From the NCBI RefSeq assembly GCF_052425735.1, contig NC_135760.1:25296001-25360000 (forward strand): DNA of 64,000 bases. The letters run 5' to 3'. Position 1 is the first letter of the stretch. The number at the start of each line of letters is the position of its first letter. The notes beneath the pieces are model-generated. The model saw only the letters and a program-made list of their open reading frames with translations. It made no database searches and was not told where the DNA came from. Below, piece by piece: positions 1 to 64,000 of the stretch. The position numbers were made by a program, and so were the translations under genes. This stretch comes from Oculina patagonica. Taxonomy: Eukaryota.

Positions 1-339
1 TTTTTTTTTTTTTGGGGGGGGGGGGGGGGTGGAGTATAGGTCCATCGGGGAGGTTTTGAGATCAAGACCATATACTTTTTCCTTCCGACTTTTTGGTGAT
101 TCTGCGTGTATTTTGACAGCTTATAGTTCTAACATGACATGACAAGGAATATCAATTGCACCTATTTTCGCTCGTTCGTAAATAAACGCTCTTTTCCTCA
201 ACAGCACATGGGGTTTTGTGTTTGCCTGCCACCTGGCTTACCCAGAAGGTTCCACAGTTTGCACTTGCTAGATGAGTCTTGATCTCATCAGGAAAGGAGA
301 GTTGCGAGACATAGAATGCTAAGATGCGTTAAAAATTTC

Positions 340-465
340 TCTCCACGTATTTCATTTTGAAAGTGCGTCACCTTGATTTTTTTCTACTGTACATTTAACA
401 AATACGAGTAAGTCGAAAAATTTGTAGGCCCGGGCCTACGGGCCTCTAGGCTAGCTACGCCCCTG
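340..465. mobile_element. 3' end of a CAGGGGCGTA-TIR non-autonomous DNA transposon (same family as 29686-30850)
   Basis: aaaaatttgtaggcccgggcctacgggcctctaggctagctacgcccctg (416-465) is nearly identical to 30801-30850; the left end lies outside the window. Confidence 0.75.
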
Positions 466-907
466 CTTGGTACAACGTGAAATCCCAATTATAAGTCATC
501 TTAAAAGTGAGCTTATTCCGGGATGGAAACGGGGGCTACCAACGAGAGACAAAGGAAACGCTTTCTTTTTTTCTTTTTTTAACTGCAACAATACTTCAGG
601 CCCTTAGAGAGATGGGGTGCGACGAGAGCGTCCACCCACGAGCTGTGGAAGTCCCTCTATTGTGGACCGATGGCTCACAAAGTGAACTTTTGAAAACAAA
701 GGACTGAGATAGTACTGCCTGTGTTTCAATTCGCTAACTGGTATAGATTGAAAATGAAGCCTGAATCAACTTATGCTTCACCCAATAAACCAACACAATG
801 CAATCTTTGAATTGAGTGGTCATAAAAGATATCACCAAGCCAGACATTTTCAGAGACATTAAATCGAATGTCCTTCATTTGTAAATCGTTTTGTCATGAG
901 AGGCAAG

Positions 908-2110
908 TTTTATGAAGTATTTTTTTTTATACTACGGTTCTACTACCCGTAGTTGCGTAGTAAAGTGGTCAGTAAAAACGTAAATATATTTTAGTGCGAT
1001 CGGACCGAAGTAGCGTATTATCGTAGTAGTTTTTTGAAGTACATTTTTTATACTACGGTTCTACTACCCGTAGTTGCGTAGTAAAGTGGTCAGTAAAAAC
1101 GTATATATATTTTAGTGCGATCGGACCGAAGTAGCGTATTATCGTAGTAGTTTTTTGAAGTACATTTCTTATACTACGGTTCTACTACCCGTAGTTGCGT
1201 AGTAAAGTGGTCAGTAAAAACGTAAATATATTTTAGTGCGATCGGACCGAAGTAGCGTATTATCGTAGTAGTTTTTTGAAGTACACTTCTTATACTACGG
1301 TTCTACTACCCGTAGTTGCGTAGTAAAGTGGTCAGTAAAAACGTAAATATATTTTAGTGCGATCGGACCGAAGTAGCGTAGTATCGTAGTAGTTTTTTGA
1401 AGTACATTTTTTATACTACGGTTCTACTACCCGTAGTTGCGTAGTAAAGTGGTCAGTAAAAACGTAAATATATTTTAGTGCGATCGGACCGAAGTAGCGT
1501 ATTATCGTAGTAGTTTTTTGAAGTACATTTTTTATACTACGGTTCTACTACCCGTAGTTGCGTAGTAAAGTGGTCAGTAAAAACGTAAATATATTTTAGT
1601 GCGATCGGACCGAAGTAGCGTATTATCGTAGTAGTTTTATGAAGTACATTTTTTATACTACGGTTCTACTACCCGTAGTTGCGTAGTAAAGTGGTCAGTA
1701 AAAACGTAAATATATTTTAGTGCGATCGGACCGAAGTAGCGTATTATCGTAGTAGTTTTTTGAAGTACATTTTTTATACTACGGTTCTACTACCCGTAGT
1801 TGCGTAGTAAAGTGGTCAGTAAAAACGTAAATATATTTTAGTGCGATCGGACCGAAGTAGCGTATTATCGTAGTAGTTTTATGAAGTACATTTTTTATAC
1901 TACGGTTCTACTACCCGTAGTTGCGTATTAAAGTGGTAAAAAACGAAAATACATTTGGTGCAATCGGACCGAAGTAGCGTAGTATCGTAGTAGTTTCATG
2001 AAGTACATTTTTTATACTACGGTTCTACTACCCGTAGTTGCGTATTAAAGTGGTAAAAAACGAAAATACATTTTTGGTGTGATTGGACCGTCTTAGCGTA
2101 GTAACGTAGT
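908..2110. repeat. 121-bp tandem satellite, ~10 units
   Basis: TATACTACGG recurs at 928, 1049, 1170, 1291, 1412, 1533, 1654, 1775, 1896 and ~2013; first eight units are near-identical, last two diverged. Confidence 0.97.
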
Positions 2111-4116
2111 ATCAAATACATTCTGACCGCAGTAGAAATTGCAGGTGACGAAATGAATTAATTTGTCATCGGCATTCTCTCACATGTCACGTGAAGTTTC
2201 TGTTCGAAAAATCTATTTAGAACTTATATGTAGGAAAAAAAAAAACTACTCAGAATAGAAATAACTAAACGAGCTGAAAAGTAACCATAATTAAAGTGCT
2301 AAGACTAGGTCGTACATGTGATTACTAAGATACTAAAGGAGATAAAAAACAAAATTTAAGATACGAGAAGAAAAAGAGAATAGAATTTGAAAAGTTACAG
2401 AAATATGCATGTTTTTATGTTGGCCATGGGTTGCCTAGTTTTATTTCAAACTGCTTTTAAAACGTACAAAACCCTGCCTTAAGGAAGCGACGTTTTCAAA
2501 GATTCCGTGGAAAGGATTCCCTCGCACTCCCCGATAAGATCGCCCCCTGGGGCGCTTATTAAGCTCTAACTCAAACCCCCCGGGGAGCATCATTTAACCA
2601 CGAGTCACGGCATCTATTCCTTGCTACATCAGTATTCATTTTCGTTTATTTTTTAGTGACAATGACCAGCACTGGCTTGGCCTTTTCTGGCGGTGGTATT
2701 CGGTCAGCGGCATTCTGCTCTGGAGTCTTGCGCAGACTGCTAGAGAGTGAAGTTGAGGTGGATTACTTGAGCTGTGTATCCGGGGGTGGTTACACAGGCA
2801 CAGCCTACCTGGACTGGAAATACAGAGAGGAGAGACGGCAAGGAAGCGACGGGGAAGCCCGAAGAGATTGGCACAAGGAGTTCTTTGACCACATGAGATA
2901 TAGGACAGGATACATCTGCAACTGGAAGAAGCCATTCCAAGGAATCTTCGATACAATAATTCTGTCCTGCCTTGTTATCGAGGTCGCATTCGTGCAGCCT
3001 TTGATCATATGGGGATCGTACGCATGCCCAATAGCCTTCATGATCGACGTCCTCTTTGGAAAGTACTTACGTGACAAGGTGGACTGCGATGCTGAGGCGA
3101 AAGCGTCAGCGGAAGCATCCGGTAACATGACTGATGCTGCGTTGTCTAAATTCCAGGCCATCCGAAGACATTGCCTCGCTCGACAGGGAACTGACAAGAT
3201 TTACACCGTCATACTTTTCGCTGCTCTGTTCCTCTTATTTATCTCATTTTATTTTCTTAATCGATTAAACCGGCTTTCTCCACTTCAGAGTTTTTTCGTC
3301 CGCCTTAGTCAGTACACGTTTGGTGCGTTTCTGCTTCTCACTTTCATCCCGTTTAGCATTCATGACTTCTTCAATAACATCCCGCTCTGGGCAAAGATCC
3401 TGCTCGTGCCTTTGTGCATAATACTGTGGTTGGTTCTTCCCCTGCTACGAAGCAAAACATCCTATGTTGTGATTATTTTGTTTTATTCTTATGTTACTCA
3501 CTGGAAGGTGTACGAAGGACAAGAAATTGCAATTGGCATCGTGTTTTCTTACAAGCTATTTCATCGGTTGCTTTTCGCATCCGGCTTTGTCTTGTGGATT
3601 GTCCCTATAGTGGCTGCAATGCACGAGAGACTTGTTCACATCTATAACAGGTTAGTAAAGGTTTCGTATATTGATCAGTCGAAGACAGTTTTCCGAAAGA
3701 TCATTGTATAAGAGAGAGAACGCGGGGAGAACGCCCAGATAACTGTGTAGTCCTTTGTGATATATTTTTAGCACACACGGTGGCTATTTCAGGTTTTTGT
3801 AACTAAGTTAGTTTTTTCTTCTTCTTCCTTCTTCTTTGCCTTCTTTGGGATTGTACATACAGGTAAACAATCATGGCAGGCTACAAGAAGGCCCAAGTTT
3901 GGGAATACACACGGTCTAAACGAGGCGGCAAGCGACATGGGTGGGCGATGAGAAGCCTGGGGCGGACAACTCCTTCTTGCAGCTTTGCCACTCGCGCGTT
4001 TATTCCTAAACATGAGCTTGCTCGCAGGCTACATTCATGGTAATGGCATTGTCTCTTTCAGCCACTCATCTGCAAAAATGCAAACATGTTTTCCACGAAC
4101 AGTGTAAATAAATCTC

Positions 4117-4870
4117 TTTTTCCTCGCGAAGCGAGGCCGAAGGCCGAGCGTAGCGGGGTGTATAATTTTGTCCCTCAAAGGGCTCAGGCGGGATGAAATC
4201 TCGTGTGGAGTTTACGGTCATATATATATATATATATTTGTGAGCTTGGTGTGTGGCGGAAATGACGTCACACGGCCGCGCGCTGGTGGCCTGATGGTGT
4301 GAGGCGTCGAACTTGAAATCAGATCTTCGGGACTGAGGGCGGGGGTTCGAATCCGGCTAGGGTTTTTTTATTTATTTTTTATTTATTTATTTTTTATTAT
4401 TATTTTTTTTGTGGGTTCGAATCCTGAGCCTTTCATTTTTATCGTTTTTCTTTTCGGATTAAAATAAAACTGATTTCCACATAATACTCCCTCAACGCCT
4501 ATTCAGGCTATAAACCTTTCATCGCCATCAGGGGCGCGCGGGCGGAGGGTTCGAATCCTCCTGCCGTTCGTTCTTCTTTTTTTTTTTAATGCCCTCAAAT
4601 AAATGTCCAAAATGCGACTATCCAATAATTTGTCGATGATTTTGAAAATAGCCTGCGCTTCCCAACGCTTTATACCTCTTTACGAACCAGAAAGAGCCGC
4701 CATCTTCAAAGCGGAGTAGACCCTGGGAACGAGGGTGTCGCGGCCATGCCCGTTACTAGGCAACAATAACAAATCACCGGTTAATAATCCACTCCTTATT
4801 TATAACACCCCCCCCCCTCCCCCTCCCCAACCCAGAGCTTCGCGAAGCCCTGCGAGTCACGTATTACTAG
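4117..4870 (+). mobile_element. Helitron/Helentron-like non-autonomous insertion in intron 1 of copy A, carrying tRNA-like A/B boxes
   Basis: Absent from copy C intron 1. Begins in a T-run with cctcgcgaagcgagg, contains (TA)n at ~4219-4236, and ends with the palindrome gcttcgcgaagc then ...tattaCTAG|tt; no TSD seen. Confidence 0.55.
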
Positions 4871-6561
4871 TTAAGTTATTATTGCGAAGATCCTAAAAGT
4901 ATGTAACCTCCTCTGCAGACGCTCTTTGAGCTCGTCACGCAATCTCCCCAAAAGTTTGCGTGACGAGACAAATAGCGTCTAGGAGACACCTAACGTGGAA
5001 TTCAAAACATCGACCTTTCTATTTTAAGATGGAGACTTCAGAGAGCGTTTTATCACCGCGAGGGGGTGGGATCAACAGGATGTGCAGGGATCGGGTTACA
5101 GGACACGTTTGCTCTGTGGACATGTCTATCGTCGACAAAGCAAGGGATTCGAGAGGAGGAGAAACCCTTGACACTTGCAGATCTGAAAGGCGTGAAGCCT
5201 GAATACTTGGCCAACATTGTGGTCAATCGCTGGAAGAAAAGCAAATCGTCCCAGCACAGCTATGAGCTTCTGACAATGTCTCCTTCAGGAATTGAGCGTA
5301 TAGATCGCCACCCAAACAACAAACAGTTAAAGGCAAACTGGAGCCGGAGGATGTGAAGTTATCAGATGCTATGGCCACCTCGGCGGCGGCACTTTCTACT
5401 CATATGGGCAAATATGATTACTCGGTTAAAGGGCTGACTCGTCTCCATACAATTCTTGGACTCGAAATGGGTGCCACCACGATAAGCGACATTAAATCAG
5501 TGAGAAGGGAAAGTTGCACATTGAGGGTATGTTAGCCTGCTTAACGTATGTAATACGCACTAGTTTAGGCGTTGTCTTCTTCCCACGGGCGAGCGGGTTG
5601 CGTGTCCATCGAATGTTATTCGGTAACGCCATGAAATTTCGTGCCAAATGGGGTTAGCGAAAATGGAAAGACAGGTCGACATTTGGTCCTACACAGAGCT
5701 TTTAACATTAATAAAGTTTTAACAAGCCAAGCTCTTTCAAAGAGAGAGTACAACTTTTCCTGGAATTACTTTACTTGCAGGATTGTATTTTTGCTGTTAG
5801 ATGCCAAAAGGACGTGCCTAGAACATGGACATAGTTACTTGGAATTTAGATTTATCGGTCCATATTTATTAAAGATGCAAAAGGGACCTTATTTATTGTC
5901 ATACATTAAGAAATATTTTCAGCTCTAGACAGCATTTAGTCCACAAAACCCTCATATGCTTTGCTTCCAGCTCTAAGCTGTTTTCGTTTTAATTTCTAGA
6001 GTAATTGGTACCCAGCCTGATACTTCAAAGTTGTTCCATGATTAACCATTCTATTTCTTTTAATTGCTAATTCACAGATATTCCTTCCATGTGTTGTGGA
6101 TGTTCTGCGTTGTATGCCATTAATAGTTGTCCCGGCCCTTTACCATGGTTCAGAACCATCCGTTAAAATAGGAGTAATAATCTTCTTTGTAGTACATCTT
6201 CTACTGGTCTTCATTGCTCTCATTGACACAGGAGCGGAACAACCAAGATGGTGGGAGAAAGTAGCCAGGTAAGGGTAAAATAAAAACAATTACTGTAATC
6301 ACGATTTCTCGCGCCCTCGAGTTTTCGAACCTACTGATAATTTGAAAAAAGAAGTTTTCCTTGGATTTGCTTCAATAAGTCAAACACTGCAATTCTTCCT
6401 CCGATTTCTCGAATCAATTTTCGTTTTTCTTGGAGGTTTGAGAAACAGGGACTTCACTCTGAAGCACTAAAAAGAATGCAGATTGAGAAGCAACATCTCT
6501 TGTACCTGTCACGCCCTCAGTCCCTCCCCTGCTCGAGAGCAACTTCGTTCCCAGGGTACCT

Positions 6562-6664
6562 TAGTCTAATCCCTGAACTCTTCTGCCCCGCCCTATGTAG
6601 GGGTTAATCCCGCCTGCGTTCAACCTCTATAGGGCGGGGGAAGGAGAGTTCAGGGACTGGACTA
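6562..6664. mobile_element. ~100-bp fold-back MITE in intron 3 (shared with copy C at ~36226-36329)
   Basis: tagtctaatccctgaactct...ccccgccctat / atagggcgggg...agagttcagggactggacta inverted repeat. Confidence 0.65.
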
Positions 6665-8481
6665 CGGGTTGGCTGAACGGACAGATTTGCACCGAAAAAT
6701 TCCACACTGATGACGAAAAACGACCCGAGCACTAAACTATCGAGTTTAATCCTAATCATGAGTCAACATGCGTTACTGTTGCTGTATTTTTATTTCAGAT
6801 GGTTCATAGTGCATATTTCTTTCGTCTATTTTGTGAGAGAAATGTTTTCCAAGGAAAACACTGGCCCAATGCCGCCACCTATACTGCTTCTTAGCGATGG
6901 AGGCCATATTGAAAACCTTGCTATTTTACCGCTGATAAAGAGAAGGCTTCGAAGGATTGTTGTTGTTGATGGTGGTTATAAGCATGACGACCAATATTAC
7001 GGAGACAGCCTTTTGAATGCACTGATGCTTGCTCGTACCAAGCTTAACTGTTCGTTTCTAAGTGAAGACGGCCAAGACGTTATTTTCAACCTCTTGGAGA
7101 CGTTTGTGAGACCAAAGACAGGAGGAAAGCCGCATTATTATAAGTTTGTAGTTCTTTTCTTCGCTTGGGTGATTTTACAGTCTATACAACATCTCAAGTA
7201 TAATTATTTAAATTAAAAAAATAAAAGTAGTATTAGGGGGAAAGGTAGGTACAAGGATTCTGAAACAATCGCACCTCTTTTCAGATGATACACTTTTATG
7301 AGACTAATTTCATGTTCCCGCTTAGGGTTTGGGGATAGGGTGACACGGGATGGAATATAGAAGAAATGCCAAAATGGACCCCAAGAAATTAAAGGTTGCC
7401 ACGCCTGTTTAAGAGAAGTATCCTGGTAGCTAAATGGAGTTTACAGGCTACCATCACGAGAAAATATCAACTTACAGTACAGTTAGGGAGATTATCCACT
7501 ATACCAAGACTGACTAAGGTCTCTTGACACAATTCTGTTTTCAATGCAATGAGCCAGTGGAAAATTGTGGAGATGCAAATTACATTTCGTTTTGCACTAT
7601 ATGACCCCATTCGTTGAAAAAATATAATATTTCCGGGTGAGGCTCAACAAGATTTAATACTGAACAGTACAGGCAGCAGCAATCAGTGGGATGTAGAAAG
7701 CTGGAAAAGAAAACAAGTAACATACACGTTTCCTTTGCTTGCCAACCAGCTTAAATGTTCTCCGAAATAACTACAGAGTACAAACTATAATAATCTTAAA
7801 ATTAAACCCTTGTAAATGCTCCCTTTGTTGCGTTTTCAGATTCAAGGTTCGTTACCAAAGCGATGAATTCGTTGAAGAAGGCGAAGGAGAAATTCTACTT
7901 ATCGTACCAAGAGATCCGCAACATGGCGTCAGTGAGGAAATGGATGGAAATCGTTCGACCAATTTGCATCCTTTCGACGCACCCGACGGTGCGTTTTTCA
8001 CACAAGATGAAGTCAATAAATTGACCCTCTGCTGCTGCGAGTGCTGTCACCGACAAGCTTGTCAGGGCTTGTCCAAGATATGTTGTAACGTCTTTCCACG
8101 GCACAGCACTGCCAATCAGTTCTTCACATCCCGGATGTTCTCGGCGTATCACTGTGAAGGGTACCGCGCGTGCGTAGATGCTAATGCTGTTGGATTTTTG
8201 AGAAATGGTGACAGAGAAAGGGAGCAAAACTATTATGTTAATATTAATGTGTGACAAAAATAACCGTAGAAAGAGTGTACGCGCATCATGTGATGTCGCC
8301 TGTGAACCTTGCCAAGTGTTTCATAACAGTGCAAAAAGAAAGAAGGAGGTCAAGATTCGGGAAGATTGCGAAAAACGAGTTGAAAAAATTGGACCAACTT
8401 TCCAATACACCCTATTCGTGACGGAGCACCTTAAAATATTTCTAAAATATTTATCTAGTCAGTTTTCTGAAAGTACTTTAA

Positions 8482-8877
8482 AGATACTGTGTCACGCCTG
8501 AGTTACGTTTATTTTATTACGTTTTGCTTAATACCCGCTGTGAAATTTTATATTTGTAAAGAAATTACTTCTTTGGATCTAAATGACAAAACCATAGCTT
8601 TATTACAACCAAATGTTTCTCCCGGGCGTTATAATTTAAAGTTACAAGCAAACGACAATAACTTTGAAAACTGTTCAGCCCAACAATATTTCAAAAACCC
8701 ATATCGCATCCGTATCAATTTTCTTCAGTTTTGAACATTCGTACCTTCTTTTGTATTTGCTGTGTTATTGAAACGTTCCTTCACTATTTTAAGGGTTATT
8801 TTTATATTTTTTTCTAAATTTAATGGCCATCAGTCCCATGCCTTAATTTTTTTTAAAAAATCCATGACACAGTCCCT
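8482..8877. mobile_element. TTAA-flanked MITE (Kolobok-like termini)
   Basis: TTAA|agatactgtgtcacg ... catgacacagtccct|TTAA; the paralog at ~39929 keeps only the left part. Confidence 0.7.
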
Positions 8878-9395
8878 TTAAGTTGTTCTGTTTTTTTTTT
8901 CGTATTTTAGTGTTGGTTATTTCGGTTAAACGTAAGGTAAACCTAAAGGAATTAAGATTCTTGAACAAAAGTTATCAACGTCAAATTAATGTTCTTCAAC
9001 TTTGTTTTAATAATAATAATTTTGACATGTGTGCCGCTCAGAGGTAATATTTACATGAGGCGTCACCTGGTTCGTAAAACATATGTCTCGTTCATTTAAA
9101 CCGTTCACATTTATCCTTCGCTTTTACAGTTAAAACATCATCACTATCAACTTGTAGCCTGAACAAACATAGAGAAAATTATTAACCGAAATGTTTTGAG
9201 CTAAATTTATAAATGTGTTTTGGAAGAGAGCGTCAATGTGACCCAATGTGATTGGCTGGCGACTAGAACACTTCCAATTCGGTTTTTCCTTTTCAGAATT
9301 CAATTCAGAGAAGGACTTTATATCTCGTATCCTACTGGAACACCCTTTCTCAAACTGGGATCTCTTAGTATTGCATGTCAATTTGCTGTCAATAT

Positions 9396-9690
9396 CACTG
9401 GAAAAGTTGAAAATTTACATGCACATGTAAATTACAATTTACAAAATGTAAATCTTATTTACATTCTTTGTAAATTAAAATTTACATGTTGGAGTTTTGT
9501 AAAACAAAATTTACATGAAATTTACAGTCTTCAACGGATCATGTAAATGTATTGTAAAAAGTGATTTACATGGTCCTTTATTACAACGCTAATTGTAAGA
9601 ACATGTAAAAAACATGTCAAATGTATTAACCACTTTTACAGTTTCTTTCTTTGTAAAAAACATGTAAATGTCTTTACTAAATCATGTAAA
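9396..9690 (+). mobile_element. Left end of a CACTG (CMC/EnSpm-like) element with dense TTTACATG/CATGTAAA subterminal motifs
   Basis: Homology with the copy C 3' flank stops exactly at aatat|CACTGGAAAA; many catgtaaa motifs in both orientations follow; no right end found. Confidence 0.45.
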
Positions 9691-10170
9691 GAACATGGAA
9701 AATTGACAAAGGGGCGCCGTTCGGAAACATGTAAAAACCATGGAAATTGACAAAGGGGGCGTGGTTGGAAACATGTAAAAACCATGGAAATTGACAAAGG
9801 GGGCCTGTTTGGAAACATGTAAAAACCATGGAAATTAACAAAGGGGGCCTGTTTGGAAACATGTAAAAAACATGGAAATTGACAAAGGGGGCCTGTTTGG
9901 AAACATGTAAATGCCCTGGAAATCGACAAAGGGGGCCTGTTTGGAAACATGTAAAAAACATGGAAATTGACAAAGGGGGCCTGTTTGGAAACATGTAAAT
10001 ACCCTGGAAATCGACAAAGGGGGCCTGTTTGGAAACATGTAAAAAACATGGAAATTGACAAAGGGGGCCTGTTTGGAAACATGTAAATACCCTGGAAATC
10101 GGCAAAGGGGGCCTGTTTGGAAACATGTAAATACCCTGGAAATTGACAAAGGGGGCTGTTTGAAAACATG
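9690..10170. repeat. 44-bp minisatellite, ~11 units, two variants
   Basis: GGAAACATGT at 9723, 9767, 9811, 9855, 9899, 9943, 9987, 10031, 10075, 10119. Confidence 0.97.
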
Positions 10171-11184
10171 TGAACATGAGCTTTTAATTCATGTTGTAAC
10201 CCACCAAATAACTTTCGCGTGCATTCATTAGTTAGACAGAACGCATCACGTGGTACGAAATCAAACGACGAAGAAGAAATCGGAGGGATTTAAGAAAGTA
10301 TAAAATAAATATTTCCCCTTCCGGCTTGCTGGAGGATAATACTCCTTGCCTGAAAGATTATCCTCAAAATTTCACAGTTGCCTTTGAAGCTTAGTCAACT
10401 GTTCATTTTTTCAGCCAAGGGCATTATCCTCCAATATGCAACCGCCTGAATGGGTTTTTTTTATTTACTAATTATCTAGATGAACGAAGCGCAAGACGAA
10501 ATTAAGCGACTGATATCAGTTTTAACATAACTCATTACAAAAGCTCTTAGTTACAAATCTTTTACTAATGTCAAAAGTAAACAGATTATAAATAAAAACC
10601 TTTTGATGCAGAAAACGAAGGCGACTATGACTTCGTCTAACAATATTTTAAACAATCTGGAGCAGTGGGGAAAACGCTAGCGTCCAACAGTTTGGCTTAT
10701 ATATTTTTCGAGACATGCGTTTTGGTTTTCTTTATATGTAATTGTTGTTGTTGTCTACGCGTGGCACTATTTTCTCGAGCAGACTGTAATCGAATATTTC
10801 TCTCCTCCTCCGATTCTAATTGTAAGCGCACAAGGATTCAGTGCATTGACACCTTCGGGCAACGCCGCGAAATTAATAAAAGAACTATTGTTTCCTTTAA
10901 ACAAGCAGGCAAGGTTTGTACACAACTATTTCAATGCACGGTTTGTTGTCCATTTTTTTGGCCTCTTTATTCGGCTTTCAACCCATGCCTTTTTTTTCGG
11001 GCAATAAGGTCTCCGCCCCCCCAGGTCCGAAGGTGCCCGTACGCCTATGTGCGGGGGGATGCAACGCGTGTGAAGTCAAGAAATGCTGATAATTGAAGTC
11101 TGCCTAATCGGGTGTAAACAAATACGTGTACGTAAAAGCTACCATATATAGCTCAGGAACATGTACGACTGAAATCAGGCCCAG

Positions 11185-11370
11185 GGGTGGTCCATCAGGT
11201 GGTCCATGGACTGGTTCCTTATGGGTAACCCGTGGAGCTGGTATATGAGGTGGTCCATTGTCCAGGTCCACAAAGGTATCGTTCATGGACCAGGTCTATA
11301 GGGTGGTCTATTGACCGAGTCCACGGTCCATGAGGTGTCCGTGGACCGGGTCCACAGGGGTGGTCCATGA
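11185..11370. repeat. GGTCCATGGACC-rich interspersed repeat (second copy ~51105-51280)
   Basis: Clustered ggtcca/tggacc motifs, duplicated as part of the G1/G5 upstream segment. Confidence 0.65.
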
Positions 11371-12789
11371 AGCTGGGTACTTGTTAGGTATACTTCCTTT
11401 CCATATGGTCGTTGGCAATCGGTTGGGAACGTGAGGTATAATTCAAAAGCTGGACCCACTTTGAGCAAGTTAACATTATCATTTGATGCATACACTATTT
11501 GATGCTAAAAACTACACTGATGGTCAGCGTTCAATATGATTATATGAAAATTAAACAACACAGTTAAATTATTAGTGAGCTATTTCACGACTGTACTGAA
11601 GACCGGACCTCTTCCATAAACTTGTTGAACATTTTAAGATTTGCCCATAACTGAACCAGTTCATAAATATTAACACACAGTTATTGATCACGTTTAAAAT
11701 TAATTATTGAAATACGGATTATATGCAATAGACGACACATACATTTGTTTTCAGCGAGACGTACGTTGATCACCTTTCGCTCGATCCCACGTTTTAACTT
11801 AGTAGTATGTCGGGCGAGTATGTGTTCCTACTCTAAATTCTGATTGGTCAGTTCCTGAACTTCATAGTTAAAGGCGTGCCATCATCACGATTAAAAAATT
11901 ACAAAAAATTTTAAAACGCTTACAGAAAAAAGTGAAAAGACCTGTTATTGTACAAGTTGATCAGTAAAAAATGCAGCTATAGAACTGTCCGTTTTGATAA
12001 CTGTATACAATTAGGTTTTCGCCAAAGCAGATTGACGTTTTAATTAAATGTCTCCCTTAAAATGTCAGTGTTGTTTGTTTTTGTTTTTTGCAAAAATAAT
12101 CAGCTATAACATAATCCTATTAACCGGAAAGTTATATTTAAGTCGTACGCGGTTTAAATCCGGTCGTTATAATATGACCGGGGGACAAAGTGTCTAGTCC
12201 AAAGACATTCAAAAGAGAAATATCACAAATACTAATGGGTCCTAATGGGAAATTCACAGTTAAAAACATCAGAACTACTTATTGTAAATTGTTCTTGAGT
12301 AGGTTGAGCAATACAATGTTTATATGGCTTGGCTCTACGTCAACTCACCGCATACAGAGAATTAGGAGCAATTATACCTGATTATGCGGATTAACCCAAG
12401 CACGTTTATTATAGGTTTTTTGCTTTTGGTGGGCTTCCCTGCTTCCTAAACTTGCCCTGCCTTTTGACCTTCCATGTTCTTTAACGCCCTGCGTTTTTCA
12501 ACTTCCTTTGCGCCTTCTGGCACAACGTAACCTTTAAAGTCGTCCTTCTTGCAGCTGCCCAGCTGTCAGGCCCATGCATGAGTATCGCTTTTAAATAAAA
12601 CAATTCCCTTATCATTCATTTCCTTTGTTTATAAAAGGCACCCAGCCGGCTTTCATACATTAACGCAACCTTTAAAAAAAACCTGGCCCCGGATGCCGCC
12701 TCGTCATCTCACTGGTAACTCGTTAAATAAAAAGTCTTCCTGTCATGTAAAATTGATGCATTTACGAGCTAACCTCTTGTCAAGGAAAG

Positions 12790-13719
12790 ATGTCTAACTT
12801 CACTAGAAATGAAAAAACCCTTGAAGAATCTGTATGTTCTACAAATCCAGACGATAAGCCTGCAGTGATATTTCTTTCAGCATTCAACTTCCTTTTTTCT
12901 ATCGTTGCTTCCATTGGCAATATTTTGATTCTGATTGCCCTTCAAAAGCCGTCGACTTCTCTCCATCCTCCATCGAAAGTTCTGCTACGTTGTCTAGCTA
13001 CATCGGATCTCTGTGTTGGCATCATTTTACAACCACTGGTTGCCATCGTGTTTGTTTCTGTTGCAAACGAAAATTGGACTCTGTGTGGCCCCATCTTGGG
13101 CATAAGCTATCTGCTAGGTGTAGTTCTTTTCGGGGTCTCTCTGTTGACATTAACGGCCGTGAGTGTCGAAAGGCTTCTCGCTTTGTTGTTGGGGTTACGT
13201 TTTCGACAGGTTGTAACTGTTAGGAGAACTGTTGCTGTTACAGTTTGTTTTTGGGTCATAAATTTCGCTATCGCTGCCTGGTGTGTTTGGAATTATCTTG
13301 TCTTTCTGTGGTACGGATGTGTGCTGATACTTATATGTGTATTGACCGCTACCTTCACTTACACCAAGATTTATGCCGATCTTCGCCATCACCAAACAGG
13401 AGTGCAAGATCAACCTTTACAAGCACAACAAAACCAAGGGGAAACTCCACTGAACATTGCTCGATACAGAAAGACCCTTTCTAGTTCGCTGTGGATACAG
13501 TTTACATTACTGGCGTGTTATCTTCCGTATTGTGTTGTAACAGCATTAGCAACCTTCACCGGTTTAACGCCGCCTCTTGTCCTGGGCTGGAGGTTTACAA
13601 CATCTGTTGTCTTCCTCAACTCGTCATTAAACCCTTTCCTTTACTGTTGGAAGATCGCAGAAGTAAGACAAGCGGTGAAAGACACAGTCAAACAACTGCT
13701 CTGTTGTTCGTCAAGTTAG
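12790..13719 (+). CDS. Single-exon class A (rhodopsin-like) GPCR G1, 309 aa
   Basis: Seven hydrophobic segments; GN in TM1, LATSD in TM2, AVSVERL (E/DRY site), CYLPY in TM6, NSSLNPFLY in TM7; N-terminal N-x-T sequon; very short ECL2. Resembles the expanded cnidarian receptors usually auto-annotated as melanocortin- or adenosine-receptor-like. Confidence 0.93.
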   Translation: MSNFTRNEKTLEESVCSTNPDDKPAVIFLSAFNFLFSIVASIGNILILIALQKPSTSLHPPSKVLLRCLATSDLCVGIILQPLVAIVFVSVANENWTLCGPILGISYLLGVVLFGVSLLTLTAVSVERLLALLLGLRFRQVVTVRRTVAVTVCFWVINFAIAAWCVWNYLVFLWYGCVLILICVLTATFTYTKIYADLRHHQTGVQDQPLQAQQNQGETPLNIARYRKTLSSSLWIQFTLLACYLPYCVVTALATFTGLTPPLVLGWRFTTSVVFLNSSLNPFLYCWKIAEVRQAVKDTVKQLLCCSSS

Positions 13720-15474
13720 ATATCGCAACAATTGACACCGGGACATCTTCCAAGTACCATTGTGTTCGAGACGAAGTATTTACATTATAAACACGTTAAA
13801 TATTTTTCCACTTGGGTGGAAACTCTGAAATAATACTATGCAGAGGAATAATTTGTGAAATACTGTCGCGTTGGGATAAGGAACAACAACAGCGAATGGA
13901 ATTGCATATGGTTGGGAAATCTGGCCATGGGAAAAAGCTAACAACAATCCTCCATTGCGCTCGAGTAATCTACATCGGCGATAAGTTTGGATCCCTTTTC
14001 CACGAAATATTTTTAAATTACACTGTGTAAGTAAGAAAAAAGAGATTTGTTCGTTCTGCGTGCTTTTGAAGAACTGATAACATTGTATTATAAAGCGACT
14101 TAAGAAAGGGAACAAGTATACTAGTTAAATTCCGGAGAGAATGGACACTCTTGGGTAAAATGCCGGCATTACCCTTTTTACTCTAGAAAATAAAATAAAG
14201 AAATGCAAATCAGCAAGCATTTAATTTAACTGTATGTCACGTCGCAAAATTTTACTTAAAAAATCGTTTATTTTCTTAAGTGTCTCATTCTCGGTACCAG
14301 TGACTGGAACCGAAACAATGGAACTCTAGGCTACATCTGTAAGCAATCTCATTTGGCAAATGATTGCTATTTCCTATATTCTTGGTTTTGTAGCAGCGAA
14401 ACACATCTTAGAATTGAAGTTTAAAAATGAGATAAAGACAGCTAGAGGATGTTTTCGTATTTGTAACATAAATGCTAATCTGGCTTTGTTAAAAGCAGAT
14501 GATGGTTTAAGAGAGAAGTGAACTTTTTAATTAGTACCCTTGACATGCAATTACTAAGAGATCCCATGTTTAGAAAAGGTTTACCAATGGGATAAAAGAT
14601 AACTCTGAGGGCAATAAATGAACAGAAAATGTTCTAGTCGCCAGCCAATCATATTGTCGCTCTCTTCCAAAACACATCTGTAACTTAAAATATTGCTGTT
14701 AATAAGTTTCTTTCTGTTTATTCAGGCTATTAGTTAATAGTCATGATTTTCTATAGGTAAAAGCATGTAATAGATATGAACGGTTTTACTAAACGAAGCA
14801 GATGTTCTCATGCTCTTTGTTCTACCTGTTAAACCAGCCGACGCCTCCAACATGTAAATACTACCTAATAATATTATCAGCGGCATACACGTCAAACGAA
14901 AAAATAAAAGACATTATTTTTCAAAAGGAAATAATTCGATGTTGACAAAAATTGAATGAAAAGGTACTAGTTGAAGCATTTGTCATGTTTCTGTTAAAGA
15001 GTCTAAAATGAAAAATCATTAGTTTTGAATTTTACTTAAAGCTGATTTCCAGTCCGTACTGCGCAGACTCGGGGTTTGTTTTCGTTTTTGTTTTGAATTC
15101 GTTAAAACGTTGCACTTCGTTGACAGCATACATGAAGTGTTTTTAGTCCGCCATTACAGTTCGCTTCATTCAAGAATTTCCGTTGAGCTGAAACGTCGGT
15201 TTGAAATAGCGTCAAGGTTCTTCTACTTGTTATTATTTGTTCTGCAAGGATATCTGGCGTTATTAATGAAGAAACAGGTAAGTTTGTCACGTAATTTTTA
15301 GTTTTGCTTTGTTTGTGAGGCTCACATAAACATTGCAGCCGAGATTGCGCAATACGGACTGTAATTCATCTTTAATTAACCAAAACTGCCAAAACTAAAA
15401 TACGAAATCTATCACAATCTTCACAAATCATGACATCATTTTATGCGTGTCTAATCTTTATACCGTAAATTCTA

Positions 15475-15898
15475 TCACACAATGCTAACATAATCATTTT
15501 GCTCCCTTTCTCTGTCACCATTTCTCAAAAAGCCCGCAGCATTGGCATCTACGCATGCTCTGTACCCTTCACAGTGATACGCTGAGAACATCCGGAATGT
15601 GAAGAACTGATTGGCAGTGCAGTGCTGTGGAAAGACGTTACAACATATCTTGGACAACCCCTGACAAACTTGTCGATGACAGCACTCGCAGCAACAGAGA
15701 GTCAAGTTATTGACTTCATCTTGTGTGAAAAACACACCGTCGGGTGCATCGAAAGGATGTACATTGGTTAAACGTTTTCCATCCATTTCGTCGCTGACGC
15801 CATGTTGCGGATCTCTTGGTACGATAAGTAGCTGGATAAGTAGAATTTCTCCTTCGCCTTCTTCACCAAATTCATCGCTTTGGTAACGAACCTTGAAT
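15475..15898 (-). pseudogene. Phospholipase copy D, orphan exon 5
   Basis: Acceptor ttcag then FKVRYQSDEFGEEGEGEILLIQLLIVPRDP...CCCECCH...FPQHCTANQFF; no exons 1-4 upstream. Exon 4 was removed by a deletion at ~17025 relative to copy E. Confidence 0.85.
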
Positions 15899-16412
15899 CT
15901 GAAAGAGCAACACAGGGAGAATTTACAAACGGGATAATTTAAAGATATATAAATATTTTGTACTCTGCATTGATATCGGAAAACATTTAAGCAGGATGGG
16001 AGAAAGAAAGCGTGTATTTTACTTGTTTTCTGTTCTATTTGTTGACTATTTTTCTAGATAGCAAGACTTGTGGACAATGAAGAGACTCTCTTACCGAATT
16101 CGTGTTAACTCTCAAGGAACTGTTTTAATTTCTCAAGGGAATACTTTTCGCTGGGGGCCATAAAAACGTCACTCAATAGGACTGCGTCACCACTTCCGAT
16201 ACCGAAGTGTTATCTATTGTTTGTGTTCTGTTTTTTCGATTTGATGCGTGTGTTAACTATGGAAAGGCGATGACCTCAACAAAAGAAAAAGGTACAAGGC
16301 GGGTAATTTCGTTGGCCCTGTCCGCGTCAGACTACAGTCTATAATTTTTTCCATTTTCACGTGTCGCTCGTCATCTAGCCTTTGCAAATTAAAGATAGGT
16401 ATTTTTCAAAGA

Positions 16413-16572
16413 GGGAGGCGCAGTGGCCTAATGGTTAGCACGCTCGCCTCCGAGTCGAACGGCCCGGGTTCGAGGCCTGGCCGGGGCGCTGCGTTGTGTT
16501 CTTGGGCAAGACACTTTACTCTCACATTGCCTCTCTCCACCCCAGGTGTATAAATGGGTACCGGCGAATTTA
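16413..16572 (+). mobile_element. tRNA-derived CORE-type SINE, 3'-truncated
   Basis: A box TGGCCTAATGG, B box GGTTCGAGGCC, then cttgggcaagacactttactctcac...gtataaatggg (CORE/MIR-like domain); absent from the paralogous site at ~56295. Confidence 0.8.
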
Positions 16573-18305
16573 CTCCCATTACAGAAAATTGAAATTAACT
16601 AATATAATTCCTCGAGTTACAATGCATTACTTAAATAAACTTATTTATTAATTACTTTTTCCATCCTGATAATGTTTTCAAATTTGACCTTTGTACTCTT
16701 GGATTTTTAAGCCGGGTAAATTGCCTGTACACAGAGATTAACTAGAATACGTTTCTTTAAGTGGAAAACTTCATTAAGATTTACTCGTGATTGTCAGGTT
16801 GCCTGTAATCTCCATTTAGCAACGAGGGTACTTCTCGTAAATGGGTATGGCAACCTTAAATTCGTGAACGTTATTCATGAAGTCCATTTGGGTACGTTTC
16901 CTCTAAACCAACCTCACGTATAAAGCTAAATTTCAACTTATGCCACCCTATCTCAATCCGTAAGCTAGTACTTGAAATTGGTTTTATACAAGCGTATTCT
17001 TTTACGGGAAGAGCGACGTACCAGATGGTCTATCAAATGAGCCGCATCACAGAGCTGGAGTTTATATTAACTTTCTTCTCCTTAGGACTAACAGGATTCT
17101 TCCTGATGGGGTGGTAGATGGTTTCCATGGGGTGGTAAATGGACCACCCCGAACTTACGAAACCAAATTGTACGTGTCAGCGTAAAGGTTAGTCTGGGGA
17201 CAGGGTATAACACACAAGCTTATGCCATTGAATATTCGATCACTTCGCACTATCTATGTAATTGAGGCTTGTTTTGCTGCCGGAATAAGGATGGGGCGGC
17301 AAGGACATTACATGTGAAGCTTTAGCGTTTTCCTCACAGATTTAGCTCAGTATTATTTTGCAACGAGCTCATTCCATAGCAAGTACAACGGAAAGGACTA
17401 GACTATTATTGTTATAATGAGATGCAAAAGATATAGCGCTCTTCGTTTGGATTCGTTGTATACAAAATTTAGCTTTGAAATAAATATGAAGTCAAGAAAT
17501 GGTGATAAAACGCAGCCTGATTTATGGAGGGTTAACGAACACGTCCATGGACTGGGTCCTCCGGGGTGACTCGTGGAGCTAGGAGTATGGCTCCTATACT
17601 AAATTCTGATTGGTCATTTCGTAAACTTCATAATTAATGGATTAAAAAACTAAAAATAATTAAGCGCTAACAGAAAAGTAAGCCGACCCGTAATTGTCCA
17701 GGTTTATTAGTAAAAAAGCGGTTAAAGAACAATTGATGACTGACCGCATATAATTTGTTTCTTCGCCAAAGCAGATAGACGTTTTAATAAAATACCTCCC
17801 TTAACAAAATAATATCAGTCTTGCATGGGTTTTTGCCTTATGTTTTCGGTTTTAGTTAAGCATCGTTTGATGTTTATTTTTACTCGACTGCGGTTATTTT
17901 TAATCCCTTCATTTACATATTAATTGTAGCAGTCGTATTTGTGTTAGCCTTGTCAAATTACTCGTCAAAGAACTTAAAAGCTATGAAAAATCATAATCAG
18001 CCACAAGGTAATTTTATAAACATGAAAGATAAAGTTAATTCGTACGCGGTTTAATATCTAGCAGTTATAATCTGCCCGTGTGCAAAGTGTCCAAACCAAA
18101 GACAGTCACAAGATAAATATGTCAAATCCTAATGGGTCATTATGGAAAACTCACAGTTAAAACGTCAGAACTGATTGCTGCAAATTGTTCTCGGGTACGT
18201 TGAAGAGTACGATGCTTACATGGCTTGGCTTAACGTCAACTCACTGCATACAGGGAATTAAAGCTGATTATACCTGATTATGCAGATACGCAAGCACGTT
18301 TTAGG

Positions 18306-18762
18306 CACAGGGGGGGGGGGATACTCCCAGAATTTTAGGATAGGGGTGTGCCGCCTAGGTTCTTAAACCCTGACCCTATTTAAGGATAAAGAAAGCGAAA
18401 ATTGATACCCTTTTTAAGGCCCAAGACCGAAAAATTACACCCTATTCAAGGGGAGGAGAAGCTTTCCGCGACGACCCAAATAACGGCTAACTGCGCACTG
18501 CAAGACACAAATCTTTATAAAATCGCTTTACTAATACCTGAACAGAAAATTCAGTTCCAAGATACCTTTTTTTCGTTTAGCTGGACGTTTATTTTATCTA
18601 ATAGAATATAGGTACCCTATCTAAGGATCACACCGAGAACAAATTGCCAAAAGGAGCAAAAATGATACCCTATTTAAGGACCGAGAACCTCAAAAACCAT
18701 ACCCTATCGGGCGGCACATACCTATATAGGCCACATATGGGAGTACCCCCCCCCCCCCGGGG
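18306..18762. mobile_element. MITE with G-run/C-run TIRs and 8-9 bp TSD
   Basis: TSD gttttagg(c) at 18298-18306 and 18763-18771; empty sites at ~59792 and ~45650. Confidence 0.85.
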
Positions 18763-19861
18763 GTTTTAGGCGGGGTTTTACGTGAAGGCCGTTTTTCCAA
18801 CGCTTAATATGGGTTTAACAGAATATCTCGTTCACGTTTCAAGGAATCCGAAAACGCTTCACTCATCCCATATATCTATGTTTTGAGGTATTTTGTAAAC
18901 TTTGGGTGATTTTGGGGAATTTTGGAGAGGAGATAGTTTTTCTTAAAGGATTGATAAAATTTAGAGAAAATTATAACAAATATTGGAGATTTAAGGTAAT
19001 TTTAAAATACCGGTATGTAGTTAAAAATTGATAGACGGACACCAGACAGTCCCACTGACAACCTGGAGTGCTCTTGCGTGGGGGTCAACTGTCTGGTGAT
19101 GTTTAATTTTTTTTCTTCTTCAATCTCTTCTTTAAACCTCTTGAAATTAATTTCATTCAAATTCAGGAGGAACCCCACCTTAATATAGGGTATTTTATTA
19201 TTTTTGTTGTGTTCTTGGGCTTCACTGCAGCTTCATCTTGCTGTGTCATTTAACTTTCCCTGTTCTTTAACTTCCCGTGTTTTTCAACTTCCTGTGTGTC
19301 TTCTGATACAAAGTAAACTTCAAACACGGTCTTCTTGTAGCTTGTCCAGCTGCCTTTCCAATGTATCAGTTTTCCTTTTAAATCAAACGATTCCCTGGCA
19401 CCCAGCCAGCTATCATGCAGTAATACAACGTTTTAAGAAATCTGGCCCGGATACTGCCTCGTCATCTCACTGGTAATTCGTTAAACTTCCTGTGATGATA
19501 AAGCTGGTGCTTTTAAGAGCTGGCCTCTTGTAAAGGAAAGATGTCTAACTCCACTAGAAATTGACACAAAATTGCCTTCAAACACAGCCTTGTTGCAGCT
19601 TGCTCACGGTGATAGGCTGGTTTGAATTTATTCAGTTTAAACTATAATAGACGCCAAGCTGTCTGCTTATGTATCAGTTTCCTGTCAGGTAAAACAATTC
19701 CCTTATCAATATTTCAGTTCTCTCTATGTAAAATGCCACCAACCGGCTATCATGCAGCCTAGACACAGATACTGCTTCGGCGAGTTACTGGTGACACGTT
19801 ACAAGAAAAGACTTTCTACCATGCCTTACGATGCTTTTATGAGCTAGACTGTCAAGGAAAG

Positions 19862-20791
19862 ATGTCTAACTCCACTAGAAACAGCCAAACGCTTGAAGAA
19901 TTCATTTGCTCGACAAATCCAGACAATAAGCCTGCAGTAATATTCCTTTCAGCTTTCAACTTCCTTTTTTCCATCATTGCTTCCATTGGTAACATTTTGA
20001 TTCTGACTGCCCTTCAAAAGCCGTCGACTTCTCTCCATCCTCCATCGAAAGTTCTGCTGCGTTGTCTAGCTACATCAGATCTCTGTGTTGGCATCATTTT
20101 ACAACCAATGGTCGCCATCCTGTTTGTCTCTGTTGCAAACGAAAATTGGACTCTGTGTGGCCCCATCTTAGGCATAAGCTTTCTGTTAGGTGTAGTTCTC
20201 TTCGGGGTGTCTCTGTTGACATTAACGGCAGTGAGTGTGGAAAGGCTTCTCGCTTTCTTGTTGGGGTTACGTTTTCGACAAATTGTAACTGTTAGGAGAA
20301 CTGTTGCTGTTACAGTTTGTTTTTGGGTCATAAATTTCGCTATCGCCGCGTGGTGTTTTTGGAATTATTTTGTCTTTCTGTGGTACGGATGTGTGCTGAT
20401 ACTTACATGTGTATTAACCTCTACCTTCACTTACACCAAGATCTATGCCGATCTTCGCCGTCACCAAACAAGAGTGCAAGACCAATCTTCCCAAACACAA
20501 CAAAACCAAGGGGAAGTTCCACTGAACATTGCTCGATACAGAAAGACCCTTTCTAGTTCACTGTGGATACAGTTTACATTACTGGCGTGTTACCTTCCGT
20601 ATTGTGTTGTAACAGCATTAGCAACCTTCACCGGTTTAACGCCGCCTCTTGTCCTGGGCTGGAGGTTTACAACATCTGTTGTATTCCTAAACTCTTCTTT
20701 AAACCCTTTCCTTTATTGTTGGAAGATCGCAGAAGTAAGACAAGCGGTGAAAGACACAGTCAAACAACTGTTCTGTTGTTCGTCAAGTTAG
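19862..20791 (+). CDS. Single-exon class A GPCR G2, 309 aa
   Basis: Intact close paralog of G1 with the same 7TM motifs. Confidence 0.93.
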   Translation: MSNSTRNSQTLEEFICSTNPDNKPAVIFLSAFNFLFSIIASIGNILILTALQKPSTSLHPPSKVLLRCLATSDLCVGIILQPMVAILFVSVANENWTLCGPILGISFLLGVVLFGVSLLTLTAVSVERLLAFLLGLRFRQIVTVRRTVAVTVCFWVINFAIAAWCFWNYFVFLWYGCVLILTCVLTSTFTYTKIYADLRRHQTRVQDQSSQTQQNQGEVPLNIARYRKTLSSSLWIQFTLLACYLPYCVVTALATFTGLTPPLVLGWRFTTSVVFLNSSLNPFLYCWKIAEVRQAVKDTVKQLFCCSSS

Positions 20792-21727
20792 ATATCGCAA
20801 CAATTGACACCGGGAATTCTTCCAAGTACAATTGTGTACGAGAAGAAGTATTTATCTAACCAACACGTTAAATATTTTTTCACCTTGGTAGCAACTCTGA
20901 AATAATACTTTACAGAGGAATAATTTGTGAAATATTGTCGCACTGGGATCAGGAACCCTCTTCAACCAGCAACAACAACAGCAAATGGTATTGCATTTGG
21001 TTGGCAAGTCTGGCCATGGGAAAAAGCTGACAACAATCCTCCATTGCGCGCGAGTAATCTACAACGATGATAAGTTTTATTTGGATCCCTTTTCCATGAA
21101 ATAGTTTTAAATTACAATGATCGTCTGTGTATCAAGTGAGGAGACAGCTTTGTTCGTTTTGTTTTTTTGAAGAACTAGTAACATTGTATTATAAAGCGAC
21201 TTGTAAAAGGGAACTAGTATACTAGTTAAATTCCGGAGAGAATCGACATTCTTGGGCTAAATGCTGCCATTATTCTCTATACTTTAGTAAATAAAACAAA
21301 GAAATGCAAATCAGCTTGCGTTAAATTTAACTGTATGTCACGTCGCAAAATTTCACTTAAAAATCGTTTTTTTGTTAAATGACTCATTAAGAATATGGAA
21401 CTCTAGGTTACATCTGTAAGCAATAAATTTTATCATAGGCCAAATGTTTACTATTTCTGATATTCTTGGTTTTCTAGCAGCGAAACATATGTTAGAATTG
21501 AAATTTAAAAATGAGATAAAATCTGATAGAGGATGTTTTCATATTAGTAATATAAATGCTAATCAGACTATGTTAAAAGCAGATGATGGTTCAAAGAAAA
21601 AGTACACTTTTTAATAAGGACCCTTCATGACAGTAAGTTGACATGCAATACTAAGAGATCCCATGTTGAGAAAAGGTTTACCAATAAGATTAGAGATAAC
21701 TCTGAGAAAGAATTACTGAACAGGAAA

Positions 21728-21749
21728 TGTTCTAGTCGCCAGCCAATCA
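21728..21749 (+). promoter_or_regulatory. Invariant 22-bp CCAAT-box element in the GPCR-lipase spacer
   Basis: TGTTCTAGTCGCCAGCCAATCA is identical in all six spacer copies; contains the NF-Y consensus AGCCAATCA. Confidence 0.45.
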
Positions 21750-22423
21750 TATTGTTGCTCTCTTCCAAAACACATCTCTAATTTAAAATATTTCTGTGAA
21801 TAACTTTTCTCTCTATTTATTCAGGCTATTAGTTTTTTGTCATGATTTTCTACCTGCAAAAGCATGGAATAAATATGAACGGTTTTACTAAACGAAGCAG
21901 ATGTTTTCCCGCTCTTTTTTCTACCTGTTAAACCAGCAGATGCCTCCAACATGTAAATACTACTTAATATTATAAGGGGCATACATATAAAAAGAAAAAG
22001 ATGAAAGGCATTGTGTTTTAAAAGGGAATAATTCGACAAAAATTGAATGAGAACGTACTAGTTGAAACATTTGTTTTTTTGTTTAAAATCTAAAATTAAA
22101 AAACCCTTAGTTTTGAATTTTGCTTAATTAACCAAAACAACCAAAACCAAAATACGAAAAATACGGACGACTAAAAGTGCCTTCAGAGAAAACTATATAT
22201 TGAATATTTGAAAAATATTTAAAGGTGCAACGCCACAGATAGCGTAAACTAAAGATTTGGCCAACATTTTTCCAACCTGTCTTTCCCAATTGGTCACAAT
22301 CTTCACGAATCTTGACCATCTTTACCTTGTTACTCTTTGCTTTGTCATGATCATGAAACACTTTAGCAAGGTTCGCAAACGACATCATTTTATGCGTGTC
22401 TAATCTTTATCCGGTAATTTCTG

Positions 22424-25400
22424 TCACACAATATTAACATCATCTTGCTGCCTTTCCCTGTCACCATTTCTCAGAAAGCCCGCAGCATTGGCATCTACGC
22501 ATGCGCGGTACCCTTCACAGTGATACGCCGAGAACATCCGGGATGTGAAGAACTGATTGGCAGTGCTGTGCTGAGGAAAGAAGTTACAACATATCTTGGA
22601 CAACCCCTGACAAGCTTGTCGATGACAGCACTCGCAACAGCATAGGGTCAACTTATTGACGTCATCTTGTGTGAAAAACACACCGTCGGAAACATCAGAA
22701 GGATGCATATTAGTCAAACGATTTCCATCCATTCCGTCACTGACGCCTTGGTCCGGATCTCTTGGTGCGACAAGGAGAATTTCTCCTTCGCCTCCTTCAC
22801 CGAATTCATCGCTTTGGTAATGAACCTTGAATCTGAAAATGCAACAAAGGGAACATTTCTAAAGGGGATAATTTAAAGACTATAATTATTCTGTACTTTG
22901 CATTGATATGTAAGACAGAGCTGTTCCATGAGACTACCGTGAAGTCAGTTCTTTAGTTATGGAGAAGAACCTAGAAAGAATAAATTTCCAAATCATACAA
23001 TTCACGTATCAGCCGGCATGTCATGAAGACGGTAGTTCAGGGATGCCTCTTGCACGGTTCATGGGCGGAAAAATAACGAATCACGGACACAGATATCAGT
23101 TTTTATATTTATATAATTATATTTGAGATATTGCAAAATCACCCAAACGAAGAAAAAAAGTACAAACTTGTAATAACGCGGCTTTCCTCCGGCCTTTGGT
23201 CTCACAAACTTCTCCAAGAGATCGAAAGTAACATCTTGGCCGTCTTCACTTAGAAACGAACAGTTAAGCTTGGTACGAGCAAGCATCAGTGCATTCAAAA
23301 GGCTGTCTCCGTAGTATTGGTCGTCATTCTTATAACCACCATCAACAACAACAATCCTTCGTAGCCTTCTCTTCAACAGCGGTAAAATAGCAAGGTTTTC
23401 AATATGGCCTCCATCGCTAAGCAGCAGTATAGGTGGCGGCATTGGGCCAGTGTTTTCCTTGGAAAACATTTCTCTCACAAAATAGACGAAAGAAATGTGC
23501 ACGATGAACCACCTGAAAAATAATATTGCACGAAAAACGCATTTCACTAAGAGAATGTTCTCTTGCACATGCTGACTCATGATCGGAATTGGACTAGATA
23601 GCGCATGAGGTGCTCTTGTCATATTACGTCAACAAGGGAGGTAATAGTGAAGAAATTATTCAATATGACACGAGCGTGGGACAAAGAAAAAATCTGAGTC
23701 ACCGGCGGGAATCGAACCCATGGCCTCCCAGATACCGGTTGGGCGCTCTAACCAACTGAGCTACGAGAGACTCGTTGTGAGCTGGGCTATTTACTAGGTT
23801 GATATATGACACGCGTCCTGCATACTGCTAGGATCAGCAATGTCGAAATCATCGAATGTGTAGTAAATAATAAAGATAGTAAATTTCAAGCTCGGTGAGG
23901 TAATTTCAAGGGAGGTAATATGTTGCAAGTTGTGGCAACATGTTGCGCAAAGTAGACATGAGTTCAACTTTGTGCAATACGTTGTCGCAACTTGCAACAA
24001 GGGAGGTAATACGGGCAGCAACTTGCAGTGCAACATGTTGCAAGACAAGTTGAAAGAAAATATTGCCCGTATTGCGGGGCCTTGAACGGGGAAAAACCAT
24101 ATATGGCAACACGTTTGGAAACGCGTGCACACACAGTTGCAGATGACGAATTCAACTACGCGACCACGTGCTAAGGCAAAAAAAAAAACAGAACAACATT
24201 TTAATCTAGCCACTTTCCACTAAAGGTTCAAATAAGGCGTGACAGGTGGAAGACATGCTGTTTTCTCAGGCTGCATACTTTTAAGACCTTCATAGTGGAT
24301 TCCCAATTTCTCAGAGAACCTCCAGGGGAAACTAAAATGGGTTCGAGAAATCGGGAGTGCGATAAATCAAAAGTTAAATTGCAGTGTTTGAAGCAAATCT
24401 AAGAGAAATGACTTTTTTCGCGTTATAGGGGTTCGAGAAATCGGAATTACACTAATTGTTTTTATTCTAACCCCTACCTGGCTATTTTCTCCCACCATCC
24501 TGGTTGTTCCGCTCCTGTGTCAATGAGAGCGATGAAGACCAGTACAAGATGTACAGCGAAGAAGATTATTACTCCTATTTTAACGTACGGTTCTGCATCA
24601 TGGTAAAGGGCCGGTACAACTACTAATGGCAGACCACGCAGAACATACACAAGACACGGAAGGAATATCTGTGAAATTGCAAAATAGCAGCAGTTATCAG
24701 GCAGGGTACAAAAGTACAAAAATCTGGAAATAGGCCTTGTCACGGTTTTCGACGCCATCTTGACGAGTAGGCAAAGCGGGTAGAAATTACAGTGTTTGTA
24801 TGGGAATCCGATGGCAAATATCTTTTACAAAAATTGAATTTTGGACAACTTATGAATTATAAAGTTAAGATACTAGGCAAAAGTTTTTATTTGCCGAGTT
24901 TGAAGGATGTAGCTGGGCTAGAAAGCGTTCAGTTACCTTTTTAATTTCTCATACACTTGTCTATAATTTTTCCCGCGAACAGCGTCAATCATGCGGAAAA
25001 AAATATAGGCAAATAATATATGACCGACACCTTCGGGACCGTGATTTAGTGTCCGTAATACAGAATGTCCGCAATAGCTGGAGTTATTTTCAGTAATTTT
25101 TATTTGCCGGGACTTAAACTCCGTCCGTAATAACGGGGTGTCCGTAATAGCGAGGTGTCCGCAAGGCGGGAGTTGACTGTACTAATTAATTACTAGTACA
25201 CATTGCCTTCATATGCTTTGCTCCGAAAGGTTGTCTTTTTTAATAGGCCTTAACATACAGAGGACACGCAACCTGCTTGCCCCATGCTTCGCGCTCGCCT
25301 TTGAGAGGAAGGGAATGCCTAGGAAGTCTAGGGCGTGTTACCTACGTTCAGGAGGCCAACATACCCTCAATGTACATCCTTCCCTTTTCACCGATTTAAC

Positions 25401-27338
25401 GTCGCTTATCATGGTGGCACCCATTTCGAGTCCAAGAATTGTATGAAGACGAGTTAGCCCTTTAACCGAACGATCATATTTGCCCATATGAGTCGAAAGC
25501 GCCGCCGCCGAGGTAGCCATAGCATCTGATAACTTTATATCCTCGGGCTCCAGTTTGCCTTTGAACTGTTCCTTGTCTGGGTCACGATCAATACGCTCTA
25601 TTTCTGTGGGCGACATTGTCAAAAGTTCATAACTGTTCTGGGACGCCTCGCTTTTCTTCCAACGGTTAACCACAATGTTGGCCAAGTATTCAGGCTTCAT
25701 GTTTTTTAGATCTGCTAGTGTCAGTGGTCTCGCCTCCTCTTCACCCGCTTTATTAGCCAGCGTCAGACATGTCCAGAGAGTGCACACATCGTGCAGCTCA
25801 ATCCCGGAACATCCAGATAGTCCCAGGCCCTTGCGGTGATAAAACGCTCTCTGAAGCCTCCATCTGGAAAAGAACAGTCAATGTTTTACGTTCCATGTAA
25901 GGTATCTCCTACATAGTCGCTTTTCGAGCTCTATTTGCACTGATCGTAAAGAAAACATGTTTTCATTTTTGCAGATGATTGGCTGAAAGAGACAATACCC
26001 TTTCCATAAATGTAGCCTACGAGCAAGCTCATGTTTAAGTATGCACGCGCGAGTAGCGAAGCCGTATGAACGAGTCCTCTGCCCAAGAGTTCTCCTTGCT
26101 GGCCTTCTTCGCTGGCCGACTCGTCTACTCAGCCTTTATTCCCAAATTTTTCTGCTCGCAAGCAACAATGATTGGTTATATATATCCAGTCCCAGACTTT
26201 AAAGACAAAACTGGCAAATCCACTGTGTGTGCTATAATAAATCGAAAGGATGAATAGGACTGCACAGTTCTACACGCGTTCTGTCTCTTATCTAATGGTC
26301 TTTTTGACAAACGGTCTTTGACTGATCAATATACAAAACCTTTATTTACCTGTTATAAATGTGCACAAGTCTCTCATTCATTGCAGCCACTATAGGGACA
26401 ATCCACAAGACAAAGCCGGAGGCGAAGAGAAACCAATTAAATAGCTTGTCGGAAAATGTGATGCCATTTCTAAGTTCTTGGCCCTCGTACACCTTCAATT
26501 GCGTCACATAAGAATAAAAGAAAATAATCAGGACATAGGATATTTTGCTTCGTAGCAGGGGAAGAACCAACCACACTATTACGCCAACAGGCACAACCAG
26601 GATCTCTGCCCACAAAGGGATTTTATAGAAGGAATCATGAATGCCAAACGGGATGACAGTGAGCGCCAGCAACGCACCAAACGTGTATTGGGTGAGACGA
26701 ACGAAAAGCCTCTGAGGTGGAGAAAGACGTGTTAATCGAACAAGGACATAAAATGTGATAAACATGAGGAACAGAACAGCGAATAGTATAAAAGTGTAGA
26801 TCCTATCAGTTCCCTGTCGAGCGAGGCAATGCGTTAGGATGGCCTGGACCTCAGACAACTCAGCATCAGTCATGTAACTAGATACTACCGCTGATGCTTC
26901 CGCCTCAGCATCGCAGTCCACTTTGTCACGTAGGTACTTTCCAAAAAGGAGGTCGATCATGAAGGCTACTGGGCATGCGTACGATCCCCATATGATCAAT
27001 GGTTGCACGAAGGTGACCGTAATAATAAGGCAAGACAAAATAATTGTGTCGAAGATTCCTTGGAATGGCTTCTTCCAGTTGCAGACGTATCCTGTCCTAT
27101 CTCTCATGTGGTCAAAGAACTCCTTGTGCCAATCTTTGCGGGCTTCCCCGTCGCTTCCTTGCTGTTTTTCCTCTCTGTATTTCCAGTCCAGGTAGGCTGT
27201 ACCTGTATAACCACCCCCGGATACACAGCTCAAGTAATCTACCTCTACCTCACTCTCTAACAGTCTGCGCAAGACTCCAGAGCAGAATGCCGCTGACCGA
27301 ATACCACCGCCAGAAAACGCCAAGCCAGTACTAGACAT
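22424..27338 (-). CDS. TM-containing patatin/cPLA2-like phospholipase, copy B (intact, ~810 aa)
   Basis: Minus-strand exons 27338-26350 (989), 25863-25365 (499), 24668-24478 (191), 23512-23168 (345), 22832-22424 (409); sum 2433 nt = 810 aa + stop; all GT-AG; catalytic motifs GGGIR, CVSGG and SDGG intact; several hydrophobic helices in exons 1 and 3. Confidence 0.9.
23660..23900 (-). mobile_element. Interspersed repeat with tRNA-like head (SINE-like) in intron 3 of copy B
   Basis: Minus strand reads tagctcagttggttagagcg...gggttcgattcccg (23765-23700); acceptor and anticodon stems are imperfect. Confidence 0.6.
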
Positions 27339-29685
27339 GGTCACTACAAATACGGAAAATGTATACTGCATTTAATTAAGGAGATTTATTTTATAATAAA
27401 AGAATACAAATGCCATACGAAGCCTCTAAATGAAGCCCTCTCAAGATCTCCTACGAAGTTTCATGACCTCAGAACAAATAACTGACATTTCACGATATAT
27501 CAAGATCCAAAAAAGAAAATTTTTTGATCTTGAACCAAATTAGCCCCAGGAAATTACACAAAAAGCAGCTAAAATTGTCGAGGATAGCTCTGATTGTACC
27601 AACAAACGGCGAGCAACAGTCCGTATGCACGCCTGTCAAACAGTGTTTGATAGTCTCATAAACAAAACGATAGGGAGTTTGCGCAATATTTTCCTTTAAC
27701 AGGAAGAAATTCTTGGCAAGGAATGTTCTTCCTGCTTTTCAGCAGCAGCAAAACTAATAACGCTTGCCACCTGCACTGTAAACAATATGACGAAATCTGT
27801 CTCTTACCAACACATCAGGAGTCATTTGAATAACAAATCAGCTGGGAAGCCGTAAACTTGTGCTCAATTTTTACACCAAATTAACTGGTTTCACCTGGTC
27901 TAGGAAGAAAATACATTAATGGCTTTGTATATAATTTTTGGGTGTACTTTGTTTTGGTTTAGTTTCTGTGTTCCTGTAATTTGCGACATACATCTACAAA
28001 AGTGTAAAACCTTTCAAATTCCCACTTATTCTATTCATAAACTATCGAACTCTCTTTTGCCCATCGAACTGATCAGCATGAACTAAGTAAATGGTCATTC
28101 GTCCGATACAAAACAAGCATAAGGTGGCTTCGCACATCAAATGTAATATTCCAATCCCACGGAAAACTGTTTCAGTACCTAAGGCTTTTGAAAGAAGCAA
28201 GTCAAATGAAAATCTACTTACCCATTCACACTGGAGGTTGGAAGCGGTTTACCGGTGATCTTATACGTGCAGCCTTTTCGCGCATACCTAGTTTCGAACT
28301 GAGGCAAGCTAGCGTGTCATATTTCAACTTTTGACGTATGAATTTTTTATCTCCGACTTTCGCAAATACTGCTTCGTTATCTTTAGCACGTACTTGATGG
28401 TATGTTCTGTGTTCCTTCTCCAGCTGTTAATTTATAGATTCTTCTCTTCTTCTCTTATCTTGAGGTATCCACATGAGAAAATTAAATTGTTGCACAATGC
28501 TATAAAGCAGCCTTGAAAATACTGTAAAATTCCAAAAATACGCCTTGGGCTTATAGTTGTTCAACGCGCCTATCAGATGGGCTTATTTTTGGGGAGGGTT
28601 TGTATACGGTGGGCTTATTTTCGGATGGAAATTTGCATTTCAAAAACCCTTGAGTTTCTACTAGTCTTACAGGATGCTGTGTTTAAGCATGTTTTGATGC
28701 ATAACAAGAATACTGCATGGTGAAACACTTTAAACACAGCGATAAGAAACCCAAAACAAGACATACAAATAAAAACGTAACAGGTCTCTATATTCCATAA
28801 CGACGTAAATTTGGGGTGACTGACGTCGACCAAATGACCTTTCCATTCCCCATTACAGCTGAGTGGAATCACCCAATCAGAATTAATGCTTTATTGTCGG
28901 TCCAATATTTTCACAGTAAGGTTTTAGAACACGGCTGTAAAAGAAATGATTCATTGCTTATTCTCTTTTCCTCGATGGTTCTGGGACGGATGTAATAGGG
29001 GACGGCGGGTTGGTCGCGATGTTCTTTTGAGAAACGCATTTAAACTGAAGAAATCTTACTATATCAACGAAAACATAAATTGATAAATTGACAATTTTTT
29101 CTAAGAGAACTCATTATCTGCTTAACACTACTTTAATACTTCTGTATTCTAAGCAGGCTGCTGTTTGGCTGCAGCCTAACCCCTTTATCCCTACTTTTGT
29201 CAAGGAGGGGCCAAATTTCGATGCTCCACTTGATCTATGCAAACGGCTTGCGATAAACTCTTAAACAACTGAGGTTCAATTTTTTTTCTATCAAAAGGTG
29301 CGAGTATTGCAACTGTATTTTGGAAGCTATTTAAATTCGGAGATAAGAAATTTACACGTCAAAAGGTGAAATATGAGACTCAAGCTTGCCTCGATTTGAA
29401 CGCAGGTTTCTTTCAAAAGACAACACTCATAACACATTGGAAAACCGCTTGTTACCTCCAGTGTAGTTAGGTAAGTCTTTGATAGATTTTCTATTTAAAT
29501 GCCTCTTCTTTGAGGAAAACGTAATGTATTTTAACAGTTTACCTGAGATACAATATTATTTTTTCATGTGTGGGGCCACCTTATCCTCGTTTGTATATGA
29601 AAGTGTTAAAGTGTTGTTAAAGGCGGTTACGCACTAAGCTTCGAGATATAGCTATTTTTTAAGCATGCCACTGAAACAGAGAAAG

Positions 29686-30850
29686 CAGGGGCGTAGCCAG
29701 CTTCCTGAATTGTTGTAGGCCTGGCCGCTTCTAGAGGGAGAGGGGGGGGGGGGGGGCTCGGGGTTATGCTCCAGATAAAGGCCCTCAAAAGTGCAATCCG
29801 GCAGCACCTAAATTTTGGCCTTTCATTGCCGAGAATGGTCCGGCAATTTTCACTCATTGTTAAATATATAAACGCACTTGTCTTAAACGACACATATCTA
29901 TCACTTTGTAAAATAAAGTTCTCGAGTACGAGTATAATGTGCCAATTTAACAATATATCCTTCCAGACGTTTCAAGCTTAGCCCTTTATAAGTGGAAGTC
30001 AAGTTGCTGTTTCGTTGAGAAATTTGCTAAGGCCACGAAAAAAGATTTAAAGTTCCAATGCAAGCTGCGCGCGAGATGAGCGCGCGACGACTTACATTCA
30101 GTCAGCGCGGCTGACTTGTTCACAGATTAAAGATGAGTCGCTTTTCCTGAGGTTTTCGTTGTTTGTTCCCATCGCACAACATGATGCTACGGACTTGTAC
30201 ATCTTGAATAGTGTGGCCATTTGTATTGAAATGCTTTGCGACAGGAAAGCCTGGCAGGTTTTTCTCGATGCTGCGCTCAACGAAACGTTGCTGTAGCGTG
30301 TGGCCAGTTTTGGCGATGTAGATCGCAGAACAACGGCGGTAGGAGATGCCATACACTAAGCTGGTTGTTTCGCAGGTGAAAGCATCCTTGATAACGATAA
30401 AGCATTTGGGATCCTGCAGGGCGGGGTCAAGAGAATTTGATGACAGGTGCGGCAGCGAGCGTGCGTGCATGGAAAAGTTCCCACGTTAAGACCAGACTGG
30501 CTACTGTCGGTGGTGTGAACTATGACGTCGTGCTATTAAAAAAGCTCGAAACGTTTGGAACGCTATTTTGTTAAATTGGCACTTTATACTCGAAGACGAG
30601 AACTTTATTTTTTACCTTTTTATGCTTTAAAGTACAAGTGTCACGCAGCCAACGATTTTTACTTGCTAGAGGAGACTTGATTAATCGAGAAAGGGTAGTT
30701 GCGATATTTATAATGCATATTGCTTTCTATTTCATATTGAAAGTGCTTCAGCCACAATTACTCTCTCAGGATAGTACATTCTAAAAATACGAGTGGGCTA
30801 AAAAATTTGTAGGCCCGGGCCTACGGGCCTATAGGCTAGATACGCCCCTG
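29686..30850. mobile_element. Non-autonomous TIR DNA transposon (CAGGGGCGTA...TACGCCCCTG) with GAAAG TSD
   Basis: GAAAG at 29681-29685 and 30851-30855; the inverted paralog at ~60520 is an empty site. Confidence 0.85.
30120..30410 (-). mobile_element. Degenerate Penelope-like GIY-YIG endonuclease fragment
   Basis: FTCETTSLVYGISYRRCSAIYIAKTGHTLQQRF...NLPGFPVAKHFNTNGH...QRKPQEKRLIFNL matches the PLE endonuclease pattern (VIY-x-I-x-C-xx-C-xxx-YIGET...R). Confidence 0.8.
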
Positions 30851-32021
30851 GAAAGCAAATATTTTAAATGAACTGAACATGTTTGATATGACGATAGGCT
30901 TGAACCATTTACTCAGTTTCATGTCGATAGGAAAAAAGACCGGAGCAATAACCTATGAATAGAATTTGTGGGAATTTTAAATGTTAAATATACATTAAAT
31001 GGATCTTAAAATGAGCAGTTATAAAATTACTCAATGAACTTGCCCATTACCTCGATAAGCTTAGATATTTGTTTCGCAAATTATAAGAAGAACGATGGTC
31101 AATCTTGGCTAACTGAATTTGTTTGAAGTTTGCTAAACTAAAACAAACGCCCAAAACTACAAACACACAGAAAAAAAAATTGATATCGTCTTTAAAGACC
31201 AGGCAAAGCCATTTAATTTGGTTTAAAAATTGAGCACAAGGTGAAAACTTCCCAGTTGTTTATATAAATTATTAAAGCACTTATGTGTTGGTGACCGACC
31301 GCAGACTTCGAAATATTGTTTATATAGAGCAGGTGGCGGCAAACGTCATTGGTTTAGGAAGAACATTCCTTGCTAAGAAATTTGCTCCCTTGCAAACTGC
31401 ACTCGATCTTGCGCAAGCTCCGCGTCGTTCTAATGTAGCCGAACAGTTGAACGAAATGGCAAAACGCACACATATGGACGGAGAGCTTGCCCTGTAGAAT
31501 CAACATCGATCAGAACTCTCCTTAACAATTTTTTACTCTCCTTAACTATTTAGAACAACAACAACAGCCATTACAATTGGTCATTTTATGTTGCCAGGAA
31601 AAGAAAATAGAAATAATTACAGCATAAATTAAAATAACATGTATATAAGAAAACTAAACTACTCAGAATAGTAATAACTAAACCAGTCGAGTAGTAACAA
31701 AGTTAAAGCGCTCAGACTAGGTTGTACATGTAATTACTAAGATACTGAGGGAGATAGAAAACAGACTTTAAGATACAACAAGGAAATGAAAATAGAAATT
31801 GAAAAGTTAAAGAAATATTCGTGTTTTTATATTGGCCATTGGCTGCCTGGTTTCTTATCAAACTGCCTTCAAACCGTTTTCAAAGTTTCCAGGGAAAGGA
31901 TACACTCGGATCTCCCAATAAGATCGCGTGTGGCGCTTATTAGATCGCTCCTTCTAAGCTTTAACGTAACCCCCCCCCCCCCCCCCAGTGGGGAGCATCA
32001 TATAACCACGAGTAACGGCAT

Positions 32022-32338
32022 TTTAATAGTATATACCACACAAGTGAATAGTGCTTTTCGCGCGCACTGATTGGTTAACTCGGAGGCGATTAGCAAAGTA
32101 CTATTCACCTCCGAGCAGCTTAAGAGAAACAAACTGCCTTCGCGCGTCGCTTTGTTTACCGAAAGTGATGTTAATGTCCAATAGTTATTCAACTTGTGTG
32201 GTATATACTAAAACAAGTATTCACCTCAGTGTCGGTCTTGCCTTAATAAACCTGAGGTGGTGAATATTGACCTCGCCGCTTCGCGGCTCGGTAAATGTCC
32301 ACCACTATTCACCTCCACTTCGGTGAATAATTGTTAAA
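32022..32338. mobile_element. Interspersed repeat inserted just upstream of copy C exon 1
   Basis: Absent at the equivalent position in copy A (~2614); internal inverted motifs gtatataccacacaag / ttgtgtggtatatac; ends ...cacttcggtgaataattgttaa. Confidence 0.6.
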
Positions 32339-32402
32339 TATTTCTTGCTATATAATAAATCTCCTTATTTCAGTATTCATTTTCATTAATTTTATAGTGA
32401 CA

Positions 32403-34227
32403 ATGACCCGCACTGGCTTGGCCTTTTCTGGCGGTGGTATTCGGTCAGCGGCATTCTGCTCTGGAGTCTTGCGTAGACTGCTAGAAAGTGAAGTAGAGGT
32501 GGATTACTTGAGCTGTGTGTCAGGGGGTGGTTACACAGGCACAGCCTACCTGGACTGGAAATACAGAGAGGAAAGACGGAAAGGTGGCGATGGGGAAGCC
32601 CGAAGAGATTGGCACAAGGAGTTCTTTGACCACATGAGAGATAGGACAGGATACGTCTGCAACTGGAAGAAGCCATTCCAAGGAATCTTCGACACAGTAA
32701 TTTTGTCTTGCCTTGTTATTGCGGTCGCCTTCGTGCAACCATTGATCATATGGGGATCGTATGCATGCCCAATAGCCTTCATGATCGACCTACTATTCGG
32801 AAAGTACCTACGTGACAAAGTGAACTGCGATGCTGAGACTAATGCGTCAGCGGCAGCATCCGCTAACATGACTGATGCTGCGTTGTCTGATATCCAGGCC
32901 ATCCGAAGACATTGCCTCGCTCGACAGGGAACTGACAAGATTTACACCGTCATACTATTCGCTGTTCTGTTCCTCTTATTTATCTCATTTAATTTTCTTA
33001 ATCGATTAAACCGGCTTTCTCCACTTCAGAGTTTTTTCGTCCGCCTTAGTCAGTACACGTTTGGTGCGTTTCTGCTTCTCACTTCCATTCCGTTTAGCAT
33101 TCATGACTTCTACAATAATATCCCGCTCTGGGCAAAGATCCTGCTCGTGCCTTTGTGCATAATAGTGTGGTTGGTTCTTCCCCTGCTACGAAGCAAAACA
33201 TCCTATGTTATGATTATTTTCTTTTACTCTTATGTTACTCACTGGAAGGTGTACGAGGGAAAAGAAATTGCAATTGGTATCATGTTTTCTTACAAGCTAT
33301 TTCATCGGTTGCTTTTCGCATCCGGCTTTGTCTTGTGGATTGTCCCTATAGTGGCTGCATTGCATGAGAGACTTGTTCACATCTATAACAGGTTAGTAAA
33401 GGTTTCCTATACTGATGGGCCAAATACAGTTTCTTCAAAAGACCATTATATAAGAGAAAGAACGCAGAAAGAACGCCAAACAGCTGTGTAGCCCTTTTCG
33501 ATATGTTTTTAGCACACACTGTAGCTATGTTTTTAGCACACACTGTAGCTATGTCAGTTTTCCTTCTAGGTTTAGAATTGTATATACAAGTATAAAATCA
33601 TGGCAGACTACAAGTAGGCCAAAGCCTTGAAATACACGAGGTGTAAACGAGGCGGCGAGCGACGTGGGTGGGCGATGAGAAGTCTGGGGCGGACGACTTC
33701 TTCTTGCGGCTTCGCCACTCGCGCGCGTATTCCCTTAACGTGAGCGTGTTCGCAGGCTACAATCATGACAAATTTACTGTCTCTTTCAGTCAAACATCTG
33801 TTGTTAGAACAACAAATGTTTCAACCTGTTGTACGGAATAGAGCCTTGGACTTTCAACATGTTGAATGGCATATTTCAACATTCAACATCACACCATACA
33901 CTAATCAACCTTTGTTAAACAGCAGTAGCAACATTTGCAGTTGTTGCACAACAAATGTTGAACCCTGCATCATTGGCTTAAATAGATTAAATAAATCTTT
34001 TTTCCAATAATTTTACTCTCGGCTTAAGACATTGTAACTAGCTATTTTTAATTTTTTTTAATTATTTTTATTATCTTTTTTCTTACACTAGTTCCCATTG
34101 TTTTTATAATGTAATTTAATTATTGTCATGCGCTTTTTACATGAGCCTCTGTCTCGGATAGAGAGGGCAACCTCATCCCGCGCCATGACATTAATTGATT
34201 GATTGATTTATTGACTGATTGATTGAC

Positions 34228-34264
<37 letters not shown>

Positions 34265-37200
34265 CATTCATTCATTCATTGGTTGATTGATAGGAAGTTA
34301 TTGCGTACGCTCTTTGGCCCCGTCACGCATTCGTCTCCCAATAACCTTACCTCATGAGCATAGTTACTTACCTCAAAACATCGACCTTTCTTTTTGCAGA
34401 TGGAGACTTCAGAGAGCGTTTTATCACCGCGAGGGAGTGGGACCAAAAGGATGTGCAGGGATCGGGTTACAGGACACCTTTGCTCTGTGGACATGTCTAT
34501 CGTCGACAAACCAAGGGATTCCAGAGGAGGAGAAACCCTTGACACTTGCAGATCTGAAAGGCATGAAGCCTGAATACTTGGCCAACATTGTGGTCAATCG
34601 CTGGAAGAAAAGCAAATTGTCCCAGCACAGCTATGAGCTTCTGACAATGTCTCCTACAGGAATTGAGCGTATAGATCGCGACCCAAACAACAAACAGTTT
34701 AAAGGCAAACTGGAACCGGAGGATGTGAAGTTATCAGATGCTATGGCCACCTCGGCGGCGGCGCTTTCTACTCACATGGGCAAATATGATTACACGGTTA
34801 AAGGGCTGACTCGTCTCCATACGATTCTTGGACTCGAAATGGGTGCCACCACGATAAGCGACATTAAATCAGTGAGAAGGGAAAGTTGCACATTGAGGGT
34901 ATGTTAGCCTGCTTAACGTATGTAATACGCACTAGTTCTTCCCACGGGCGAGCGGGTTGCGTGTCCATTAAATGTTATTCGGTAATTAACGCCATGAAAT
35001 TTCGTGCCAAATCCGGTTAGCGAAAATGGAAAGACAGGTCGACATTTGGTCCTACACAGAGCTTTTAACATTAATAAAGTTTTAACAAGCCAAGCTCTAT
35101 CAAAGAGAGAGTACAACTTTTCCTGGAAATACTTTACTTGCAGGATTGTATTTTTGCTGCCGGGGTTAGATGCTAAAAGGACGTGCCTAGAACATGGACA
35201 TAGTTACTTTGTATTTAGATTTATCGGTCCATATATATTAAAGATGCAAAAGAGACCTTACTTATTGTCATACATTAGGAAATATGTTCAGCTCTAGACA
35301 GCATTTAGTCCACAAAACCCTCATATGCTTTGCTTCCAGCTCTAAGCTGTTTTCGTTTTAATTTCTAGAGTAATTGGTACCCAGCCTGATAATTCTAAGT
35401 TGTTCCATGATTAATCATTCTATTTCTTTTAATTGCTAATTCACAGATATTCCTTCCATGTGTTGTGGATGTTCTGCGTTGTCTGCCATTAATAGTTGTA
35501 CCGGCCCTTTACCATGGTTCAGAACCATCCGTTAAAATAGGAGTAATAATCTTCTTCGCTGTACATCTTGTACTGGTCTTCATCGCCCTCATTGACACAG
35601 GAGCGGAACAACCAGGATTGTTGGAGAAAGTAGCCAGGTAAGGGTAAAATAAAAACAGTTACTGTAATCACGATTTCTCGCGCCCTCGAGTTTTCGAACC
35701 TGCTGATAATTTGAAAAAAAAACAGTTTCCCTTGGATTTGCTTCAATAAGTCCCCAGGGGGGGGGGGGGGGTACTTGCAGTATACATGACGGGGGAGTCC
35801 GACGGAGCTTTATATTGCGAACCCAAAAAAATCCCTGACATCGAAATTTTCTACCCCAAAAAGTACAAGACCTAGCACCTCTATACTAATTTATTCAATA
35901 AAACAGACTTTAAGATCTAAAAAAATATATGACAGATTTCTTGACCCAAAAAAATACCGAGGGTGTAAATTTTCAACCGAAAAAATACGTCGGACCTCCC
36001 CGTCATGTATACTGCAAGTACCCCCCCCTTCCCTGGGAATAAGTCAAACACTGCAATTCTTCCTCCGATTTCTCGAATCAATATTCGTTTTTCTTGGAGG
36101 TTTGAGAAATAGGGACTTCACTCTGAAGCACTAAAAAGAATGCAGATTGTGAAGCAACATCTCTTGTACCTGTCACGCCCTCAGTCCCTCCCCTGCTCGA
36201 GAGCAACTTCGTTCCCAGGGTACCTTAGTCTAATCCCTGAACTCTTCTTTCCCGTCCTATGTAGGGGTTTAATCCCGCCTGCGTCCAACCTCTATAGGGC
36301 GGGGGAAGGAAAGTTCAGGGACTGGACTACGGGTTGGCTGAACGAGCAGATTTGCACCGAAAAATTTCACACTGATGAAGAAAAACGACCCGAGCACTAA
36401 ACTATCGAGTTCAATCCTAATCATGAGTCAACATGCGTTACTGTTGCTGTATTTTTATTTCAGATGGTTCATAGTGCACATTTCTTTCGTCTATTTTGTG
36501 AGAGAAATGTTTTCCAAGGAAAACACTGGCCCAATGCCGCCACCTATACTGCTTCTTAGCGATGGAGGCCATATTGAAAACCTTGCTATTTTACCGTTGT
36601 TAAAGAGAAGGCTACGAAGGATTGTTGTTGTTGATGGTGGTTATAAGAATGACGACCAATACTACGGAGACAGCCTTTTGAATGCACTGATGCTTGCTCG
36701 TACCAAGCTTAACTGTTCGTTTCTAAGTGAAGACGGCCAAGACGTTATTTCTGACCTCTTGGAGACGTTTGTGAGAGCAAAGACAGGAGGAAAGCCGCAT
36801 TATTATAAGTTTGTAGTTCTTTTCTTCGCTTGGGTGATTTTACAGTCTTTATAACGTCTCAAGTATAATTAATTATTTAAACTAGTAGTAATTGGCAATT
36901 AGGGGAGTGCGTTCGGTAGCGTGGGGTGATAGGGGAGGGGGGCAGGGAAAGCTGGAGGCAAGGGGTGGGAAGTAGAATATTATATTTTCATATTTTCTTA
37001 ATATTTGAGGTCTCTTTGTCATGTGCAAACTACAATGAAAAGTCCATGCAGAAAAGGTGACATTGCCAAGCTGATGAAAACTGATCTGCTTGTACCAACC
37101 CATCTTTCTAAACCATAAGAGAAGAATTTAAAGCCTTCTGATATTTGTGCCAAGCGAAGTCGCTAAAAATCTTTAATGAATCCAAATAAAGTACAATGTA

Positions 37201-39712
37201 TATTACCCTGGAAAATGTTCGTATAGTTTAATATTTGTAATATATAATAACAGTAACAAAAGGCTACTGAACTGAAATGTAGACATTCCAAACATTTTCG
37301 GATACCAGTCCATTAGTAACAACTTTTTGTTTCCTTACAATCATAAAATACAATAGAGTTTAAATATAAAATGGCTCAACAACTTCGAACAGTCTGCATT
37401 CAGCTTGTCAATGCTTTAATAGTGGCCGAAGGGAATATATTGGTATATTATAGAGTCTCACAAGTCTGTACACAAGGAGAAGTTGAATCGGTTGAGGTAA
37501 GCAGCTGAGTTGACACATCACAACTCGGTGTTATCACCGGGGGCGAATCGCAGCGTCTGTTTCCAAGAAAAATTTGCCACTGATGCTCTGAATAATATTG
37601 ATACAACTCCCGCGGGTACAACTTCACGCCTACGTTGGAGAAAACTGCGAAAAATATTCGAAATATGCGAAGGAAAGAACGAAGAAAGCACGCACGAAAG
37701 CACATTCGAAAGTACAAGGATTGCCAGCTCTGAGCCTGTTATCCTTTCATCGCTGTTGTTGCGTTTTTGCGAGAAACAAAAATAAACTTACCATTTCCCG
37801 TCGCGTCGCTGCGAAGATCTGCGAAGAAACTCATATAATTTTTCACGAACGGCCACTATTTTAACGACGTTCGGTGGCGGAATAAAACTATACTTCTCTG
37901 GATAAAACTCTGTTATGCTTTCCATGTCATTTTCGGTATTATTTTAACTTCGGATACACGTTTCGAGCAAAACAGGTTTGTGCGAATCCAAAATGGACGC
38001 CATATTGAAAGCACATGGCACATGGCATGGAGATGACGTCATTCGCCCCTGAAAAAATTTCTGGGGCGGCCAAATTGATGACCATACAAAGATAGCCCAA
38101 AAAACTCGAATAAAAACGGAATTAGGCAGCGTTCTCCTTCGTCGAACGCAATAAGAAAATGAAAGTAATATTAGGGGGTAGGGTATGTATGAGGTTCCTG
38201 GAACTGTCGCACCTCTCTTCAGATAATACACTTTTATGAGACTTATTTCAAGTACATGCTTTGGGTTTGGAGATAGGGTGATTAGGATGGAATATACAGT
38301 TGAACCCCGGTAACTCGAACTCTGAGGGGAAATGAAAAACAGTTCGAGTTAGCGGGGTCGATTGAATATTTAATTTGCCTAGTTAATAATTGATAGTTTA
38401 CACTGATTTTTCAGCTTTTCAGTAGACAGTGCAAATTAAACTTATCTCGTCAGAAACTCTAACAGGATCATAAATTCTTATGATACGAGGGGAAAATGGC
38501 TTCAAATACGTGATCTGTTCGTTGCACTAATCAATGGGCATAAGTGGGGAGTTGCAGGAACCGAAATTCGAGTTATCGGGGCAAATTTGACCCAAATTTT
38601 GATCAAGGGAAACGAAATTTAGTTCGAGTTAGCGGGGTTTTCGAGTTATCCGAGTTCGAGTTAACCGAGTAAAAATGACTGAAAAGTGAGTTCAAATCCA
38701 AGGGAAATGGTAGTTTGTTCGAGTTAGTGGGGTTGTTCGAGTTATCCGAGTTCGAGTTACCGGGGTTCTACTGTACAAGGAATGCCCAAATGGACCCCAA
38801 GAAATTAAAGGTTGCCACGCCCGTTAACGGGAAGTATCCTTGTGGCTAAGTGGAGTCTATTTACCATCACGAGTAAATATCAACTAAGGAAGTTATCCAC
38901 TTATAGAAAGTATCAGGGTTAAACTCTGTGTACAGGCACTCAACCCGGCTTCAACTTCAACTTCTTCTTGACACAATTCTGTTTTCTATGTTTCCATGCA
39001 ATGAGCCAGTGGAAAATTGTGGAAACGCAAATTACTTTTTTTGCACTTTTTGACCCCATTCGTTGAAAAATGTCCGGGTAAAACGCAAAAAAATTCAACA
39101 CCAAAAATACATGTACAGGCAGCAGCAATTTCATGTAGAAAGCTGGAGAAGAAAACATACACGTTTCCTTTGCTTGCCAACAAGCTTAAATGTTCTCCGA
39201 TACAACTGCAAAGTATACATGAATTCATTAAATAATTAATTAACTAAATAAATTATTCTGTTTGTAGATGCTCCCTTTTTTGCTTTTTGAGATTCAAGGT
39301 TCGTTACCAAAGCGATGATTTCGGTGAAGAAGGCGAAGGAGAAATTCTACTTATCGTACCAAGAGATCCGCAACGCCACGGTGGCGTCGGTGACAGAATG
39401 GATGGAAATCGTTCGACCAATGTACATCCTTTCGATGCACCCGACGGCGTGTTTTTCACTCAAGATGAAGTCAATAACTTGACTCTCTGCTGCTGTGAGT
39501 GTTGTCATCGAAAAGCTTGTCAGGGGTTGTCCGAGATATGTTGTAACGTCTTTCCACAGCACAGCACTGCCAATCAGTTCTTCACATCCCGGATGTTCTC
39601 GGCGTATCACTGTGAAGGGTACCGCGCATGCGTAGATGCCAATGCTGTTGGCTTTATAAAAGATGGTGAAAGAGAAGAGGAGCAAAATTATTATGTTGAT
39701 ATTAATGTGTGA
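32403..39712 (+). CDS. TM-containing patatin/cPLA2-like phospholipase, copy C (intact, ~814 aa)
   Basis: Exons 32403-33391, 34400-34898, 35447-35637, 36464-36808, 39292-39712 (or 39268-39712 with the alternative in-frame acceptor); sum 2445 nt; open frame; catalytic motifs intact. Confidence 0.88.
34193..34290. repeat. (GATT)n / (ATTC)n microsatellite
   Basis: Read directly from the sequence. Confidence 0.95.
35753..36037. mobile_element. hAT-like MITE with 8-bp TSD in intron 3 of copy C
   Basis: TSD AATAAGTC at 35745-35752 and 36038-36045; TIR cccaggg...gtacttgcagtatacatgacggg; empty site in copy A at ~6374. Confidence 0.9.
36882..38151 (-). mobile_element. Helitron/Helentron-like insertion in intron 4 of copy C
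   Basis: Absent from copy A (~7212). On the minus strand it starts with the hairpin gcgttcgacgaaggagaacgc and ends ...ctaCTAG; no TSD. Confidence 0.5.
38297..38773. mobile_element. Tc1/mariner-pogo-type MITE with TA TSD
   Basis: TA|cagttgaaccccggtaactcgaac ... gttcgagttaccggggttctactg|TA; empty site in copy A at ~7357. Confidence 0.9.
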
Positions 39713-41336
39713 CAGAAATAACCGTAGAAAGAGTGTACGCGCATCATGTGATGTCGCCTGTGAACCTTGCCAAGTGTTTCATAACAGTGCAAAAAGAAAG
39801 AAGGAGGTCAAGATTCGGAAAACGAGTTGAGAAAATTGGGCCAACTTTCCAATACACCCTATTAATGACGGTGCACCTTTAAATATTTCTCAAATATTTA
39901 TCTAGTCAGTTCTCTGAAAGTACTTTAAAGGGACTGTGTCATGTCTGAGTTAAGTTTATTTTATAACGTTTGGCTTAATACTCGCTGTGAAACTTAATAT
40001 TTGTAAAGAAATTACTTCTATGGATCTAAACGACAAAACCATAGCTTTATTACAACCAAATGTGTCTCCCGGGCGAACAAATGTTATCAACATCAAATTA
40101 ATGTTCTTCAACTTTGTTTTAATAATAATAATTTTGACATGTGTGCCGCTCAGAGGTAATATTTACATGAGGCGTCACCTGGTTCGTAAAACATCTGTCT
40201 CGTTCATTTAAACAGTTCACATTTATCCTTCGCTTTTACAGTTAAAACATCATCACTATCAACTAATAGCCTGAACAAGCAGAGGGAAAATTATTAACCG
40301 AAATGGTTTGAGCTAAATTTATAAATGTGTTTTGGAAGAGAGCGTCAATGTGACCCAATGTGATTGGCTGGCGACTAGAACATGTACACTTCCAGTTCGG
40401 TTTTTCCTTTTCAGAATTCAATTCAGAGAAGGACTATATATCTCGTATTCTACTGGAACACCCTTTCTCAAACTGGGATTTCTTAGTATTGCATGTCAAT
40501 TTGCTGTCAATATCTACGTTATTGCCTGACATCTGCTCTTAACATAACCTGATTATCTTTTGTATAACATGAAAACATCCTCTACCTGTTTTTAGGTGTT
40601 TTATTTCGTTTTAAAATTTCAATTCTAGCATATGTTTCTGTTATTAAAAAAGCCAAGAAATAGGAAGTCTTTGTCATGTGGTATTAATTGTTCACAAGCA
40701 ACAATCTTTAGCCTAGGGTTCCACATTTTCGGTGCCAGTCATTTAACAAAATATACAGTTTTATTTTTAAGTTAAATTTTCGGACGTCACATACAGTTAA
40801 ACTTTATGTAAACTGATTCAGTTTCACTTCTTCATTTTATTTTAGTAAAGGATAATGCCAGAATTTTACCCAAGAGTGTTCATTCCTTCCGGCTTTCATT
40901 TGGTATACTAGCTCCCTTTTACAAGTCACGGCTTTATAATACCAGATAAACAATTCTTCAAAAAACACATACAACGAACAACCCTCTTTCCTTACTTACA
41001 CAGACGATCATTGCAATTAAATATTTCATGGAAAAGGAATCCAAACTTATCGCCACTACAGATTACTCGCGTGCAATGGAGGATCGTTGTTAGTTGCTAG
41101 CTGTTTCCCATGGCCAGACTCCCCAACCGTTTGGTAGGTTTGGTAGTTTCGTTTTTGCTGCTGGTTAAAGTGCGCACCTGACCCAAGAGCGACAGTATTT
41201 CACAAATTATTCCTCTGTAAAGTATTATTTCAGAGTTGCTGCCGAAGTGGGAAAATATTCATTGTGTCGATCAGTTTATAACTTTTTTATACACAGTTTT
41301 ACTTGGAAGATCTACCGGTGTCAATTGTTGCGAAAT

Positions 41337-42241
41337 CTAACTTGACGAACAACAGAACAGTTGTTTGACTGTGTCTTTCACCGCTTTTCTCACTTCTGGG
41401 ATCTTCCAACAATAAAGGAAAGGGTTTAATGACGAGTTTAAGCCCAGGACAAAAGGCGGCGTTAAACCAGTGAAGGTTGCTAATGCTGTTACAACACAAT
41501 ACGGAAGATAACACGCCAGTAATGTAAACTGTAGCCACAGCGAGCTAGAAAGAGTCTTTCTGTATCGAGCAATGTTCAGTGGTGTTTTCCCTTGGTTTTG
41601 TTGTGTTTGGGAAGATTGGTCAGGCACTCTTGTTTGGTGACGGCGAAGTTCGGCATAGATCTTGGTGTACTGAGGAGAAGGTAGCAGTCAATACACATGT
41701 CAGTATCAGCACACATCCGTACCAGAGAAAGACAAAATAATTCCAAAAACACCACGCAGCGATAGCAAAATTTATGACCCAAAAACAAACTGCAACAGCA
41801 AGAGTTTTCCTTAAAGTTACAACTTGTCGAAAACGCAACCCCAACAACAAAGCGAGAAGCCTTTCCACACTCACTGCCGTTAATGTCAACAGAGACACCC
41901 CGAAGAGAACTACACCTAACAGAAAGCTTATACCTAAGATAGGGCCACACAGAGTGTAATTTTCGTTTGCAACAGAAACAAACAGGATGGCGACCAGTGG
42001 TTGTAAAATGATGCCAACACAGAGATCTGATGTAGCTAGACAACGTAGCAGAACTTTCGATGGAGGATGAAGAGAAGGCGGCTTTTGAAGGGCAGTCAGA
42101 ATCAAAATGTTACCAATGGAAGCAATGATGGAAAAAAGGAAGTTGAAAGCTGAAAGGAATATTATTGCAGGCTTATTGTCTGGATTTGTCGAGCAAGTGA
42201 ATTCTTCGAACGTTTTCTTCATTTCTAGAGAAGTTGGACAT
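41337..42241 (-). pseudogene. GPCR G3 pseudogene
   Basis: +1 insertion after codon 8 (alternative ATG at 42222), 3-bp deletion in ICL1, frameshifting insertion at ~41670, and a 27-bp deletion in TM7 (VLG-LNSSLNP) at ~41441. Confidence 0.9.
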
Positions 42242-43011
42242 CTTTCCTTGACAGTCTAGCTCGTAAAAGCATCGTCAGCTGCATCGTAAGGCATGGTAGG
42301 AAGTCTTTCCTTGTAACGAGTCACCAGTAACTTGCCGAAGCAGTATCTGCTGCTTTAAAAAGTTGCTAGCCGGCTGGTGGCATTTCATATAGAGAGAACT
42401 GAATTATTGATAAGGGAATTGTTTACTTGATAGGGAAACTGATCCATGAGCAGACAGCTTGGCGTCCGTTATTTTATACTAAATAAATTTTGCTATTTTG
42501 TGTCTGAAGGCGCAAACGGGAAGTTGAAAAACAAGGGCAGTTGAAAAAAATGGGACGTTAAAGAATACGAAGAAAAGAATACAACAAAAAGCAAAATCAC
42601 ATTTTAAAACCGTGCTTTGGTGTAACTGGTAACTTCAGGCGCATTGGAGGGAGGGAGGGGGGGGGGGGAGGGTTCGAGCCAATCAAATCCTAGGCCGGTG
42701 TCCCCAGAGCCACTTGTTTCTCGTACACAGGCTCAGCCGGCTAAGAGGGACAAGGGGCTCTGGGGACGGAAACGGGCTCTTTACCCCTTTTCCTTTTTAC
42801 CGCACAGCGTTATTCATGAAGGGGCAACTTTTCCATTGTTTCTTTTCCATTTTTTTAAATATTTCAATAGGAATAAAAATACACACAAATATCGTATAAA
42901 TAAACAAAGAACACAATAAGTACAATGGAAAATAAACGAACATCGGAAAAATAATTTACAAAGATAATATAGTTATTAGCACTTAGATCAAAAATTACAA
43001 TACATCTTTAA

Positions 43012-43393
43012 AGGGACTATGTCACGGATTTTAACAGATTTTTGAATAACCAACATTTATATTTGTGTCGTCGGAAACTTAAAAATAATGGTCCATTTTT
43101 ATTAACAATTGCTATTTTAGAGCACTAAAACTGTTTAAAAGCGCGTTTGGCTGCGGATGGCTCAGATGGAAATTGATTGCAATTTGAAAGCGTTGGCCAA
43201 CGTTTTCAAATTGTTTCCGCGCGCCTTCAAAAAAAATCGATATTTATAGCCGAAGTTTGTTTTCTATCCCCAAATAAAGTTTATATCTTCAGTAAAATGT
43301 TCAAAGATAATTCTTTCATGAATAAATTTGCCTGACACTTATTTTGGAACAGTTTAGACCAAAACTCTGTGAAATCCCCGTGACATAACCCCT
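43012..43393. mobile_element. TTAA-type MITE (Kolobok-like)
   Basis: TTAA|agggactatgtcacg ... cgtgacataacccct|ttca. Confidence 0.75.
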
Positions 43394-43592
43394 TTCAATG
43401 ACTTTCCTAACGCTCTCTATAACTCATCATTCAATACACTCTCAGTTTAACTTTCTAATAATATCTAATTCTTTGTTTATGTTATCCTTGTCCTTACCAA
43501 AAATTAATTCACTTGGAGATAGGGTGAGAGAGGTGGCATTTTCCTTACTTAACCATTTTATAACCTCTGCGAAAAATAATTGGCTCCAATTA

Positions 43593-43820
43593 GGGACGGA
43601 CCATTATTTTCTTGGAGGGGGGGGGGATGAAAAATTTTCCTCTGCAAACTTTTTTTTAGTTTATGCACCTCTGCAAACATTTTTTTTCGAAATTCTTACT
43701 ATTTTTTGTTATACATATCGTGTTTGCAAACAATTTATTTTGTCTTTCCAGGCCCTGCAAACAATTTTTTTCAATATTTTTCATCCCACTCCCCCCTCCA
43801 AAAAAATAATGGTCCGTCCC
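43593..43820. mobile_element. PIF/Harbinger-like MITE with TTA TSD nested in the LINE
   Basis: TTA|gggacggaccattatttt ... aaaataatggtccgtccc|TTA; interrupts the LINE zinc-finger region. Confidence 0.85.
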
Positions 43821-44475
43821 TTACATTTGTAGAAAGTGTGAATTATGGAGTCATTCAATTCACAATATGGACACTTTGCGTCCTCTGCCACACCCAAAAG
43901 TAATAATTCCTTTTTGCTGACTACTATTCTGTGTAAGAGTTTGAAGTAGTATTTCCTAAGCTTATTATCTCTACATACGTTTCTTACGCTACTAAAAAAG
44001 GTTGTAGAGATGCTTGGTCAATTTGCAGGTCTCTTTCCCATTTAGATGTAGCCTTCGGGTTCAATTTTTTCTTTATTTACAAGGAGCCGGTAGTAGTCTT
44101 TGTTTTGCATTTTGGTTAATTTGATGGAGGTCTCTGGGGAGAGGTGAAACATAGTGCCTGACAACAAACCTGTTCTGTCTATACGGGGTATGACATCGCA
44201 CGTTCTACAAGATGCCTGGGTATTGCAGAAACTACTTGAAAATAAATGAGAAAGTTGCATTTAAGATCATATTTCTGAACAAATTCTGTGTAAAAAAAAG
44301 GAACTTTCCATCTGATTTTAAAAGGTCTGGTACGAGATAAATGCCTCGATCAAACCAGTCCCTATAAAAAAAAGTGCGACTGTTGATTAGAATATGTTTG
44401 TTGTTGGATAAAATTAATTCCTGACCGGACTGGTTAAGAAAGGATTCCTTTATTTCCAGAAAATGCAAGAGAATT

Positions 44476-44663
44476 AATAGGCCATTTCCGAGTTACCTAT
44501 TGCCTCTGTTCCAAAACGAGTCGACGTGCGCAACCATTCATATGAAAATGAGTTTCACCTACAGGTCCATTTTCATGCAAATCAAACTCATTTTCATTTG
44601 AATGGTTTTGCACGTAGACTCGCTTTGAAACAGAGGCAAAGGGTAACTCGGAAATGGCCAATT
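44476..44663. mobile_element. Short MITE nested in the LINE
   Basis: TIR aataggccatttccgagttac / gtaactcggaaatggccaatt. Confidence 0.85.
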
Positions 44664-46722
44664 TGTAGAACTGGGACAGATCATTCTGCACGAAGAAATT
44701 TTTGTCGTAATTGCATCGTAATAGAAAGTTTAAACCACCACATTTTTCAAAAAAGTAATTAGAAATCGTCTTCCAAGATTCCCTGCAGGTTGGCTTATCT
44801 GCTAGAAGTCTGGAAATCCAAGCTAACTTTAATGATTTTGCTAAGACATCTATACTAGGAGCCCGCAAACCACCTTAATCATAATCTAAGATCATGAATT
44901 TACGCATAAGTTTGTCCTTTTTATTTTTCCAAATGAATTTCAAACATGGTTGAATTTACCGCCCCAAGGTATTCCCGAGGGACATCGAGGATAGAAATGT
45001 ATCTACCAGTTGCGAGATGCCCAGGCTTTTCGTAGTGTAAGATTCCGGCAGTTCCAAATATCAAGAATGGTCTTCAATTTTTGCAGTTTTAACGTGAAAT
45101 TGGATTTTTCATTTTCTTCCTCGTTGTAAGAAATAAAAGTACCCAACACACGGATTGGTTTTTCAGGCCATTGAAATCCAAAGGGTTTGTCTTTTCTATG
45201 TCTCCACGATCCCAGCCACAGATCTGGTTTTCGATGGGTTCAATTTCAAGCCGGAGATATCGCCAAAATTAACTAGTACAGCGATTGCTTTTTTTACCGA
45301 ATTACAATTACTGTTAAGAAGGGTGGTATCATCAGCAAACTGCCTTAAATTTTCATTTTATAAACAGAAAAGATAAAGTTAATTCGTACGCGGTTTAATA
45401 TCTAGCAGTTATAATCTGCAGCTGCCCGTGGGGCAAGGTTTCCAGACCAAAGACAGTCACAAGAGAAATATTTCCAATCCTAATGGGTAGTTATGGAAAA
45501 CGCAGAGTTAAAACGTCAGAACTGATTGCTGCAAATTGTTCTCGGGTACGCTGAAGAGTGCGATGTTTACATGGCTTGGCTCCACGTCAACTCACCGCAT
45601 ACAGAGAATTAAAACTAATTATACCTGATTATGCAGATAATCCAAGCACGTTTAAGGCGGGGTTTTGCCTGAAGGTCGTTTTTCCAACGCTTAATTAATA
45701 TGGGTTTAACAGAAATATCTCGTTCGCGTTTTAAGAAATCCAAAAACGCTTAATTCATCCCATATATCTATGTTTTGTGGTGTTTTGCACATTTTTGGGG
45801 ATTTTGGGGAGGAGATAGTTTTTCTTAAATAATTAGTAAAATTTAGAGAAATAAAAAATATTGGAGATTTAAGGTGATTTTAAAATTAGAATATGAAGTT
45901 AAAAATTGATAGACGGACACCAAACAGTCCCCCTGACAACCTGGAGTGCTCTTGCGTCAGGGTCAACTGACTGGTGGTGTTTAATTTTTTTTTCTTTTAT
46001 CAATCTCTTCTTTAAACCACTTAAAATTTCATTTAAATTCAGGAGGAACCCCATCTTAATATAGGGTATTTTATTAGTTTTGTTGTGTTCTTGGGCTTCC
46101 CTGCAGCTTCATCTTGCTGTGTCATTTAACTTTCCCTGTTCTTTAACTTCCGGTGTTTTTTTTTTTTTTTTTACAAAGTTAACTTCAAACACGGTCTTTT
46201 TGTAGCTTGCCCAGCTGTCTTTCCAATGTTTCAGTTTCCCTTTTAAATCAAACAATTCCCTGGCAACCTGCCAGCTATCATGCTGTAATGCAACGCTTTA
46301 GAAATTTGGCCCCGGATGCTGCCTGGTCATCTCACTGGTAACTCGTTAAACTTCCTGTGATGATGAAACTGGTGCTTTTAAGAGCTGGCCTCTTGAAAAG
46401 GAAAGATGTCTAACTCCACTAGAAATAGACACAAAATAGCCTTCAAACAGCCTTCTTACAGCTTGCTTACGGTGTTGGGCTGGTTTGAATTTATTCAGTT
46501 TAAAATAACAGACGCCAAGCTGTCTGCTCATGCATCAGTTTCCTGTCAAGTAAAACAGTCCCCTAATCAATAATTCAGTTCTCTCTATATAAAATGCCAC
46601 CAGCCGGCTATCATGCAGCCTAGACACAGATACTGCTTCGGCAAGTTACTGGTGACTCGTTACAAGAAAAGACTTCCTACCATGCCTTACGATGCTTTTA
46701 TGAGCTAGACTGTCAAGGAAAG

Positions 46723-47652
46723 ATGTCAAACTTCTCTAGAAATGAAGAAAACGTTCGAAGAATTAATTTGCTCGACAAATCCAGACAATAAGCCTGCAAT
46801 AATATTCCTTTCAGCTTTCAACTTCCTTTTTTCCATCATTGCTTCCATTGGTAACATTTTGATTCTGACTGCCCTTCAAAAGCCGTCGACTTCTCTTCAT
46901 CCTCCATCGAAAGTTCTGCTGCGTTGTCTAGCTACATCAGATCTCTGTGTTGGCATCATTTTACAACCACTGGTCGCCATCCTGTTTGTCTCTGTTGCAA
47001 ACGAAAATTGGACTCTGTGTGGCCCTATATTAGGCATAAGCTTTCTGTTAGGTGTAGTTCTCTTCGGGGTCTCTCTGTTGACATTAACGGCAGTGAGTGT
47101 GGAAAGGCTTCTTGCTTTGTTGTTGGGGTTACGATTTCGACAAGTTGTAACTGTTAGAAGAACTCTCGCTGTTACAGTTTGTTTTGGGTCATAAATTTTG
47201 CTATCGCTGCGTGGTGTTTTTGGAATTATTTTGTCTTTCTCTGGTACGGATGCGTGTTGATAATGACATGTGTATTAACCTCCACCTACACTAACACCAA
47301 GATCTATGCCGATCTTCGCCGTCACCAAACAAGAGTGCAAGACCAATCTTCCCAAACACAACAGAACCAAGGGGAAGCGCCACTGAACATTGCTCGATAC
47401 TGAAAGACCCTTTCTAGTTCGCTGTGGATACAGTTTACTTTACTGTCGTGTTATCTTCCGTATTGTGTTGTAACAGCATTAGCAACCTTCACCGGTTTAA
47501 CGCCACCTCTCGTCCTGGGATAGAGGTTTACAACACCAGTTGTATTCCTAAACTCGTCATTAAACCCTTTCCTTTATTGTTGGAAGATCCCAGAAGTGAG
47601 ACAAGCGGTGAAAGACACAGTCAAACAACTGTTCTCTTGTTCGTCAAGTTAG
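46723..47652 (+). pseudogene. GPCR G4 pseudogene
   Basis: Same +1 insertion as G3 near the start, 1-bp deletion at ~47183, TGA at 47401-47403 (AGA>TGA) and TAG at 47521-47523 (TGG>TAG). Confidence 0.92.
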
Positions 47653-48076
47653 ACGTCGCAACAATTGACACCGGGAGATCTTCCAAGTACAATTGTGTAC
47701 GAGTAGAAGTATTTATCTGATCAACACGTTAAATATTTTTCAACTTCGGTAGCAACTCTGAAATAACACTATACAGAGGAGTAATTTGTGAAATACTGTC
47801 GCGCTGGGATCAGGAACCCTCTTCAACCAGCAACAACAACAGCAAATGGTATTGTATTTGGTTGGGAAGTCTGGCCATGGGAAAAAGCTAACAACAGTCC
47901 TCCAATGCGCGCGAGTAATCTACAACGGCGATAAGTTTTATTTGGATCCCTTTTCCATGAAATAGTTTTAAATTACAATGATCGTCTGTGTAAGTAAGAA
48001 AACAGCTTTGTTCGTTTTGTGTTCTTTTGAAGAACTAGTAACATGGTATTATAAAGCGACTTGTAAAAGGGAACTA

Positions 48077-48759
48077 CTACTACTTACTACTTAAACCCTT
48101 AAGTTCCTGTGGAACATAGGTCGTCCATCAGAGATCGCCATCTTTCCCTGTCCTTGGCCACTTTTTCCAGTTGGTTCCAACTCATCCCAGTTTGTTGTAC
48201 TTCAGCCTCAGTTGATCTTCTCCATGTTGTTTTAGGCCTTCCTCGGTTCCTTTTACCCTGAGGTGTCCATCGAAGGGCATGCCTGGTGACATTGGCAGAT
48301 GGCTTTCTCAGCGTATGGCCTAGCCAGCGCCATTTCCTTTTCCTGACTTGCAGGTGGAGAGGGTGTTGTTCTGCTCTCTTCCATAGATCTTCATTTCTCG
48401 GAGGATATGCCGGAGACAACGGTTAACGAAGGTCTGTATCCTGTTGTTGGAGGCTTTGGTGACACGCCAGGTTTCACAGGCATACAGAAGGACACTCTTC
48501 ACATTGGTATTGAAGATTCGAAGTTTGGTCTTCACTGAGATTGCACGTGATCTCCATATTGGTCTTAGGATATGAAATGCAGTTGTGGCCTTCCCGATCC
48601 TTGCTATGATGTCCTGGTCTGTTCTACTCTCACTAGAGACAATGCTGCCAAGATAGGTGAACTTTTCGATGTCTTGGATTTCGTCTCCTCCGATGTCAAA
48701 GTTGGTATTGTTTCTGTGGTTTACTCTCAAGCTCTTCGTCTTTTGGATGTTAATCTTTT
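48077..48759 (-). mobile_element. 5'-truncated RTE-clade LINE with (AGT)n-like tail and AACTA TSD
   Basis: FTYLGSIV, IIARIGKA, TKLRIFNTNVKSVLLYACETW, RKWRWLGHTLRK, GKRNRGRPKTTW; TSD at 48072-48076 and 48760-48764; empty sites at ~21212 and ~54232. Confidence 0.92.
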
Positions 48760-49524
48760 AACTAGCATACTAGTTAAATCCCGGCGAGAATCGACATTAT
48801 TGGGCTAAATTCTGCCATTATTCTCTATACTTTAGTAAATAAAATAAAGAAATGCAAATCAGCTTGCATTAAATTTAACTGTATGTCACGTCGCAAAATT
48901 TCACTTAAAAAATCGTTTATTTTGTTAAATGACTCATTGAGAATATGGAACTCTAGGTTACATCTGTAAGCAATATCATAGGGCAAATGTTTACTATTTC
49001 TGATATTCTTGCTTTTCTAGCAGCGAAACATATGTTAGAATTGAAATTTAAAAATGAGATAAAATCTGATAGAGGATGTTTTCATATTAGTAATATAAAT
49101 GCTAATCAGACTATGTTAAAAGCAGATGATGGTTCAAAGAAAAGTAAACTTTTTAATAAGGACCCTTCATGACAGTAAATTGACATGCAATACTAAGAGA
49201 TCCTATGTTAAGAAAGGGTTTACCAATAAGATTAGAGATATTTCTGAGAAAGAATTACTGAACAGGAAATGTTCTAGTCGCCAGCCAATCATATTGTTGC
49301 TCTCTTCCAAAACACATCTGTAATTTAAAATATTTCTGTTAATAATTTTTCTCTCTGTTTATTCAGGGTATTAGTTTTTGTCATGATTTTCTACCTGCAA
49401 AAGCATGGAATAAATATGAACGGTTTTACTAAACGAAGCAGATGTTTTCCCGCTCTTTGCTCTCCCTGTTAAACTAGCAGATGCCTCCAACATGTAAATA
49501 CTACCTAATATTATCAGAGGCATA

Positions 49525-49980
49525 CCGTATTTTCTCAATTAAACGCCCCGGCGTTTATTTCAAACTTGGCTTGGTGAACCCGGCGTTTATTTGAAGCCGG
49601 CGTTTAATCGGGGCCCGGCGTAACGGACTGCAATTTTTGCCAATTTTTCAGATTGATTTATTGTTACCGATCTTCGAGAGCAAGGGGCAGTTTGTCAAGG
49701 CGGGGCAATTTTTTTTCTTCGTTCTGCCCCGAGAAACTGTCCCTGGGTATCCAAAGGTGATTATTTTTCCCAAAGGTGCATTATTACGGATTGAATAGTT
49801 TATGTTGCAATCAAGATTTGTAACAAACAGAATATATTTACTTGTTAACTTCACCTCAAATAAACGCCGGGACCTCGAACAAACGCCCCCGGCGTTTTTT
49901 TAAAAACTAGCAATTTTGACCCGGCGTTTATACGAGGCCGGCGTTTAATCGGGGTCCGGCGTTTTATCGAGAAAATACGG
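49525..49980. mobile_element. Tc1/mariner-pogo-type MITE with TA TSD
   Basis: TA|ccgtattttctc ... gagaaaatacgg|TA; internal ccggcgttta repeats; empty site at ~21982. Confidence 0.9.
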
Positions 49981-52899
49981 TACACATCAAAAGAAAAAGA
50001 TGAAGGGAATTATGTTTCAAAAGGGAATAATTCGATAAAAATTGAATGAGAACGTACTAGTTGAAACATATGTTTGTACACACGGACATTTTTGCGGCAG
50101 CTGATGACATTCACAAATTGTATTACGATAAATTTTGCGGCAAATCCGAACACCCAGATCGCCTGTGGCTCAAAATCAAGGAATATGCCTCGGAGAGAAT
50201 TTTTTGTGAGGGTGTTATCGAATCTATGTTTGAGTAGACTTGAGTAGACTAAACATAACAGCGTAGTCGTGATAATTATATAGGGTCATTTGCAAGTGAA
50301 TAAAGTTACTACGAATTTTTAATCAGATTCAGCTCCTATGCTAATTTCTTTCTTTGGCTTAGTTCAATTTTACCCATGCATATGTTATAATAGGCACCCA
50401 ATACCAGTGTTTTTTATTTCAGGGTGTGGTAAATATGCATTCAAGGCGATTTTTTGCATTTAAAAATAAGTTTCCCAGCTCGTTGTTTTTTATTGAAAAA
50501 TTCTCTTTTTGAAATAAATTTGACTATCTTGCTCTGACACACGTGGCAAATTTAAGCACGGAAATCTATTTTTCTCTTTGTGTCACTCCCTGTATGAACA
50601 GCCGAAACTTTAACAAAATGGTTGTTGTTATTATTATTAAATAAAATTGACAGTTAAGGTTGGTGGTTTCTTTAGGACGTATATTAAACATGGACCCAGG
50701 TGGGGTGGCGGTACTGGGACCATCCCTTATGCGTAAAGGTTTGTCTGGGGACAGAGTGTAATACACAGACTCACTGATCGTACTATCTATATAATCGAGG
50801 CTTGTTTTGCTGTCGGAGTAGCAAGGGCATGTGATGATTTAGCGTTTTCCTCACGGATTTCGCTCAGTATTATTTTTTAACCATTTCATCCCATAGCAAG
50901 TACAACAGGAAGGAACAGACTGTTATTGTTATTTTGGGATGCAGAAGATTAAGCGCTTTTCGTTTGGACTCGTTGCATGCATGTGACGCATGTGAAGTCA
51001 AGAAATGCTGATAATTGAAGCCTGCCTAATCGGGTGTAAACAAATACGTGTACGTACAAGCTACAATCTACAGCTCAGAAACGTGTACGACGAAAATCAG
51101 GCCCAGGGGTGGTCCATCAGGTGGTCCATGGACTGGGTCCTCAGGGGTGACCCGTGGAGCTGTCCATTGTCCAGGTCCACAAAGGTATCGTTCATGGACC
51201 AGGTCTATAGGGTGGTCTATTGACCGGGTCCACGGTCCATGAGGTGTCCGTGGACCGGGTCCACAGGGGTGGTCCATGAAGCTGGGTACTTGTTAGATAT
51301 ACCTCCTTCCCATATGGTCGTTGGCGATCGGTTGGGAACGTGAGGGAATTCAAAAGCTGGACCCACTTTAAGCAAGTTAACATTATCATTTGATGCATAA
51401 ACTATTTGATGCTAAAAACTACACTGATCGTCAGTGTTCAATATGATTATATGAAAATAATAATAATAATTTAATACTTATTTGGCGCAAATTAGCATGT
51501 GAATATGATCAAATGCGCCTAAACAACACAGTTAAATTATAAGTGAACTATTTCACGACTGTACTGAAGACCGGACCTCTTCCATGAACTTGTTGAACAT
51601 TTTAAGATTTTCCCATAACTGAACCAGTTCATAAATATTAATACACAGTTATTGATCAGGTTAAAAATTAATCAAATACGGATTGTATGCAATAGACGAC
51701 GCATACATTTGTTTTCAGCGAATCCTACGTTGATCACCTTTCGTTCGATCCCACGTTTTACCTTAGTAGTATGTCGGGCGAATTAGTGTTCCTACTCTAA
51801 ATTCTGATTGGTCAGTTCCTGAACTTCATAGTTAAAGGCGTACCATCATCACGATTAAAAAATTATAAAAAATTAAAAACGCTAACAGAAGAAAGTGAAA
51901 AAACCTGTTATTGTACAAGTTGATCAGTAAAAAATGCAGCTATAAGAACTGTCCGTTTTTGATATTAAACTGTATACAATTAGGTTCTTCGCTAAAGCAG
52001 ATCGACGTTTTAATTAAATGTCTCCCTTAAAATGTCAGTGTTGTTTTTTTGTTTTATGTTTTTGATTTTACAGAAGCATGGATTGATCTTTATTTTTACA
52101 AGTCTTTTTCATGTTAATCCCTTCATTTAAATATTAATTGGAGCGTTGCAGTTCTGCTTCGCCTTGTCAAATTACTCGTCAAAGGAGTGTGAAATAATTA
52201 GCCAAAACATAATCCTATTAACAGGAAAGATATAGTTAATTCGTGCGCGGTTTAATATCTGGTCGTTATAATATGACCGTGGGGCAAAGTGTCTCAGACC
52301 AAAGACATTCAAAAGAGAAATATGACAAATACTAATGGGTCCTAATGGAAAACTCACAGTTAAAAACATAAGAACTAATTATTGTAAATTGTTCGGCAGA
52401 AAAGTTGACGAATACGATGTTTACATGGCTTGGCTCCACGTCAACTTGCCGCATACAGGGAATTAGAACTAATTATACCTGATTATGCAGATAAAACTAA
52501 GCACGTTTATTGAACGTTTTCTACTTTTGTTGTGTTGTTGGGCTTCGCTGCTGCAACTTGCCGTGTCTTCACTTTCCGTGTTCTTTATAAACGCCTCGTG
52601 TTTTTCAACTTCCAGCGGTGCGCCTGCCGGCACAAAGTAACCTTCAAACACATACTTGTTGCAGCTTGCCCAGCAGTCTAGCCCATGCATGAGTATCGCT
52701 GTTAAATAAAACAATACCCTTATCATTTCCTTTGTTTATAAAAGGCACCCAGCCGTCTATCATACATCAACGCAACCTTTTTTAAAAAAATCTGGTCCCG
52801 GATGCCGCCTCGTCAACTCACTGGTAACTCGTTACATGAAAAGACTTCCTGTCATGATAAAACTGGTGCTTTTAAGAGCTAGCTTCTCGTAAAGGAAAG

Positions 52900-53823
52900 A
52901 TGTCCAACTCCACTAGAAATAGTCAAACGCTTGAAGAATTTATATGTTCTACAAATCCAGACGATAAGCCTGCAGTGATATTCCTTTCAGCATTTAACTT
53001 TCTTTTTTCTATCGTTGCCTCCATTGGTAATATTTTGATTCTGACTGCCCTTCAAAAGCCGTCGACTTCTCTCCATCCTCCATCGAAAGTTCTGCTGCGT
53101 TGTCTAGCTACATCGGATCTCTGTGTTGGTATCATTTTACAACCACTGGTCGCCATCCTGTTTGTTTCTGTTGCAAACGAAAATTGGACTCTGTGTGGCC
53201 CCATCTTAGGCATAAGCTTTCTGTTAGGTGTAGTTCTCTTCGGGGTGTCTCTATTGACATTAACGGCAGTGAGTGTGGAAAGGCTTCTCGCTTTGTTGTT
53301 GGGGTTACGTTTTCGACAAGTTGTAACTGTTAGGCGAACTCTCGCTGTTACAGTTTGTTTTTGGGTCATAAATTTTGCTATCGCTGCCTGGTGTGTTTGG
53401 AATTATTTTGTCTTTCTGTGGTACGGATGTGTGCTGATACTTACATGTGTATTAACCTCTACCTTCACTTACACCAAGATCTATGCCGATCTTCGCCGTC
53501 ACCAAACAAGAGTGCAAGACCAATCTTCCCAAACACAACAAGGGGAAGCTCCACTGAACATTGCTCGATACAGAAAGACTCTTTCTAGTTCGCTGTGGAT
53601 ACAGTTTACTTTACTGGCGTGTTATCTTCCGTATTGTGTTGTAACAGCATTAGCAACCTTCACCGGTTTAACGCCGCCTCTCGTCCTGGGCTGGAGGTTT
53701 ACAACATCAGTTGTTTTCCTCAACTCGTCTTTGAACCCTTTCCTTTAGTGTTGGAAGATCGCAGAAGTGAGACAAGCGGTGGAAGACACAGTCAAACAAC
53801 TGTTCTCTTGTTCGTCAAGTTAG
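52900..53823 (+). pseudogene. GPCR G5, premature stop at the NPxxY tyrosine (282 aa ORF)
   Basis: TAG at 53746-53748 replaces the Tyr of NPFLY; ancestral stop at 53821-53823; 6-bp in-frame deletion in ICL3. Confidence 0.82.
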
Positions 53824-55439
53824 ACATCGCGAAAATTGACATCGGGAGTCTTCCAAGTACAATTGTGTACGAGAAGAAGTATTTACATAATAAACACGTT
53901 AAATATTTTACCACTTCGGTGGAAACTCTGAAATAATACTATGCATGCAGAATAATTTGTGAAATAATTTCGCGTTGGGATCAGGTACGCACTTCAACCA
54001 GCAACAGCAACAGCAAATGAAATTGTATTTTGTTGGGAAGTCTCGACATTGGAAAAAGCTAACAACAATCCTCCATTGCGCGCGAGTAATCTACAACGGC
54101 GATAAGTTTTATTTGGATCCCTTTTCCATGAAATAGTTTTAAATTACAATGATCGTGTGTGTAAGTAAGAAAACAGCTTTGTTCGTTTTGTGTTCTTTTG
54201 AAGATGGTATTATAAAGCGACTTGTAAAAGGGAACTAGTATACTAGTTAAATTCCGGAGAGAATCGACATTCTTGGGCTAAATGCTGCCATTATTCTCTA
54301 TACTTTAGTAAATAAAATAAAGAAATGCAAATCAGCTTGCATTAAATTTAACTGTATGTCACGTCGCAAAAATTCGCTTAAAAAATCGTTTTTTTGTTAA
54401 ATGACTCATTAAGAATATGGAACTCTAGGTTACATCTGTAAGCAATATCATAGGGCAAATGTTTACTATTTCTGATATTCTTGCTTTTCTAGCAGCGAAA
54501 CATATGTTAGAATTGAAATTTAAAAATGAGATAAAATCTGATAGAGGATGTTTTCATATTAGTAATATAAATGCTAATCAGACTATGTTAAAAGCAGATG
54601 ATGGTTCAAAGAAAAAGTAAACTTTTTAATAAGGACCCTTCATGCCTTCATGACATGCAATACTAAGAGATCGCATGTTGAGAAAAGGTTTACCAATAAG
54701 ATTAGAGATAACTCTGAGAATGAATTACTGAACAGGAAATGTTCTAGTCGCCAGCCAATCATATTGTTGCTCTCTTCCAAAACACATCTGTAATTTAAAA
54801 TATTTCTGTTAATAATTTTTCTCTCAGTTTATTCAGGCTATTAGTTTTTTGTTATGATTTTCTACCTGTAAAAGCATGGAATAAATATGAACGGTTTTAC
54901 TAAACGAAGCAGATGTTCTCCCGCTCTTTGTTCTACTTGTTAAACTAGCAGATGCCTAACATGTAAATACTACTTAATAATATTATCAGCGGCACACATG
55001 TCAAGAGAAAAAGTTGAAAGACATTATTTTCCAAAAGGAAATAATTCGATGTTGATAAAAATGGAATGAGATCTAGAAGGTGCATGTTGAAACATGTGTC
55101 ATTTTTTTTTTGTTTAAGATTCTAAAATTAAAAATCCTTAATTTTGAACCTTGCTTAACCAAAACTACCAAAACTAAAATACGAAAAAAGGACGACTAAA
55201 AGTACCTTCAGAGAAAACTATATAATCAATATTTGAAAAATATTCAAAGGTGCAACGCCTGGGATAGCGTTAACTGAACATTTTAGCAACATTTTTCCAG
55301 TACGCCTTTCCCAATCTGTCAAAATCTTCACGAATCTTGACCATCTTAAGCTTGGCTCTTTGCTTTGTCATGAAACATTTAGCAAGTTTTGCAAACGACA
55401 TCATTTTATGCGCCTCTAATCTTTATACGGTAATTTCTG

Positions 55440-57496
55440 TCACACAATGTTAACATTATCATTTTGCTCCCTTTCCTTGTCACCATTTCTCAAAAAGCCA
55501 ACAGCATTGGCATCTACGCATGCGCGGTACCCTTCACAGTGATACGCCGAGAACATCCGGGATGTGAAGAACTGATTAGCAGTGCTGTGCTGTGGAAAGA
55601 CGTTACAACATATCTTGGACAACCCCTGACAAGCTTGTCGGTGACAGCACTCGCAGCAACAGAGAGTCAAGTTATTGACTTCGGCTTGTGTAAAAAACAC
55701 GCCGTCGGGTGCATCGAAAGGATACAAATTGGTCGAACGATTTCCATCCATTCTGTCATTTACGCCATGTTGCGGATCTCTTGGTACGATTAGTAGAATT
55801 TCTCCTTCGCCTTCTTCACCGAATTCATCGCTTTGGTAACGAACCTTGAATCTGAAAAAGCAACAAAAGGAGAATTTACAACCGGGATAATTTCAAGGCT
55901 ATTTAAATATTCTGTACTCTGCATTGATATCGGAGAACATTTAAGCAGGATGAAGAGAAAGAAAGCGTGCGTTTTACTTGTTTTCTGCTCCTTTTTTCGA
56001 CTATTTTGCTTGTTAAAGTAAAATAGTAAGACTTGTGGACAATGAAGTCACTCTCTTACCGAATTCTTGGTAACTCTCAAGGAACTGTTTTAATTTCTCA
56101 AGGGAATACTTTTCGCTGTGGGTGATAAAAACGTCACTCAATAGGAATGCATCAGCACTTCCGATCCCGAATTGTTACAAGGCGGGCAATTTCGATGGCC
56201 TTGTCCGTGTCGAGACTACAGTCTATTTTTTTTTTCGATTTTCACGCGTCGCTCGTCATCTAGCCTTGCAAATTAAAGGTTGGTATTTTTCAAAGATCTC
56301 TGCCATTCATCGATTGAATCGCTTAGTTTTATCATGCCTGTGTTTATATGACGTTAAATGATGCAAAATATTAATATGCATTTCCACAATTTTCCAGCGA
56401 CACATTGCATGGGAAACATAACTGTGCTATGACGCTACCATGATCATGGTTGGTTTAGTTATGGTGACGAACCTAGTAAGAATAAATTTTAAAATCATAT
56501 AATTTTAATTTTGAGTATTACTTTAACGTATACATAGTACTGTTAATTATACTACACATGGTGGCTGAAATAAGTTGAACTGTCATCTGGTGATGCTGGA
56601 CAGTAAAATTGTCGGCCATGAATTGAACGAGCATGGACTGAAATTGTCCAACATCCTGAAAATATTTTAAAATTTGACCTTTGTACTCTTGGATATGGAA
56701 GCCGGGTTAATTGCCTGTACATAGAGATTAACTAGAATACGTTTCTTTAAGTGGAAAACTTCATTAAGATTTACACGTGATTGTCAGGTTGCCTGTAAAC
56801 TCCATTTAGCCACGAGTGTACTTCTCGTAAACGGGTATGGCAACCTTCTAATTCGTGAACGTTATTCATGGGGTCCATTTGCGTACGTTTCCTCTAAAAC
56901 AACCTCCCGTATAAAGCTAAATTACAACTTATGCCAGCCTATCTCAATCCGTAAGCTAGTACTTGAAATTGGTTTTATACAAGCGTATTCTTTTACGGGA
57001 AGAGTGACGTACCCGATACCTCATACCCACCTTACCCTACTATACTACTTTCATTTCAAGTAGTGCTACTTGAGACCATAGTTAGAAGAGAGGACTAACT
57101 ATGTTTAGCAGATGCAAAATCGCCAAAGCAAAAAGAGAAAGAACTACAAACTTGTAATAACGCTGCTTTCCTCCTGTTTTTGGTCTCACAAACTTCTCCA
57201 AGAGGTCGAAAATGATGTCTTGGCCGTCTTCACTTAGAAACGAACAGTTTAGCTTGGTACAAGCAAGCATCAGTGCATTCAAAAGGTTGTCTCCGTAGTA
57301 TTGGTCGTCATGCTTATAACCAGCGTCAACAACAACAATCCTTCGTAGCCTTCTCTTTAACAGCGGTAAAATAGCAAGGTTTTCAATAAGGCCTCCATCG
57401 CTAAGCAGCAGTATTGGTGGCGGCATTGGGCCAGTGTTTTCATTGGAAAACATTTCTCTCACGGAATAGACGAACGAAATGTGTACGATAAACCAC
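55440..57496 (-). pseudogene. Phospholipase copy E, exons 4-5 only
   Basis: Exon 4 at 57496-57152 (SDGGLIENL, VVVDAG substitutions) and exon 5 at 55851-55440. Intron-3-like remnant to ~57760, then unrelated sequence; exons 1-3 are not found in 57500-64000. Confidence 0.85.
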
Positions 57497-57810
57497 CTGA
57501 ATTTAAAAAAATAGCAATAATAACGTATATGCTCAGGATTTGCCTTCAGTGTATTTTGCATGTCATGTTGCGTCAATTATCATAGTTTTTTTTAGCGTGA
57601 ATGTCAAATGTCTGTTGAGCCAACGTAGTTCCAAGTGCCCTGGGAACCAGATTGCTCTCGAGCTTTAGAACTGAAGAGTGAAATCGAGATTACTCGAGCC
57701 TCCTTGAGGAAAGAAAACTAGTTCGATAAATCGAAAGTGCGAGTATCGGAGGTAAAAGTGCAGATATTTCTTAGTGTATGATAAATTGTCAGGCTGTCAA
57801 GCATCTTTAA

Positions 57811-58369
57811 TCCTATTCAAACCGGGCTTTTTTGGACCTTCTAAGACCAGGGAAGGGGGGCTTCGGAAGCCCCCCCCCCCCATGTAACTTCCAGAATATT
57901 TAAGCAATCACCATGAAAATTATGGGATGTATTGTATGTCCGAAACTCTTTCTTTTGGTATACGTCACGTGGGATAGTGACGTCACATCACGTGACAATT
58001 ACATCATGATGTCAAAACAGCCGCCAATTTTTCCAAAATGCCAGAAAACCACCCAAAATCACTGCTAAGTACTCAAAATAAATAAAAATGTGCTTTAAAC
58101 CCGTAAAAATGTAAAAATAATGCCATTTAAGTTGATTTTCATTCACAGAAACACGCAAAATTACAAATTTGGGAAAACATGCCTGTCAAAATGCCGTTGC
58201 CATGTTGATGTCAAGTTCCTGACACATCATCCAGTCCTACCAAATTGTTGCCAGATAAATTTTAGGAAAACTCAGAAAGTTTGGCAGCGTTTGGTTAAAT
58301 CTTAAAAAAGTTATAAAACTTCAAAGTCAGCGCGGGCCTCAAAAGCCCCCCCCCCCGGTCTGAATAGGG
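57811..58369. mobile_element. piggyBac-like MITE with TTAA TSD
   Basis: TTAA|tcctattcaaaccggg ... ccggtctgaataggg|TTAA. Confidence 0.8.
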
Positions 58370-60179
58370 TTAAAATCTACCCACAACCACGCAAACACCC
58401 ACGTAAGACATATCTTATGTTCATGTGCTAACCACGTCCTTTAATTTAGGCCTCTCTCATAAAAAAATACTGCATCTGCAAGTAACATATTTCAAATATG
58501 GATTGTGGTCTATCAAATGAGCCGCATCATAGAGTTGGAGTTTATATTAACTTTCTTCTCCTAAGGACTAACAGGATTCTTCCTGATGGGGTGATAGATG
58601 ATTTCCATGGGGTGGTAAATGGACCACCCCGAACTTTCGAAACCAAATTGTACGTGTCAGCGTAAAGGTTAGTCTGGGGACAGGGTATAACACACAGACT
58701 TATGCCATTGAATATTCGATCACTTCGCACTATCTATGTAATTGAGGCTTGTTTTGCTGCCGGAGTAACGATGGGGCGGCAAGCGCATGTGAAGCTTTAG
58801 CGTTTTCCTCACAGATTTCGCTCAGTATTATTTTTGCAACGAGTTCATTCCATAGCAAGTACAACGGGAAGGACTAGACTATTATTGTTATAATGAGATG
58901 CAGAAGATATAGCGCTCTTCGTTTGGATTCGTTGTATACAAAGTTTAGCTTTGAAATAAATATGAAGTCAAGAAAAGGTGATAAAACGCAGCCTGCCTTA
59001 TGGAGGGTTAACGAACACGTCCATGGACTGGGTCCTCCGGGGTGACCCGTGGAGCTAGGAGTATGGCTCCTATCCTAAATTCTGATTGGTCATTTCGTAA
59101 ACTTCATAATTAATGGCGTGCCATCATCATGATTAAAAAACTAAAAATAATTAAACGCTGACAGAAAAGTGAACCGACCCGTAATTGTCCAGGTTTGTCA
59201 GTAAAAAAAGCGGTTAAAGAACAATTGATAACTGACCGCATATAATTTGTTTCTTCGCCAAAGCAGATAGACGTTTTAATAAAATACCTCCCTTAAGAAA
59301 ATAATATCAGTCTTGCATGGGTTTTTTCCTTATGTTTTTGGTTTTACTTAAGCATCGTTTGATGTTTATTTTTACTCGACTGCGGTTATTTTTAATCCCT
59401 TCATTTACATATTAATTGTAGCAGTCGTATTTCTGTTAGCCTTGTCAAATTACTCGTCAAAGAACTTAAAAGCTATGAAAAAATCATAATCAGCCACAAG
59501 GTAATTTTATAAACAGGAAAGATAAAGTTAATTCGTACGCGGTTTAATATCTAGCAGTTATAATCTGCCCGTGTGGCAAAGTGTCCACACCAAAGACAGT
59601 CACAAGAGAAATATGTCAAATCCTAATGGGTCATTATGGAAAACTCACAGTTAAAACGTCAGAACTGATTGCTGCAAATTGTTCTCGGGTACGTTGAAGA
59701 GTACGATGTTTACATGGCTTGGCTTAACGTCAACTCACTGCATACAGGGAATTAAAACTAATTATACCTGATTATGCAGATACGCAAGCACGTTTTAGGC
59801 GGGGTTTTACGTGGAGGCCGTTTTTCCAACGCTTAATACGGGTTTAACAGAAATATCTCGTTCGCGTTTCAAGGAATCCGAAAACGCTTCACTCATCCCT
59901 TATATCTATGTTTTGCTGTATTTTGTAAACTTTGGGTGATTTTTGAGGATTTTGGGGAGGAGATAGTTTTTCTTAAAAGATTGATTAAATTTAGAGAAAT
60001 AACAAATATTGGAGATTTAAGGTGATTTTAAAATTAGAATACCGGTATGTAGTTAAAAATTGATAGACGGACACCAGACAGTCCCACTGACAACCTGAAG
60101 TGCTCTTGCGTGGGGGTCAACTGTCTAGTGATGTTTAATTTTTTTTCTTCTTCAATCTCTTCTTTAAACCTCTTGAAAC

Positions 60180-62270
60180 TTTATTAATTGTTTTTTCTGT
60201 GTGTTTGTAGCTTTGACCGTTTGTTTAGTTTTATAGTCTAGCCAACTCCATTTGACATGAAATAAATTTAGTTCGCCAAGATTGACCATCTTTTTTGTAG
60301 TAATTTGCGACACAAATCTCTAAGCTTTTTTCGGGGTAATATGCAAGTTCATTCAGTTCTTTCATAACATCCAAGATCCATGAATAGTATATTTAAATTT
60401 TAAAACTCTTACTAGTTCTATTTATAGGCTATTGCTCCAGCCTTTTTTATCGAAATGAAGCTAAGTAAATGGCTCAAGCCTACCGTCATATCAAACATGT
60501 TCTGTTTATTAAAATTATTTGTCTCCTCTGTTTCAGTGGCATGCTTGGAAACTAGCTATCTCGAAGCTAAGTGCATGACCACTTAATTAAAACAACACTT
60601 TTTAAGTGTGAAAACACTTTACATTTACAAACAAGGATAAGGTAGTCACACACATGAAAAAATAGTATGGTATCTCAGGTAAAGCGGTAAATACAATACG
60701 TTTTTCTCAAAGAAGAGGCCTTTAAATAAAAAAACCTATTTAAGACTTACCCACAAACAATGAAGGTAACAAGCGGTTTTCCAATGTGTTATAAATGTTG
60801 TCTTTTGAAGGAAACCTGCGTTCAAATCGAGGCAAGCTAGAGTCTCATATTTCACCTTGTGACGTATGTAGTTGAATTCTTATTTCCGAATTAAATAGCT
60901 TCAAACATACAGTTCCAATATTCGCACCCTTTGATGAAAAAAATTCAGCCTCAGTGTTTAATTCTGAGATTTTAACGTCCTTTATCGCAAGCCGTTCGCA
61001 CAGATCAATTTGAGCACCTTAACGCAACAATCTTAACTGTAAAAGTAACCTTAACAAAATATGGCCCCTCCTTTACAATAGTAGGGATAAAGGATAAACA
61101 GCAACCAAACAGCAGACTGCATAGATACATAAGTATTAAAGTAGTGTTGGTAGTAAATAAATTTTCTTTTAGAACAAAATGGTCAATTTATCAAACTATG
61201 TTTCCTTTGGTACAGCAAGATTACTTCAGTTTTACTGTTTGTGACGAGCGTTTCTCAAAAGAACATGGCGACCAAATACTGCCCCCCCCCCCCCCCCCTA
61301 TTATATCCGTCCCAAAACCATCAAGGAAAAGAAAACAAGCGAAGGTTCTGAATTATTTCTTACACAACCGTGTGCTGAAATAAAAAAAATGCAATTGATA
61401 TGCTTAACTTTGATGTAAAAATATTGGACCGACAATAAAGCATTGTGATTGGCTGATTCCACTCAGCTGTAATGGGGAATTGAAAGGTCTTTTAGTCGAC
61501 GTCAGTCTCCCCAACGTTACGTCGTTATGGAATATAGAGACCTGTTCTGTTTTTTTTTTTATGTCTTGTTTTGGGTTTCTTATCGTTGTGTTTAAAGCGT
61601 TTCACCATGCGGTATTCTTGTTGTGCACCAAAGCATACTTAAACACAGTATCCTGTAAAGCTAGTAGAAACTCAAGGGTTTTTAAAATGCAAATTTCCAT
61701 CCGATAATAAGTGCCTCCATATTAAAACCCTGAAAGGGACGTTGAACAACTTAGCCCAGGGTTTCTTTTTCGGAATTTTATTGTACTTTCAAGATCGGCT
61801 TATAGCATCGTGCGACAACAACTCATGTGGAAACCTCAAGATAAGAGACGAAGAGGAGAGCCTATTAATTAACAGCTGGAGAAGGAATACGGAACATACC
61901 ATCAAGTACGTGCTAAAGATAACGAGGCAGTATTTGCGGAAGTCGAAGGTAAAAAATTCATACGTCATAAGTTGAAATATGACACGCTAGCTTGCCTCGA
62001 TTCAAACTAGGTTTGCGCGAAAAGGCTGCCGCACTTCTAACATCACCGGAAAACCGCTTCCAAACTTCAGTGTGAATGGGTAAGTAGATTTTCTTTTGAC
62101 TCGTTTCTTCTTTCAAAAGCCTCATGTATTGTAACAGTTTTCCCCGGGTTGATATTATTACGGTTGATGTAGGAAGGCACTGTATGCTCGTTTTATATCG
62201 GACGGCTGACCATTTACTTAGTTCATGCTGATCATTTCGATGGGTAAAACGAGCGATCGATAGTTCATGA
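60180..62270 (-). repeat. Inverted paralog of the B-C intergenic region (~28040-31180)
   Basis: For example, 61430-61720 is the reverse complement of ~28610-28905, and 60190-60330 of ~31060-31180; it lacks the 29686-30850 insert. Confidence 0.9.
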
Positions 62271-63577
62271 ATATAACAAGAACATTGAGAAGCTTGAGAA
62301 GCTTAAAATCGGGCGCTTTGCCTTGAAAGGCAGGGTTCAGTACAGCAGAAACCACGAAGCAGTTACTTAAGTAGCACTCAGTCCGACTGTGTTTGTGTAA
62401 GTCACAGGGCTTGCATGAGCTGTATTAGTGTGCATAATATAATATCTAGAACGTTGTCGAGATTGCATTATTACTTAATGACATGATGGTTTCAATTTAT
62501 AAATGTATCTCACAAAATACAAATAAACGATTGAAGTAGACGACTAGACAATGTAAAGTTTTAAGACTTAGCAAAGTGCAGTGTATTGGTAATACTGTAA
62601 GGTGCGGTTTCACCTGAAGGTCGTGTGCTTTTCGGTATTTTCCAGGCATTGCACTTTGATGGGACAGTACTACAACTGTTTACCGGGGAACTACTATTGT
62701 CAAGAAAATGATCACAACTTGTTGATGAATGATTGAACATTTGTTTCATACCATTACTGTAATAGCAATTGATGAAGGCTTTTAGTCCTGAACCAAAGTA
62801 TAAGGACTGGGAAATACTGAAACCCATTATCAGCCACCTTAAACGGAAATATCTTGTTGGTGTTTCAAGGAATCCAAGGAAACTTCACTCATCCCATGTA
62901 TCTATGTATTGCGGTATTTTGTAATTTTTTGAGTGATTTTTGGGGATGTTTGGCAGGTGATAGTTTTTTTAAAAGAATTAGTAAAATTTAGACAACTAAG
63001 AAATATTGAAAATTTAATGTGAATTTAACATTGGAATTTGAAGTTAGAAATTGGCAGACGGACACCAAACAGTCCCGTGACATCCTGGAGTGTTTTTGCA
63101 TGGGGGTCAACTGTGTGATGATGTTTCCATTTTTTTCTTCAATCCCCACTGATAAAGAACTGTTGTTGGTGTTATGTTGGTGTTATCACATGTCAAGCCT
63201 TTAACAAGGTATGAAAGAACACAAGGATTTAAATTATTCTGGTGCTCAATTTTTGCGTAACTAAAATTAATGTTACTCAAATTCCTGATGGATTCTGTCT
63301 TAAACTGTTACGAGCTTAGTATTTCCAAATTATTGCATGTCAATGTAAGGCAAGACAAGACATGCCTTGGTTCTTATGTAATTCTCTTAAAAACACCTAA
63401 GATATTGACTATAACTTTGTCTGTGCTATGGCAATTCACAGTGGGGTGGTCTTGATGTGTCTTTAACTTGTAGACTGGACTGGACTAGTAAAACGCGGAC
63501 TTGTAAAACGCCTCTAGACACTTCGAATTCCTTGGCCACAATCATCTTACGGCTCTCTTCAATACATAATGTCTCAA

Positions 63578-63845
63578 AAAAACAGTAACCTCAGAAAGAA
63601 GTCAGAAGCAAATAAGGTCGAAAGACCGAATTTGAACATATAACGGCAAATGTTCTAATGTCACGAACGTAGGAGTCGTGTAGGCCCGTCACCTTTATTT
63701 ACCACATACTGCCCCCAAATTAAAACAGTACCCTCAGAAAGAAGTCAGAAGCAAATAAGGTCGAAAGACCGAATTTAAACATTTAACGGCAAATATTCTA
63801 ATGTCACGAACGTAGGAGTCGTGTAGGCCCGTCACCTTTATTTAC
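63578..63845. repeat. Direct repeat, ~120 bp x2, period 143 bp
   Basis: ctcagaaagaagtcagaagcaaataaggtcgaaagaccg...gtcacctttatttac at ~63590 and ~63733. Confidence 0.9.
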
Positions 63846-64000
63846 GATTGACTGTTGATTTCTGGACGGGCCCCGTTCTACCTCGTGCGAGCAATACAAA
63901 CGACTGCACTCAACAGACGTCAAGTAGTGGAAAGAAAGAAACATATACACACAACTCATAGCATCAATCCCGTTGTTTTAGTAGGGGTTTGCAGAACGAA

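Follow-up and report, generated by a model that had tools for sequence, protein, structure and literature searches.

How does a coral gene come to carry, in order, the motifs of a bacterial patatin-like family, by transfer from bacteria or by descent, and what kind of protein might it encode? The gene lies in Oculina patagonica, within the window analysed here (the whole stretch of 64,000 nucleotides, from contig NC_135760.1), and an earlier note made from the letters alone had tentatively read it as a horizontally acquired or patchily retained enzyme. In this work the gene model, its relatives, its predicted structure and its phylogeny are considered together.

Structure of the gene and of its introns

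Open reading frames and homologue comparison define a minus-strand gene of five exons at 22424-27338, whose product of 810 residues is identical to the database protein P0164, that is, Oculina patagonica ACROYT_G010660. The four introns (4/4) are GT-AG. The earlier description as an intron-containing animal gene at these coordinates was thus exact, and all the motifs that it quoted were found on the minus strand in the order given. The features are as follows.

27338-27336, minus strand: start codon
26350..27338, minus strand: exon 1, residues 1-329 and 2 nt of codon 330 (open reading frame, translation)
Exon 1, minus-strand gene, residues 5-23: motif GLAFSGGGIRSAAFCSGVL
27311-27297, minus strand, exon 1: GGGIR oxyanion/phosphate motif, residues 10-14
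Exon 1, residues 35-45: motif DYLSCVSGGGY
27221-27219, minus strand, exon 1: codon of the proposed nucleophile Ser40, in CVSGG
Exon 1, residues 6-60: match to Pfam Patatin PF01734
Exon 1, residues ~91-320: transmembrane block 1 (hydropathy; AF2 helices 91-337)
Exon 1 donor: AG/GTAAAT, phase 2, an intron position common to Nematostella and Sycon
25365..25863, minus strand: exon 2, residues 330-496, splice sites solved exactly against P0164
Exon 2: YNRWRL motif and soluble middle of the catalytic domain, including DAMATSAAALS (residues 443-453)
24738..25238, strand not given: highly repeated element in intron 2
24478..24668, minus strand: exon 3, residues 497-559 and 2 nt
Exon 3, residues ~493-545: transmembrane block 2, a two-helix hairpin (hydropathy, AF2 helices)
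23569..23902, strand not given: highly repeated element in intron 3, outside coding sequence
23168..23512, minus strand: exon 4, residues 560-674 and 2 nt
23415-23413, minus strand, exon 4: codon of the proposed catalytic Asp593, in LSDGGHIENL
Exon 4, residues 591-617: motif LSDGGHIENLAILPLLKRR..IVVVDG
Exon 4, minus strand: the LLKRRLRRIVVVDGG strand
Exon 4 donor: AA/GTTTGT, unusual, backed by a spliced contig joining 23168 to 22832
22424..22832, minus strand: exon 5, residues 675-810 and stop codon
22642-22622, minus strand, exon 5: Cys-rich CCCECCH, residues 739-745, eukaryote-specific
22579-22562, minus strand, exon 5: FPQHST, residues 760-765, then the ..FSAYHCEGY helix (whole motif FPQHSTANQFF...FSAYHCEG, residues 760-783)
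22426-22424, minus strand: stop codon

Four sequencing runs were compared over the stretch, three of them DNA and one probably RNA, although none is recorded as RNA here. A contig from the latter, a public run whose RNA type is a guess, joins 22832 directly to 23168, which indicates that intron 4 is spliced out; a few of its bases differ from the window, so that an allele or a near-identical paralogue may be its source. An alternative gene model of 836 residues, using an in-frame donor and acceptor at 25342/24723, was rejected because homologues and the database protein favour 25365/24668 and hence 810 residues.

The two intronic elements stand out by their depth in the DNA runs, with a summed contig depth of 10^5-10^6 for the element in intron 3, as against ~10^2 on exons, and of 10^4-10^5 for that in intron 2. 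Within the intron-3 element, ARAGORN detected a tRNA-Thr(GGT)-like sequence (23696-23771, minus strand).

The expansion proposed in the earlier note was borne out. The window holds two further full copies and two fragments, and 39 exon-1 matches lacking internal stops were found in the genome, arranged in tandem arrays. Values of dN/dS ranged from 0.25 to 0.36 among the window paralogues and, as judged from these sequences, the paralogues are evidently under purifying selection.

Catalytic motifs and membrane insertions

Characteristic elements of the patatin superfamily are recognizable in the coral protein. The oxyanion-hole motif G-G-G-x-R/K is present near the domain N-terminus as GGGIR, and the catalytic Asp motif D-G-G/A appears as SDGG at residues 592-595. 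A set of 61 sequences from eukaryotes and bacteria shows no variation at Ser40 or in GGG, and at least 90% conservation of Arg14 and of Asp593-Gly-Gly. The nucleophile elbow departs from the GxSxG consensus, as had been noticed before: Ser40 and the last Gly are kept, and most members carry C, T, V or N in first place, with Cys in the coral protein (CVSGG) and G in Cyanophora. Between the motifs, hydropathy delimits hydrophobic blocks at residues 98-320 and 497-545, in agreement with the transmembrane insertions that the earlier reading had placed there.

Sequence profiles capture little of this protein. With 28.1 bits, Pfam Patatin PF01734 narrowly exceeds its cut-off (27.7 bits), a marginal match restricted to profile positions 1-55 of 191. 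PF01735 gave no Pfam match for the coral protein, and reached 21.7 bits, under its cut-off of 23, on the bacterial homologue P0257. A profile search of PDB sequences returned only chance transmembrane matches, and the exon translations gave no meaningful match in NCBIfam. Pfam found no C2 domain, as the earlier note had stated, and the catalytic strand starts at residue 4.

Predicted structure and relation to known lipases

The AF2 model of the coral protein (pLDDT 86.7, pTM 0.88) is, as predicted, a Ser-Asp lipase fold of the patatin-type alpha/beta class, split by two transmembrane insertions. Foldseek against the PDB gave E values of 4e-3 or weaker, because the transmembrane inserts dilute the score, and VIA-align comparison then provided Z scores. 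The best matches were cPLA2 GIVD (Z 23.1, 325 aligned residues) and cPLA2-alpha (Z 22.4, 377 aligned residues), followed by PlpD (18.3), CapV (~16), patatin (15.7), VipD (13) and ExoU (11), with unrelated structures at Z <=6.6. The 30 Swiss-Prot model matches listed were all cPLA2, PLB or Spo1.

The best structural match is therefore to cPLA2 (PLA2G4A, PDB 1CJY; PLA2G4D, PDB 5IZR/5IZ5) and fungal PLB/Spo1 (PF01735), and the cPLA2 alignment extends from one terminus of the coral model to the other. The layout is also common to both: GGGxR, a Ser nucleophile ~30 residues on, a large insertion, a D-G-G-type Asp strand and then an 'LL..R...I..D' strand, with the Ser-Asp dyad and the motif Arg in common. 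However, the coral protein lacks the C2 domain of animal PLA2G4, escapes detection by PF01735 and PDB sequences, carries a Cys-rich motif and, in its C-terminal part, FPxxST, and has ~8 membrane-spanning helices inserted in its domain, which suggests that the enzyme would be an integral rather than a peripheral membrane protein. The earlier note had held that best hits to canonical PLA2G4 or PLB proteins would speak against transfer; such proteins are indeed the nearest by structure, whereas none was detected by sequence. This proximity of the modelled catalytic domain supports a cPLA2-like mode of action and a distant kinship, not membership of that family.

With classical patatins and PNPLAs (PF01734; 1OXW, PlpD 5FYA, CapV 9JEH, VipD 4AKF, ExoU 4AKX) the coral protein shares the superfamily fold (Z 11-18), GGGxR/K, the Ser nucleophile, the DGG Asp and the N-terminal Pfam match at the cut-off. 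In contrast to them, only 55 of 191 model positions match, Z and aligned length are below those for cPLA2, most members of the coral family lack the first Gly of GxSxG, and transmembrane insertions are present.

Full-length homologues were found among bacterial proteins annotated as 'patatin-like phospholipase family protein' with an internal transmembrane block, for example in Methylomonas sp. MV1 (P0270), Flavobacterium defluvii (P0251) and Bradyrhizobium/Mesorhizobium loci (L001-L036). Alignments confirmed the statement of the earlier note that the ordered motifs match a widespread uncharacterised bacterial family, which reads GLALSGGGIRSA / DYLSTVSGGGY / AMA(I/T)SGAA / LSDGGH.(E/D)NLG / FPH..T.DQFF..QFEAYR.LG and occurs in at least 582 species of more than 10 phyla, many of them Alphaproteobacteria. 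Both sides have the ordered motifs and the first transmembrane insertion, with S-GGGIRSA-F, S-VSGG, DGGH..N and FP...T invariant across them. Yet the bacterial proteins, at ~25% identity to the coral protein, lack the second transmembrane hairpin and the CCCxCC motif, which are common to cnidarians, Sycon and protists, and often bear N-terminal extensions of 60-300 residues.

No gene neighbour was conserved across phyla in 69 bacterial loci; NtrC-type regulators, an M3 peptidase, an L,D-transpeptidase and PntB recurred as lineage-specific synteny of housekeeping type. A role as an anti-phage defence effector (CBASS CapV-like) found no support: PADLOC defence-system models gave no match in eight full-length family members and the 69 loci showed no conserved defence neighbourhood.

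Phylogeny of the family

Homologues were detected in Cnidaria, the sponge Sycon, Planoprotostelium, Protostelium, Cyanophora and Gefionella, which agrees with the patchy retention that the earlier note had allowed for. The eukaryotic sequences, comprising Cnidaria, Porifera, Amoebozoa, a glaucophyte, a malawimonad and further protists, are separated as a single group from all bacteria with support of 100/100. Within it the Cnidaria form a clade (100/99) that is sister to Porifera (99/99). The tree is unrooted, and a 79-row tree agrees with it. AU tests on a 40-row subset rejected the grouping of Cnidaria with bacteria (delta lnL 42, p 0.0004) and of Metazoa with bacteria (delta lnL 23, p 0.015). 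Likewise, similarity of the coral protein is E ~1e-12 to a bacterium versus 1e-79 to Sycon.

Introns 1 and 3 coincide in phase and in alignment column among Oculina, Nematostella and Sycon. Together with the sister grouping of sponge and cnidarians, these shared introns indicate that the gene was present in animals before the sponge-cnidarian split. Word-seeded protein searches yielded no bilaterian, placozoan or ctenophore homologue among the matches listed. A basal member of the eukaryotic group, P0110, adjoins DnaJ-X and GST genes, which points to a eukaryotic contig; the neighbour context of another member, P0146, was uninformative. On these comparisons the coral gene is, by all appearances, an old eukaryotic gene lost by most animals and not a recent bacterial import.

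Proposed explanation

It is likely that the locus is a functional, transcribed coral gene for a polytopic membrane lipase of the patatin/cPLA2 superfamily, belonging to an old eukaryotic group that is separate from bacteria and has multiplied in corals. From the motifs and the model we infer an integral-membrane phospholipase or lysophospholipase. Its soluble parts (~residues 1-90, 330-492 and 548-810) would assemble into one lipase domain of that superfamily, in which GGGIR would provide the oxyanion hole and the phosphate-binding Arg, Ser40 would act as nucleophile and Asp593 as general base. The two helical insertions, ~six spans at 91-320 and a two-span hairpin at 493-545, would anchor this domain; since both have even span numbers the three soluble parts should all face one compartment, most likely the cytosol given that there is no signal peptide. 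The enzyme might take phospholipid or lysophospholipid directly from its host membrane and cleave the acyl ester, as in cPLA2 and PLB. At least two of the present introns were already in place in animals before cnidarians and sponges diverged. The eukaryotic group is homologous to the widespread bacterial family yet separate from it, and in corals its copies have multiplied in tandem arrays.

The reading that fares best beside this one derives the whole eukaryotic group from one very ancient bacterial donor, through an early transfer or an endosymbiont, followed by vertical descent and many losses. It agrees with the best explanation for the animals and adds a bacterial origin of the family. 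We regard it as a serious candidate, if short of the favoured one: the breadth of the bacterial family with its many Alphaproteobacteria, the patchy eukaryotic occurrence and the derived additions of the eukaryotic members (second transmembrane hairpin, Cys motif) are consistent with it, whereas cPLA2/PLB, which comes closest in structure among known families, occurs mainly in eukaryotes, and a transfer from eukaryotes to bacteria, or inheritance by both from a shared ancestor, may also account for the data. With other patatins the alignment covers only ~60 residues at the N-terminus and the DGG strand; as no outgroup is reliably alignable, the tree is unrooted and would accommodate such a donor.

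As for the activity, the fold might have been kept by an acyltransferase or transacylase, by a sensor of lipids or by a membrane protein without catalytic function. PLA2G4 enzymes of the cPLA2 family have established transacylase and lysophospholipase activities, and the non-canonical CVSGG elbow would suit such a role. Nevertheless, we consider a function other than phospholipase unlikely, because Ser, Asp, GGG and Arg are 90-100% conserved across eukaryotes and bacteria, the paralogues appear to be under purifying selection, and a whole dyad with its oxyanion hole is not expected in a pseudoenzyme.

The very patchy distribution could also suggest passage between eukaryotes, for instance with a protist as donor and an early animal as recipient, instead of descent with loss. 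The protist branching order, weakly supported (46-94% bootstrap) and unlike the species tree, would be compatible with that, but the length of the protist branches, together with sparse sampling, suffices to explain such disorder; moreover the animal gene tree follows the species tree, with monophyletic Cnidaria sister to Porifera and introns in common, which makes these transfers improbable.

Hardly tenable, finally, is the view that cnidarians or animals alone acquired a TM-patatin gene horizontally from bacteria, with introns and expansion following later, as the earlier note had proposed: the motifs and first transmembrane block in common with a bacterial family of very wide occurrence, the lack of a bilaterian homologue among the matches listed and the bacterial clusters among its Atlas feature neighbours could suggest it, but eukaryotes of at least five deep lineages group apart from bacteria, the note's own argument against transfer being such a broad monophyletic distribution, eukaryotes and bacteria stand on opposite sides of the 100/100 branch instead of cnidarians being nested among bacteria as it had anticipated, occurrence in Sycon, Planoprotostelium, Protostelium, Cyanophora and Gefionella takes away the supposed absence from most eukaryotes, and the sister relation to Porifera, the AU tests, the introns shared with the sponge, the hairpin and CCCxCC lacking in bacteria and the far closer similarity to Sycon all oppose it.

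Implications

The old eukaryotic gene favoured here removes a tempting call of horizontal transfer and offers a better-supported history in its place: a family that sponges and cnidarians kept, for which no bilaterian member was found and of which corals hold ~30-40 copies. The analysis further outlines an architecture in which two helical insertions would thread a predicted lipase domain, cPLA2-like and with a Ser-Asp dyad, through the membrane. In the literature searched we found no description of the family and none of a lipase with two membrane-threading helical insertions. By analogy with the soluble patatin effectors of bacterial immune systems, we tentatively speculate that this would be an ancient integral-membrane cPLA2-like family, common to bacteria and early-branching eukaryotes, retained by sponges and cnidarians and lost in bilaterians, whose dozens of tandem copies in reef corals might serve as regulated membrane-cleaving effectors, for instance in immunity, symbiont control or programmed cell death. 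For lipid enzymology the protein represents a candidate enzyme working inside the bilayer with clear catalytic residues, and for cnidarian biology a large, tandemly expanding family.

Gene structure and transcription

On the minus strand of the window, translation between 27338 and 22424 yields five open stretches that together bear all the motifs quoted in the earlier note. An exact splice solver run on the window (G000:C3:25296001-25360000 in coordinates of the Oculina genome) joined them through GT-AG junctions, with introns 1-4 in phases 2, 0, 2 and 2, into an 810-aa product identical to the database protein P0164, 'hypothetical protein ACROYT_G010660 [Oculina patagonica]'.

Exons of the studied gene and additional copies in the window
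27338-26350, minus strand, exon 1
25863-25365, minus strand, exon 2
24668-24478, minus strand, exon 3
23512-23168, minus strand, exon 4
22832-22424, minus strand, exon 5
about 2662-8230, plus strand, full paralog, five exons, protein ~80% identical to the studied gene
about 32403-39709, plus strand, full paralog, five exons, protein ~80% identical to the studied gene
15903-15478, minus strand, lone last exon
57498-55443, minus strand, exon 4-5 fragment

An 836-aa model with the in-frame donor/acceptor 25342/24723 (minus) was discarded, as alignment with homologs and P0164 sets the end of exon 2 at 25365 and the start of exon 3 at 24668. This GT-AG pair, which would lengthen the exon 2-3 junction by 26 residues and lacks homolog support, could correspond to a minor isoform.

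Four public sequencing runs were compared with the gene, three of which count as DNA, given contigs that run through introns. A 411-nt contig of the fourth run, X1, whose RNA nature is only a guess, passes straight from 22832 to 23168, exactly removing intron 4 with its unusual donor GTTTGT; hence transcription and splicing occur at the studied locus or at an allele or paralog nearly identical to it. Two introns harbour repeats. In the repeat at 23569-23902, inside intron 3, ARAGORN calls a tRNA-Thr(GGT) at 23696-23771 on the minus strand, though this stretch is most likely a tRNA-derived SINE rather than a working tRNA gene, since the summed depth of contigs from the DNA runs reaches 10^5-10^6 over the 330 bases around the call. 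Intron 2 carries another repeat of very high copy number at 24738-25238, where public contigs show many rearranged joints.

Fold and conserved residues

Sequence profiles hardly reach this protein. Pfam Patatin matched at the cut-off (27.7-28.1 bits) and through the N-terminal part of the model only, NCBIfam gave no match for the product nor PADLOC for the family, and a profile search of PDB sequences with the family found no lipase. In an alignment of 61 homologs, G11, G12, S40-G41-G42 and P761 are invariant, while R14, D593-G594-G595, E598 and the C-terminal FP...T...F...Y...G motif are at least 90% conserved. The AlphaFold2 model built with this alignment is confident (pLDDT 86.7, pTM 0.88), with core beta strands at 4-8, 35-38, 388-420, 479-482, 588-593, 612-616, 644-647 and 673-696, and long helices at 91-337 and 493-543 that match the hydrophobic segments from hydropathy. 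Foldseek returned human cPLA2 as best match in the PDB, and among the matches listed from Swiss-Prot models all were cPLA2, fungal lysophospholipases or Spo1.

VIA-align comparison with the coral model (Z; aligned residues)
cPLA2 GIVD: 23.1; 325
cPLA2-alpha: 22.4; 377
PlpD: 18.3; 232
CapV: about 16; 273-277
Patatin: 15.7; 286
VipD: 13.2; 265
ExoU: 10.9; 242
Unrelated structures: 6.6 or less

Fold scores and motif conservation thus assign the coral protein to the patatin/cPLA2 superfamily as a divergent member, whose structure comes closest to the cPLA2/PLB branch. Unlike animal PLA2G4 it lacks a C2 domain, and the nucleophile elbow, CVSGG, departs from the GxSxG of canonical patatins.

Distribution and origin

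The earlier note, recognizing a bacterial-type motif set, had proposed an enzyme either acquired horizontally, possibly long ago, or retained patchily. The motif observation was accurate and the homology is real: bacterial proteins align with the coral protein over its whole length, and the bacterial motifs given in the note are correct, the alignments showing VGLALSGGGIRSA, VDYLSTVSGGGY, TM block, LYRDRL, GTAMA(I/T)SGAA, LSDGGH.(E/D)NLG..ELL.RRC and FPH..T.DQFF..QFEAYR.LG. Scanning one genome per species for the motif pattern confirmed at least 582 bacterial matches, including Alphaproteobacteria (Bradyrhizobium, Mesorhizobium and others), Beta- and Gammaproteobacteria, Acidobacteriota, Nitrospirota, Thermodesulfobacteriota, Planctomycetota, Verrucomicrobiota, Chlorobiota, Myxococcota and further phyla. 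Eukaryotic members have a second TM hairpin and a Cys motif, neither of which occurs in the bacterial proteins. Across 69 bacterial loci no gene neighbour conserved across phyla was found. At five Nitrospirota loci, among them Nitrospira sp. L062:4211-5845, the TM-patatin gene is preceded at a distance of ~150 bases by a gene for a classical soluble patatin (full-length match to PF01734, E 6e-13) and flanked on its other side by a HerA/DUF87-like ATPase. No other sign of a conserved neighbourhood emerged, and this one is confined to Nitrospirota.

Exhaustive phmmer with exon 1 as query, complemented by two word-seeded searches, recovered homologs in Cnidaria (many Scleractinia, Actiniaria, the octocoral Dendronephthya and the scyphozoan Sanderia), Porifera (three clusters in the calcareous sponge Sycon ciliatum), Amoebozoa (Planoprotostelium, Protostelium), Glaucophyta (Cyanophora) and Malawimonadida (Gefionella). 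AlphaFold DB clusters contribute F4QCW7 and D2VMP7, which we take to be from a dictyostelid and Naegleria, respectively. A Montipora ortholog matched Sycon at E 2e-79, Protostelium at 2e-21 and bacteria at about 1e-12 to 1e-15. P0110, which branches basally among the eukaryotic sequences, lies on a eukaryotic contig, as adjoining DnaJ-X and GST genes indicate. In the amoebozoan Planoprotostelium fungivorum, P0111 (1727 aa) is a two-lipase fusion, whose TM-patatin module (~residues 915-1630) is joined to Lipase_3 (PF01764) and fibronectin type III.

In unrooted maximum-likelihood trees (LG+C20+F+G4), one branch divides all named bacteria from all named eukaryotes (SH-aLRT 100 with 79 rows; UFBoot/SH-aLRT 100/100 in the careful 40-row tree). 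The 40-row tree unites Cnidaria as a clade (100/99), with Porifera as their sister group (99/99). AU tests rejected the best trees placing Cnidaria (delta lnL 42, p 0.0004) or Cnidaria plus Porifera (delta lnL 23, p 0.015) beside bacteria.

Intron positions provide evidence independent of the trees. Oculina, Nematostella and Sycon agree in the alignment column of intron 1 (phase 2, following ..YN|R) and in that of intron 3 (phase 2). The two cnidarians also have intron 2 (phase 0) in common, which lies 13 columns off in Sycon, within a poorly aligned stretch; intron 4 of Oculina is absent from Nematostella and elsewhere in Sycon. More than 10 ORF-called representatives from the phmmer search stop exactly at the end of the query exon 1, which would fit a widely conserved first intron. 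The shared positions show that the gene, with introns, is older than the cnidarian-sponge split. Together, eukaryotic distribution, tree split, AU tests and shared introns refute transfer from bacteria to cnidarians, or to animals. Since the tree cannot be rooted with these data, the deeper origin could lie in an ancient bacterial donor, in transfer the other way or in common descent.

Expansion and proposed function

The expansion claimed earlier was borne out by the extra copies in the window and by 39 exon-1 matches genome-wide in Oculina. The two full paralogs stand head-to-head or tail-to-tail relative to the studied gene. Ten matches lie on chromosome piece C3 at 25.26-25.39 Mb (three inside the window), six on C560, probably an alternative haplotype of the C3 array, seventeen on C5 (sixteen at 26.0-26.6 Mb), five on C13, three on C8 and one on C11. 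Two copies, G000:C3:25261304-25262290 (61 kb off on the same piece) and G000:C560:44661-45647, encode an exon 1 with protein 100% identical to the studied gene and stem either from a segmental duplication of very recent date or from a haplotype or assembly duplicate left uncollapsed. In the 2662-8230 copy, exon 2 falls into two overlapping pieces (5027-5332 and 5302-5538), suggesting an indel or frameshift. Comparison of the window's three exon-1 copies gave dN/dS values of 0.25-0.36, and none of the 39 matches contains an internal stop; this points to purifying selection, which supports a working protein.

The conserved GGGxR, Ser and Asp-Gly-Gly set lies in a cPLA2-like fold broken by two hydrophobic helical blocks. 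Ser40 and Asp593 would form the catalytic dyad and the GGG backbone the oxyanion hole, while Arg14 may bind lipid phosphate, as Arg200 does in cPLA2-alpha. Block 1 (~residues 91-320) probably contributes about six spans and block 2 (~493-545) two; even counts in both would leave the three soluble pieces on one membrane side. That side is predicted to be cytosolic, because the protein begins with the first catalytic strand, without a signal peptide. The eukaryote-specific CCCECCH motif just N-terminal of FPQHST is a plausible S-acylation or metal site. Likely substrates would be glycerophospholipids or lysophospholipids from the enzyme's own membrane, hydrolysed or transacylated.

Overall, sequence and model point to a family of cPLA2-like lipases integrated in the membrane, uncharacterised and shared since ancient times. 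As the horizontal-transfer reading falls, the remaining picture is that of an old lipase family which, as far as our searches reach, appears to have been kept among animals only in early-branching phyla, and which is strongly amplified in this stony coral.
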